IMG/VR virus record: IMGVR_UViG_2534681940_000023
Coordinates: 1 to 9,206 of that record
Length of the DNA: 9,206 nt
Direction: 5' to 3' (one strand)
Source: a virus
Lineage: Duplodnaviria > Heunggongvirae > Uroviricota > Caudoviricetes
Shown here: piece by piece, positions 1 to 9,206 of the stretch
Layout: the number at the start of each line of letters is the position of its first letter
Numbering within the stretch: the stretch's first letter is position 1
Position numbers and translations under genes: made by a program
Notes under the pieces: generated by a model
Seen by the model: only the letters and a program-made list of their open reading frames with translations
Told to the model about the DNA's origin: nothing
Database searches by the model: none

Positions 1-108
1 AGGACACGCCCCTGCATAAACAGGGGCATCAGCTCTGAACCTGGCCTGAACAATACGATCCCCATACGCGGGGCAATTTCAGGGGTCAGTAGTGCTCTCA
101 CGGTCACC

Positions 109-918
109 TCAATGAACGGTATCGAGCAGCTTTAACAGCTCAGGGAATCGGGATTCGAAGAAATGCGGCTGCGTCTCGCGCGGATTTGCGGGACTGGTGA
201 TGTTCTTGCCGAACATGCAGCCTTTCGCTGTCAGCGACCAGAATTTTTTGATGTTGTTAATCGCGGTACGGCTGTATCGTTCGCGCTGCTCGACGATCCC
301 CAGCTTCACCATCTGGTGATATGCCTGATTAGCTGTCAGGCGGATACCATACTGCTTCAGCAGTGCACTCAGTGACAGCGTGGGACGGCTTGAGCCATCA
401 GGCGCGTCAGCAGGAGCATCAATGGCATAGCGCGGTGCCAGATTCGGTAAGCCAACAGCCTCCTGGAGTTTCTGACAGGCACCAAGCACTGAAGAGTTAG
501 ACAGGTTTAACTCCCGGCGCATAAAGTCCAGCAGAATCACGCCAGCCTGCATCTTGTCAGCAGCCTGCCCGGATAATTTTTCCGGTGCGCTGGTTACCAT
601 ATCGAAAGTACGGATCACCTTCAGATGGAATGACGGGCTGATCCACATTGCATAGGCATACACCAGTTCCTTGCAGACATACGTTCCCCGTTCATTTCCC
701 CCATGAATCACACTCACCGGGTCAACACCCAAATTCTGGGTGTTGGTCAATTCATGAACAAGCTCAGCAGTCTGTTGGCTGGAAAGAAACTTTCCTGGCT
801 CCTTGGTTCTGGCATTTGCACCAGATGCTACTGCTGCGCGATGCAGATCGTTCAGGCTGTAACGCCCATAAGCATCACGACGAACTTCAATACCATCAAT
901 GACCATCAGATTATTCAT
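109..918 (-). CDS. KilA-N domain protein with antirepressor-like C-terminal half (269 aa)
   Basis: Track ORF 109..1020 begins at a TTG inside rusA, so I trimmed it to the ATG at 918-916, which follows GAGGAG (minus strand ...gatcaagaggagaaacgaagtATG). The N-terminal part (YSLNDLHRAA...GTYVCKELVYAYAMWISPSFHLKVIRTFD) fits the KilA-N pattern. The C-terminal half resembles phage antirepressor KilAC-type regions. Stop is TGA at 111-109. Confidence 0.8.
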   Translation of the reverse strand: MNNLMVIDGIEVRRDAYGRYSLNDLHRAAVASGANARTKEPGKFLSSQQTAELVHELTNTQNLGVDPVSVIHGGNERGTYVCKELVYAYAMWISPSFHLKVIRTFDMVTSAPEKLSGQAADKMQAGVILLDFMRRELNLSNSSVLGACQKLQEAVGLPNLAPRYAIDAPADAPDGSSRPTLSLSALLKQYGIRLTANQAYHQMVKLGIVEQRERYSRTAINNIKKFWSLTAKGCMFGKNITSPANPRETQPHFFESRFPELLKLLDTVH

Positions 919-937
919 ACTTCGTTTCTCCTCTTGA

Positions 938-1327
938 TCAGGCGGCTGCACCCGCCGTTTTCTCGTACTTACTGATAGTGATCTCGACCTTCCCTCCCGG
1001 GATAACCGGTCCCCACTCAACCAGCATTCTTTTCACCTGACTGTCGTCTTCCCACACACCCGCATGGGTCAGGGCGTCAAACAGCGCCTTGTTATAGTTG
1101 TCCAGATCGCGGATCCGGTTATCCGGCGGAAACAACACGATCTCCACTGAAGCAGGTGCCGACGTTGGTTTCGGCAGACGACGTAACTGCTCAACTATTG
1201 CTGCACACGCCGCGCTCTGGAATTTGCGCCCCGCCGCGCTTATCAGGCTCTTACCTGCAAACGCCCCTTTGTTGGGGTGTCGCCAGTACGTGTTCACGCT
1301 GGGCGGAAAAGGCAGGATCAGCTTCAT
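938..1327 (-). CDS. rusA: RusA-family Holliday junction resolvase (129 aa)
   Basis: MKLILPFPPSVNTYWRH...RIRDLDNYNKALFDALTHAGVWEDDSQV... matches the RusA layout (PPS-N-Y-R N-terminus, DLDN acidic motif, DD-Q-V). Its ATG overlaps the upstream stop as ATGA (1324-1327). The nin-region position next to a methylase is typical of lambdoid phages. Confidence 0.9.
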   Translation of the reverse strand: MKLILPFPPSVNTYWRHPNKGAFAGKSLISAAGRKFQSAACAAIVEQLRRLPKPTSAPASVEIVLFPPDNRIRDLDNYNKALFDALTHAGVWEDDSQVKRMLVEWGPVIPGGKVEITISKYEKTAGAAA

Positions 1328-1650
1328 ACTTTCAGGCCCCTCTCATGTAACCAGTGGGTTGCACGCAGCCTTGCGTTTTCCTCACCGGCAAGCAGTGCGC
1401 GGATAATCCCGACCGCCTCGCTGTCGTCGTCCTTCACCGCGGTATGAAGCGTTATCCCCCGGGCCACGCCACGCTTTATCGTGATGACGCCTTTTTTCTC
1501 CAGTGCGCGAAGATGCTCCACCGCTGCATTCACCGAACGGTATCCCAGCATGGTTGCCACCTCCTGATTGGTTGGCGGGAAGCCACGTTCTTTCTGATAA
1601 GAAATCAGCATATCCAACACCTGCTGCTGGCATTGAGTTAACGTCGTCAT
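1324..1650 (-). CDS. LexA N-terminal DNA-binding-domain-only protein (108 aa, no S24 peptidase domain)
   Basis: By-eye alignment to the E. coli LexA winged-helix domain: LexA [34 protein letters not shown] versus here PPTNQEVATMLGYRSVNAAVEHLRALEKKGVITI. The ORF ends about 35 residues later, so there is no Ala-Gly site and no Ser/Lys protease domain. ATGA overlaps occur at both ends (1647-1650 and 1324-1327). SD AGGGAG lies about 8 nt upstream. Confidence 0.8.
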   Translation of the reverse strand: MTTLTQCQQQVLDMLISYQKERGFPPTNQEVATMLGYRSVNAAVEHLRALEKKGVITIKRGVARGITLHTAVKDDDSEAVGIIRALLAGEENARLRATHWLHERGLKV

Positions 1651-2300
1651 GCCGCCATCTCCCTTACCAGTTTTTCTGCCTGCTGGCGAACCTGCGCCAG
1701 AAAGGCCTCACCACATGCCTCAAGTTCATCGCGCCCGATGTAGCTGATTGCCGGTCCCTTCCAGGTCTTGTCGAAAACAGCAATAGCACCAGCGAAGAAA
1801 GCGCCTGTCGGCACCTGCTTCTCATCCTTCGGGATAAACCAGGCAGGCAGTTCAAAACCAATACGCCCGCGAATAAAAGCAATATGATCTGCATCTTCCG
1901 GCCACCACACTTCGCTGGTGGCAGCTTTGATCAGGAAAACATAGCGCCCGCCTTTATCACGCATGGCACTGGCATGCTTCATGATGTAACGCATGCCGGT
2001 GATGTATTGCCCCTCATGCTGACTGGCGCGGCTGTATGGGGGATTACCAAAGGCAGCACCTTTAAGCTCCGCAAGACGTTCTGACCAGTCATGCGCCAGC
2101 GCGTTGTCTTCCGCCGTGTAATACGCGGCACATTTGGCGTTATCACCGTCAGTGAACAGATCCAGAACAAACGGACCAAACAAGGTGTTAATTCCCCAGA
2201 AAATGTTGTCCGGCGTGCGCCACTGATCGCCCACTTCCTTCAGTTCATGGGCTGGTTTGTTCCGCAGTTCTACCAGCGCCTGGCAATATTTATTACTCAT
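1647..2300 (-). CDS. Phage-type DNA N6-adenine methyltransferase (217 aa)
   Basis: It has the DQWRTP motif near the N-terminus and the catalytic FGNPPYS (NPPY) motif, as in the phage Dam methyltransferase family (YfdM-like). The start ATG at 2300 overlaps the upstream stop as TAATG. The stop overlaps the next start as ATGA. Confidence 0.85.
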   Translation of the reverse strand: MSNKYCQALVELRNKPAHELKEVGDQWRTPDNIFWGINTLFGPFVLDLFTDGDNAKCAAYYTAEDNALAHDWSERLAELKGAAFGNPPYSRASQHEGQYITGMRYIMKHASAMRDKGGRYVFLIKAATSEVWWPEDADHIAFIRGRIGFELPAWFIPKDEKQVPTGAFFAGAIAVFDKTWKGPAISYIGRDELEACGEAFLAQVRQQAEKLVREMAA

Positions 2301-2392
2301 TAAGCCCCCACGTAAAAAGCATCCGCAATGTCTCCGGAAGTACAGCCCGGATGGGCTTCAATGAATTTCTGAACGTCATTTAACAGACTCAT
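2300..2392 (-). CDS. 30-aa ORF (MSLLNDVQKFIEAHPGCTSGDIADAFYVGA), possibly the N-terminal fragment of a winged-helix protein
   Basis: It is below the ORF-track size cutoff and I found it by reading the minus strand. The ATG at 2392-2390 follows GGGGGTGATC and lies 2 nt after the replication-gene stop. Its TAA overlaps the methylase ATG (TAATG). The peptide resembles the first helices of small wHTH proteins but stops after 30 residues. Confidence 0.3.
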   Translation of the reverse strand: MSLLNDVQKFIEAHPGCTSGDIADAFYVGA

Positions 2393-2394
2393 GA

Positions 2395-3375
2395 TCACCC
2401 CCTGAATCCTGCCGGGATCTGGCTGTAGTCCACGTTGTCGTAACTGGCTTTGAAGTACGGGTCTTCACGTTTTTCTATGTGCGTGCTGACGGACGGCGAT
2501 AAGCGCAGGGAAAGCTCATCCCATTTTTCCCGCAACTTCGACGGGCTGAGCACGTTACGGCACCAGAACGGATCGCGGCTGACGCGGCTGTACATCTCGC
2601 AGATTTGTTTGTGAGTACGACCATCCTGCACACACATCAGGCGAATTTCGTTTGCCCATGCTGTCCAGTTCGGTTCTTTGGGACGAACCACCTCGCCGTC
2701 ACATTCGGCGGCCTGCTCGTACAGGGCGATGATTTTTTTCCAGAGCCACTGTGCGCAGGTCAAATCATCCTGCGTTCCCCACTGGCGCTTTTTAGGGCTG
2801 AATACAACCGCATCAGGATGGCGAGTTAAAAACTCCTGTTCAGCCGTTTGCGTGTCCGGTTGCGAAGCGTCCGGACGAGAAGAGGTTTTATTCTCTGTAG
2901 TAATCTCTGTTGTATTCTCTGTAAGATCGAAATTGGTTTTCCCTTCTCCGCGGCGAGGGGTTTCCCGTGTCCGCTGTGAAGGCTTTCCCTCCTCCGCGAA
3001 ATTGGGTTTTACAGTTTCCCGAAAACGGGTTTCCCCATTTCGGGAAAACTGATTGTTTTCATTGATAAGTTCATTAAGGCGCTCACAATCTATACGGTAG
3101 AACATTTTGTGCTCAAGACGCTTGTTGGTTTCAACCAAAATGCCTCTGGACACAAGATGCTTACGCGCTACAGCCTGTTGTTCAAATGTAAGTCCGGTTT
3201 CGTGTTGTATCTCTTCACGCGTTTTATGTACGCCTTCCGCTGCATGTGCTTTATCCTGCCAGTAAAAAATCTGACCAAAGAAAATAACAGCGTGCGGACT
3301 TCCCATGTATTTAACGAGCCCAGGGTAATAAGCAACCGGATGCCCAAAATCGAGCAGAAGATCAGACGGACGCAT
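2395..3375 (-). CDS. Replication initiator / replisome organizer, lambda O-like (YfdO-like C-terminus), 326 aa
   Basis: Track ORF starts at GTG 3381. The ATG at 3375-3373 has a better SD (GGGAGGTGGCT ATG). It has an N-terminal wHTH-like region, a low-complexity middle encoded by DNA iterons, and a conserved C-terminal region (WGTQDDLTCAQWLWKKI...PFWCRNVLSPSKLREKWDEL). Its position after the cII-like and Rha genes is as expected for a lambdoid O gene. Confidence 0.8.
   Translation of the reverse strand: MRPSDLLLDFGHPVAYYPGLVKYMGSPHAVIFFGQIFYWQDKAHAAEGVHKTREEIQHETGLTFEQQAVARKHLVSRGILVETNKRLEHKMFYRIDCERLNELINENNQFSRNGETRFRETVKPNFAEEGKPSQRTRETPRRGEGKTNFDLTENTTEITTENKTSSRPDASQPDTQTAEQEFLTRHPDAVVFSPKKRQWGTQDDLTCAQWLWKKIIALYEQAAECDGEVVRPKEPNWTAWANEIRLMCVQDGRTHKQICEMYSRVSRDPFWCRNVLSPSKLREKWDELSLRLSPSVSTHIEKREDPYFKASYDNVDYSQIPAGFRG
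2929..3050. repeat. Iteron array, putative phage origin of replication inside the O-like gene
   Basis: TTTCCC-centred units lie at 2938, 2961, 2984 (exactly 23 bp apart), 3015 and 3030, plus an inverted GGGAAA at 3042. Examples are GGTTTTCCCTTCTCCGCG, GGGTTTCCCGTGTCCGC, GGCTTTCCCTCCTCCGCG and TTTCCCGAAAACGGGTTTCCCCATTTCGGGAAAAC. The array is flanked at 2885-2925 by an AT-rich TCTCTGT x3 stretch. This mirrors lambda ori, which has iterons plus an AT-rich region within O. Confidence 0.55.
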
Positions 3376-3595
3376 AGCCACCTCCCAGACGCTTAAACAT
3401 TTTCCCGGACTGAAAAGCCACCAGCGGATAACTCAGGGTATGAGTACGCCCCTGAACCTGACAGACAACCTTCTGGCTTTCTGTGTTGACCAGACAAACC
3501 CGCAGAACGTGACCGTTGCTGGTGGTGAACCACTGCCCCACACGGGGGCAGTGGTTGTATCGGTGATACAGAGAATTCACAACACGACGAATCAT
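3362..3595 (-). CDS. Small phage protein, 77 aa, possibly DUF4222/SH3-like
   Basis: ATG at 3595 follows GGAGGTG and forms an ATGA overlap with the upstream ORF. The 3' end overlaps the O-like start by 14 nt. Its WF..G..LRV...Q.VV...G pattern resembles the 57-aa ORF at 5092-5265. Confidence 0.6.
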   Translation of the reverse strand: MIRRVVNSLYHRYNHCPRVGQWFTTSNGHVLRVCLVNTESQKVVCQVQGRTHTLSYPLVAFQSGKMFKRLGGGYASV

Positions 3596-3786
3596 GGACG
3601 CACCTCCGCCGTTGTGATGTATTTAACCGGGCTGCCTTTCATTGCGATGATTTCACACATCTCCGCTGCTTTACGTTCCGCTGTTTTCCTGGATTTATAG
3701 CGGCGGTGCCAAACAGACGTATCCGTGCGAACTGATACATCGTTTCTGTATTCCGTAGTGGAGATGATGATTTCGTAACTAATCAT
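3592..3786 (-). CDS. Hypothetical small phage protein, 64 aa
   Basis: ATG at 3786 follows a strong SD (AAGGAGGT, about 6 nt spacing). ATGA overlaps occur with Rha upstream (3783-3786) and the 77-aa ORF downstream (3592-3595). I recognise no family. Confidence 0.6.
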
Positions 3787-4346
3787 GGGCGTACCTCCTT
3801 GTCAGAACCATTCAGCCTGGAATCAACAAGTGCAGCACCAAAAACAGCATCACCTACACGGTCGTACAGTTTGCCAGCCAGCGGAGATTCAACAGCCTTA
3901 AGCATGGGATAAAGCTGGCTTCTCCAGATTTGATGGATTTCACGCAAATGCAGGTATACGCCTCTGGCGTTTTGTGCGACAGATGACATCTCAGCCGCAC
4001 CAGCTCCTGATAAGCTCCTCTCCATCTGGTTAAAGGCATTGATGTATGCCTCTTTGAACCGGGCGGCACGCTTGCCAGTGAAGCCCATAGCAAGGAATGC
4101 GAAGCCGTCGCGGGTGATTTGATAGCAGGGAAGTTTGCGAGTACCGCCGTTGGGCTGGCGTACCAAAATTGATGTCTCCGCAAAATTGCGGGCACAAAAC
4201 TCTGGAGAACAATCCAAAATGCGGATCTTTTTCAGAACATCGTCATGACGTTTAGAGAAGAAGTCAGCAACAGCCAAAGAAGATGTAACAGCCTGACCAT
4301 CAACGATGGCAATTTCAGGTTGAGAGAGAGTTGGGAAAGTAGTCAT
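3783..4346 (-). CDS. Rha-family phage regulatory protein (187 aa from the internal ATG)
   Basis: [41 protein letters not shown]...[35 protein letters not shown] is a typical Rha (pRha) domain, and Rha proteins start about 20 aa before the V-TS--VA--F-K-H--VL motif. The ATG at 4346-4344 has only a weak GGGG SD. The frame stays open upstream to 5444, so the true start is unresolved. Confidence 0.75.
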
Positions 4347-4638
4347 GGTGACAGCCCCTATGTTGAATTCAAAGAACTCACCACATGGGACGCCAATCAC
4401 AGAGGTGGTGAGACGTACAGGGTTGGCGTAACCGGTCAACATAGAACCCGGCGCATCTTGCGATGCCCCTGCACGCCCCACCATAATTTGGACGTAGCAA
4501 TGCTCATGATACGAAAAGACCGCATGAGCGCGGTTATGCTCTATATTGAATTCCAGGACGCCAATCCCGACACCCGCTTTATAAGGTGCCTGAACAGTGT
4601 AACGTCCCGAAATTGAGGAATCAATGTTTTGATAAAAT
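4347..4638 (-). other. Coding-like segment in frame with Rha but lacking its own canonical start
   Basis: Translation (...[88 protein letters not shown]) shows a strong G-at-codon-position-1 bias typical of real coding sequence. There is no ATG or SD between the ProQ-like stop (4639) and this segment. In-frame GTG codons at 4712 and 4709 have no SD. Confidence 0.3.
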
Positions 4639-5031
4639 TCAGCGATTAGACGCTTCTTTTCTACCCATATTAACTTTGAACAAGAGCTCCATACGACGAG
4701 TCCAGACACCACGTTCTTTGAGTTGTGCTCTGGCTTCTTCGCGCTCAGATACGGAAGTTCTGACAATACGATTTCCAGCCAGATTGCGGCGATATTCTCC
4801 AAACGCGACTGACTGAAGGTATGCAGCGGAGCTTTTGTACTGATAGATGGCTCTTCGAAGGCTGTTTTTATATTCCTTAGGTATATGTCCGAGATCGGCA
4901 AAAAGCTCATGAACGATATCGTGAACAAGCGGAACAACTTTGTATGGAATAACAAAGAAGCTTTCTGGATAGCGTTCAGCCAATACTTTAATGATTTCTT
5001 TATTTGCAAGATGCCTTGCTTTTCTTCCCAT
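4639..5031 (-). CDS. ProQ/FinO-domain RNA-binding protein (130 aa)
   Basis: ATG at 5031 has SD GGAGAA about 8 nt upstream. By-eye alignment to the E. coli ProQ N-terminal FinO-like domain: SSKEVIAFLAERFPHCF / [17 protein letters not shown]; LRSALRLYTSSWRYL / [15 protein letters not shown]; GATRVDLDGN / [10 protein letters not shown]; ARKQLEE / ARAQLKE. The gene is visibly more AT-rich than its neighbours. Confidence 0.8.
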
Positions 5032-5061
5032 ATACCATTCTCCATTACTCCAGATATCAGA

Positions 5062-5089
5062 ATGATATATCCAGGTTCAAGCAGTTCAA
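5062..5089 (-). promoter_or_regulatory. Candidate internal sigma70 promoter ahead of the ProQ/FinO-like gene
   Basis: The minus strand reads GCTTGAACTGCTTGAACC (tandem TTGAAC). The first TTGAAC (5089-5084) is followed by a 16-nt spacer and TATCAT (5067-5062). This lies just after the stop of the 57-aa ORF and about 30 nt before the ProQ-like ATG. It is a motif match only. Confidence 0.3.
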
Positions 5090-5091
5090 GC

Positions 5092-5265
5092 TTATGCTGG
5101 TGCTTCGCACTCAACAAAATCACGACGAAACAACCACAGCGGGCTGAAGCATTCATGCGGATAACCATCACGCAGGTAAATAACCCGCTGTGTTTCCGGT
5201 TCCCAACGAATGACTCTGACGGGCACTCCGTAGTGATCTTTGAACCAGCGGTTAACTTGTTGCAA
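5092..5265 (-). CDS. 57-aa TTG-initiated small protein, DUF4222-like ([57 protein letters not shown])
   Basis: It is absent from the ORF track because it is under 60 aa. TTG at 5265-5263 lies 8 nt after GAAGGAGA (revcomp of 5273-5280), and the frame is closed by a TGA just upstream. TAA is at 5094-5092. The V-YLRDGY---C--P--F---F pattern matches my recollection of the DUF4222 small phage protein family. It is in the same frame as the ProQ-like gene. Confidence 0.5.
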
Positions 5266-5444
5266 AGGACTGTCTCCTTCTGCCGGTTGAAATCACCCAC
5301 AGCCCACTCTGCAAATCTGTGGGTTACAATTTCCCTGTCACCTGGTACATTCACTGCATAGCAATACTCCACCTTCGCTTTTCCACCCGGTACAGGAAGC
5401 GCAATCAGTTGCGAGCGACGGTAGTGTGTTGTTAAACTGTTCAT
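5266..5444 (-). CDS. Start-proximal part of an ORF ([57 protein letters not shown]...); 3' end unresolved
   Basis: ATG at 5444-5442 follows GGAGAA and overlaps the CII-like stop as ATGA, so initiation is well supported. The first 60 or so codons look coding. There is no in-frame stop until 3783, so the end given here is only where a better-supported gene in another frame begins. Confidence 0.4.
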
Positions 5445-6082
5445 GCGTTAGTTTCTCCACAACCAGAAGCAATCGACGCCACGACGCCCGGAGCTGCACA
5501 CTCGCGGGCGTTACTCTTTTCCGGCGCACAAAAAACACGAAATAACAGTGTTAAATGCTCCTTCCACTTCGCCATTACTTGGTAGCTGTTCTCTTCGATT
5601 TGCTCACGCTCAGCCTGGTCAATAACTCCATCAGCAGTTGCCTTGCGTAAGTACTGGGAATGCTTGCCAATCCATTCTATTGACTCCATCAGCCGCTGAT
5701 TAATGTCACCATTGTCAATGTCATCAATGACCACCAGCGGCACAAACACCCCATTACTACGACGGGCTATTGCATCCGTTACATGCCTGGTACCACTGGC
5801 ATCCTGTAAAACCATGGCCCACTCAAGTGGAAAAATTTGATCCCCACCGCTACGCAGTCTGTTATGCAATTGATCTTTTGCTGGGGTGATATCATCAGAT
5901 TTATACAAACCAAGAATTTCTGCTGCTTCCTCATAGCCATGAGGTAAATCAGCAATCGTTCTTCGTATTGCTGCCACCAGCCATGCTGGTTGCTTATCAA
6001 CTTTCCATTCAGGTTCTTTACCCACGTTTAAGCCCTCATATCTGTGGTTTCTGTAAATCGATTTATCCATTAGATTTTTCAT
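5441..6082 (-). CDS. CII-like lysogeny regulator (phage 186 CII/CP76- or YdaT-type), about 213 aa
   Basis: It has the layout of CP76/YdaT-type CII analogues: an HTH-like region ([12 protein letters not shown]...), then ...[23 protein letters not shown]... and ...[28 protein letters not shown]. It lies immediately downstream of cro and overlaps it. The start is uncertain: ATG 6082 (MKNLMDKS), ATG 6070, or the track's GTG 6139. None has a strong SD. Confidence 0.7.
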
Positions 6083-6263
6083 AAAGCTCAGGTTTAAATG
6101 GCAACCGTCCGCAAGTTCTATATGCAGCCTCTGCTGCACGTCCTTTTGGAATTAACTGGCCAGGACGGTTTCGCCACTGATAAACGGCTTCAGTTGTTAT
6201 GCCGAAAAAAGCAGCAACTTTCTCAATGCTGCCGAAGTAGCTTTCGATATCGTCAGTCGTCAT
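6063..6263 (-). CDS. Cro/YdaS-type HTH regulator (66 aa)
   Basis: ATG at 6263 follows SD GGAGGG (revcomp of 6267-6272). The HTH IEKVAAFFGITTEAVYQWRNRPGQLIPKGRAAEAAYRTCGRL resembles YdaS/Cro family proteins. It is divergent from the repressor gene. Confidence 0.85.
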   Translation of the reverse strand: MTTDDIESYFGSIEKVAAFFGITTEAVYQWRNRPGQLIPKGRAAEAAYRTCGRLPFKPELYEKSNG

Positions 6264-6274
6264 ATGCCCTCCAA

Positions 6275-6339
6275 ACTAAGTTTTATTAGATGTTAATTAT
6301 CAATCTATCTTAGGTCAATAAAAACTAAGATTACTTAGT
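6275..6339. promoter_or_regulatory. OR-like operator cluster (three 16-bp sites)
   Basis: The sites are 6275-6290 ACTAAGTTTTATTAGA, 6299-6314 ATCAATCTATCTTAGG (weak left half) and 6324-6339 ACTAAGATTACTTAGT (perfect palindrome). Centre spacing is 24-25 bp, as in lambda OR1-3. The same ACTAAG-N4-NTTAGN motif recurs at 7016-7031 and 7052-7067. Confidence 0.6.
6290..6318 (-). promoter_or_regulatory. PR-like promoter for the cro operon
   Basis: The minus strand has TTGACC (6318-6313), a 17-nt spacer, and TAACAT (6295-6290), about 30 nt upstream of the cro ATG. The flanking operator sites overlap both the -35 and the -10/+1. Confidence 0.5.
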
Positions 6340-6360
6340 AATTAAAGAAATGGTGCTCCT

Positions 6361-6987
6361 ATGGAAACGGTTGGTCAGCGTATAAAAGCTCTGAGAAGAG
6401 TTACCAGAACGTCCCAGAAAGAATTGGGTAAATTTTGTGGAGTAAGTGACGTTGCTGTGGGGTACTGGGAGAAAGACATCAATGTCCCTGGTGGGGAAGC
6501 ACTTTCAAAATTAGCGAAGTTCTTCAATACGTCAATAGATTACATTCTTTATGGTGCGGAGTTTGAAGGCAAACTCGTCACAAACATGCGCAGAGTTCCT
6601 GTAATCTCGTGGGTTCAGGCTGGGCAGTTTACTGAGTGCAGGACAGCAGAAGTGTTTAGTGAAGTAGACAAGTGGGTAGATACATCATTAAAGATTGGTG
6701 ATAACTCATTTGCATTGGAGGTTAAAGGCGACTCCATGACTAACCCTAACGGCCTCCCAACAATACCAGAAGGCGCAACAGTGATTGTAGATCCTGATGC
6801 AGAACCCCGGCATGGAAAAATAGTCATCGCTAGACTTGATGGAACAAACGAAGCCACAGTAAAAAAATTAGTTATCGATGGCCCTCAAAAGTTTTTAGTG
6901 CCATTAAATCCCCGGTACCCCAACATTCCGATCAATGGTAATTGCCTCATCATTGGTGTAGTCAAAGGAGTTCAATACGAACTCTAG
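6361..6987 (+). CDS. CI-type prophage repressor, XRE HTH plus S24 (LexA-like) autopeptidase domain (208 aa)
   Basis: N-terminal HTH is QKELGKFCGVSDVAVGYWEKD. A cleavage-site-like VQAGQF is present. The catalytic Ser lies in KGDSMTNP and the Lys in ATVKKLV. It is divergent from cro, and a terminator follows directly. Confidence 0.9.
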   Translation: METVGQRIKALRRVTRTSQKELGKFCGVSDVAVGYWEKDINVPGGEALSKLAKFFNTSIDYILYGAEFEGKLVTNMRRVPVISWVQAGQFTECRTAEVFSEVDKWVDTSLKIGDNSFALEVKGDSMTNPNGLPTIPEGATVIVDPDAEPRHGKIVIARLDGTNEATVKKLVIDGPQKFLVPLNPRYPNIPINGNCLIIGVVKGVQYEL

Positions 6988-7005
6988 CCCCCCTTTTCTC
7001 TAACC

Positions 7006-7042
7006 AAAACACCGAACTAAGAAAAGTTTGGTGTTTTCTCTT
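7006..7042 (+). terminator. Intrinsic terminator after the repressor gene
   Basis: The stem is AAAACACCGAAC (7006-7017) paired with GTTTGGTGTTTT (7026-7037). That is 12 pairs including one G-U, with an 8-nt loop. The 3' arm ends in TTTT followed by CTCTT. It lies 19 nt after the cI stop. Confidence 0.6.
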
Positions 7043-7069
7043 GCCATCAAAACTAAGTTAAGTTAGATT
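7041..7069 (+). promoter_or_regulatory. PL-like promoter with embedded operator
   Basis: TTGCCA (7041-7046), a 17-nt spacer, and TAGATT (7064-7069). The operator-like ACTAAGTTAAGTTAGA (7052-7067) fills the spacer. A second site, ACTAAGAAAAGTTTGG (7016-7031), lies in the terminator loop and 3' arm. Confidence 0.45.
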
Positions 7070-7164
7070 TTATATCAAAGATAACGAACAGGCAGGACGC
7101 CCACGAAGTAGCCGACGGTGGCGTATGAATGACCGGATGATTCGCGCATGGCAGGAGAGTGAAT

Positions 7165-7533
7165 ATGGATGGCAGTATCGACAACCAACGAGATGCCTGG
7201 CTTGTGGTGATTGAAGCAGCAAAAACTGCATTAAGCCAAGTTGAAAGCAGTAACTACAGAACAGTTAAACAAATGGCTTTGGGCTCTATTATCTATGCCT
7301 TTGAAAGGCTGGACTTTGATTTTGAAGCAACGAGTATTCTGTCAGAACAACATGAAAAAATGAATAGAGAAGACGCCGCAGCCTATATCGGCGTAGAAGC
7401 GCAAACCTTAGCTAATTGGGCTAGCACAGGAAAAGTTCGAATACCTTTTTTAAAAATCGGTAGAAAGGTTATTTACCTAAAAAGTGATCTTGATGCCTAT
7501 CTTGCCTCATCGAAGGCAAATACCACCAAGTAG
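7165..7533 (+). CDS. First early-left gene: protein with C-terminal excisionase/MerR-type HTH (122 aa)
   Basis: Track start GTG 7159 is only 1 nt from AGGAG (7153-7157). The ATG at 7165 is 7 nt away, so I prefer it. The C-terminal REDAAAYIGVEAQTLANWASTGKVRIPFLKIGRKVIYLKSDLDAYL fits the excisionase-family HTH. I do not recognise the N-terminal 70 or so aa. Confidence 0.7.
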   Translation: MDGSIDNQRDAWLVVIEAAKTALSQVESSNYRTVKQMALGSIIYAFERLDFDFEATSILSEQHEKMNREDAAAYIGVEAQTLANWASTGKVRIPFLKIGRKVIYLKSDLDAYLASSKANTTK

Positions 7534-7741
7534 CTCACGTACCTACCACCTCGCCTGATGTGGCTAAAAGCAGGCACATAACAGCTAAGTATTTTCAACC
7601 AGAGAGAATCCTTAGCGTTGTGGTGAATGCGGCTCAGCGCACGCGGGTTAAGGTTGAGACTGACAGTCGACCTTCTGTGGATACCCACCCGCCTGGTGTG
7701 CAACCTTCGCCAGGCACCGGGAGGCACCCGGCACCACAACA

Positions 7742-7799
7742 GCCACTGCTTTGGCGGTACCAGTTTGTACACTTGCTTCCGGCTGGTACCGCTCTTTTT
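7742..7799 (+). ncRNA. DicF-like sRNA candidate (5' end approximate)
   Basis: The core TTTGGCGGTACCAGTTTGTAC (7750-7770) closely matches my recollection of K-12 DicF, TTTGGCGGTATCAGTTTTAC. It has a similar architecture, with the GGCGG arm opening a hairpin that ends in a U-tract. Like dicF in Qin, it sits in the repressor-controlled operon opposite cro. The 5' part differs from K-12 DicF. Confidence 0.45.
7753..7799 (+). terminator. Intrinsic terminator (3' end of the DicF-like RNA) inside the early-left operon
   Basis: GGCGGTACCAG (7753-7763) pairs with CTGGTACCGCT (7783-7793). That is 10 Watson-Crick pairs plus one G-U, with a 19-nt loop, followed by C and TTTTT (7795-7799). Confidence 0.6.
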
Positions 7800-7893
7800 A
7801 CAAAACAGAGAAGAGCATCACCGGACGACGGGCTCATAACCCAATCCACCCGGGCGGCTGCCACCGCAGGTGCTCTTCTCTGTTTTGTGGAGA
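7795..7893 (+). other. Long RNA hairpin: 17-bp perfect inverted repeat, extendable to about 25 pairs
   Basis: CAAAACAGAGAAGAGCA (7801-7817) is the exact reverse complement of TGCTCTTCTCTGTTTTG (7871-7887). G-U and A-U pairs extend it outward to 7795/7893 and inward to 7819/7869. The roughly 50-nt apical region can form small CCGG/CCGG, GGG/CCC and GCGG/CCGC helices. Confidence 0.6.
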
Positions 7894-7936
7894 AACCAAC
7901 CGACCTTGCAGGGTCGATATGATGAGGAGCAGCAAA

Positions 7937-8299
7937 ATGGCTAGCGAACGCAGTACTGATGTGCAGGCATTTATCGGGGAGCTGGACGGCGGCGTATTTG
8001 AAACCAAAATCGGCGCTGTTCTCAGTGAAGTCGCTTCAGGTGTGATGAACACGAAAACCAAAGGGAAGGTCTCGCTCAACCTGGAAATCGAACCGTTTGA
8101 TGAGAACCGTGTGAAAATAAAACACAAACTCTCATATGTTCGTCCGACTAACCGCGGGAAAATTTCCGAAGAAGACACCACCGAAACGCCGATGTATGTC
8201 AATCGCGGTGGTCGCCTGACTATTCTGCAGGAAGACCAGGGACAATTACTGACTCTTGCCGGTGAACCTGACGGAAAACTCCGCGCAGCAGGTCATTAA
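7937..8299 (+). CDS. yfdP: YfdP-like prophage protein (120 aa)
   Basis: Track ORF 7751..8299 is trimmed to the ATG at 7937, which lies 7 nt after GAGGAG (7924-7929). The upstream part of the track ORF runs through the hairpin region. The 120-aa product MASERSTDVQAFIGELDGG... matches the length of K-12 CPS-53 YfdP and, as far as I recall, its sequence. It is followed by a yfdQ-like gene as in K-12. The symbol is from memory. Confidence 0.75.
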   Translation: MASERSTDVQAFIGELDGGVFETKIGAVLSEVASGVMNTKTKGKVSLNLEIEPFDENRVKIKHKLSYVRPTNRGKISEEDTTETPMYVNRGGRLTILQEDQGQLLTLAGEPDGKLRAAGH

Positions 8300-8364
8300 T
8301 ATCGTTCTTAATTAACTGATTATTTATCTCATCACTGAATATCCTTATATAGTGAGGACTTATT

Positions 8365-9189
8365 ATGTCTCAGAACTTAGACGCAACCGCAATTAATCAA
8401 ATCCATGCCCTTATTTCTGCTCAGGGTGTTAATGAAATTATTAGTAAGATTGGTGCCGATGCTGTGGCATTGCCTGAGAATTTCCGCATTCATGATCTGG
8501 AAAAATTTAATTTAAATCGCTTCCGTTTCCGTGGTGCGCTTTCCACTGCCAGCATCGATGACTTTACCCGTTATTCTAAAGATCTTGCAGATGAAGGCAC
8601 CCGCTGCTTTATCGATGCCGATAATATGCGTGCCGTCAGTGTGCTTAACCTGGGTACTATTGATGAACCAGGTCACGCAGATAACACCGCCACTCTCAAA
8701 CTGAAAAAGACAGCACCGTTCTCTGCTCTGTTGTCTGTTAATGGCGAGCGTAACTCCCAAAAGTCACTGGCAGAATGGATTGAAGACTGGGCCGACTACC
8801 TTGTGGGCTTTGATGCTAATGGTGACGCCATTCAGGCAACCAAAGCGGCTGCGGCGATCCGTAAAATCACAATTGAAGCGAACCAGACCGCTGATTTTGA
8901 AGACAATGACTTCAGCGGCAAACGCTCCCTGATGGAGTCTGTCGAAGCGAAGACCAAAGACATTATGCCAGTGGCATTTGAATTTAAATGCGTTCCGTTT
9001 GAAGGCCTGAAAGAACGTCCGTTTAAATTACGCCTCAGCATTATCACTGGCGATCGTCCTGTACTGGTTCTGCGCATTATTCAGCTGGAAGCGGTGCAGG
9101 AAGAAATGGCTAACGAATTTCGTGATCTGCTTGTTGAGAAATTTAAAGACAGCAAAGTAGAAACCTTTATTGGTACTTTCACCGCCTGA
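8365..9189 (+). CDS. yfdQ: YfdQ-like DUF2303 prophage protein (274 aa)
   Basis: The ATG at 8365 follows GTGAGGA. The 274-aa product has the same length as K-12 YfdQ and is in the same gene order after yfdP. Codon usage is clean and no competing ORFs are present. The family assignment is from memory. Confidence 0.85.
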
Positions 9190-9206
9190 TTTCATTACTG
9201 CAAATG

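Follow-up and report, generated by a model that had tools for sequence, protein, structure and literature searches.

A stop-free frame crossing unrelated cassettes and the isrK–C4 RNA genes of e14/ST64B-like prophages may be kept open for the passage of ribosomes

In the Gifsy-1 prophage, expression of anrP requires translation of the upstream orf45, which is conserved in nucleotide sequence and not in amino-acid sequence (Hershko-Shalev et al. 2016, PMC4825925). In phage P1, icd is reported as apparently required for expression of ant. A third relevant gene is ymfM of the K-12 e14 prophage; division inhibition was shown for the ymfM ORF cloned whole, a design that leaves the responsible frame undecided. 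Here we describe a locus related to all three, found in a 9,206-nucleotide stretch of a tailed-phage record (IMG/VR IMGVR_UViG_2534681940_000023, positions 1 to 9,206), referred to below as the window. Its features are listed in Table 1.

On the minus strand of the window, the frame with codon starts at 2 mod 3 (frame A) has stops only at 5450 and 3785, so that the ATG at 5444 opens a frame of 553 amino acids ending at 3783, as a previous sequence-only reading of this DNA had pointed out. Over 5265–4639 frame A lies +1 relative to the DUF4222 and ProQ/FinO genes, both in frame B, and contains no stops, compared with 4 in frame B and 17 in the third frame. The probability of finding no +1 stop was 0.034 when synonymous codons were permuted within DUF4222 and ProQ (a conservative null), 0.0034 when the codon order of the two genes was shuffled, and 3.5e-4 when synonymous codons were resampled with the window's own codon usage; for DUF4222 alone it was 0.08–0.5. 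The other genes of the window have 0.02–0.09 +1-frame stops per codon. Such openness is uncommon, and the shuffles left the sequence-only reading standing, although its estimate of about e^-10 was too extreme for the window alone. Taken by itself, the window departs only moderately from expectation (P about 0.03 to 0.0004).

Table 1. Features of the locus, all on the minus strand of the window
Feature	Position	Strand	Evidence
YmfL-family (CII-like) gene	5441..6139	-	NCBIfam NF041471 3.5e-53; phrog_101
553-codon stop-free frame A ('corridor' ORF)	3783..5444	-	deposit EHU99037.1, hypothetical protein, E. coli DEC4C
YmfM-like N-terminus, 58 codons (e14 cell-division inhibitor family)	5271..5444	-	phrog_1170 2.9e-34; K-12 e14 ymfM identity
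DUF4222 gene, frame B, TTG start, GGAGA Shine-Dalgarno	5092..5265	-	Pfam PF13973 1.6e-17
ProQ cassette, 468 nt	4626..5093	-	alignment to ProQ-less relative L003; distance classes
Promoter-like site TTGAAC-16-TATCAT, DUF4222/ProQ spacer	5062..5089	-	weak evidence
ProQ/FinO-domain gene, frame B, 130 aa	4639..5031	-	Pfam PF04352 1e-13
Candidate isrK promoter	4596..4624	-	read from sequence; kept at right-hand junction of every cassette
isrK-type RNA gene, intrinsic terminator	4513..4589	-	Rfam RF01394, 54.1 bits (gathering threshold 50); terminator scan
C4 antisense RNA gene	4401..4488	-	Rfam RF01695, 80.1 bits (gathering threshold 45), E 6e-15
C4 target sites a2 (4396–4390) and b2 (4366–4358)	4355..4396	-	loop complementarity and covariation
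Rha-family (antirepressor-like) gene, own ATG 4346	3783..4346	-	Pfam PF09669 2.5e-26; TIGR02681

Frame A is a chain of five segments, namely the YmfM-like N-terminus, a DUF4222 overprint, a ProQ/FinO-cassette overprint, a segment matching 'Ash', and Rha; it is not one ancestral gene. The corridor ATG and the TGA of the YmfL-family gene before it share an ATGA (5444–5441), the arrangement also found in K-12; the true start of the YmfL-family gene is probably downstream of 6139. The frame-A product matched phrog_1170 over positions 1–60 (E 2.9e-34) and 61–108 (E 1.6e-17), and the YmfM-like region is 89% identical to the 112-aa protein P0001. Variable sites there fall 24/18/40 on the three codon positions, a pattern indicating that 5271–5444 is genuinely coding in frame A. 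The sequence-only reading had assigned 5444 to about 5266 to frame A on this strand, and had missed that the N-terminus belongs to the known ymfM family. YmfM homologues are 112–117 aa long and end just before the next gene, and the frame described here meets its first stop at codon 554. Some database proteins fuse YmfM to DUF4222, but a programmed −1 frameshift between the two was rejected as unsupported: every junction in these fusions is different, raw-read assemblies are the source of most, and no slippery site could be seen.

The DUF4222 gene (PF13973, 63.2 bits against a cut-off of 27) is fully overprinted by frame A. Its variation is distributed 25/29/49 of 52 over the three frame-B positions, and among alleles of the cassette carrying the ProQ/FinO gene (PF04352, 51.7 bits against 27) 12 of 16 variable sites are frame-B third positions. 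Variation in both genes thus lies mainly at frame-B third positions, which are the second positions of frame A. Both domain genes evolve as frame-B coding sequence, in agreement with the earlier proposal that frame B holds two real genes. The same data speak against another of its proposals, that the frame encodes a genuine long overprinted protein with functional sequence over 5265–4639. The ORF has been deposited as a protein (EHU99037.1), a 554-aa variant named 'immunity protein' occurs in 33 contigs, and PHROG and Pfam families exist for parts of it; variation, however, falls mostly on the second codon positions of frame A, the peptides that frame A encodes are radically different from one lineage to another, its translations of the cassettes match no family, and in relatives unrelated sequence replaces the 5265–4639 segment. 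We regard such a protein as highly improbable.

The ProQ cassette sits between the end of DUF4222 and the −35 element of the candidate isrK promoter, in phase and stop-free in frame A. Relative to ProQ-less relatives it is a 468-nt in-phase insertion between ...SAKHQH and IDS... of frame A, which bears out a further option of the sequence-only reading, a module inserted in frame. It was found in 14 of 5426 complete E. coli genomes. Its alleles are 97–100% identical, and a search for ProQ relatives yielded one cluster at 97% identity and three IMG/VR loci, a set without evolutionary depth for a +1-frame comparison.

Downstream of the cassette, frame A runs through RNA genes. The candidate isrK promoter consists of TTGATT (4624–4619), a 17-nt spacer and TACACT (4601–4596), with +1 near 4589; in frame A it is translated as the conserved motif 'IDSxISGRYTV', and Gifsy-1 has a promoter at the matching position (PMC4825925). 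A promoter scan of the region found no more promoter-like sites than expected from shuffles, which leaves the ProQ promoter as a weak call; the case for the isrK promoter comes from reading the sequence and from conservation. The isrK gene holds sites a1 (4564–4558) and b1 (4549–4541), and the terminator scan found a hairpin at 4534–4519 followed by a T-run. The C4 covariance model matched over its full length (1–87). At the C4 5′ end lies ATG 4484, in frame with Rha and the counterpart of the first AUG of Gifsy-1 orf45. When whole C4 was compared with its flanks by RNAduplex, the result did not differ from shuffles, and targets were instead assigned by direct comparison of the loop with candidate sites. 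The C4 loop CUAUGUUGA is complementary to b2 TCAACATAG, which adjoins the Rha Shine-Dalgarno GGGG (4358–4355), and Rha ATG 4346 lies behind the C4 target. Across loci the loop, b1 and b2 covary, forming six specificity types.

The sequence-only reading had taken 4638–4347 as coding-like. This segment is the promoter with the isrK and C4 RNA genes, and it has no codon periodicity: in 10 modules, variable columns by codon position number 51/53/52, without the third-position excess expected of a protein. Module lengths (276, 282, 285 and 288 nt) are nonetheless all multiples of 3. Frame-A residues 282–376 match Ash (PF10554 Phage_ASH; 44.4 bits against a cut-off of 26), and PGAP calls 'ash family protein' in relatives, in one of them (L001) from a non-canonical ATC start. 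The DNA matched by PF10554 in the corridor is that of the isrK promoter, isrK, and C4 with its targets, and two Rfam RNA genes cover it. The Ash 'family' looks like a translated RNA module, and 'Ash family' annotations appear to be translated RNA genes.

The last segment is again protein. The Rha domain scored 92.5 bits with PF09669 (cut-off 29.9) and 89.9 bits with TIGR02681 (cut-off 45.95), and variable sites by codon position are 30/19/68, so that Rha evolves as coding sequence. Its TGA forms an ATGA with the start codon of the ORF that follows, and nearly all junctions between genes of the Rha/ymfL operon overlap.

Comparison with relatives changes the picture given by the window alone. 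Related loci were those in which DUF4222 is followed by C4, which gave 44 loci with 29 distinct sequences; exact 19-mer scans of metagenome and genome collections returned almost only chance matches and one useful locus (L130). No frame-A stop was found in the relatives. The frame was stop-free and in phase in 44/44 loci, although many of these share ancestry, so that truly independent events number about a dozen. The homologous frames are 279–634 codons long. Nine spacing classes (133, 148, 157, 604, 607, 823, 826, 883 and 1297 nt) are all 1 mod 3, and the other two frames have 7–32 stops over the inserted regions. The hotspot contains nothing, ProQ, an antisense toxin–antitoxin pair, or a SWIM cassette. 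ProQ is in the sense orientation; antisense are a Gp49 toxin with an HTH antitoxin, TumE with an HVO_A0114-family protein (PF25212), and the SWIM protein. This passage of frame A through quite different, even antisense, cassettes had escaped the sequence-only reading.

TTA, CTA and TCA codons are absent from the three antisense genes that frame A reads in register (Gp49 toxin, TumE, SWIM), even from the SWIM gene with its 35% GC. Synonymous permutation within these genes gave P = 1 and is uninformative, as it conditions on the absence of those codons; it was replaced by codon resampling and a homologue control. A chromosomal homologue of the Gp49 cassette, 79% identical, has 8, 10 and 6 antisense stops and nine TTA/CTA/TCA codons, whereas a Salmonella copy in the same hotspot is open over 634 codons at 72% amino-acid identity. 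In Gifsy-1 and E2855, where the isrK–C4 module lies outside the ymfL/Rha operon, stops interrupt the frame that is in phase with the antirepressor gene. An Edwardsiella copy is open over its cassette and has a stop 18 nt beyond it. Over these loci it is translatability that is conserved in frame A, and not amino-acid sequence.

These comparisons bear on the possibility that ymfM-N, DUF4222, ProQ and Rha are the real genes and that the long frame arose by accident, goes untranslated and was passed on to relatives. The window's P of 0.034 under conservative synonymous permutation, the values for DUF4222 alone, and the near-identity of the ProQ cassette alleles, which are not independent, are all compatible with chance and hitch-hiking. 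Against it speak at least eight indel events and four unrelated cassettes, in every one of which phase and openness were kept; Gp49 cassettes that have diverged to 72% identity and are both open, against 6–10 stops per frame in the chromosomal homologue; and register-read antisense genes free of TTA, CTA and TCA. The comparative data already disfavour this explanation, and we judge it very unlikely.

A second possibility is that only the short arrangement known from Gifsy-1 operates, with isrK-promoter transcripts translated from the orf45-like ATG 4484 or Rha ATG 4346 and frame A upstream being irrelevant. The Gifsy-1 model comprises an isrK promoter, an AUG for orf45 lying within the 5′ end of C4, and coupling to anrP; ATG 4484 is homologous and in frame. 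It leaves unexplained, however, an open, in-phase frame upstream of isrK through every cassette, and modules outside the ymfL/Rha operon do carry stops. We consider this explanation fairly unlikely.

The constant phase could also have a protein-level reason, if Rha were made as a fusion to a YmfM-like (or other) N-terminus with the middle as a tolerated variable linker. Both ends of frame A evolve as protein, the corridor shares its phase with the Rha ATG in every case and does not merely adjoin it, and the whole ORF is annotated as a single protein in ST64B (sb41) and by PGAP in STEC316. Yet the N-terminus varies, and two corridors (L001 and L018) start 4–6 codons before DUF4222, without the YmfM domain. 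Unconstrained linkers of 150–430 residues, translated RNA genes included, are implausible as protein, and Rha appears to have its own C4-regulated ribosome-binding site and ATG. A fusion is in our view decidedly unlikely.

The results suggest instead that ribosome passage, and not protein sequence, is under selection. We lean, with slightly more than even confidence, towards the view that the e14/ST64B-like prophage group keeps frame A free of stop codons as a reading corridor. The first codon of the corridor is tied to the stop of the gene before it (in the window ymfL, by ATGA), and a real YmfM-like N-terminal domain is encoded first. The frame then crosses DUF4222 and whichever moron cassette fills the hotspot (here ProQ/FinO) without amino-acid constraint, passes the isrK promoter, the isrK RNA with its terminator, C4, and the C4 target masking the Rha ribosome-binding site, and ends in phase in Rha. 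This make-up, the set of segments that evolve as protein and the constant phase and openness are observations; selection on ribosome transit is what we propose to account for them. Ribosomes that load upstream on the early transcript, which is under repressor control, would unfold the isrK terminator as well as the structures of C4 and its target. They would also cover several hundred otherwise untranslated bases, so that neither an intrinsic terminator nor Rho would halt transcription before the replication genes, and would make Rha-domain protein whatever the state of C4. IsrK/C4 control would persist for transcripts that start at the isrK promoter, as in P1 immI and Gifsy-1.

Several observations sit uneasily with the corridor view. 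Under the conservative null the window alone gives only P = 0.03. Anti-termination alone needs no frame match with Rha, and Gifsy-1 uses an AUGA-coupled short ORF. Start codons exist near the module boundary in some relatives ('MIISRPNIDS', 'MIRQHIDS'), which makes a need for stop-free cassettes, rather than a new start, puzzling. Clearing several stops from a freshly inserted cassette is a hard evolutionary path, and the Edwardsiella stop falls just past the cassette.

If ribosome transit is what is selected, the corridor would offer a clear example from nature of an open reading frame selected simply for being open, under selection strong enough to limit which synonymous codons unrelated cargo genes can use on the opposite strand. 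The C4/IsrK antirepressor switch, which about 4,250 of 5,426 complete E. coli genomes carry, would then also be tied to translation-coupled read-through. We put at about even the chance that this phage group maintains a frame of several hundred codons purely as a ribosome track, one that cassettes must enter in phase and stop-free, that has reshaped the codon usage of its cargo, and that crosses two RNA genes catalogued as Ash. In annotation, gene callers suppress by turns DUF4222 and ProQ or the long ORF.

Among described systems, Gifsy-1 isrK–orf45–anrP resembles the corridor locus in having an isrK and C4 pair upstream of an antirepressor-like gene, and in the orf45 AUG within the C4 5′ end, like ATG 4484. 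The Gifsy-1 module, however, lies after Q, its orf45 has 45 codons and ends in AUGA, and the frames upstream carry stops, whereas the orf45 homologue of the corridor locus shares the frame of Rha and reaches back as far as ymfL. The P1/P7 immI operon (c4 antisense RNA, icd, ant) likewise ties translation of an upstream ORF to ant expression. P1 icd is a short ORF that begins downstream of c4 and shares 4 nt with the start of ant; the corridor ORF, in contrast, opens hundreds of codons ahead of C4, runs across it and forms an in-frame fusion.

K-12 e14 YmfM (SfiC) follows ymfL with the same ATGA overlap, the first ~108 residues are homologous (95.6% nucleotide identity over 5511–5122), and its 3′ half likewise overlaps an embedded DUF4222 ORF. 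The published division-inhibitor phenotype could belong to either of these two overlapping frames. YmfM stops at codon 113, 9 nt before ymfN, whereas in the corridor ORF this stop is absent and the frame continues into Rha. Overprinted same-strand phage genes and long antisense 'shadow' ORFs share with this locus two open frames, one free and one constrained. The corridor differs from them in conserving openness and phase across interchangeable unrelated inserts, codon-restricted antisense genes included.

Frame A, the minus-strand frame with codon starts at 2 mod 3, is interrupted by stops at 5450 and 3785 and nowhere else. Its 553-codon ORF opens at an ATG that shares an ATGA overlap with the TGA stop of the YmfL-family gene upstream, and lies +1 relative to the DUF4222 and ProQ/FinO genes, both in frame B. 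Over 5265-4639 the three frames contain 4, 0 and 17 stops, the zero being frame A, as the sequence-only reading had described. The window is a contig of E. coli DEC4C, where the ORF was deposited as a hypothetical protein; a 554-aa variant is present on 33 contigs. The chance estimate of e^-10 made in that reading was too extreme: frame A was open in 3.4% of trials when synonymous codons were permuted within the two frame-B genes, in 0.34% when their codon order was shuffled, and in 0.035% when synonymous codons were resampled from the window's own usage. The openness is unusual but, on the window alone, not compelling.

Features of the frame A region (window coordinates)
Feature	Position	Strand	Basis or remark
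553-codon ORF (frame A)	5444-3783	minus	stop scan of frame A
DUF4222 gene	5265-5092	minus	frame B
ProQ cassette, 468 nt	5093-4626	minus	alignment to L003, a ProQ-less relative locus
ProQ/FinO-domain gene	5031-4639	minus	frame B
'Ash' segment: Pfam PF10554 (Phage_ASH) and PGAP 'ash family protein' calls	4637-4347	minus	overlies isrK promoter, isrK and C4
isrK	4589-4513	minus	Rfam, 54 bits
C4 antisense RNA	4488-4401	minus	Rfam, 80 bits
Rha	4346-3783	minus	gene with own C4-masked start

Related loci were gathered via DUF4222 and a 19-mer at its 3′ end, with E. coli, phage and Salmonella records added. At all 44 loci in which DUF4222 is followed by C4 (29 distinct sequences), frame A lacked any stop and was in phase with the C4 ATG and Rha, with open lengths of 279-634 codons. 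The DUF4222-C4 interval is empty in some phages and holds ProQ in others; elsewhere it carries an antisense pair of Gp49 toxin and HTH antitoxin, the Gp49 pair plus an antisense SWIM gene, or an antisense pair of TumE and an HVO_A0114-family (PF25212) protein. Nine interval lengths (133, 148, 157, 604, 607, 823, 826, 883 and 1297 nt) are all 1 mod 3, RNA-module lengths (276, 282, 285 and 288 nt) are multiples of three, and the other two frames over the inserts contain 7-32 stops. Chance, one of the explanations first offered, is disfavoured by this uniform openness and phase across different inserts.

Frame A reads the antisense Gp49 toxin, TumE and SWIM genes codon-for-codon, and these genes, including the 35%-GC SWIM gene, contain no TTA, CTA or TCA codons (probability of an open frame 0.005-0.24 per gene on codon resampling). 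A Salmonella Gp49 cassette at the same hotspot, 72% identical, is also open; the open stretch between the stops of ymfL and Rha measures 634 codons. Between fdhE and yiiD, a chromosomal copy (79% identical) carries nine TTA/CTA/TCA codons, and its antisense frames contain 8, 10 and 6 stops. In a copy from another prophage context, the corresponding frame is broken by a single stop. In Edwardsiella ictaluri (L142/L143 2001-2676), a Gp49/HTH cassette of 88% identity is found in antisense orientation upstream of a Rha gene; one antisense frame is stop-free throughout the cassette and closes 18 nt past it. The locus may represent a variant or a relic of the arrangement seen here. A prophage of E. 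coli strain N96 (L002 2129-3336) has three tandem isrK-C4 modules, the first two inside a single 580-codon frame and the third opening at an ATG of its own (MIRQHIDS), which is coupled to the stop before it.

The protein content of frame A was assessed from variation by codon position. Codons 1-58 and beyond show homology to YmfM, which is known as the e14 'cell division inhibitor' (phrog_1170 match; 95.6% nucleotide identity to K-12). This stretch carries a coding signature in frame A, since variation was 24/18/40 among homologues down to ~45% identity. The following ~55 codons overprint DUF4222, an overlap found in K-12 ymfM and every diverged YmfM homologue examined. Here variation by frame-B position was 25/29/49; amino-acid constraint is on DUF4222 only, and frame A is nevertheless stop-free in all lineages. 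Within K-12 ymfM (L004 4323-4678; window 5444-5092) the -1 frame contains an entire DUF4222 ORF, and across the overlap this DUF4222 frame is the only one with coding periodicity. The filamentation phenotype of ymfM was assigned in its paper from a clone of the whole ORF, and is therefore not tied to one of the two frames. Two genes downstream of Rha, a 77-aa ORF (3362-3595, minus) gives a second, weak DUF4222 match (E 0.04).

Relative to L003, the ProQ cassette lies between ...SAKHQH and IDS..., confirming the proposal of a module inserted in frame. Of the 16 ProQ sites that vary among five cassette alleles, 12 fall at the third codon position of frame B and hence at the second of frame A. 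There is therefore no protein constraint on frame A over the cassette, which counts against a long overprinted protein. A word-index protein search for the ProQ gene product found a single cluster of relatives (97% identical), and the cassette occurs in 14 of 5426 complete E. coli genomes. Because this FinO/ProQ-domain RNA chaperone gene lies directly 5′ of the isrK/C4 antisense-RNA switch, its product may be a dedicated chaperone of those RNAs. In the DUF4222/ProQ spacer (~5078, minus), the window lacks three A's that the seven other cassette loci and the 554-aa variant all have; the deletion falls in an A-run inside the spacer of a promoter-like site and keeps phase.

The 4638-4347 segment, previously taken as coding-like, is RNA and not protein, because it matches isrK and C4 in Rfam and its variation across ten modules was 51/53/52 by frame-A position, compared with 30/19/68 in the adjoining Rha gene. 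Its conserved peptide 'IDSxISGRYTV' is the translation of a candidate sigma-70-like promoter (TTGATT, 17-nt spacer, TACACT) that stops 7 nt short of the isrK 5′ end, and a terminator hairpin is predicted at the isrK end. The C4 loop is complementary to b1, in isrK, and to b2, directly adjacent to the Shine-Dalgarno of ATG 4346; across loci, covariation of the loop with b1 and b2 defines six specificity types. The Ash family may be largely a translated RNA module. A P1-like plasmid (L150 1990-2220) has a PGAP 'ash' pseudogene over c4, and at L001, another compared locus, a PGAP 'Rha family' call uses an ATC start. An STnc100-like sRNA match at 7599-7801 (plus) scored 36.3 bits, below the gathering score of 47.

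These sequence comparisons suggest selection on the openness and phase of frame A, not on its amino-acid sequence. On the favoured reading, frame A would serve as a corridor for ribosomes from the ymfL stop into Rha. It always starts at the preceding gene's stop, as ATGA where that gene is ymfL or Lar and as TAAttATG where it encodes a Rha-family regulator, and ends ATGA-coupled to the next ORF. Most other operon junctions overlap (four as ATGA), and the largest gap is 94 nt (2395-2300). Downstream of Rha (109-3786, minus), most junctions overlap or are ATGA-coupled (3786/3783, 3595/3592, 1650/1647 and 1327/1324), a pattern that fits an operon relying on continuous translation. Without the corridor, the early transcript would be left untranslated over stretches of 175, 60 and 293 nt in the window and, in relatives, over up to ~1.4 kb that includes an intrinsic terminator. 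From known principles and the orf45 and icd precedents, ribosome transit would suppress the isrK terminator and Rho polarity, and Rha would be synthesized independently of C4. Three points weaken the ribosome-track reading: anti-termination needs no in-frame fusion, a start codon stands at the module boundary in some relatives, and the route by which a cassette evolves to be stop-free is hard to account for.

All the parts are of known kinds: ymfM, DUF4222, ProQ/FinO and the C4/IsrK-antirepressor switch. A limited literature search found no published description of a stop-free corridor that is conserved while the sense or antisense cassettes it crosses are exchanged. The locus belongs to the P1 immI / Gifsy-1 isrK-orf45-anrP type of switch. 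In Gifsy-1, anrP expression requires translation from the orf45 start (PMC4825925), to which window ATG 4484, inside the C4 5′ end, corresponds; orf45 ends in AUGA, whereas ATG 4484 is in frame with Rha. In Gifsy-1 (module after Q) and strain E2855, where isrK-C4 lies outside this operon, the frame in phase with the antirepressor gene contains stops. P1-like plasmids have the short icd as their upstream ORF. In e14-type loci frame A terminates as the 112-aa YmfM, which likewise runs to within ~10 nt of the next gene.

Follow-up and report, generated by a model that had tools for sequence, protein, structure and literature searches.

The closest described counterparts of the locus analysed here are found in the phages P4, Gifsy-1 and P1. 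As related in PMC10111431, where the work of Forti et al. (1999) on P4 is summarised, the transcript from an internal constitutive promoter is terminated through CI and seqA interactions and processed to the CI RNA, and Kil is translated upon read-through. In the same account, full-length Eta is made only from an upstream promoter, with its translation coupled to the upstream gene, and translation of Eta blocks the immunity-specific termination. Detection of CI and seqA by the C4 and isrK models within genes of the "Bro network" had also been reported before (PMC10111431). In P4 coordinates, the two Rfam families that are also found here place isrK/seqA at 8692..8615 and C4/CI at 8507..8420. 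The eta frame (199 aa) starts at an ATGA (8767..8764) on the stop codon of ORF88, an alpA homologue, and kil (65 aa) is nested 46 codons past the C4 AUG; seqA, CI, eta and kil all lie in one frame.

In Gifsy-1, orf45 is translated from an AUG at the 5′ end of the C4-type RNA, and expression of the downstream antirepressor needs that translation (Hershko-Shalev et al., 2016; PMC4825925). In the immI region of P1 and P7 (NC_005856) the elements follow one another in the order a1, b1, c4, a2, b2, icd, and this is the anatomy seen in the DNA described below.

The window, by which we mean the whole stretch of 9,206 nucleotides of phage DNA that was analysed, carries such an arrangement on its minus strand, directly 5′ of a gene for a Rha-family protein. 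The segment 4638..4347 most likely forms the leader of an RNA immunity cassette of the P4/P1 type, by which this Rha antirepressor would be controlled, and it would be both RNA-coding and translatable. From 5′ to 3′, the features on which the following account draws are:

5441..5444, minus strand: ATGA overlap of the long-frame ATG (5444..5442) and the TGA of the CII-like gene (5443..5441), taken from the sequence.
3783..5444, minus strand: long open frame of 553 codons, the P4 eta equivalent, assigned from stop counts and putatively translated.
5092..5265, minus strand: DUF4222 gene, 57 aa (Pfam, 63 bits), sharing its nucleotides with the long frame but translated in a different phase.
4639..5031, minus strand: ProQ/FinO-domain gene, 130 aa (Pfam ProQ, 51.7 bits), a rare insertion read in another frame than the long frame.
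4596..4624, minus strand: predicted internal promoter, equivalent of PisrK and of P4 PLE, with -35 TTGATT (4624..4619), a 17-nt spacer and -10 TACACT (4601..4596), assigned by homology.
4513..4589, minus strand: IsrK / P4 seqA-type small RNA (Rfam RF01394, 54.1 bits against a gathering score of 50, E 1e-9, full-length model).
4556..4565, minus strand: a1 box ATTGGCGTCC, with the core TTGGCGU complementary to C4 a′, repeated as the identical 10-mer a2.
4538..4549, minus strand: b1 box TCAATATAGAGC, for which 12 bp (2 G-U pairs included) are possible with the C4 b′ loop.
4513..4534, minus strand: intrinsic terminator of IsrK, made up of a hairpin (4534..4519) and a T-run (4518..4513), taken from the sequence and corresponding to the 3′ hairpin in the Rfam model of isrK.
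4401..4488, minus strand: C4 / P4 CI / STnc1160-type antisense RNA (Rfam RF01695, 80.1 bits against a gathering score of 45, E 6e-15, model positions 1-87 of 87).
4482..4484, minus strand: AUG at the C4 5′ end, equated with the first AUG of Gifsy-1 orf45, in Rha phase and 46 codons 5′ of Rha (homology and spacing).
4436..4445, minus strand: b′ specificity loop of C4, UCUAUGUUGA (complementarity and co-variation).
4423..4429, minus strand: a′, a single-stranded C4 segment ACGCCAA, for which 7 bp are possible with a1 and likewise with a2.
4388..4397, minus strand: a2 box ATTGGCGTCC, target of C4 a′, the same 10-mer as a1.
4355..4366, minus strand: b2 box TCAACATAGGGG, target of C4 b′, able to pair with b′ over 11 bp.
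3783..4346, minus strand: Rha-family regulator/antirepressor, 187 aa (Pfam Phage_pRha, 95 bits), occupying as nested gene the place that kil has in P4, icd in P1 and anrP in Gifsy-1.

The sequence-only reading had treated 4638..4347 as a start-less, coding-like segment. The open frame is real, but the main content of the segment had been missed, namely the two RNAs of the isrK/seqA and C4/CI families with their target boxes. Within IsrK (4589..4513), a 5′ hairpin is followed by a second hairpin whose loop contains a1, by single-stranded b1 and by the intrinsic terminator, in which the hairpin ACCGCGCTCATGCGGT precedes CTTTTC (4534..4513, minus strand). A hairpin with a T-run had been pointed out at 4534-4514 as a possible weak terminator for the ProQ-like gene and as an argument against coding; it is indeed there and belongs to IsrK/seqA, and it could stop transcripts from the ProQ promoter too. 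The Rfam scan also returned a weak c4-a1b1 match that overlaps isrK. The motif TTGATT-17-TACACT (4624..4596) aligns with the Gifsy-1 promoter TTGACA-17-TATATT and places the predicted transcription start near G4589/4590. A generic promoter scan finds 8 of 12 matches at this site, below calling, and the assignment therefore rests on homology with Gifsy-1 and P4.

The C4 family was traced by a C4-core pattern scan of viral contigs, which yielded 119 loci. When the Rfam structure of C4 was laid on 21 diverse sequences, P4 CI and Gifsy-1 included, 99.8% of the cells were paired, as against 33-50% in slid controls, and 13 of the 27 pairs in the helices have changed on both sides in a compensatory manner. 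By analogy with the annotated ends of mature P1 c4, the mature RNA is predicted to span about 4482..4404. The target boxes b1 and b2 share the consensus TCAAYATAGRG, and the Shine-Dalgarno sequence of Rha, AGGGG (4359..4355), sits inside b2, with 8 nt between its end and ATG 4346. Across 16 loop types, the duplex between b′ and b2 reaches a mean of 11.8 bp within a type and 6.8 bp between types; for b′ and b1 the corresponding values are 8.1 and 5.3 bp. Judging from the loops compared, this three-way co-variation of b′, b1 and b2 is the signature of immunity-specificity types. In the minimum-energy fold of the leader (4590..4335), a1b1 is paired with b′a′ (z = -4.9), which is the translationally inactive structure A demonstrated by experiment for the Gifsy-1 isrK-orf45 RNA (PMC4825925).

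The same nucleotides can be read as protein. Over the 97 codons of 4638..4347 (minus strand) the phase of the Rha ATG 4346, which is +1 relative to the ProQ-like frame, contains no stop, the counts in the three frames being 0, 4 and 6, and the G content is 0.38 at first codon positions versus 0.18 and 0.22 at second and third ones; the stop-free stretch and the strong first-position bias that had been described are thus both borne out. The sequence-only reading had seen no start with a Shine-Dalgarno sequence in the segment. Two Rha-phase ATGs do exist, at 4484 and 4442, and the first is homologous to the orf45 AUG of Gifsy-1, but neither is preceded by a Shine-Dalgarno sequence. The ProQ-like stop codon, previously taken as the upstream limit, is no limit to the frame, which runs on up to ATG 5444, 366 codons 5′ of the Rha ATG, with 0 stops across 5444..4347 versus 26 and 12 in the other two frames. 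On its way, the 553-codon frame passes through DUF4222 and the ProQ-like gene, both of which are read in another frame, and then through the predicted internal promoter, IsrK, C4 and Rha. A GGAG (5458..5455) lies 10 nt 5′ of ATG 5444, and the upstream gene that ends there, with its TGA at 5443..5441, is CII-like (PF06892).

The frame is conserved among relatives, as are the start and the Shine-Dalgarno sequence of Rha. The distance from the C4 AUG to the downstream start is exactly 138 nt, in frame, in 50 of 56 unique variants. From the IsrK start to the C4 AUG these 56 variants contain 3 stops in Rha phase and 50 and 101 in the other frames, and from the C4 AUG to the downstream start 8, 55 and 120; all 8 Rha-phase stops 3′ of the C4 AUG are confined to four variants of non-enterobacterial or Gifsy type. 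The spacer between the IsrK start and the C4 AUG differs by non-multiples of three, yet the Rha-phase frame stays open. In 78 enterobacterial leaders, the distinct stop-triplet contexts number 2 in Rha phase versus 57 and 80 in the other frames, and since the relatives are connected by phylogeny, none of these stop counts represents a number of independent events. Two non-enterobacterial sequences also keep the 138-nt spacing, one of them with stops in the Rha-phase frame, so that the spacing may reflect RNA architecture rather than the reading frame. On the 5′ side of the module, the open stretch extends over 160 to 2100 nt in relatives, and the first ATG of the long frame typically forms an ATGA overlap with the TGA of a sizeable upstream ORF, often with GGAGG 5′ of it; at least 10 contexts that are unrelated to each other show this arrangement. 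Since the frame is kept in relatives of differing sequence and spacer length, its openness exceeds chance, and comparison of these sequences suggests that it is kept open by selection. Among the options considered in the sequence-only reading, an N-terminal extension of Rha comes closest, given the selected open frame and the P4 eta/kil layout; its proposed entry at GTG 4712 or 4709 gives way to 5444 or 4484 as the likelier starts.

The alternative that survives best is a purely non-coding leader, made up of IsrK and C4 only, in which Rha would be produced solely from ATG 4346 and the frame would be a by-product of conserved RNA sequence and annotation habit. The RNA genes can fully explain the nucleotide conservation, the variable sites of the leader fall on the three codon positions in the proportion 21/25/20, without a third-position excess, and P1 and Gifsy-1 function without a long open frame; the two in-frame ATGs lacking a Shine-Dalgarno sequence fit this explanation as well. 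It has to accommodate, however, that stops avoid exactly the Rha-phase frame where spacers differ by non-multiples of three, that an ATGA start with a Shine-Dalgarno sequence recurs on the upstream stop in many unrelated contexts, and that translation of Gifsy-1 orf45 from the homologous AUG is experimental (PMC4825925), to which translation of P4 eta can be added as far as it is related in PMC10111431. We regard a non-coding leader as unlikely. The lack of a third-position excess speaks against a functional Ash peptide, not against translation. In the sequences compared, the leader nucleotides appear to be conserved for RNA reasons and the peptide shows no sign of selection.

A search with the translated segment alone and a comparison with homologous prophages, both proposed in the sequence-only reading, were carried out. 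The comparison places the segment mostly in frame with the downstream gene and separable from the ProQ-like gene. In the Pfam search, Phage_ASH (PF10554, 'Ash protein family') was the sole match, with 41-44 bits at a threshold of 26. P4 Eta matches the whole profile with 82 bits, and the match corresponds to the N-terminal part of Eta. As both the segment and P4 Eta match it, the "Ash family" can be equated with the RNA region read in the eta frame; on the window, the profile (4601..4317) coincides base for base with the promoter, IsrK, C4 and a2b2.

One could instead take the match at face value and postulate a genuine Ash protein domain, that is, a long Rha isoform with a biochemical function of its own to which the RNA matches would be secondary. 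The score well above threshold, the G-rich first codon positions and the long Rha proteins in public records, with 287 aa and an ATC start in strain GB089 and with 383 aa in phage mEp460, are in line with such a domain. Its peptide, however, is free to vary wherever the RNA permits, and substitutions are compensatory in helices rather than synonymous. It is also joined to unrelated proteins, either Rha or the short Kil-like product of P4 and its relatives, and in Gifsy-1, where an ORF6N antirepressor follows, it is out of frame; together with the coincidence of the Pfam profile with promoter, RNAs and target boxes, this makes a genuine domain decidedly improbable. Phage_ASH is best read here as the conceptual, possibly real, translation of an immunity RNA region and not as a protein domain in its own right. 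Public records do not agree in how they annotate the region. Beside the two long Rha records, other records carry an "ash family protein" or no annotation at the region, and the RNA genes are unannotated in all lambdoid and E. coli records examined, c4 being annotated in P1 only.

The two further options of the sequence-only reading, namely that the segment is a decayed gene or that it once was, or is reached by frameshifting as, the C-terminal domain of the ProQ-like protein, can be set aside as having a negligible chance: the segment does directly adjoin the ProQ-like stop in the +1 frame and the 130-aa protein does lack the C-terminal domain that full-length ProQ proteins have, but the module starts at about 4625-4631 in most relatives, is widespread without a ProQ gene (P4, phage mEp460 and many E. 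coli matches), gives no ProQ C-terminal match in the Pfam search of the segment, and contains RNA families that are intact and co-varying, while no more than 14 of 5426 E. coli genomes carry the ProQ-like gene.

Many of the E. coli matches begin only past the ProQ stop codon. A search for relatives of the ProQ-like gene in other contexts gave 3 near-identical loci, and another search one cluster of 97% identity. The gene has a Shine-Dalgarno sequence of its own and a promoter-like site at 5089..5062; it is context and lies outside the conserved module. DUF4222 has 9 of its 14 variable sites at its own third codon positions. Among DUF4222 genes without a C4 module 3′ of them, most have alternate-frame stops, by way of one shared TAG in a single clade.

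For the immunity cassette controlling Rha, a course of events can be proposed in which promoter activity, RNA processing, repression, termination and translation of the long frame are taken over from work on P1, P4 and Gifsy-1. In a lysogen, most transcripts from the internal promoter (4624..4596) would end at the IsrK/seqA terminator and give the short IsrK RNA, and those that read through would be processed to the stable C4/CI RNA. Its a′ and b′ segments would pair with a2 and b2 and thereby mask the Rha Shine-Dalgarno sequence; the complementarity is there in the nucleotides, and covering of this site would switch off synthesis of the 187-aa Rha. The untranslated RNA would then probably be terminated early, as in P1 and P4. 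The decoys a1 and b1 of IsrK could act in two ways. In cis, they would bind the C4 portion of a read-through transcript and hold it in the inactive fold. In trans, following the Gifsy-1 model, they would titrate C4 and open the leader, so that ribosomes might start at AUG 4484 and continue in frame into Rha. The annotated mature 5′ end of P1 c4 falls inside the AUG, and we infer that maturation of C4 and translation of the leader are mutually exclusive on any one RNA molecule.

On induction, when the early operon with its Cro-like and CII-like genes is transcribed, ribosomes would enter at the ATGA of 5444 and cross IsrK, C4 and a2b2. This translation would prevent folding, C4 pairing and termination, and expression would become insensitive to immunity, as for P4 eta. 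A start at 5444 implies a 553-aa product with an odd-looking N-terminus, for which two genuine genes are crossed in another frame. Entry at this site is less certain over the DUF4222 and ProQ stretch, where the openness may be due to chance or the real entry may differ. Taken to its full extent, the idea would be that the stop-free frame in lambdoid prophages serves as a ribosome conduit of more than 1 kb, coupled to the CII-like gene and crossing DUF4222, the ProQ/FinO gene and the immunity RNAs, and that translation of the early operon itself, not its product, overrides C4 immunity; in this extended form we hold it to be rather doubtful. It is also conceivable that the rare FinO-domain protein, whose gene always directly precedes the module of IsrK and C4, serves as a dedicated chaperone in the pairings among C4, IsrK and the targets.

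About one in four complete E. coli genomes, and numerous Stx-converting phages, contain DNA that matches the region. The cassette probably decides when antirepressors are made, and through this timing it would influence the induction of prophages and the cross-talk among them. The comparisons point to the bypass of RNA immunity by the "nested genes" of P4 being widespread in lambdoid phages and not a peculiarity of P4, so that it can be put to the test directly in E. coli phages that are well studied.

Among the known systems, P4 has the layout that recurs here: the order of the parts, the internal promoter (here a predicted one), the long frame started at an ATGA and the distance of 46 codons that separates the nested start from the AUG of C4 are the same. 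The likeness is one of layout and not of orthologous genes, as the nested gene is the 65-aa Kil in P4 and a 187-aa Rha-domain protein here; in the Pfam search the nested product of the window shows Phage_pRha as its domain, and it is not a Kil homologue. The upstream partner is the alpA homologue in P4 and, in the window, a CII-like gene that belongs to the early operon of a lambdoid phage. The long frame of the window is far longer than that of P4 and shares sequence with two further genes. The specificity loops b′ differ between the two.

With the isrK-orf45-anrP region of Gifsy-1, including STnc1160, the window has in common IsrK with its terminator, a read-through mRNA (predicted for the window) and a leader AUG within the C4-type RNA, together with long-range pairing of the middle part of IsrK with the 3′ part of the leader and an antirepressor-type gene downstream. 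The orf45 AUG (position 1505 of the Gifsy-1 sequence, L122) is A107 counted from the mapped IsrK start, and AUG 4484 lies about 106 nt from G4589. In Gifsy-1, the distance between orf45 and anrP is 134 nt and the stop of orf45 forms an AUGA with the downstream start (termination-reinitiation), whereas here the leader is fused in frame and without a stop over 138 nt. A TGA directly 5′ of the orf45 AUG leaves Gifsy-1 without a long upstream frame, and AnrP carries an ORF6N domain in place of the Rha domain.

In P1, as here, a pair of target boxes stands on either side of C4, the b2 box covers the ribosome-binding site of the gene that follows first, and the RNA is transcribed together with its target (in the window, by prediction). 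Unlike the window, P1 has a TAA in frame within the b′ loop and lacks an upstream gene of the same direction, so that no eta-like frame exists there. The spacing is 129 nt in P1, the targets are icd and ant instead of Rha, and the P1 promoters are controlled by C1 operators. As contrast cases, P1 and Gifsy-1 fit the eta-like model. All parts of the cassette belong to described families, namely c4 of P1, CI, seqA, eta and kil of P4 and IsrK of Gifsy-1; new here is the nested gene with its Rha domain, set in the early operon of a lambdoid phage. A modest new angle on these known systems comes from how widely the stop-free, ATGA-coupled frame is spread among lambdoid phages and from its passage through two other genes in the window.

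The minus-strand frame that leads into the ATG of Rha lies downstream of a lambdoid prophage immunity region, where two genes, one Cro-like and one CII (CP76)-like, diverge from that of a LexA/S24-type CI repressor. The features of this side and of the stretch that follows are:

7599-7801, plus strand: sub-threshold match to the STnc100 sRNA (Rfam 36.3 bits, gathering score 47, E 4e-5)
6361-6987, plus strand: CI repressor
6063-6263, minus strand: Cro-like gene
5441-6139, minus strand: CII (CP76)-like gene
5266-5444, minus strand: 59 codons from the CII-like stop to the DUF4222 start
5092-5265, minus strand: DUF4222 gene, 57 aa
5089-5062, minus strand: promoter-like site of the ProQ/FinO-domain gene
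4639-5031, minus strand: ProQ/FinO-domain gene, 130 aa (Pfam ProQ 51.7 bits)

With its listed GTG start, the CII-like frame overlaps the Cro-like one by about 77 nt, and the true start is therefore probably located further downstream. The STnc100 match is situated between genes on the side of the CI-like repressor.

DUF4222 is a real gene, as judged by its substitution pattern, and is covered along its whole length by the stop-free Rha frame. No other obvious gene was found in the 59 codons that separate it from the CII-like stop. The short ProQ/FinO gene sits as an insertion between DUF4222 and the IsrK promoter, and across it the Rha frame contains no stop in 131 codons, compared to 10 in the other non-coding frame. 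This gene is rare: of 5426 complete E. coli genomes, 14 have it, with copies about 97% identical, and in every case a module of IsrK and the C4 antisense RNA follows directly downstream. Such adjacency of an RNA chaperone gene and an antisense-RNA switch is suggestive of a putative functional tie.

The downstream early genes were assigned by eye from the sequence and not by domain search:

109-1020, minus strand: early-gene ORF
938-1327, minus strand: early-gene ORF
1324-1650, minus strand: early-gene ORF
1647-2300, minus strand: early-gene ORF

Among their apparent products, one of 303 aa would be another antirepressor-type protein, Bro/KilA-N-like, and a small one looks similar to the DNA-binding domain of LexA; RusA and a phage N6-adenine methyltransferase also appear to be encoded.

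Public annotations of the IsrK/C4-Rha region conflict among E. coli GB089, phage mEp460 and several plasmid and chromosome matches, none of which carries IsrK or C4 RNA annotation:

GB089 locus, 2655-3518: 'Rha family' protein, 287 aa, ATC start
mEp460 locus, 1679-2830: Rha, 383 aa, with DUF4222 swallowed within

The remaining records use the label 'ash family protein' or leave the region unannotated; among the records compared, c4 is annotated only in that of P1. The viral-contig loci (L003-L121) comprise at least 16 C4 specificity types, defined by the b' loop that pairs with the target boxes, and the genes 3' of different types vary: some encode Rha-domain proteins, some short Kil-like proteins, and some other products. 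This coupling of many loops to varied genes indicates a portable RNA cassette, swapped among phages, satellites and plasmids.

What the first reader, a model, noticed from the sequence alone, without database searches (positions are those of the whole stretch)
4639..5031. Prophage early operon encodes a ProQ/FinO-domain RNA-binding protein
The 130-aa ORF aligns by eye across the whole FinO-like domain of E. coli ProQ (LAER-P, LR-A---Y-SS--YL, G--R--L-GN, AR-QL-E). ProQ/FinO proteins are global or plasmid-dedicated RNA chaperones that recognise structured 3' ends and terminator hairpins; FinO-FinP and RocC-RocR are dedicated protein-RNA pairs.

Here the gene sits between the cII-like gene and the replication gene of a lambdoid prophage. 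It is visibly more AT-rich than its neighbours, has its own SD and a candidate promoter, and so has a moron-like look. The same prophage carries a hairpin-dense RNA locus with a DicF-like sRNA at 7534-7936.

A phage-dedicated ProQ/FinO protein paired with phage RNAs, or one that hijacks host ProQ or Hfq regulons, would be a largely uncharacterised regulatory module. The pairing with the 7534-7936 RNAs is my inference only.
Basis: partly seen in the sequence, partly recalled or inferred. Interest (0 to 1): 0.7.

Follow-up and report, generated by a model that had tools for sequence, protein, structure and literature searches.

The report
Phage FinO protein beside C4 RNA

Summary
The 130-aa ORF at 4639-5031 (minus strand) is a ProQ/FinO-domain protein. 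It scores Pfam PF04352 E 1e-13, the AlphaFold2 model has pLDDT 92, and every significant PDB fold match is a FinO domain. The residues matching the essential ProQ R58/Y70/R80 triad are present.

There is an IsrK-like sRNA (4589-4513) and a C4 antisense RNA (4488-4401, 80 bits). The C4 loops pair with the Shine-Dalgarno region of the next gene, a Rha-family antirepressor.

I obtained the genomic context of 14 lineages of this small subfamily (30-51% identity; Escherichia, Salmonella, Acinetobacter, Comamonas, Xenorhabdus, metagenomes). Eleven have a C4-type RNA on the same strand, 97-160 nt after the stop in ten of them. One more has the IsrK-like leader before its contig ends. The downstream gene varies among unrelated antirepressor families.

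Best reading: a phage-private FinO-domain chaperone for the IsrK/C4 switch, analogous to FinO-FinP and FopA-Inc. This rests on gene neighbourhood only; RNA binding is untested. The gene is rare (14 of 5426 E. coli genomes), and more than 99% of C4 units lack it.

The parts
4639..5031 (-). Gene for a 130-aa protein made of a FinO domain plus one C-terminal helix (stop codon at 4641-4639)
   Evidence: ORF. Pfam PF04352 E 1e-13. AF2 pLDDT 92.2, pTM 0.83. The top 26 Foldseek PDB hits are all FinO domains. Annotated 'ProQ/FINO family protein' WP_038813125.1 in E. coli GB089.
5040..5043 (-). Shine-Dalgarno GGAG, 8 nt before the ATG at 5031
   Evidence: Read from the sequence.
5062..5089 (-). Candidate sigma-70 promoter TTGAAC-16-TATCAT in the 60-nt gap after DUF4222. 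Weak evidence.
   Evidence: Consensus scan, 9 of 12 matches. Such sites are not enriched over shuffles.
4596..4624 (-). Candidate promoter of the IsrK-like RNA, TTGATT-17-TACACT. It places the transcription start at about 4589.
   Evidence: Read from the sequence. It has 8 of 12 matches, below the scanner's threshold. The predicted start coincides with position 1 of the Rfam isrK match.
4513..4589 (-). IsrK-like sRNA carrying a1/b1-type decoy sites (UUGGCGU 4564-4558; UCAAUAUAGA 4549-4540) and an intrinsic terminator (4534-4519 plus a U tract)
   Evidence: Rfam RF01394, 54.1 bits against a gathering score of 50. Terminator scan. Complementarity read from the sequence.
4401..4488 (-). C4 antisense RNA: closing stem, two inner hairpins, 3' tail CACCUCU. 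Pairing segments are CUAUGUUGA (4444-4436) and ACGCCAA (4429-4423).
   Evidence: Rfam RF01695, 80.1 bits against a gathering score of 45, E 6e-15, full length. MFE fold -46 kcal/mol with the same architecture.
4355..4396 (-). a2/b2-type target sites of C4 in the rha leader: UUGGCGU (4396-4390) and UCAACAUAGGGG (4366-4355). The second covers the SD AGGGG (4359-4355).
   Evidence: Complementarity read from the sequence.
3783..4346 (-). Rha-family regulator (putative antirepressor), 187 aa counted from ATG 4346. This is the gene the C4 switch controls.
   Evidence: Pfam Phage_pRha E 4e-27. TIGR02681. PHROG transcriptional regulator and anti-repressor families.

Best explanation
The ORF encodes a minimal FinO-domain RNA-binding protein. 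I propose it is the private protein partner of the riboregulatory switch that starts 50 nt after its stop codon.

The switch is of the P1 immI / Gifsy-1 isrK type. A C4 antisense RNA pairs through two exposed segments with sites over the ribosome-binding site of a Rha-family antirepressor gene. An upstream IsrK-like RNA carries decoy copies of the same sites.

Proposed mechanism, all inferred. The FinO domain grips a helix followed by a short single-stranded 3' tail. That could be the C4 closing stem with its CCACC-type tail, the IsrK terminator hairpin with its U tail, or both. Binding would protect the RNA from 3' decay and speed its pairing. By analogy with FinO-FinP/traJ and FopA-Inc/repZ, I favour the version in which it strengthens C4 repression of the antirepressor and so stabilises lysogeny. 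I put that at about 60:40 over the opposite version, in which it helps IsrK to switch the antirepressor on.

What is shown: the fold, the RNA genes, the pairing sites and the conserved neighbourhood. What is inferred: RNA binding, the ligand and the direction of the effect.
For: 1. FinO domain. Pfam E 1e-13. AF2 pLDDT 92. The top 26 Foldseek PDB matches are all FinO domains: RocC, Lpp1663, NMB1681 and FinO, with E down to 1e-5. In the phmmer alignment the window's K55, R59, Y71 and R81 correspond to ProQ K54, R58, Y70 and R80. R58, Y70 and R80 are essential for binding of all RNAs tested in E. coli ProQ (PMC10578477).

2. RNA switch next door. C4 scores 80.1 bits and isrK 54.1 bits, both above Rfam gathering scores. 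The C4 segment CUAUGUUGA pairs with UCAACAUAG at the SD of rha, and ACGCCAA pairs with UUGGCGU. Both motifs recur inside the IsrK-like RNA.

3. Conserved linkage.
- All close relatives carry isrK and C4 directly downstream of the gene.
- Context was obtained for 14 lineages at 30-51% identity. Eleven have a C4-type RNA (RF01695 or RF02221) at or above gathering score on the same strand. It starts 97-160 nt after the stop in ten and 546 nt after it in Acinetobacter.
- One more lineage has isrK/a1b1 matches just before its contig ends.
- The gene after the RNA varies: Rha (3 lineages), Bro-N, ORF6N, AntA, two PHROG Ant families and PF25738 'Derepression'. The RNA is therefore the constant neighbour.
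- In L018, L019 and L020-22 the upstream gene is divergent, so the gene heads its own transcription unit.
- No C4-type match lies upstream of the gene or on the opposite strand in any of these loci.

4. The whole block is missing from a sister prophage with 99%-identical flanks.

5. Precedent. Host ProQ associates with IsrK, IsrJ and other prophage sRNAs in Salmonella (PMC5391140). FinO domains recognise a hairpin followed by a 3' tail (PMC9674577). FinO and FopA are dedicated to antisense RNAs on their own element (PMC9977716).
Against: - There are no binding or expression data. The link rests on gene neighbourhood alone.
- The isrK-C4 unit occurs at 3914 places in 2291 of 5426 E. coli genomes, while the gene is in 14. 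No record of the phage collection encodes a relative. C4 switches therefore work without it.
- Two lineages, L024 and Xenorhabdus L032, carry the gene without a detectable C4-type RNA.
- The position matching ProQ R80 is K or Y in many subfamily members, although R80K abolishes binding in ProQ.
- Linkage could partly reflect common descent of a mobile cassette.
- Rfam labels IsrK an Hfq-binding RNA.
Confidence: 0.58

Rival explanations
1. General moron. The protein is an RNA chaperone that taps into or competes with host ProQ/Hfq ligands (sRNAs, 3' UTRs) for lysogenic conversion or host takeover. On this view it sits next to C4 only because that site is a hot spot for cassette insertion.
For: - Lower G+C than its flanks, its own SD and a promoter-like site.
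- Patchy distribution: 14 of 5426 E. coli genomes.
- FinO domains bind generic terminator hairpins.
- Two lineages lack C4.
- Uncharacterised FinO-fold proteins also occur in virulent phages.
Against: A hot spot does not explain same-strand adjacency at 97-160 nt in ten lineages from three bacterial orders while the downstream protein gene is exchanged. It also does not explain loss of the whole block together.
Confidence: 0.2
2. One reading: the protein works with the structured RNAs at 7534-7936 of the same prophage.
For: Both lie in one prophage. The 7534-7936 stretch is G+C-rich and non-coding, with a sub-threshold STnc100 match.
Against: - The locus is in 2809 of 5426 E. coli genomes against 14 for the gene.
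- There is no BLAST match to it in any other locus that carries the gene.
- It is present in the sister prophage that lacks the gene.
- There is no DicF match.
Confidence: 0.03
3. The protein has no RNA role in the switch. It could be a decaying passenger gene, or a protein that keeps the FinO fold but has another function such as DNA or protein binding.
For: The R80-equivalent position varies in the subfamily. The gene is dispensable for most C4 modules. PGAP leaves it unannotated in several genomes.
Against: The ORF is intact, with conserved length (124-131 aa), across 30-51% divergence. Y71 is invariant, and G86, R101 and W110 are nearly invariant. The fold is predicted with high confidence. 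These features indicate purifying selection on a FinO domain.
Confidence: 0.1

Closest known systems
FinO with FinP antisense RNA and traJ (F-like plasmids); FopA with Inc antisense RNA and repZ (pCol1B9)
   Same: A FinO-domain protein is encoded on a mobile element next to that element's own antisense RNA, which blocks translation of a regulator. The protein stabilises the RNA and promotes pairing (PMC9977716; PMC7491321). The window has the same layout: protein gene, antisense RNA, target RBS.
   Different: - The element is a phage, not a plasmid.
- The target is an antirepressor, not a transfer or replication gene.
- The RNA is of the processed C4 type, with a decoy RNA (IsrK).
- The protein is below the NCBIfam FinO cut-off (18.4 against 136 bits).
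- tblastn against 72,556 plasmids finds no FinO or FopA gene at E<=1e-3.
- Binding is untested.
RocC with RocR (Legionella pneumophila)
   Same: RocC gives the best structural matches to the model (7rgt and 7rgu, E 1e-5, TM 0.65-0.8). It is a dedicated protein-sRNA pair that recognises a hairpin followed by a pyrimidine 3' tail.
   Different: RocC is chromosomal, controls competence, and has a long C-terminal extension. Sequence identity is 22-25%.
ProQ (enterobacterial global RNA chaperone)
   Same: ProQ is the closest solved sequence relative (5nb9, E 9e-6). The K54/R58/Y70/R80 equivalents are conserved. Host ProQ associates with IsrK and other prophage sRNAs in Salmonella.
   Different: There is no linker or Tudor-like C-terminal domain, only one extra helix (112-128) after a subfamily-specific G-x-W-T/S motif. 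The score is far below the ProQ equivalog cut-off (41.7 against 127 bits).
P1/P7 immI operon (c4-icd-ant) and the Gifsy-1 isrK-orf45-anrP locus
   Same: The RNA part of the window is a member of this kind. It has a C4 RNA, upstream a1/b1-type sites inside an IsrK-like RNA, downstream sites over an RBS, and then an antirepressor-type gene.
   Different: In what I read and recall, neither P1/P7 nor Gifsy-1 is described with a protein gene of this kind ahead of the RNA. No record of the phage collection encodes a relative. No separate icd/orf45 ORF is seen here: the ATG inside the C4 5' arm (4483) is in frame with rha.

Membership tests
ProQ/FinO domain family (Pfam PF04352) | Profile-HMM match above the curated threshold over most of the domain | tested here: met
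   E 1e-13, 51.7 bits against a cut-off of 27, profile positions 4-99 of 109. 18 of 19 subfamily members also match.
ProQ/FinO domain family (Pfam PF04352) | FinO-domain fold | tested here: met
   AF2 pLDDT 92.2, pTM 0.83. The top 26 Foldseek PDB hits are exclusively RocC, Lpp1663, NMB1681 and FinO. The next hit has E 2.9.
ProQ/FinO domain family (Pfam PF04352) | Conserved RNA-contact residues of the concave face (ProQ R58, Y70, R80; RocC R75, Y87, R97) | tested here: met
   The window has R59, Y71 and R81 at the aligned positions (roles). Across the subfamily Y71 is invariant, but the R80-equivalent is R, K or Y, so this is inconclusive for the subfamily as a whole.
ProQ/FinO domain family (Pfam PF04352) | Binds structured RNA (hairpin with 3' tail) | not testable with these tools
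   Needs EMSA or CLIP.
ProQ proper (global chaperone, NCBIfam NF003434 equivalog) | Equivalog-level score, and a linker plus C-terminal Tudor-like domain | tested here: not met
   41.7 bits against a cut-off of 127. The protein is 130 aa with a single helix after the FinO domain.
FinO proper (NCBIfam NF010317) | Subfamily-level score | tested here: not met
   18.4 bits against a cut-off of 136. There is no tblastn hit to FinO or FopA genes among 72,556 plasmids.
Dedicated FinO-domain protein / antisense RNA pairs (FinO-FinP, FopA-Inc, RocC-RocR) | Protein gene linked to a specific regulatory RNA on the same element, conserved across relatives | tested here: met
   A C4-type RNA at or above gathering score lies on the same strand downstream in 11 of 14 lineages, and a leader-only match in one more.
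Dedicated FinO-domain protein / antisense RNA pairs (FinO-FinP, FopA-Inc, RocC-RocR) | The protein binds, stabilises and promotes pairing of that RNA | not testable with these tools
   Inferred only.
C4 antisense RNA / immI-type switch (Rfam RF01695, clan CL00128) | Covariance-model match above the gathering score | tested here: met
   80.1 bits against 45, full length 1-87.
C4 antisense RNA / immI-type switch (Rfam RF01695, clan CL00128) | Two exposed segments complementary to sites over the RBS of the downstream gene, with a second copy of the sites upstream | tested here: met
   Read from the sequence: 4444-4436 pairs with 4366-4358, and 4429-4423 pairs with 4396-4390. Upstream copies are at 4549-4540 and 4564-4558. 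My crude cognate versus non-cognate statistic did not discriminate. The c4-a1b1 model itself is below threshold in the window (20.4 against 46.7) but at threshold in L012 and L005.
   No DicF match at E<=1 anywhere in the window. Only STnc100 at 36.3 bits against 47.

The most novel reading that the evidence does not exclude
A small FinO-domain subfamily (124-131 aa, with a G-x-W-T/S motif and a C-terminal helix) is a dedicated third component of C4-type immunity switches in temperate phages of several proteobacterial orders. It would recognise a processed, tRNA-acceptor-like RNA (C4: closing stem plus CCACC-type 3' tail) rather than an intrinsic terminator. That would give the phage a chaperone independent of host ProQ, and would give the 35-year-old C4 antisense system a protein cofactor that is not described in what I read or recall.
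Probability: 0.3. Interest if true: 0.75.

Novelty: new variant of a known kind. Interest (0 to 1): 0.6.

Why it matters
Dedicated FinO-domain protein/antisense-RNA pairs are known from plasmids (FinO, FopA) and from one chromosomal system (RocC). In the library I searched, phage-encoded FinO-domain proteins are listed in databases but none has a function.

C4-type antisense RNAs are very common: 42% of complete E. coli genomes carry the isrK-C4 unit. They control antirepressors, and so prophage induction and cross-talk between prophages. As far as I know, no dedicated protein cofactor has been described for them.

A conserved FinO-C4 module names a specific RNA ligand for a small, well-predicted protein. 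That makes several questions directly testable: how FinO domains choose their RNAs, whether they can read processed 3' ends, and how phages tune antirepressor switches.

There is also a practical point. Annotation pipelines translate the RNA region as 'ash family' or as over-long 'Rha family' proteins, and they sometimes drop the FinO gene.

Tried and rejected
- **Word-indexed protein search.** It found almost nothing beyond a 97% relative. The exhaustive HMMER search was needed to see the subfamily.
- **tblastn of the protein.** No match in 50,697 phage records, and only a ProQ gene in the plasmid collection.
- **The search for related loci.** Single-protein scans with P0002, P0006, P0010 and P0064 found no viral contigs. 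The metagenome scan gave one short contig.
- **RNAduplex of whole C4 against its flanks.** It simply unfolds C4 and is uninformative.
- **Cognate versus non-cognate pairing statistic.** A longest-complementary-run measure that allows G-U did not discriminate: mean 8.5 against 7.5. The loop-SD pairing therefore rests on direct reading and on homology to P1.
- **Joint alignment of C4-type and Xcc1-type RNAs.** MAFFT/RNAalifold gave no usable consensus structure.
- **An overlapping gene in the +1 frame of the ORF.** The 554-codon open frame is not conserved in divergent homologues, so I rejected it.
- **DicF identity for 7534-7936.** Rejected.
- **DUF4222 as part of the module.** Rejected. It is retained in the sister prophage that lacks the module, and it lies 4 kb away in L012.

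Full report
**1. The observation**

The ORF is at 4639..5031 on the minus strand: ATG start, 130 aa. It matches Pfam PF04352 (ProQ/FinO) at E 1e-13 and 51.7 bits against a cut-off of 27. The match covers residues 10-107 and profile positions 4-99 of 109.

By sequence its nearest solved relatives are the N-terminal domain of E. coli ProQ (5nb9, E 9.3e-6), Legionella Lpp1663 and RocC.

An AlphaFold2 model built on a 19-sequence alignment has mean pLDDT 92.2 and pTM 0.83. Foldseek against the PDB returns only FinO-domain structures among its 26 best hits: RocC, Lpp1663, NMB1681 and FinO, with E down to 1e-5 and TM 0.65-0.8. The next hit has E 2.9.

In the phmmer alignment, ProQ K54, R58, Y70 and R80 correspond to K55, R59, Y71 and R81 of this protein. 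R58, Y70 and R80 are essential for binding of all RNAs tested in ProQ (PMC10578477). The equivalent RocC residues form the N-cap and the 3'-nucleotide pocket (PMC9674577).

The protein is not an orthologue of ProQ or FinO. NCBIfam scores are 41.7 against 127 bits and 18.4 against 136 bits. After the FinO domain it has only one further helix, residues 112-128.

The context claims hold.
- A Cro-like gene (6063-6263) and a CII-like gene (5441-6139) lie upstream.
- An O-like replication gene (2395-3381) lies downstream.
- An S24-type CI repressor is encoded divergently at 6361-6987.
- G+C is 0.40-0.45 over the gene against about 0.50 in the flanks.
- An SD and a promoter-like site are present. Promoter-like sites are no more frequent than in shuffles.

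The 'DicF-like' label for 7534-7936 is not supported. Rfam gives no DicF match, only a sub-threshold STnc100 match.

**2.

On the same strand, Rfam finds two RNA genes above their gathering scores.
- An IsrK-like sRNA at 4589..4513 (54.1 bits; gathering score 50).
- A full-length C4 antisense RNA at 4488..4401 (80.1 bits; gathering score 45; E 6e-15).

The IsrK-like RNA starts 50 nt after the stop codon. It ends in an intrinsic terminator at 4534-4519 followed by a U tract. A promoter-like TTGATT-17-TACACT (4624-4596) would start transcription at its first base (reading).

The C4 RNA folds into a 17-bp closing stem, two inner hairpins and a single-stranded 3' tail. Its hairpin-2 loop, CUAUGUUGA, is complementary to UCAACAUAG at 4366-4358. 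That site runs into the SD AGGGG of the next gene, whose ATG is at 4346. Its unpaired ACGCCAA is complementary to UUGGCGU at 4396-4390. Copies of both target motifs lie inside the IsrK-like RNA.

The next gene encodes a Rha-family regulator with PHROG matches to anti-repressor families.

This is the layout of the P1/P7 immI operon, where trans-acting c4 RNA represses synthesis of the Ant antirepressor (PMC8546580; APSE phages, PMC7313666). It is also the layout of the Gifsy-1 isrK-orf45-anrP locus, where short IsrK switches on translation of the read-through transcript (PMC4825925).

**3. Is the neighbourhood meaningful?**

The gene is rare. It is in 14 of 5426 complete E. coli genomes, all at 97.5% nucleotide identity. 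It is in three IMG/VR contigs and in no record of a 50,697-genome phage collection by tblastn. All close relatives have isrK and C4 directly downstream, in one to three tandem units, on different lambdoid backbones.

An exhaustive HMMER search of 1.84 billion representatives found 57 proteins at E<=1e-3. About twenty of them form a subfamily of 124-131 aa with a shared G-x-W-T/S motif.

I could fetch genomic context for 14 lineages at 30-51% identity. They come from Salmonella enterica, Acinetobacter ursingii, Comamonas aquatica, Xenorhabdus lircayensis and metagenomes. Rfam scans gave the following.
- Eleven lineages have a C4-type RNA at or above gathering score: RF01695 C4 in seven and RF02221 sRNA-Xcc1 in four. 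It is on the same strand in every case.
- It begins 97-160 nt after the stop in ten lineages and 546 nt after it in Acinetobacter.
- A twelfth lineage (L023) shows the isrK/a1b1 leader just before its contig ends.
- Two lineages (L024 and Xenorhabdus L032) have none.
- No C4-type match lies upstream of the gene or on the opposite strand in any locus.

The Xcc1-type RNAs share the C4 architecture: a 5' AUGG, a closing stem, two hairpins and a CCACC-type tail. In most of them (not L026 or L029) the longest complementary stretch lies on or just before the SD of the next gene.

The protein gene that follows the RNA changes from lineage to lineage. It is Rha in three, and otherwise Bro-N, ORF6N, AntA, two PHROG Ant families, PF25738 'Derepression', or a 56-aa unknown. 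The constant neighbour of the FinO-like gene is therefore the RNA, not a particular protein.

In three lineages the upstream gene is divergent, so the FinO-like gene heads its own transcription unit.

An E. coli prophage with 99%-identical flanks lacks the FinO gene, both RNAs and rha together. One mosaic joint lies inside the DUF4222 gene.

The dependence runs one way. The isrK-C4 unit is at 3914 places in 2291 E. coli genomes, so fewer than 1% of units have this gene.

**4.

The stretch 7534-7936 occurs in 2809 of 5426 E. coli genomes. It has no BLAST match in any other locus carrying the gene. It is present in the sister prophage that lacks the gene.

**5. Mechanism**

Shown: a FinO-domain protein gene; an adjacent IsrK/C4 switch whose pairing sites cover the rha SD; and conserved linkage.

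From established knowledge:
- FinO domains bind a helix followed by a single-stranded 3' tail and bury the 3' end.
- FinO and FopA stabilise their element's antisense RNA and promote pairing with the target mRNA.
- Host ProQ associates with IsrK and other prophage sRNAs in Salmonella.
- Some processed phage sRNAs without terminators are ProQ ligands.

Inferred: the protein binds C4 (closing stem plus tail), the IsrK terminator, or both. It would protect the RNA and accelerate pairing. I favour reinforcement of C4 repression of the antirepressor, about 60:40 over help to IsrK-mediated activation. Overall confidence that it is a functional partner of this switch is 0.58.

Counter-evidence:
- Most C4 units lack the gene.
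- Two lineages lack C4.
- The R80-equivalent position is variable in the subfamily.
- Part of the linkage could be inheritance of a cassette.

**6. Comparison and novelty**

The protein is a member of the ProQ/FinO domain family, and NCBI already annotates it so in some genomes. It is not ProQ or FinO, and tblastn against the plasmid collection finds no FinO or FopA relative. The RNAs are members of known Rfam families.

What appears new is the conserved coupling of a small FinO-domain subfamily to C4-type switches. Full-text searches for C4 antisense RNA with ProQ, for IsrK with ProQ, for FinO with antirepressor, and for FinO-domain with temperate phage returned nothing describing it. That library lacks most subscription journals.

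FinO-fold proteins exist in several virulent phages but are uncharacterised. The matching PHROG family has no assigned function.

I therefore rate it a new variant of a known kind, with interest 0.6. It is a concrete, testable protein-RNA pair, supported so far only by comparative genomics.

Noticed in passing
window 4317-4601 (minus strand); L006 3340-4008; L007 2980-4032: Pfam PF10554 'Ash protein family' (PGAP 'ash family protein') matches the translation of the isrK-C4 RNA region. PGAP 'Rha family' CDSs are extended across the RNAs, and in several genomes the FinO gene is then left unannotated. Either this protein family is largely a translated RNA locus, or the region is dual-coding. Gifsy-1 orf45 is translated, and the conserved AUGG of the C4 5' arm (ATG 4483) is in frame with rha here.
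   Followed up: partly
window 3785-5447 (minus strand): A 554-codon stop-free frame runs through rha, both RNA genes and the +1 frame of the FinO gene (0 stops in 131 codons) and of DUF4222 (0 stops in 58 codons). Other genes in the window have 4-12 stops in their +1 frame. The frame is kept in the 97%-identical relatives but not in divergent homologues. It remains unexplained.
   Followed up: partly
window 7534-7936 (plus strand): A G+C-rich (0.55-0.57) non-coding stretch with a sub-threshold STnc100 match at 7599-7801 (36.3 bits against 47). It is present in 52% of complete E. coli genomes and unannotated there. It may be a structured RNA in its own right, unrelated to the FinO gene.
   Followed up: partly
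L005 5443-6000; L007 2744-3951; L015 4502-5143: The isrK-C4 unit is tandemly repeated, twice in L005 and three times in L007. In a Salmonella prophage, two sRNA-Xcc1-type units each precede an ORF6N gene.
   Followed up: no
L015, L025, L026, L029 (sRNA-Xcc1 hits): RF02221 sRNA-Xcc1 matches share the C4 architecture (5' AUGG, closing stem, two hairpins, CCACC-type 3' tail). In L015 and L025 a loop segment is complementary to the SD of the next antirepressor gene. Rfam nevertheless does not place the family in the C4 clan.
   Followed up: partly
L033 (E. coli Z1323CEC0001) compared with window 2300-5190: A CPS-53-like sister prophage (yfdN to yfdR) is about 99% identical on both sides. It replaces the O-like gene, two small ORFs, rha, both RNAs and the FinO gene with a different O-like gene plus PerC/yfdN. 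One mosaic joint lies inside DUF4222, at about window 5140-5190.
   Followed up: partly
L018 1-3866; L032 3055-3661; L021 5297-5929: Some homologues sit beside defence-type or toxin-antitoxin-type genes: AAA_15 with GmrSD_N in L018, an apparent HigB/HigA-like pair (judged by eye from the ORF translations, not searched) in Xenorhabdus L032, and HicAB in L021.
   Followed up: no
alignment A1, window residues 81-82 and 108-111: The subfamily has a nearly invariant W110 in a G-x-W-T/S motif before the extra C-terminal helix. Arginine alternates between the positions equivalent to ProQ R80 and V81.
   Followed up: no

What the first reader, a model, noticed from the sequence alone, without database searches (positions are those of the whole stretch)
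7534..7936. About 400 nt of untranslated, GC-rich, hairpin-dense sequence in the early-left operon
No ORF with a credible start or SD exists between the HTH gene stop (7533) and the YfdP-like start (7937). The track ORFs here lie on both strands, overlap each other and are Pro/Arg/Gly-rich.

Instead the + strand is packed with helices:
- 7628-7641: TGCG/CGCA.
- 7650-7674: an 8-pair stem, AAGGTTGA...TCGACCTT.
- 7691-7715: GCCTGG/CCAGGC.
- 7717-7731: CCGGG/CCCGG. This sits on a tandem 10-nt repeat, AGGCACCGGG then AGGCACCCGG, at 7712-7731.
- 7753-7799: the DicF-like terminator.
- 7795-7893: the long hairpin.

The composition is clearly more GC-rich than the adjacent immunity region. This is the position where lambda carries nutL and N, and no N-like gene is recognisable in the window. 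A multi-part processed RNA locus or a cis-acting antitermination or processing element is plausible.
Basis: seen in the sequence. Interest (0 to 1): 0.6.

Follow-up and report, generated by a model that had tools for sequence, protein, structure and literature searches.

The report
Modular phage small-RNA processing locus
The 400-base gap codes for no protein: it is a chain of conserved folded RNA modules, a new relative of the STnc100/PasD and DicF prophage small-RNA loci, and one module also sits unannotated between dicF and dicB in E. coli K-12.

Summary
Window 7534-7936 is untranslated, GC-rich (0.58 against about 0.42 in the flanks) and folds far better than shuffles (z -7.1).

It consists of conserved modules on the + strand, inside a repressor-controlled early-left (PL) operon:
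- a small hairpin (7584-7616);
- a 124-nt pseudoknotted multi-helix domain, "MB" (7617-7740). It is homologous to Rfam STnc100 (36 bits, E 4e-5, below the curated cut-off) and has strong covariation;
- a DicF-like intrinsic terminator (7753-7799);
- a 90-nt long hairpin, "LH2" (7800-7888), which also covaries.

The same MB domain lies between dicF and dicB in E. coli K-12 Qin, in the P7 ban operon, and in prophages across Enterobacterales.

Best reading: an STnc100/long-DicF-type small-RNA unit made by termination plus RNase III/RNase E processing, which also attenuates downstream early-left genes. This is inferred, not shown. In K-12, the published RNase III cut that ends the 72-nt DicF maps, by my length arithmetic, into the 21-bp closing stem of this domain.

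A lambda nutL/N or HK022 put-like antitermination role for this region is not supported. A separate conserved leader RNA at 7085-7145 is the better candidate for that.

What the MB fold itself does remains unknown.

The parts
7041..7069 (+). Context: PL-type sigma-70 promoter (TTGCCA-17-TAGATT) overlapping an operator
   Evidence: It is the only promoter-like site found in 6900-8400. The operator-like repeat AAACTAAGTT..TTAG is shared with the cro/cI intergenic region at 6265-6295 and 6314-6344. The S24 repressor gene 6361-6987 lies upstream.
7085..7145 (+). Context: conserved leader RNA at the 5' end of the PL transcript (outside the finding)
   Evidence: It is 80-95% identical in phages of Salmonella, Shigella, Pectobacterium, Yersinia, Pantoea, Aeromonas and Klebsiella, in a T5-like Providencia phage and in a Drulisvirus. 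It has a 5-bp helix in which all 5 pairs show compensatory changes. No Rfam match.
7165..7533 (+). Context: first PL gene, an HTH_17 protein
   Evidence: Pfam PF12728, E 3.6e-9.
7546..7583 (+). Conserved 5' flank with a small hairpin (about 7553-7575)
   Evidence: Shared with SfV and phiES15. Predicted fold. Function not addressed.
7584..7616 (+). LH1: a 12-bp hairpin abutting the MB closing stem
   Evidence: Predicted in the MFE folds. ST64B has a different sequence at this position that also forms a hairpin (GAUAAGAGUU/AACUCUUAUC).
7617..7740 (+). MB: pseudoknotted multi-helix RNA domain (STnc100/PasD superfamily, 'type A').
- P1: 7617-7625 with 7732-7740.
- P2: 7629-7633 with 7639-7644 (A7641 bulged).
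- P3: 7645-7647 with 7688-7690.
- Pseudoknot: 7650-7656 with 7701-7707.
- P4: 7691-7696 with 7710-7715.
- P5: 7717-7721 with 7727-7731.
   Evidence: - Rfam STnc100 matches 7599-7801 end to end (model 1-206) at 36.3 bits, E 4e-5, gathering score 47.
- P1, P2 and P5 are 95.4% paired across 46 sequences, against 32-49% in slid registers. Covariation score is 0.404 against 0.152 shuffled, 0 of 500 shuffles as high.
- The pseudoknot takes 30 distinct pair sequences. Cognate mean is 7.0 complementary nt against 4.5 for non-cognate partners.
- P3 covariation was read by eye.
7741..7752 (+). Linker (seed position) between MB and the terminator
   Evidence: In SfV-type phages, ST64B, phiES15 and L092 this position carries a conserved UGCUGUGUGWAGUC in front of unrelated terminator hairpins. 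The window, mEp460 and Stx2 phages carry a different, 8-nt shorter linker, AGCCACUGCUU.
7753..7799 (+). DicF-like intrinsic terminator (13-bp stem 7753-7765 with 7781-7793, U-tract 7795-7799)
   Evidence: Fold of -21.2 kcal/mol. The 5' arm resembles DicF; 0 of 500 shuffles reach the score. The Rfam DicF model scores only 12.2 bits. The loop is too long for the simple terminator scan.
7800..7888 (+). LH2: long hairpin and candidate RNase III site.
- Outer stem: 7800-7819 with 7869-7888.
- Inner stem: 7821-7827 with 7847-7853.
- Apical hairpin: 7830-7842.
- Side hairpin: 7854-7867.
- The stem can be extended by the U-tract 7795-7799 pairing with 7889-7893.
   Evidence: Fold of -51.4 kcal/mol, z -7.5. 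Family alignment of 18 sequences: 89.1% paired against 38-52% slid, 14 pairs with changes on both sides, score 0.176 against 0.093. More than 120 viral contigs carry its core motif.
7826..7842 (+). Apical hairpin CGACGGGCUCAUAACCC, which resembles the anticodon arm of initiator tRNA-Met
   Evidence: 16 of 17 identical to E. coli tRNA-Met, whose sequence was confirmed. 0 of 500 shuffles reach the score. In relatives the loop varies (CUCAUAA, CUCAUUA, CUCAUUC, UUCAUAU), so the mimicry is imperfect.
7889..7896 (+). Conserved tail GGAGAAAC after LH2
   Evidence: Present after nearly all LH copies of the PL type.
7901..7916 (+). Small hairpin in front of the ribosome-binding site (SD GAGGAG 7924-7929, ATG 7937)
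   Evidence: Fold. Relatives have a different sequence that also forms a hairpin (GGCGGUGGCAGCCGCC) at the same place.

Best explanation
**What it is.** The gap is a non-coding, modular RNA locus inside the repressor-controlled early-left (PL) operon of an SfV/mEp460-like lambdoid phage.

**Core unit.** The core is [pseudoknotted MB domain 7617-7740] - [short linker] - [DicF-like intrinsic terminator 7753-7799]. This is the architecture of STnc100/PasD prophage sRNAs and of the 190-nt 'long DicF'. The difference is that this unit has no promoter of its own and is fed by PL.

**Proposed working:**
1. After induction or infection, PL transcripts run through the HTH gene into MB.
2. A large share stops at the terminator. 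RNase III and/or RNase E trimming then leaves a stable structured RNA of about 190 nt, and possibly a DicF-sized 3' fragment of 50-60 nt ending in the terminator hairpin, which is the usual Hfq-binding end.
3. Transcripts that read through form the 25-bp LH2 stem right behind the terminator. That stem is cut by RNase III, which separates the small RNA from the mRNA of the YfdP-like, DUF2303 and later genes (xis and int lie at the end of this operon in SfV).
4. The terminator thereby also attenuates downstream early-left expression.

**Shown:** absence of a conserved ORF; the folds and their covariation; homology to the STnc100 family and to the K-12 dicF-dicB spacer; the promoter and operator context.

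**Inferred:** termination efficiency; RNase III/E processing; Hfq binding; any trans-acting target. What the conserved MB fold itself binds or does is not known.
For: **Non-coding and structured:**

**Homology:**
- The Rfam STnc100 model aligns end to end, terminator included.
- My covariance model R1 hits the independent type-B element of mEp460 at 27.7 bits, E 8e-5.

**Pseudoknot and helices covary:**

**Context across 162 distinct family members:**
- Type A: 0 of 85 with a promoter.
- STnc100 type: 13 of 64 with a consensus promoter ending about 3 nt before P1, and 46 of 64 followed by a terminator.
- Window-type copies have a short P1 plus a terminator, like STnc100. ORF-preceding copies have a closing stem extended by a median of 8 bp.

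**K-12 anchor:**
- The same domain sits between the dicF terminator and dicB (L234 2953-3084), closed by a 21-bp stem at 2943-2963 with 3072-3092.
[quoted passage not shown] Counting 72 nt from the annotated DicF start puts that end at L234 2954, in the middle of the stem.
- The RNase III-made 5' end of the 190-nt DicF (bioRxiv 10.1101/2023.04.14.536235) falls in the 3' arm of a long hairpin of about 22 bp.

**LH2:** it follows a DicF-like terminator in all PL-type loci sampled, and it covaries.

**Seed-like conservation:** the linker is conserved in front of unrelated terminators.

**Family members are real RNAs:** they are expressed, Hfq-dependent sRNAs (PMC8550237; PMC5331693).
Against: - No expression or processing data exist for this locus.
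- The window's MB closing stem is only 9 bp with no extension, so the K-12 RNase III evidence does not transfer to MB here. It transfers only by analogy to LH2.
- The window lacks the conserved linker 'seed' of its SfV, ST64B and phiES15 relatives. RNase E cutting in its short linker would leave almost no single-stranded seed.
- The Rfam scores for STnc100 (36.3 against 47) and DicF (12.2 against 48) are below the curated thresholds.
- My model R1 does not detect the structured domain upstream of dicF in K-12. The '190-nt DicF equals MB plus DicF' parallel is therefore architectural, not demonstrated homology.
- My mapping of the K-12 RNase III cuts rests on published RNA lengths, not on nucleotide-resolution data I could read.
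- The elaborate, strongly conserved MB fold is more than a processing or stability role needs.
Confidence: 0.55

Rival explanations
1. MB acts in cis on the neighbouring mRNA. It would cap and insulate the downstream message, giving a protected, base-paired 5' end after processing, or it would control translation of the next gene. Any small RNA produced would be a by-product.
For: - 62 of 85 distinct type-A copies lie less than 100 nt upstream of an SD plus start codon of varied small early genes such as dicB and terB.
- These copies have 16-21-bp closing stems.
- P5 displays an invariant SD-like GGGAGG or UGGAGG.
- Several STnc100 copies show high ribosome-footprint ratios in EDL933 (PMC5331693).
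Against: - In the window, MB is followed by a terminator and another 140 nt of structure, not by a gene.
- STnc100-type copies are followed by terminators, with no gene within 100 nt, and some have their own promoter.
- I saw no alternative pairing between MB and the downstream ribosome-binding site. This was checked by eye only.
Confidence: 0.2
2. MB is a fold-dependent functional RNA of a new class: an aptamer or a decoy for a host factor such as the ribosome, RNA polymerase, an RNase, Hfq or ProQ, or a small ligand. Phages would deploy it both as stand-alone genes and inside operons.
For: - Its complexity is riboswitch-like: a multi-helix junction, a pseudoknot, invariant unpaired nucleotides (AAU, a UNNGC loop, an AGGCA loop) and variable peripheral inserts.
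- It occurs in tandem arrays and next to tRNA genes.
- It is found across Enterobacterales.
Against: - No ligand, partner or conserved neighbouring protein gene was identified.
- The invariance of some motifs is partly by construction, because they were used as search patterns.
- Nothing here tests binding.
Confidence: 0.15
3. The region is a cis-acting processive antiterminator, put-like or nut-like, that lets PL transcription pass the terminator and reach xis and int. It would replace lambda N/nutL.
For: - No N-like gene lies in the window: the first PL gene is an HTH_17 protein and the next ORF has no Pfam match.
- The terminator at 7753-7799 must somehow be passed.
- A boxA-like GGUGCUCUUCUC lies in the 3' arm of LH2, and UGCUCUUAC precedes two MB-like copies in P7.
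Against: - No similarity to HK022 putL.
- The element lies about 540 nt from PL, behind a gene.
- In Qin, MB lies after the terminator.
- Many copies are stand-alone or tandem.
- The boxA-like strand is base-paired in a 20-bp stem and is absent from Qin-type copies.
- A better-placed candidate exists at 7085-7145.
Confidence: 0.07
4. The region encodes one or more small proteins, for example the 70-aa ORF 7627-7839 or the 120-aa ORF 7560-7922.
For: Several deposited phage records annotate 'hypothetical proteins' under the homologous stretch.
Against: - No Pfam match.
- The ORFs differ in frame and extent in SfV and ST64B, partly through an 8-nt indel.
- Substitutions are compensatory for RNA helices.
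- RefSeq annotates nothing there in most E. coli genomes.
Confidence: 0.02

Closest known systems
STnc100 (Rfam RF02076) and PasD1/PasD2 prophage sRNAs
   Same: - The same core fold and sequence motifs: GGUGAAU, a UNNGC hairpin, CACCGGGAGGCACCCGGCACC, and a closing stem formed by the two ends.
- The same order: domain, linker, intrinsic terminator.
- About 190-200 nt long.
- Carried by lambdoid prophages of enterobacteria.
   Different: - Scores below the Rfam gathering threshold (36.3 against 47).
- A distinct P2 sequence (GCGGC...GCACGC instead of CCCCC...GGAGGGG).
- No promoter of its own; it is embedded in the PL operon rather than in the late region.
- The pseudoknot found here is not in the Rfam consensus structure shown.
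DicF and the dicBF operon of the Qin prophage (E. coli K-12)
   Same: - A repressor-controlled early-left-type operon: HTH or small genes, then a long structured non-coding stretch, then a terminator-ended small RNA, then small early genes.
- The terminator 5' arm is nearly identical to DicF.
- The very same MB domain is present in Qin.
- DicF is made by termination plus RNase III and RNase E processing.
   Different: - The module order is permuted: MB precedes the terminator here and follows it in Qin.
- The seed differs from the DicF 5' segment.
- The Rfam DicF model fails (12.2 bits).
- The MB closing stem here is 9 bp rather than 21 bp.
HK022 putL/putR antiterminator RNAs
   Same: Structured RNA in the early operons of an N-less lambdoid phage.
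   Different: - put is about 70 nt, has two stem-loops and lies at the very start of the transcript (PMC9378689).
- There is no sequence similarity.
- MB is 124 nt, pseudoknotted, and distant from PL.
Lambda nutL-N leader with its RNase III hairpin, and phage T7 intercistronic RNase III sites (from general knowledge)
   Same: Long hairpins in early phage polycistronic RNA that are cut by RNase III to separate and tune messages. This is the role proposed for LH2 and for the extended MB stem in Qin.
   Different: - No boxA/boxB nut site and no N gene here.
- LH2 carries a conserved three-way apical structure with a tRNA-Met-like hairpin.
P1/P7 C4 and P4 CI antisense RNAs
   Same: Small structured RNAs excised from phage operon transcripts, closed by pairing of their two ends. 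A C4 family member lies elsewhere in this same window.
   Different: A different fold and sequence family. C4 acts through two loop-target pairings, and no such targets were identified for MB.

Membership tests
STnc100 (RF02076) | Covariance-model score at or above the curated gathering score (47 bits) | tested here: not met
   36.3 bits, E 4.1e-5, full-length match of model positions 1-206 at 7599-7801. Statistically significant, but below the curated threshold.
STnc100 (RF02076) | Core helices (closing stem, 5' hairpin, CCGGG-AGGCA-CCCGG hairpin) and conserved junction motifs | tested here: met
   A joint alignment of type-A and STnc100-type sequences is 95.4% paired, with compensatory changes between the two sub-types.
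STnc100 (RF02076) | Intrinsic terminator 10-40 nt after the domain | tested here: met
   A 13-bp stem plus CUUUUU at 7753-7799. 46 of 64 STnc100-type copies have the same arrangement.
STnc100 (RF02076) | Stand-alone gene with its own promoter | tested here: not met
   No promoter-like site lies between 7070 and 7620. 0 of 85 type-A copies have one, against 13 of 64 STnc100-type copies.
STnc100 / PasD | Hfq-dependent stable sRNA with mRNA partners | not testable with these tools
   Shown for PasD in EPEC (PMC8550237). One STnc100 copy was detected by Northern blot in EDL933 (PMC5331693). No data for this locus.
DicF (RF00039) | Covariance-model score at or above the gathering score (48 bits) | tested here: not met
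   12.2 bits, E 3.4, in a 207-nt search. The K-12 control scores 76.7 bits.
DicF (RF00039) | DicF 5' single-stranded seed (UUUCUGGUGACG...) | tested here: not met
   The local alignment covers only UUUGGCGGUAyCAGUUU-UAC. The sequence upstream of it differs.
DicF-type biogenesis | Made from a repressor-controlled polycistronic transcript by termination plus RNase III and RNase E cuts | not testable with these tools
   The operon context and the terminator are present. The cuts are inferred by analogy with K-12.
HK022 put | About 70-nt two-stem RNA immediately downstream of PL or PR, with sequence similarity to known put sites | tested here: not met
   The best local alignments to the HK022 immunity region are at noise level. 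putL was located in HK022 and compared by eye. MB is 124 nt and lies about 540 nt from PL.
Lambda-type nut site with N | Single-stranded boxA followed by a boxB hairpin, plus an N gene | tested here: not met
   No N-like gene: an HTH_17 protein is the first PL gene and the YfdP-like ORF has no Pfam match. The boxA-like GGUGCUCUUCUC lies inside the 20-bp LH2 stem.
tRNA / tRNA-like gene | Cloverleaf detectable by ARAGORN or the Rfam tRNA model | tested here: not met
   No tRNA in the window. Only a 17-nt look-alike of the anticodon arm at 7826-7842.

The most novel reading that the evidence does not exclude
MB, with its companion LH hairpin, may be a previously unrecognised class of tertiary-folded phage RNA whose function depends on the fold itself. 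It could bind or decoy a host machine: the ribosome, through the invariant GGGAGG loop and the initiator-tRNA-like hairpin; RNase III or RNase E; RNA polymerase; or a tRNA-targeting toxin. Enterobacterial phages would deploy it modularly: as stand-alone STnc100/PasD genes, as tandem arrays beside tRNA genes, in the P1/P7 ban operon, and in front of toxic early genes such as dicB. On this reading DicF and the STnc100-type sRNAs would be products of one common RNA-processing cassette.
Probability: 0.25. Interest if true: 0.8.

Novelty: new variant of a known kind. Interest (0 to 1): 0.55.

Why it matters
**Prevalence.** The stretch matches in 2,809 of 5,426 complete E. coli genomes, and RefSeq mostly leaves it unannotated.

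**Links loci treated as unrelated.** The work connects:
- the STnc100/PasD sRNAs of pathogenic E. coli;
- the classic DicF/dicB cell-division-inhibitor operon of K-12;
- the P7 ban operon;
- the early-left operons of SfV-, ST64B- and mEp460-like phages and of the Stx2 phages examined.

All share one covarying, pseudoknotted RNA domain plus a companion long hairpin.

**Testable in K-12.** It gives a concrete structural candidate for the RNase III sites that shape DicF, and probably the dicB message. The predicted stem is at 1,649,442-1,649,462 with 1,649,571-1,649,591.

**Consequences for annotation.** The Rfam STnc100 model covers only one sub-type and lacks the pseudoknot.

**Second lead.** The separate leader RNA at 7085-7145, present in temperate, T5-like and T7-like phages, is a candidate for how N-less lambdoid phages pass early terminators.

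Tried and rejected
- **HK022 put.** I fetched the immunity region, aligned the leader, MB and terminator/LH2 against both strands and located putL. There is no meaningful similarity.
- **tRNA or tmRNA.** ARAGORN finds nothing in the window, ST64B or phiES15.
- **Rfam, permissive thresholds**. Only STnc100 is meaningful. DicF scores 12.2 bits, and the miRNA and hairpin-ribozyme matches are chance hits to a long stem.
- **K-12 CPS-53 (yfdO-yfdP spacer).** It lacks the element and shares only the last ~25 nt before yfdP.
- **Protein coding.** No Pfam hits and the ORFs are not conserved. I ran no further search on them.
- **Internal promoter for the small RNA.** None found.
- **Riboswitch-type terminator/antiterminator alternative pairing** between MB and the 7753-7799 hairpin, and between MB and downstream SD sequences. 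None was seen, but this was inspection by eye, not a computation.
- **boxA/NusB-E idea.** The boxA-like strand is always paired and is missing in Qin-type copies, so I dropped it.
- **The structured domain upstream of dicF in K-12 as an MB homologue.** My model R1 gives no hit at E up to 10, so I claim only architectural similarity.
- **First promoter heuristic**. It was too strict and was replaced.
- **Papers I could not read.** King et al. 2011, Faubladier & Bouché 1994 and the 2026 CsrA-guide preprint are not held.
Full report
**Setting**

The window is an SfV/mEp460-like lambdoid immunity region. It is 99.5% identical to Escherichia virus mEp460_4F5 over the finding.

On the + strand, in order, lie:
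- an S24/HTH repressor gene, 6361-6987;
- a terminator hairpin, 7006-7037;
- the only promoter-like site of the area, TTGCCA-17-TAGATT at 7041-7069. It overlaps an operator-like repeat shared with the cro/cI intergenic region;
- an HTH_17 gene, 7165-7533;
- the 403-nt gap;
- a YfdP-like ORF, 7937-8299;
- a DUF2303 gene, 8365-9189.

SfV has the same layout and continues to xis and int.

**Checking the observation**

- GC rises to 0.577 at 7600-7899, against 0.41-0.44 around it.
- The + strand folds to -171.9 kcal/mol, z -7.1.
- The mechanical ORFs in the gap have no Pfam match. They change frame and extent in SfV and ST64B.
- The helix placed at 7628-7641 is in the wrong register.
- The 8-pair stem at 7650-7674 is real in this sequence, but it competes with a conserved pseudoknot (see below).

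**The central domain (MB, 7617-7740)**

A permissive Rfam scan aligned STnc100 (RF02076) end to end over 7599-7801. The score was 36.3 bits, E 4e-5, below the gathering score of 47.

I ran two exact-pattern scans of viral contigs, one with the 3' motif and one with the 5' motif. A combined pattern in species-representative genomes gave 103 stretches, essentially all from Enterobacterales.

The members fall into sub-types:
- STnc100 proper;
- 'type A', which includes the window, SfV, ST64B, phiES15, the third copy in the P7 ban operon, and the E. coli K-12 Qin prophage;
- 'type B' (mEp460, Stx2a_1447).

On a 46-sequence alignment, the closing stem P1, the hairpin P2 and the hairpin P5 behave as follows:
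- 95.4% paired, against 32-49% when the partners are slid by 1-3 columns;
- 131 cells with changes on both sides, against 51 expected;
- covariation score 0.404 against 0.152, with 0 of 500 shuffles as high.

The 6-9 nt that follow P3 pair with the apical loop of P4. I found 30 distinct pair sequences. Cognate partners give a mean of 7.0 complementary nt, against 4.5 for non-cognate partners, and 88% against 21% reach 6 nt or more. In the window this pairing is AAGGUUG 7650-7656 with CAACCUU 7701-7707.

Caveats on this evidence:
- The sequences were collected with conserved motifs as bait, so the invariance of those motifs is partly by construction.
- The pseudoknot test searches for the best match, although it is controlled by non-cognate partners.
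- The sequences are related to one another.

MB is nevertheless a genuine structured RNA.

**Contexts of the family**

Among 162 distinct copies:
- Type A never has a promoter (0 of 85). It is followed either by an SD plus ORF within 100 nt (62 of 85) or by a terminator (17 of 85; this is the window type).
- STnc100-type copies are mostly followed by a terminator (46 of 64). 13 of 64 have a consensus promoter ending about 3 nt before P1.
- ORF-preceding copies have closing stems extended by a median of 8 further pairs. Window-type and STnc100-type copies do not.
- Copies occur in tandem and beside tRNA genes. One contig holds four next to two tRNAs. P7 carries one significant copy plus two MB-like stretches, seen by eye, among its tRNA genes.

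By architecture the window's copy belongs with the sRNA-like class: short P1, linker, terminator.

**The K-12 anchor**

In MG1655 the same domain lies, unannotated, between the dicF terminator and dicB. It scores 34.4 bits with STnc100 and 96.5 bits with my model; a near-identical sequence was in that model's seed. It is closed by a 21-bp stem, L234 2943-2963 with 3072-3092.

[quoted passage not shown] Counting 72 nt from the annotated DicF start gives L234 2954, the middle of that stem.

The 190-nt DicF has an RNase III-made 5' end. By length this falls at about L234 2746. That position is in the 3' arm of a long hairpin of about 22 bp, just upstream of a multi-hairpin domain closed by GUUGUGGC/GCUGCAAC.

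These mappings are my inference from published lengths. My model does not detect that upstream domain, so I claim only an architectural parallel for it.

**Terminator, linker and LH2**

- The terminator (13 bp, -21.2 kcal/mol, CUUUUU) shares UUUGGCGGUAyCAGUUU with DicF. It fails the DicF model.
- In SfV-type phages, ST64B, phiES15 and a further contig, the linker between MB and the terminator carries a conserved UGCUGUGUGWAGUC in front of unrelated terminator hairpins. That is the pattern expected of an sRNA seed.
- The window, like mEp460 and the Stx2 phages examined, has a different, shorter linker.
- LH2 follows the terminator directly. It has 25 contiguous predicted pairs and belongs to its own large family: more than 120 viral contigs, 89.1% paired against 38-52% slid, and 14 pairs with double changes.
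- In P1-like phages the order is tRNA, then LH, then MB.
- The apex of LH2 matches the initiator tRNA-Met anticodon arm at 16 of 17 positions, but the loop varies among relatives.

**Interpretation**

The best-supported reading is an sRNA-producing and processing cassette within the PL operon:
- termination at 7799 plus RNase III/E trimming yields an STnc100-like or long-DicF-like RNA;
- read-through transcripts are cut at LH2;
- the terminator attenuates downstream genes.

Family members are known to be expressed, Hfq-dependent sRNAs. Processing, Hfq binding and targets at this locus are inferred, and the role of the conserved MB fold is unknown.

The antitermination idea is not supported for this region. 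However, a separate leader RNA at 7085-7145 lies directly after PL. It is conserved in very diverse phages, including T5-like and T7-like ones, and contains a helix in which all five pairs show compensatory changes. It deserves testing for that role.

**Verdict**

The region is a real, conserved, non-coding feature and a new operon-embedded variant of a known kind of prophage sRNA locus. The wider family behind it is poorly described, and its function is now testable in E. coli K-12.

Noticed in passing
window 7085-7145 (+): A conserved RNA of about 60 nt lies immediately downstream of PL (...AGGCAGGACGCCCACGAAGUAGCC...GCRUAUGAA...GAUGA). It occurs after the repressor genes of temperate phages of Salmonella, Shigella, Pectobacterium, Yersinia and Aeromonas, and in a T5-like Providencia phage and a Drulisvirus. 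A 5-bp helix has compensatory changes in all 5 pairs. No Rfam match, and no similarity to HK022 putL. It is a candidate put-like or 5'-end element.
   Followed up: partly
L234 2943-3092 (E. coli K-12 MG1655, about 1,649,442-1,649,591): The dicF-dicB spacer of Qin holds an unannotated copy of the MB domain on a 21-bp stem. By length, the published 3' end of the 72-nt DicF (an RNase III product) falls in the middle of that stem.
   Followed up: partly
window 4401-4589 (-): C4 antisense RNA (80.1 bits) and isrK (54.1 bits) lie in tandem in the rightward operon. Both sit inside a mechanical 553-aa ORF (3783-5444) whose Pfam 'Ash' match (aa 282-376) overlies exactly these RNA genes and is followed by a Rha antirepressor domain. 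The Ash 'protein' hit may be a translation of RNA genes.
   Followed up: no
L004 1920-2630 (phage P7 ban operon): Between the tRNA genes and terB lie one significant MB copy (2505-2628) and two MB-like stretches seen by eye (about 1930-2075, not scored; 2161-2310, 9.6 bits, not significant). There is also an LH hairpin (2088-2175). ARAGORN calls an unannotated tRNA-Ser(UGA)-like gene at 2313-2399; Rfam gives tRNA-Sec 46.6 bits, just under its threshold.
   Followed up: partly
L130 5790-5880 (Stx2a_1447 PL leader); L129 4000-4380 (mEp460): These phages have about 700 nt of apparently non-coding leader between cI and the yfdP-like gene. The Stx2a_1447 leader contains T-arm-like sequences (GGTTCAATTCC, GTTCGATTC) upstream of a type-B MB. 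The reverse-strand 'hypothetical proteins' annotated in mEp460 look doubtful.
   Followed up: no
window 7724 (mosaic joint); junction motif GUUGUGG at 7617-7623 and 7883-7889: mEp460, cdtI and many Stx2 phages share only 7724-7936 with the window, at 97-98% identity, and carry a different MB sub-type upstream. The motif GUUGUG(G/U) recurs where LH, MB and the downstream tail are joined, which suggests that these modules are shuffled by recombination at conserved joints.
   Followed up: partly
window 7871-7884; L004 about 1927-1937 and 2497-2507: There are boxA-like sequences: GGUGCUCUUCUC here, UGCUCUUU in ST64B, and UGCUCUUAC in P7, which equals lambda nutR boxA as I remember it. They lie on the 3' arm of the hairpins that precede MB. 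They are always base-paired, and they are absent from Qin-type copies.
   Followed up: partly
L017 2265-3380 and 4009-4160: Four tandem STnc100 copies (77-132 bits) lie next to two tRNA genes on one viral contig. Together with P7, this shows that the family tends to sit beside phage tRNA genes.
   Followed up: no
literature (PMC5331693, Table 1): E. coli O157:H7 EDL933 carries 11 STnc100 copies. Several show ribosome-footprint to RNA ratios as high as those of mRNAs. This could reflect ribosome association (the invariant GGGAGG in P5) or nuclease-resistant structure.
   Followed up: no

Follow-up and report, generated by a model that had tools for sequence, protein, structure and literature searches.

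A conserved hairpin in the early-left leader of a lambdoid prophage is a diverged relative of DicF but is not DicF

The stretch of DNA analyzed here (the window; 9,206 nucleotides) is the immunity region of a lambdoid prophage of the mEp460/SfV/SfIV/ST64B type. It contains a hairpin followed by a U-tract in the early-left leader that, judging from comparative sequence analysis, is a diverged relative of DicF, the small RNA of the Qin prophage dicBF operon, but it is not DicF by either Rfam membership or target-pairing sequence. Since the sequences with which DicF pairs with ftsZ, xylR, and pykA are absent, the most probable role of the hairpin is that of a terminator within the operon at which a small RNA would also end. 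We propose that the element is a DicF-superfamily terminator/small RNA module with a different seed. The reading that we favor, with a probability of about 0.55, is that of a tL-type intrinsic terminator that would also form the 3' end of a processed small RNA.

The coordinates of the features in the window are collected in Table 1. The order from PL is the first early-left ORF, the STnc100-like core, the DicF-related hairpin, a three-way-junction RNA, and yfdP. The hairpin lies ~700 nt into the PL transcript, 3' of the operator-controlled promoter, which bears out the mid-operon placement given in the original prediction, and because it is located inside the PL operon, expression of yfdP and yfdQ would need read-through. 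Two further copies of the operator repeat that overlaps the PL-like promoter are found between cI and cro. An untranslated spacer of ~400 nt, which is unannotated in RefSeq, separates the first early-left ORF from yfdP. A promoter scan found no promoter-like site closer to the hairpin than PL (7041-7069). Termination of the cI (immunity) transcript was ruled out as the role of the hairpin, as a separate hairpin (7006-7037) follows cI and the PL-like promoter is upstream of the DicF-related hairpin. The RefSeq annotation at the first early-left ORF is a shorter HTH protein.

Table 1. Features of the immunity region and early-left leader in the window.
Feature	Position	Strand	Basis
cro	6063-6263	minus	
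LexA-like cI	6361-6987		
cI-side terminator hairpin, 3' of cI	7006-7037		inverted repeat
PL-like promoter TTGCCA-17-TAGATT, overlapped by operator repeat (putative function)	7041-7069	+	promoter scan and repeat families
Operator repeat AACTAAGTTAAGTTAGAT on the PL-like promoter	7050-7068		
Conserved 5' element of the PL transcript: CGAACAGGCAGGACGCCCACGAAGUAGCC, covarying hairpin, GAUGAUUCGC	7080-7147	+	fold and covariation
First early-left ORF, 122 aa, C-terminal HTH_17 domain	7165-7533	+	translation; Pfam PF12728, E 3.6e-9
Candidate ORF, 120 aa, GTG start	7560-7922		ORF list
STnc100-like multi-hairpin core, closing stem GUUGUGGUG (7617-7625) / CACCACAAC (7732-7740)	7617-7740	+	Rfam alignment, fold
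Candidate ORF, 70 aa	7627-7839		ORF list
Unpaired leader AGCCACUGCUUU 5' of the hairpin, possible seed, allele-specific	7741-7752	+	alignment and upstream sequences
Candidate N-terminal extension of yfdP	from TTG 7751		ORF list
DicF-related hairpin, 11-pair stem GGCGGUACCAG/CUGGUACCGCU, 19-nt loop	7753-7793	+	folds, covariation, model R1
U-tract CUUUUU, intrinsic-terminator-like site	7794-7799	+	sequence
Three-way-junction RNA, directly 3' of the U-tract	7800-7888	+	inverted repeat, folds, consensus structure
Small hairpin just 5' of the yfdP ribosome-binding site	7901-7916	+	fold
yfdP ribosome-binding site GAGGAG	7924-7929		
yfdP, first gene 3' of the DicF-related hairpin	7937-8299	+	translation; RefSeq annotation of 99.5% identical locus
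yfdQ	8365-9189	+	ORF list; RefSeq annotation

Positions 7750-7770 of the window read TTTGGCGGTACCAGTTTGTAC and K-12 DicF contains TTTGGCGGTATCAGTTTTAC. The DicF core on which the original prediction was based is correct, as is its match at all but about 2 positions; the differences are a T-to-C substitution and an inserted G. The 58-nt K-12 DicF reference used here has matches of 100% identity in thousands of E. coli genomes, with dicF annotated there in NC_000913.3 (MG1655). The 17-mer of the DicF core, TTTGGCGGTATCAGTTT, agrees with positions 7750-7766 at 16 of 17 bases (1 mismatch), and none of 200 dinucleotide shuffles of the window matched it at two or fewer mismatches. When the hairpin and DicF were compared by blastn, 36 of 51 positions were identical (E 0.002 in a search space of 400 x 570 nt).

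The stem pairs G7753-G7763 with C7783-U7793 through 10 Watson-Crick pairs and one G-U pair. The predicted folding energy is -20.8 kcal/mol for the hairpin by itself and -22.5 kcal/mol for a 71-nt segment (z = -3.5), and equally stable folds were found in 0 of 200 shuffles of the latter. A GC-rich stem of 11 pairs with a CUUUUU tail fits an intrinsic terminator, and the 19-nt loop is beyond the usual 3-8 nt. The hairpin was not listed by a simple terminator scan because its loop exceeds the 8-nt limit of the scan. The U-tract of the window allele has five U only.

The hairpin of the window belongs to a family that is conserved upstream of yfdP. Hairpins were collected by an anchored pattern and hand curation from 31 loci, in many genera, encoding YfdP homologues (46-100% identity). 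In most of these loci a hairpin that starts with UUGGCGG is located 5' of yfdP at a distance of 140-200 nt. Every family member has 5-8 U directly after the stem, and the loops vary widely in sequence and in length (13-45 nt). The hairpin is found upstream of yfdP homologues in Escherichia, Shigella, Salmonella phage ST64B, Enterobacter, Kosakonia, Phytobacter, Mangrovibacter, Providencia, and others. The window has the features that define the family, namely a UUGGCGG hairpin with 5-8 U at ~140-200 nt upstream of yfdP and a three-way-junction RNA directly after it. In an alignment of 18 sequences, 86.9% of the cells are paired compared to at most 59% for slid controls, and 6 pairs are changed on both sides with 18 compensatory cells, a score that was reached by 0 of 500 shuffles. 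Examples of compensatory changes include UACC/GGUA to CGUC/GGCG and GGCGG/CCGCC to GGUGG/CCACC. MAFFT misaligned the 3' arms of three sequences with long loops, and the effect of this was to lower the pairing counts, not to raise them. The hairpin with a GGCGG arm and a U-tract that was originally predicted is upheld both by its stable 11-pair fold and by its conservation with compensatory changes.

Searches of ten other loci gave no Rfam family match for the hairpin family or the junction RNA, and full-text literature searches on yfdP and the hairpin sequence turned up no account of either. The window allele is present in 1392 of 5426 complete E. coli genomes and is unannotated in all of the matches listed; the wider spacer matches 2809 of the 5426 genomes.

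The kinship with DicF was examined with a covariance model, R1, that was built from 18 family sequences; DicF was not among them and the window was. The E-values of R1 are rough as its calibration was shortened. R1 matched K-12 dicF from the first to the last base with a score of 25.5 bits, and the best other non-family match scored 12.2 bits in 350 kb (175 kb with both strands counted). The window, as a training sequence, scored 45.2 bits, and members outside the training set were found in ST64B, mEp460, and loci L013, L023, L028, L029, L032, and L035. Additionally, a bridging RNA is located upstream of dicB in E. coli 2013C-3033. This RNA is an Rfam-valid DicF (55.9 bits) that scores 31.5 bits with R1; it combines a 5' leader, CAUGUGUAGUCUUUGG, of the kind typical of yfdP-family members with a GGUGG/CCACC stem base. 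The dicB leader of 2013C-3033 also shares the motif CCACCUCGCCUGAYGUGG with positions 7546-7579 of the window. Because a model built without DicF finds dicF and because a bridging DicF variant exists, the similarity to DicF is real and reflects relatedness.

Several further properties are held in common with DicF (RF00039). Both RNAs contain UUUGGCGGUAYCAGUUU, a 3' hairpin with a GGCGG/CCGCC base (in the window, from sequence and predicted fold), a large loop, and a five-U tail, and DicF has been reported to terminate transcription (PMC5069750). Both are untranslated parts of repressor-controlled early-left lambdoid operons and adjoin an STnc100-like core; in the window the operon has an operator-overlapped PL-like promoter adjoining the cI/cro pair. 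The two differ in that the stem in the window is a perfect 11 pairs whereas that of DicF is 7+4 with bulges, the STnc100-like core is upstream of the hairpin in the window but downstream of dicF in K-12, and the next gene is yfdP instead of dicB. The 3' half of the loop and the 3' arm, which form the ftsZ-pairing region of DicF, and the 5' end, which contains the xylR/pykA seed, also differ.

Three properties that define DicF are lacking in the hairpin: the Rfam score, the ftsZ-pairing region, and the xylR/pykA seed. The RF00039 covariance model, for which the gathering score is 48 bits, gave no match at E <= 10 in positions 7400-8000 (601 nt) or 7725-7810 (86 nt); the controls, K-12 dicF and the E. 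coli 2013C-3033 variant, scored 76.7 and 55.9 bits, respectively. A 1.6-bit match to another family was still listed in the search of the 86 nt. The 3' region of DicF pairs with the ribosome-binding site of ftsZ (PMC5069750). Pairing to ftsZ was assessed by a windowed duplex scan, in which nucleotides 32-53 of DicF paired best with positions -28 to -7 of ftsZ (-22.7 kcal/mol), in agreement with the published pairing of the 3' region (PMC5069750). The counterpart of these nucleotides in the window is replaced by a different sequence. The best duplex between the window RNA and the ftsZ leader (-18.1 kcal/mol) involves another part of the leader and was equaled by 31 of 60 shuffles. The 5' seed of DicF, UUUCUGGUGACG, pairs with xylR and pykA (PMC5069750), and it is not conserved in the window, where the aligned bases read CAGCCACUGC.

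A role as a working orthologue of DicF, with ftsZ translation blocked and filamentation as the outcome, would explain the 16/17 core match, the common hairpin base, and the common operon context, but the lack of an RF00039 match even on 86 nt, the replaced ftsZ-pairing stretch with a duplex no better than shuffles, and the unconserved 5' seed make it very improbable. On the present sequence comparisons, the hairpin should not be filed as DicF, nor would it be expected to block ftsZ. The original description of the element as a DicF-like small RNA holds for relatedness and not for membership in the DicF family, and base pairing to the ftsZ leader or through the xylR/pykA seed, which was raised at the same time, finds no support. 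Its caveat that the target specificity could differ was well placed: with both target-pairing regions of DicF replaced, whatever targets the RNA has in trans would not be the ones of DicF.

The functional unit could also be a whole ~200-nt RNA of the STnc100 family (7599-7801), of which the hairpin would be the terminator and the DicF likeness would be incidental to function. Rfam STnc100 (RF02076) aligns over its full length to 7599-7801 with 36.3 bits (E 2.7e-6), and the DicF-related hairpin falls at the terminator of the model. Like STnc100 and PasD, which have been described as prophage sRNAs (bioRxiv 10.64898/2026.05.13.724894), the RNA has a closing stem, GGUGAAU, several hairpins, and then CACCGGGAGGCACCCGGCACCA. 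An SfV-type allele (L009) scores 45.1 bits, near the gathering score of 47. Both scores are nonetheless below that threshold, the sequence of the terminator shows no relation to the STnc100 consensus, and the core is part of the PL leader, 3' of the immunity region and 5' of yfdP, whereas STnc100 is usually found in the late region, downstream of stx2 or near Q (PMC12370729; bioRxiv 10.64898/2026.05.13.724894). The core and the hairpin are also found apart. The core is present and the hairpin absent in Buttiauxella (L014) and in the dicF-dicB spacer of K-12, where 37 of 44 positions of its 5' part are identical (34.1 bits), and in many loci the hairpin occurs without the STnc100-like core or with unrelated cores. 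The linkage of the hairpin to the downstream junction RNA and yfdP is much tighter than its linkage to the core. We consider it doubtful that the function lies in an STnc100-family RNA as a whole. The possibility that the core is a put-type RNA was ruled out, as it has no likeness to the putL or putR sequences of HK022.

The slot occupied by the core is exchangeable, with at least four unrelated cores having the common closing stem GUUGUGG/CCACAAC. Two Phytobacter ursingii loci have a true tRNA at this place (ARAGORN; Rfam tRNA, 52.8 bits); ARAGORN found no tRNA in the window. Small RNAs of the 3'ETS-leuZ type are cut from the 3' trailers of tRNA precursors, and in the two Phytobacter loci the leader and the hairpin would likewise form the 3' trailer of a tRNA, with a terminator at its end. 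Unlike 3'ETS-leuZ, the slot in the window holds a structured core that is not a tRNA, and the processing is a predicted one.

Another explanation is that the hairpin is a terminator or insulator only, which would bar unmodified polymerase from the early-left genes, and that the terminated RNA is functionless. Lambda tL terminators keep unmodified RNA polymerase out of the early-left genes in this way. The hairpin and the U-tract are the conserved parts of the family, the loops vary widely, the 5' leader of the window differs from the conserved one, and read-through could be provided by the conserved element with which the PL transcript begins. Tight gating would also be sensible, as inhibition of replication initiation is reported for overexpressed yfdQ-yfdT (PMC4776307). 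On the other hand, most relatives have a conserved unpaired leader, UGUGUGUAGUC, that is shared with the DicF variant and is not needed by a bare terminator, and DicF, the relative, is a trans-acting sRNA. We regard a terminator without a functional RNA as a serious contender, though a rather unlikely one.

The chance that the region is protein-coding is negligible. Candidate ORFs exist, and several GenBank phage records annotate a "hypothetical protein" or "orf32" there. However, no spacer ORF has a Pfam match, the spacer carries no RefSeq annotation, and the length differences between the hairpin loops are not multiples of three. In 24 homologous leaders no reading frame is kept: in most of them the yfdP frame stays open for only 6-40 nt 5' of the gene, and the longest ORF switches frame and strand between loci. 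A coding spacer was ruled out on the lack of Pfam matches and of a conserved frame.

In the favored reading, that of an intrinsic terminator which also ends a processed small RNA, polymerase that initiates at PL, or that arrives from another site, would stop at the hairpin unless it is termination-resistant. This stop, which would affect a part of the PL transcription, would gate yfdP, yfdQ, and yfdR, and it would create the 3' end of a small RNA. The small RNA may be the whole STnc100-like RNA (~200 nt; 7599-7799) or a ~55-60 nt fragment covering 7741-7799 that would be cleaved at the closing stem of the core, as DicF is from the dicBF transcript. As the closing strand of the core, CACCACAAC, ends at 7740, cleavage there would release such a fragment. 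RNase E generates the 5' end of DicF, while Rho-independent termination gives the 3' end of the 53-nt form and RNase III that of the 72-nt form (PMC5069750). DicF also binds Hfq, and its overexpression leads to filamentation. The closing duplex of the K-12 core 3' of dicF is predicted to have ~25 pairs, and the 3' end of the 72-nt form falls, by count, within this duplex, so that such cores are plausible RNase III sites.

The unpaired leader 5' of the hairpin is the candidate seed of such an RNA. In most relatives the 10-13 unpaired bases at this position are conserved across genera; the leader is UGUGUGUAGUCUU in most of them and UUUCUGGUGACGUUU in DicF, and four leader classes can be distinguished (AGCCACUGCUUU, UGUGUGUAGUCUU, GUGGUAGUUG, and UUGAUAGUUUU). 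As the leaders differ and the hairpin is common, the scaffold would be shared and the seeds are likely different. A seed role for the leader of the window in particular is unsupported, because the window allele is without the 5' leader that is kept in most relatives. A search of the window for targets of the leader or loop matched only the site itself, and no upstream segment strongly complementary to the 5' arm of the hairpin (antiterminator pairing) was found by eye. The sequence CGCUCUUUUUACAAAAC, which we take to resemble the boxA of rrn and lambda, was ruled out as a boxA/nut site since most relatives carry CCGCCCUUUUUACACAAC and no boxB-type hairpin comes after it.

The arrangement resembles lambda tL with nutL/N, or HK022 putL, in that a terminator is present inside the early-left operon downstream of PL, but unlike lambda nutL/N no conserved N-like gene or boxA/boxB pair was seen here. 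A candidate for a read-through or antitermination element, which could make RNA polymerase termination-resistant, is the conserved element at 7080-7147. It directly follows differing promoters and operators in ~18 loci, and its consensus fold has 15 pairs and 15 compensatory cells, and 95.2% of the cells are paired, as opposed to 44% or less in slid controls. The element is found in 53 phage records, for which the listed organism names span ten or more genera, and is almost never annotated; it has no Rfam family. In HK022, putL is located at the 5' end of the PL transcript (PMC9378689). The element occupies this place; its position and size fit a put-type antiterminator, which is a structured RNA of ~70 nt directly 3' of the PL start, and by eye it bears only a weak resemblance to putL/putR; HK022 was not among its blastn matches. 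Directly after the U-tract, the three-way junction has a basal stem of ~20 pairs and a consensus of 32 pairs, 10 of which show compensatory changes. Its inner hairpin, GGG-CUCAUAA-CCC (CGGGCUCAUAACCC), is identical to the anticodon arm of the E. coli initiator tRNA, for which the tRNA sequence was verified. The small hairpin before the yfdP ribosome-binding site could be placed in all 20 homologous leaders that were folded.

A broader and speculative view, which we hold to be unlikely, is that the stretch of ~860 nt from PL to yfdP is an undescribed RNA-based early-left control region of exchangeable structured modules and that DicF is one studied member of a large family of sRNAs with swapped seeds. 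The 5' element in the putL position could make polymerase termination-resistant, and it would be followed by a pseudoknot-like motif and a cassette slot for STnc100-like cores or tRNA. The DicF-superfamily hairpin would terminate transcription and yield sRNAs with interchangeable seeds, and the three-way junction would display a copy of the initiator-tRNA anticodon arm. The junction RNA could then be a decoy or regulator of the translation-initiation or tRNA-targeting machinery.

These results indicate that DicF, which has been treated as a single and narrowly defined prophage sRNA, belongs to a much larger unannotated family of hairpin terminators in early-left leaders. Annotation based on RF00039 would miss nearly all of the family members, and the results guard against the wrong annotation of this copy, which should not carry the name DicF or be credited with a block of cell division. 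It also appears that yfdP-yfdR are located behind a conserved predicted terminator, which bears on the silencing of these replication-interfering prophage genes. The modules would share a terminator scaffold and vary in their unpaired leaders and loops, and should induction bring about their expression, prophages might supply varied host-directed sRNAs.

The transcript from PL, the operator-overlapped early-left promoter-like site, opens with a conserved structured element in which CGAACAGGCAGGACGCCCACGAAGUAGCC is followed by a covarying 5-pair hairpin and then by GAUGAUUCGC. This element was found after unrelated promoters and operators (~18 loci) and is contained in 53 phage records, the listed names of which cover at least 10 genera. 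It is unannotated, and Rfam has no family for it. The RNA at the start of the HK022 PL transcript, putL, occupies an equivalent position but resembles the element only weakly.

Downstream of the HTH_17 ORF, the first of the early-left operon, lies a short motif in which two interleaved helices, CCAC/GUGG and GCCUG/CAGGC, are possible. Six distinct variants of this motif recur, one of which (L030) carries the compensatory change GCCGG/CCGGC, and the motif is also present in the dicB leader of E. coli 2013C-3033 (L042, 466-497). The STnc100-like core occupies a slot that is closed by GUUGUGG/CCACAAC and that is used by at least four unrelated cores across different prophages; at two Phytobacter ursingii loci a tRNA-Ile(aat) gene fills the slot and the 5' flank is the same. 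The U-tract of the DicF-related terminator-like module directly precedes a conserved three-way-junction RNA for which there is no family in Rfam. The inner hairpin of the junction RNA, CGGGCUCAUAACCC, and the E. coli initiator tRNA-fMet anticodon arm have the same sequence, and the long basal duplex of the junction RNA (~20 pairs) could be an RNase III site.

Coordinates of RNA features in the window and in the comparison loci
Feature	Sequence	Position	Strand	Details
Conserved structured element	window	7080-7147	+	extreme 5' end of PL transcript
Interleaved-helix motif CCACCUCGCCUGAUGUGGCUAAAAGCAGGCAC	window	7546-7579	+	just 3' of first ORF's stop codon
STnc100-like core	window	7617-7740	+	exchangeable slot
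Three-way-junction RNA	window	7800-7888	+	32 consensus pairs, compensatory changes in 10
C4 antisense RNA	window	4401-4488	-	Rfam 80.1 bits, above gathering score
isrK	window	4513-4589	-	Rfam 54.1 bits, above gathering score
tRNA-Ile(aat) in core slot	L024; L029	1722-1800; 1186-1264		ARAGORN; Rfam tRNA 52.8 bits
STnc100-like core	L004 (E. coli K-12 Qin)	1647-1787		in dicF-dicB spacer; 34.1 bits
DicF variant	L042 (E. coli 2013C-3033)	690-746		upstream of dicB; Rfam 55.9 bits
Second GGCGG-based hairpin + U-tract	L041 (Salmonella phage ST64B)	1406-1450		CUGGCGGCCCG...CCGCCAGCUUUUU

Hypothetical proteins are annotated over the equivalents of the structured non-coding leader (window 7560-7922) in the GenBank records of phages SfV (orf32), SfII, SfIV, PhiR49 and others. 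The reading frames annotated across this leader are not conserved, and these protein calls are therefore probably spurious. Enterobacterial-type prophage sequence with yfdP was also seen in L019, L022, L023 and L027, contigs that bear the names Fredinandcohnia humi, Martelella alba and Chryseobacterium sp.; assembly contamination is the probable cause.

Elsewhere in the window the C4 antisense RNA and isrK matches adjoin, and both are overlapped by a mechanically listed 553-aa ORF (3783-5444, minus strand). The pair suggests that this prophage has a control module of the P1 immI/antirepressor type.

The STnc100-like core of the K-12 dicF-dicB spacer is closed by a duplex of ~25 pairs, and by our own count the reported 3' end of the 72-nt DicF made by RNase III maps in the 5' strand of this duplex. 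The DicF variant upstream of dicB in 2013C-3033 clears the Rfam threshold and has a compensated stem base, GGUGG/CCACC. Its 5' leader, CAUGUGUAGUCUUUGG, is typical of the hairpins that precede yfdP homologues; the 5' seed therefore varies among DicF copies. In some PL leaders a second GGCGG-based hairpin with a U-tract sits further upstream, as in ST64B and the upstream regions of L012-L014, L017 and L035, and thus more than one terminator-like site is possible per leader.

What the first reader, a model, noticed from the sequence alone, without database searches (positions are those of the whole stretch)
7795..7893. Perfect 17-bp (up to about 25-pair) hairpin abutting the DicF-like terminator; RNase III-type substrate or nut-like element
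CAAAACAGAGAAGAGCA and TGCTCTTCTCTGTTTTG are exact reverse complements separated by 53 nt. In RNA, G-U and A-U pairs extend the helix into the terminator U-tract (7795-7800 with 7888-7893). Formation of the long helix would therefore sequester the U-tract of the DicF-like terminator.

A duplex this long is the classic RNase III substrate size, and dicF 3' ends are known to be generated both by termination and by RNase III. Alternatively, CGCTCTTTTTACAA (7790-7803) and TGCTCTT (7871-7877) resemble boxA (CGCTCTTA in lambda nut, TGCTCTTTAACAA in rrn) next to a hairpin, which is the nut layout. Either way the element couples sRNA 3'-end formation to read-through.
Basis: partly seen in the sequence, partly recalled or inferred. 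Interest (0 to 1): 0.5.

Follow-up and report, generated by a model that had tools for sequence, protein, structure and literature searches.

The report
Conserved tRNA-like phage RNA junction
The long hairpin is real. It is the base stem of a conserved, unannotated, roughly 100-base three-armed RNA found in prophages of about half of complete E. coli genomes, and one arm copies the anticodon arm of the initiator tRNA, so it is more than a simple cutting site or a nut site.

Summary
**Observation:** confirmed. An 18-bp perfect inverted repeat (7800-7817 / 7871-7888) extends in RNA to 25 pairs (7795-7819 / 7869-7893). It directly abuts the sRNA terminator.

the 49-nt interior is structured, so the whole element is a three-way junction.
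- P1 is the long stem.
- P2 ends in GGG-CUCAUAA-CCC. A 14-nt stretch is identical to the E. coli initiator tRNA anticodon arm.
- P3 is a variable hairpin.

**Comparative evidence:**
- About 30 core variants occur across Enterobacterales prophages.
- Covariation is strong: 8 pairs change on both sides, and 0 of 500 shuffles match the observed score.
- G·U pairs work only on the + strand.
- No Rfam family matches.
- The element is present in about 2,700 of 5,426 complete E. coli genomes.

**Other setting:** in Klebsiella phages the same core follows tRNA genes. There it has a 6-7-bp stem and an invariant 3' RCCA, which makes it tRNA-like.

**Rejected readings:**
- The boxA/nut reading fails. The "boxA" letters are terminator stem and P1, and they vary among relatives. 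No N-like gene is present.
- The helix cannot affect termination, because its 3' arm is transcribed about 70-95 nt after the release point.

**Best reading (inferred):** the element exists only in read-through pL transcripts. RNase III cuts the 20-bp P1, which separates the sRNA from the yfdP mRNA and trims out a tRNA-sized RNA. The function of the core is unknown.

The parts
7753..7799 (+). Intrinsic terminator of the upstream sRNA (sRNA-17 / STnc100-like, with a DicF-like 3' module). The stem is 7753-7763 / 7783-7793 and the U-tract is 7795-7799.
   Evidence: Inverted repeat I2. The Rfam STnc100 alignment ends here. The sRNA-17 alignment in PMC7719688 carries this sequence and ends in the U-tract.
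7795..7819 (+). P1, 5' strand. 7800-7819 is the 20-bp core helix. 7795-7799 is the U-tract extension.
   Evidence: MFE fold. 25 pairs, 95.4% paired across 32 variants, 5 pairs with changes on both sides.
7821..7853 (+). P2 arm. It consists of P2a (7821-7827 / 7847-7853), the internal loop AC (7828-7829) / AAUC (7843-7846), P2b GGG/CCC (7830-7832 / 7840-7842) and the loop CUCAUAA (7833-7839).
   Evidence: P2a covaries: CCGGGUG/CACCCGG, CCUGAUG/CAUCAGG, CCAGGCG/CACCUGG, CUGUCUG/CGGGCAG. Chance matches in other phyla show no P2a pairing.
7829..7842 (+). A 14-nt stretch, CGGGCUCAUAACCC, identical to the anticodon stem-loop of E. coli initiator tRNA-fMet.
   Evidence: Window sequence compared with metZ. 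The loop is almost invariant: only 5 single-base loop variants were found among more than 200 instances.
7854..7867 (+). P3 hairpin (GCGG CUGCCA CCGC). Its length (14-40 nt) and sequence vary among relatives.
   Evidence: Total element lengths are 100, 101, 102, 103, 104, 121, 124 and 125 nt, so the region is not coding.
7869..7893 (+). P1, 3' strand. C7873 pairs with G7815. This pair is G-C in the window, G.U in most E. coli copies and A-U in a few.
   Evidence: pair 21-83: GC 23, GU 7, AU 2.
7889..7899 (+). Conserved 3' flank GGAGAAAC(C/U)AA. Its first five bases pair with the U-tract.
   Evidence: Conserved in all terminator-adjacent variants, including those with a 2-nt insertion before it. 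Absent in the tRNA-array context.
7901..7916 (+). Small leader hairpin (CGACCU UGCA GGGUCG) between the junction and the yfdP ribosome-binding site.
   Evidence: Fold. In relatives the stem changes (GGCGG/CCGCC, ACGCC/GGCGU, GCCC/GGGC) while the loop UGCAG is kept.
7924..8299 (+). Shine-Dalgarno GAGGAG (7924-7929) and yfdP (ATG 7937, stop 8299), the first long ORF downstream.
   Evidence: phrog_204. In relatives the downstream ORF is either YfdP-like or RdgC-like.

Best explanation
**What it is.** The inverted repeat is the basal helix (P1) of a roughly 100-nt three-way-junction RNA on the + strand. P1 has 20 strong pairs plus 5 weak pairs into the U-tract. The element lies in the leader of the prophage's early-left (pL) operon, between the intrinsic terminator of the sRNA-17/STnc100-type sRNA and yfdP. 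It is an autonomous, conserved RNA module of enterobacterial lambdoid phages.

**How it most likely works.**
1. The RNA exists only when RNA polymerase has read through the sRNA terminator, that is, during prophage induction. It therefore plays no part in the termination decision.
2. In the read-through transcript P1 forms, absorbing the U-tract, and RNase III cuts it.
3. Cleavage separates the sRNA part from the yfdP mRNA. It trims the module to a short-stemmed, tRNA-sized RNA whose apical arm copies the initiator-tRNA anticodon stem-loop.
4. In Klebsiella phages the same core sits at the end of tRNA arrays, with a 6-7-bp stem, U at -1, G at +1 and a 3' RCCA. There tRNA-type processing would release it instead.

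**Shown:** structure, conservation, strand, modularity, genomic contexts, and identity to the tRNA-fMet anticodon arm.

**Inferred:** RNase III cleavage, release as a separate RNA, and whatever the conserved arm binds.
For: **The structure is real**
- 93.8% of cells pair. 8 pairs and 46 cells change on both sides. 0 of 500 shuffles reach this. Slid controls pair at only 42-56%.
- RNAalifold recovers P1 and P2b independently.
- P2a covaries across contexts.

**It is RNA on the + strand**
- The covariance model scores 111.7 bits on + against 41.3 on -.
- The G.U and U.G pairs would be mismatches on the other strand.

**It is not coding**
- P3 indels are not multiples of three.

**P1 length is constrained**
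- In all 32 aligned terminator-adjacent variants the 20-nt P1 core strands have no indels.
- The tRNA-array version has only 6-7 bp.
- So a long stem appears only where no tRNA-processing signals exist.

**It is modular**
- The downstream ORF differs (YfdP-like or RdgC-like).
- Upstream terminator stems differ, and a few copies lack the terminator.
- BLAST homology breaks at 7794/7795 and at about 7900-7913.

**Distribution**
- About 25 Enterobacterales species carry it. Hits in other phyla neither fold nor score with the model.
- 2,699-2,730 of 5,426 complete E. coli genomes carry it, with no annotation over the five best-matching places listed.

**Transcriptional setting**
- Candidate oL/pL at 7015-7076.
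- sRNA-17 ends in the U-tract. Its deletion raises yfdP about 95-fold, from 0.49 to 47 reads (PMC7719688). The terminator therefore normally stops transcription before the hairpin.

**RNase III**
- RNase III makes double cuts in intramolecular stems in vivo (PMC6212723).
- It processes the related dicBF transcript.
Against: - No RNase III data exist for this RNA. Cleavage is inferred from helix length alone.
- 18 of 32 variants carry a conserved internal mismatch in P1 (pair 16-88), which could change or restrict cleavage.
- RNase III does not explain the near-invariant core.
- A long stem might merely clamp the fold inside a long mRNA.
- What lets polymerase pass the strong terminator is unknown, because no N-like protein and no put-like element were found.
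- The yfdP increase in the sRNA-17 deletion could come from the deletion construct rather than from lost termination.
- P1 is partly conserved in sequence and has a purine-rich 5' strand, which suggests more than a length requirement.
Confidence: 0.5

Rival explanations
1. A cis-acting leader element that works without being cut out. The initiator-tRNA-like arm binds the 30S P site, IF3, MetRS or another factor that recognises the tRNA-fMet anticodon arm. Through this it sets translation or stability of the first downstream ORF. Together with the small UGCAG hairpin and the SD it forms one regulatory leader.
For: - The 14-nt identity to the tRNA-fMet anticodon arm.
- The loop CUCAUAA is almost invariant.
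- In the terminator context the junction, the GGAGAAAC flank, the UGCAG hairpin and the SD always occur together, 40-45 nt upstream of an ORF.
- Anticodon-arm mimics that act as translational operators are known, for example the thrS operator (own knowledge).
Against: - The downstream ORF is not constant: YfdP-like or RdgC-like.
- In Klebsiella phages the core is followed by RCCA and a terminator, not by an ORF.
- Complementarity of the loop to the downstream start region is not conserved (leaders).
- This reading gives no reason for a strictly 20-bp P1.
Confidence: 0.2
2. A plain RNase III or stability hairpin. Only the long duplex matters, and the interior is a spacer.
For: A 20-25-bp helix with strongly conserved pairing. 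Phage operons commonly carry RNase III sites (own knowledge: lambda N leader, sib, T7 R sites).
Against: - The interior is the most conserved part: the AC/AAUC internal loop, GGG/CCC and CUCAUAA.
- The interior has its own covarying helices, P2a and P3.
- The same core occurs with only a 6-7-bp stem in tRNA arrays, where RNase III could not act.
Confidence: 0.15
3. A C4/CI-type antisense RNA. A long basal stem carries two hairpins, is cut out of an operon leader, and acts by pairing its loop (CUCAUAA plus flanks) with a start-codon region such as UUAUGAG on a phage or host mRNA.
For: - It has the same topology as the Rfam C4 consensus, which is present in this window at 4401-4488.
- It sits in an operon leader.
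- The loop is complementary to AUG start regions.
Against: - The Rfam C4 and c4-a1b1 models do not match it.
- No shared complementary site was found in two complete phages. The best sites were 9-12 nt, in different genes, within coding sequence or on the wrong strand.
- No good site is present in the window.
Confidence: 0.1
4. A nut-like antitermination site (boxA plus a hairpin) or a put-like polymerase-binding RNA.
For: - It lies in an operon that must be antiterminated.
- CGCUCUUU at 7790-7797 matches the lambda boxA CGCUCUUA at 7 of 8 positions (boxA from own knowledge).
Against: - The boxA-like letters are not conserved. They are base-paired terminator stem or P1.
- There is no N-like ORF.
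- The element lies downstream of the terminator it would need to suppress.
- The window holds only one copy, with no pR-side partner.
- There is no sequence similarity to the HK022 immunity region.
- Put RNAs are two-stem, roughly 70-nt elements next to the promoters (PMC9378689).
Confidence: 0.03
5. A DNA-level palindrome (protein-binding site, cruciform or recombination junction), or a decaying tRNA fragment with no function.
For: Homology breakpoints flank it. It contains a tRNA-like 14-mer.
Against: - Pairing is maintained through G.U intermediates that are mismatches in DNA.
- The model score is strongly strand-asymmetric.
- The three-helix architecture is conserved across about 25 species.
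- ARAGORN and the Rfam tRNA model do not see a tRNA.
Confidence: 0.02

Closest known systems
[quoted passage not shown]
   Same: It is a long intramolecular duplex in an untranslated spacer of an early phage operon, next to an sRNA or leader and just upstream of an ORF. Its length fits RNase III.
   Different: - The duplex encloses an invariant two-hairpin core that those sites lack.
- Cleavage has not been shown.
- In dicBF, RNase III acts upstream of DicF, making the 5' end of the 190-nt species, not downstream of its terminator.
C4 / CI antisense RNAs of P1, P7 and P4 (Rfam clan CL00128)
   Same: A three-way junction with a long basal stem and two hairpins, embedded in the leader of the operon. 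C4 is cut out by a structure-specific RNase, RNase P (own knowledge).
   Different: - There is no sequence or model similarity.
- The hairpin order is reversed.
- No complementary target sites were found.
tRNA-like structures and anticodon-arm mimics (initiator tRNA-fMet; the thrS operator)
   Same: - A 14-nt identity with the tRNA-fMet anticodon stem-loop, including the three G-C pairs and the CUCAUAA loop.
- In Klebsiella phages it sits in tRNA arrays, with a 6-7-bp stem plus a 6-bp P3 (about 12 bp) and an invariant RCCA.
   Different: - It has no D arm and no T loop.
- ARAGORN and the Rfam tRNA model do not recognise it.
- In this window the 'acceptor' stem is 20-25 bp with no CCA.
lambda nut sites / HK022 put RNAs
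   Same: A cis RNA element in the early-left operon of a lambdoid phage.
   Different: - boxA is not conserved, the hairpin is not boxB-like, and there is no N.
- It lies after the terminator rather than before it.
- There is a single copy and no similarity to HK022.

Membership tests
RNase III substrate | Intramolecular duplex of about two helical turns (20 bp or more) | tested here: met
   There are 20 contiguous pairs, 7800-7819 / 7869-7888 (19 Watson-Crick and one U.G), plus 5 weak pairs. All 32 aligned variants keep 20-nt strands without indels.
RNase III substrate | RNase III-dependent cleavage with 2-nt 3' overhangs, in vivo or in vitro | not testable with these tools
   No data exist for this RNA. 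K-12, the strain used for the RNase III maps (PMC6212723), lacks the element.
RNase III substrate | No antideterminant base pairs in the proximal and distal boxes | not tested
   The cleavage site is unknown, so box positions cannot be assigned.
lambda-type nut site | Conserved, single-stranded boxA (CGCUCUUA) | tested here: not met
   CGCTCTT at 7790 is terminator stem. It varies in relatives as CGTCCTT, CGCCCTT, CGCACTT and CGACCTT. TGCTCTT at 7871 is P1 and varies with compensation.
lambda-type nut site | boxB, a short stem with a GNRA-like pentaloop | tested here: not met
   The element is a 25-bp stem closing a three-way junction.
lambda-type nut site | A cognate N-type arginine-rich protein encoded just downstream | tested here: not met
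   The ORFs between the candidate pL and yfdQ are an HTH_17 protein, YfdP (phrog_204, unknown function) and a DUF2303 protein.
DicF (Rfam DicF family), for the abutting sRNA | Match to the Rfam DicF covariance model | tested here: not met
   There is no DicF hit at E of 10 or less in 7540-7945. The only similarity is UUUGGCGGUA(C/U)CAGUUU, 16 of 17 nt shared with K-12 dicF.
STnc100 (RF02076), for the abutting sRNA | Score at or above the gathering threshold (47 bits) | tested here: inconclusive
   The score is 36.3 bits (E = 4e-5) over the full model, 7599-7801. The sequence corresponds to sRNA-17 of PMC7719688.
tRNA | Cloverleaf recognised by tRNA detectors | tested here: not met
   ARAGORN finds 0 genes in the window. 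In the Klebsiella loci, ARAGORN and the Rfam tRNA model find only the flanking tRNAs.
tRNA | Anticodon stem-loop with a 7-nt loop, U33 and a purine at position 37 | tested here: met
   GGG-CUCAUAA-CCC. The 14 nt at 7829-7842 are identical to metZ.
tRNA | Acceptor stem followed by NCCA | tested here: not met
   In the window, P1 is 20-25 bp and is followed by AACCAACC. In Klebsiella phages this feature is met: CAGGCC-R-CCA is invariant and homology ends after it.
C4/CI antisense RNA clan | Match to the C4 or related models, and paired target sites complementary to the loops | tested here: not met
   The Rfam C4 model hits only 4401-4488. No conserved complementary sites were found in mEp460_4F5 or ST64B.
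HK022 put RNA | A two-stem RNA of about 70 nt just downstream of both pL and pR, upstream of the terminators | tested here: not met
   The element is a three-way junction about 720 nt into the pL transcript and downstream of a terminator. It is present as a single copy. There is no similarity to the HK022 region. Features of put are taken from PMC9378689.

The most novel reading that the evidence does not exclude
The hairpin is the excision stem of a previously undescribed, very widespread phage-encoded tRNA-like small RNA. RNase III would release it in the pL context, and tRNA-type processing (RNase P and a CCA end) would release it in Klebsiella tRNA arrays. The released RNA presents an exact copy of the initiator-tRNA anticodon arm. 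It would act in trans on whatever reads that arm: the 30S P site with IF3, MetRS, or an anticodon nuclease such as the VapC-type toxins that cut tRNA-fMet. On this reading it is a phage decoy or modulator of translation initiation or of tRNA-targeting defence.
Probability: 0.22. Interest if true: 0.85.

Novelty: new variant of a known kind. Interest (0 to 1): 0.6.

Why it matters
- **Prevalence.** The element sits in prophages of about half of complete E. coli genomes, including Stx, cdt and serotype-converting phages, and in many other Enterobacterales. It has no annotation and no Rfam family.
- **A gap in what is known.** It lies at the point where early-left transcription must pass an sRNA terminator. 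Neither the antitermination mechanism nor the RNA processing at this point is understood for phages that lack N.
- **If it is an RNase III-excised RNA.** It would add a new biogenesis route for phage small RNAs. It would also explain how a DicF/STnc100-type sRNA and the downstream mRNA are uncoupled.
- **If the initiator-tRNA-like arm is functional.** It would be a new kind of bacterial tRNA mimic, and it is directly testable by binding and cleavage assays.

Tried and rejected
- **Rfam scans.** Scans of the window and of 7540-7945 at E of 10 or less found no family for the hairpin. The only hit there was a 19-bit 'Hairpin ribozyme' match on the - strand (gathering score 65). It rests on the AAACAGAGAAG string and was rejected.
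- **DicF model.** No hit.
- **ARAGORN.** No tRNA in the window.
- **HK022 put.** Only short chance words were shared, and the ones examined lie in coding sequence.
- **Promoter inside or before the hairpin.** None was found at 7700-7900, so a separate transcript starting at the hairpin is unsupported.
- **Coding reading.** ORF 7751-8299 runs through the hairpin. This was rejected because relatives differ by 1, 2 and 4 nt in P3.
- **Antisense-target search.** The conserved core was searched against the window and two complete phage genomes. No shared site was found.
- **Anticodon family test.** Three scans asked whether the loop carries other anticodons, as a family of tRNA-like genes would. 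Only rare single-base variants of CAU turned up, so CAU is fixed.
- **Hits outside Enterobacterales.** Core hits in the genome scan from other phyla lack P1 and P2 pairing and do not score with the model, so they are chance matches.
- **Literature searches.** Searches for an initiator-tRNA mimic in phages and for sRNAs in ST64B found nothing on this element.
Full report
**Setting**

The window is the immunity region of a lambdoid E. coli prophage of the mEp460 / SfV / ST64B / CPS-53 type.
- 7500-8000 is 99.6% identical to phage mEp460_4F5 and 98.8% identical to E. coli chromosomes.
- On the + strand lie a cI-type repressor (6361-6987; Peptidase_S24 and HTH_3), an HTH_17 ORF (7159-7533), yfdP (7937-8299) and yfdQ (DUF2303). 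cro and a cII-like gene lie on the - strand.
- Operator-like repeats (AACTAAG...) occur between cro and cI at 6265-6344 and again at 7015-7076. The second set carries a promoter-like TTGCCA-17-TAGATT at 7041-7069.
- I take this as oL/pL. The finding then lies about 720 nt into the early-left transcript.

**The observation**

- The perfect repeat is 18 bp (7800-7817 / 7871-7888). It is the longest in the window. In 40 dinucleotide shuffles the maxima were 9-15 bp.
- As RNA, 7790-7900 folds at -51.6 kcal/mol with z = -7.2, and 0 of 200 shuffles fold as well. It has 25 consecutive pairs, 7795-7819 / 7869-7893. The outer five pairs use the U-tract.
- The terminator stem (7753-7763 / 7783-7793) and the long helix coexist in the fold of 7590-7945. 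The two structures are not alternatives.
However, the 49 nt inside the stem fold into two further hairpins.

**What the neighbouring sRNA is**

- Rfam gives no DicF hit. STnc100 scores 36.3 bits, below its 47-bit threshold, over 7599-7801.
- The terminator module shares UUUGGCGGUA(C/U)CAGUUU with K-12 dicF.
- The sequence corresponds to sRNA-17 of E. coli K1 RS218. That sRNA is 193 nt, was mapped by RACE, lies in an mEp460-type prophage, and ends in this U-tract.
- Deleting sRNA-17 raised yfdP from 0.49 to 47 reads and yfdR from 0 to 8.5 (PMC7719688).
- The simplest reading is that in a lysogen this terminator stops transcription just before the hairpin.

**The hairpin is a conserved three-way junction**

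A BLAST search of 7740-7940 against phages found partial matches in Salmonella, Citrobacter and Klebsiella phages, centred on the interior of the hairpin. I then scanned for the interior core GGGCTCATNAYCCAATCCA.
- The viral collection returned 119 loci.
- The one-genome-per-species collection returned 47 loci.
- The enterobacterial hits all fold alike. They come from E. coli, Shigella, Salmonella, Citrobacter, Enterobacter, Kosakonia, Leclercia, Phytobacter, Pseudescherichia, Pseudocitrobacter, Buttiauxella, Mixta, Erwinia, Pantoea, Klebsiella and Raoultella.

The shared architecture, in window coordinates, is:
- P1, a long stem (7795-7819 / 7869-7893).
- A junction A (7820).
- P2a, 7 bp (7821-7827 / 7847-7853).
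- An internal loop AC / AAUC.
- P2b, GGG/CCC, closing the loop CUCAUAA (7830-7842).
- P3, a variable hairpin (7854-7867).
- A junction A (7868).

Evidence on a 32-variant alignment:
- 93.8% of cells pair. 8 pairs (46 cells) change on both sides. No shuffle of 500 reaches this. Sliding the partners drops pairing to 42-56%.
- Example pairs: pair 14-90 is C-G in 19 variants and G-C in 13. Pair 9-95 is C-G in 17 and A-U in 10. Pair 17-87 is A-U in 25 and G-C in 6.
- The window's G7815-C7873 pair is G.U in most E. coli copies and A-U in a few.
- P2a covaries across lineages: CCGGGUG/CACCCGG, CCUGAUG/CAUCAGG, CCAGGCG/CACCUGG, CUGUCUG/CGGGCAG.
- The roughly 22 core hits from unrelated phyla have no P2a pairing and do not score with the covariance model. 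They serve as a built-in negative control.
- The model scores the + strand at 111.7 bits and the - strand at 41.3 bits.
- Element lengths of 100-104 and 121-125 nt rule out coding.
- No Rfam family matches.
- The element occurs in 2,699-2,730 of 5,426 complete E. coli genomes, up to five copies each. The five best-matching places listed carry no annotation.
- K-12 lacks it, because CPS-53 is deleted up to the yfdP SD.

**The core**

- The 14 nt CGGGCUCAUAACCC (7829-7842) are identical to the anticodon stem-loop of E. coli initiator tRNA (metZ). This includes the three G-C pairs that characterise initiator tRNAs (own knowledge).
- Three scans for other 'anticodons' found only rare single-base variants: CUUAUAA, CUAAUAA, CUCCUAA and CUCGUAA. 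CAU is therefore fixed, and this is not a family of varied tRNA-like genes.
- ARAGORN and the Rfam tRNA model do not recognise the element.

**Contexts**

(A) Terminator context, as in the window.
- The junction directly follows the U-tract of a terminator. Terminator stems differ between lineages, and most carry the DicF-like UUGGCGG...CCGCC module.
- It is followed by GGAGAAAC, a small hairpin with a covarying stem and a conserved UGCAG loop (7901-7916 here), an SD and the first ORF.
- That ORF is YfdP-like in some lineages and RdgC-like in others. A few copies have lost the upstream terminator.
- BLAST homology breaks at 7794/7795 and at about 7900-7913.
- P1 is 20 bp in all 32 aligned variants.

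(B) tRNA-array context, in Klebsiella and Raoultella phages.
- The core follows tRNA-Arg, -Thr, -Asn or -Phe downstream of Q.
- There is an invariant linker GAUAAU, then a 6-7-bp P1 (U|GGCCUG ... CAGGCC-R), then an invariant CCA. Homology ends after the CCA.
- P3 has a 6-bp stem, so P1 plus P3 is about 12 bp.
- U at -1, G at +1 and a 3' RCCA are what RNase P prefers (own knowledge).

(C) One variant lies directly upstream of holin and endolysin genes.

Taken together, the core is an autonomous module. The long stem appears only where no tRNA-processing signals are available.

**Mechanism**

- Intrinsic termination is decided while the polymerase is on the U-tract. The 3' arm lies 70-95 nt further on. 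The helix therefore cannot influence termination, and it does not compete with the terminator stem.
- The junction exists only in read-through transcripts, which I take to be induced pL transcription.
- A 20-bp duplex inside an E. coli mRNA is the substrate of RNase III, which makes double cuts in intramolecular stems (PMC6212723). RNase III already processes the related dicBF transcript.
- I therefore propose that RNase III cuts P1. This would sever the sRNA part from the yfdP mRNA and trim the module to a short-stemmed RNA equivalent to the Klebsiella form.
- This proposal is inference, at about 0.5 confidence.
- What the invariant arm binds is unknown. Candidates are the 30S P site with IF3, MetRS, or a nuclease specific for tRNA-fMet.

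- The boxA/nut reading fails. The letters are not conserved, they are paired, and no N-like ORF exists.
- A put-like role is unsupported. The element is a single copy, it lies after the terminator, and it has no similarity to HK022.
- The statement that RNase III makes DicF 3' ends is not what the recent study reports. RNase III makes the 5' end of the 190-nt species, and RNase E makes that of the 53-nt species.

**Other rivals**

- A C4-like antisense RNA has the same topology, and a C4 RNA is present at 4401-4488. However, I found no conserved target in the window or in two complete phages.
- A cis translational operator is possible. It fits poorly with the variable downstream ORF and with the ORF-less Klebsiella context.

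**Verdict**

A role as an RNase III substrate is plausible, the nut reading is wrong, and coupling to termination is wrong.
- The object is more interesting than proposed. It is a widespread, undescribed, covariation-supported RNA module with an arm that looks like the initiator-tRNA anticodon arm.

Noticed in passing
window 4401-4602 (- strand): C4 antisense RNA (80 bits), isrK (54 bits) and a weak a1/b1 target match lie here. Together they make up a P1/P7-type immunity-I or Gifsy-1 IsrK-like antirepressor control module in the rightward operon.
   Followed up: no
window 7599-7750; L252 1950-2085 (K-12 Qin): The STnc100-like structured RNA (GUUGUGGUGAAUGCGGCUCAGCGCACGCGG...CACCGGGAGGCACCCGGCACCACAAC) lies upstream of the DicF-like module here. 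In K-12 Qin the same element lies downstream of the dicF terminator, just before dicB. It appears to be a mobile RNA module of antiterminated phage operons. It may be what lets polymerase pass the terminator.
   Followed up: partly
window 6265-6344 and 7015-7076: Operator-like repeats (AACTAAG..CTTAGT) lie between cro and cI and again after cI. The second set carries a promoter-like TTGCCA-17-TAGATT at 7041-7069. These are candidate oR and oL/pL sites.
   Followed up: partly
window 7901-7916: A small hairpin lies between the junction and the yfdP SD. Its stem covaries among relatives while its loop UGCAG is conserved. With the conserved GGAGAAAC flank it forms a second conserved leader element of unknown role.
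   Followed up: partly
L082 1503-1580, and A3 (Klebsiella/Raoultella phages): The same core sits at the end of phage tRNA arrays downstream of Q. It has an invariant GAUAAU linker, a 6-7-bp stem and an invariant RCCA, after which homology stops. Its layout is tRNA-like, but tRNA finders miss it.
   Followed up: yes
L203 9240-9620 (K-12 CPS-53): K-12 has lost everything upstream of the yfdP ribosome-binding site, including the sRNA and the junction. Standard K-12 RNase III and sRNA datasets therefore cannot inform on this element.
   Followed up: yes
L251 7311-7396, L165 1457-1537, L138 4085-4170: Weak second matches to the covariance model (18-22 bits) lie about 600 nt upstream of the main element, on the same strand, in Klebsiella-type loci.
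   Followed up: no
L266 6350-6560 (- strand): A divergent copy of the core (loop CUCGUAA, P2a CUGUCUG/CGGGCAG) lies directly upstream of a holin-endolysin cassette, that is, in a late operon.
   Followed up: partly
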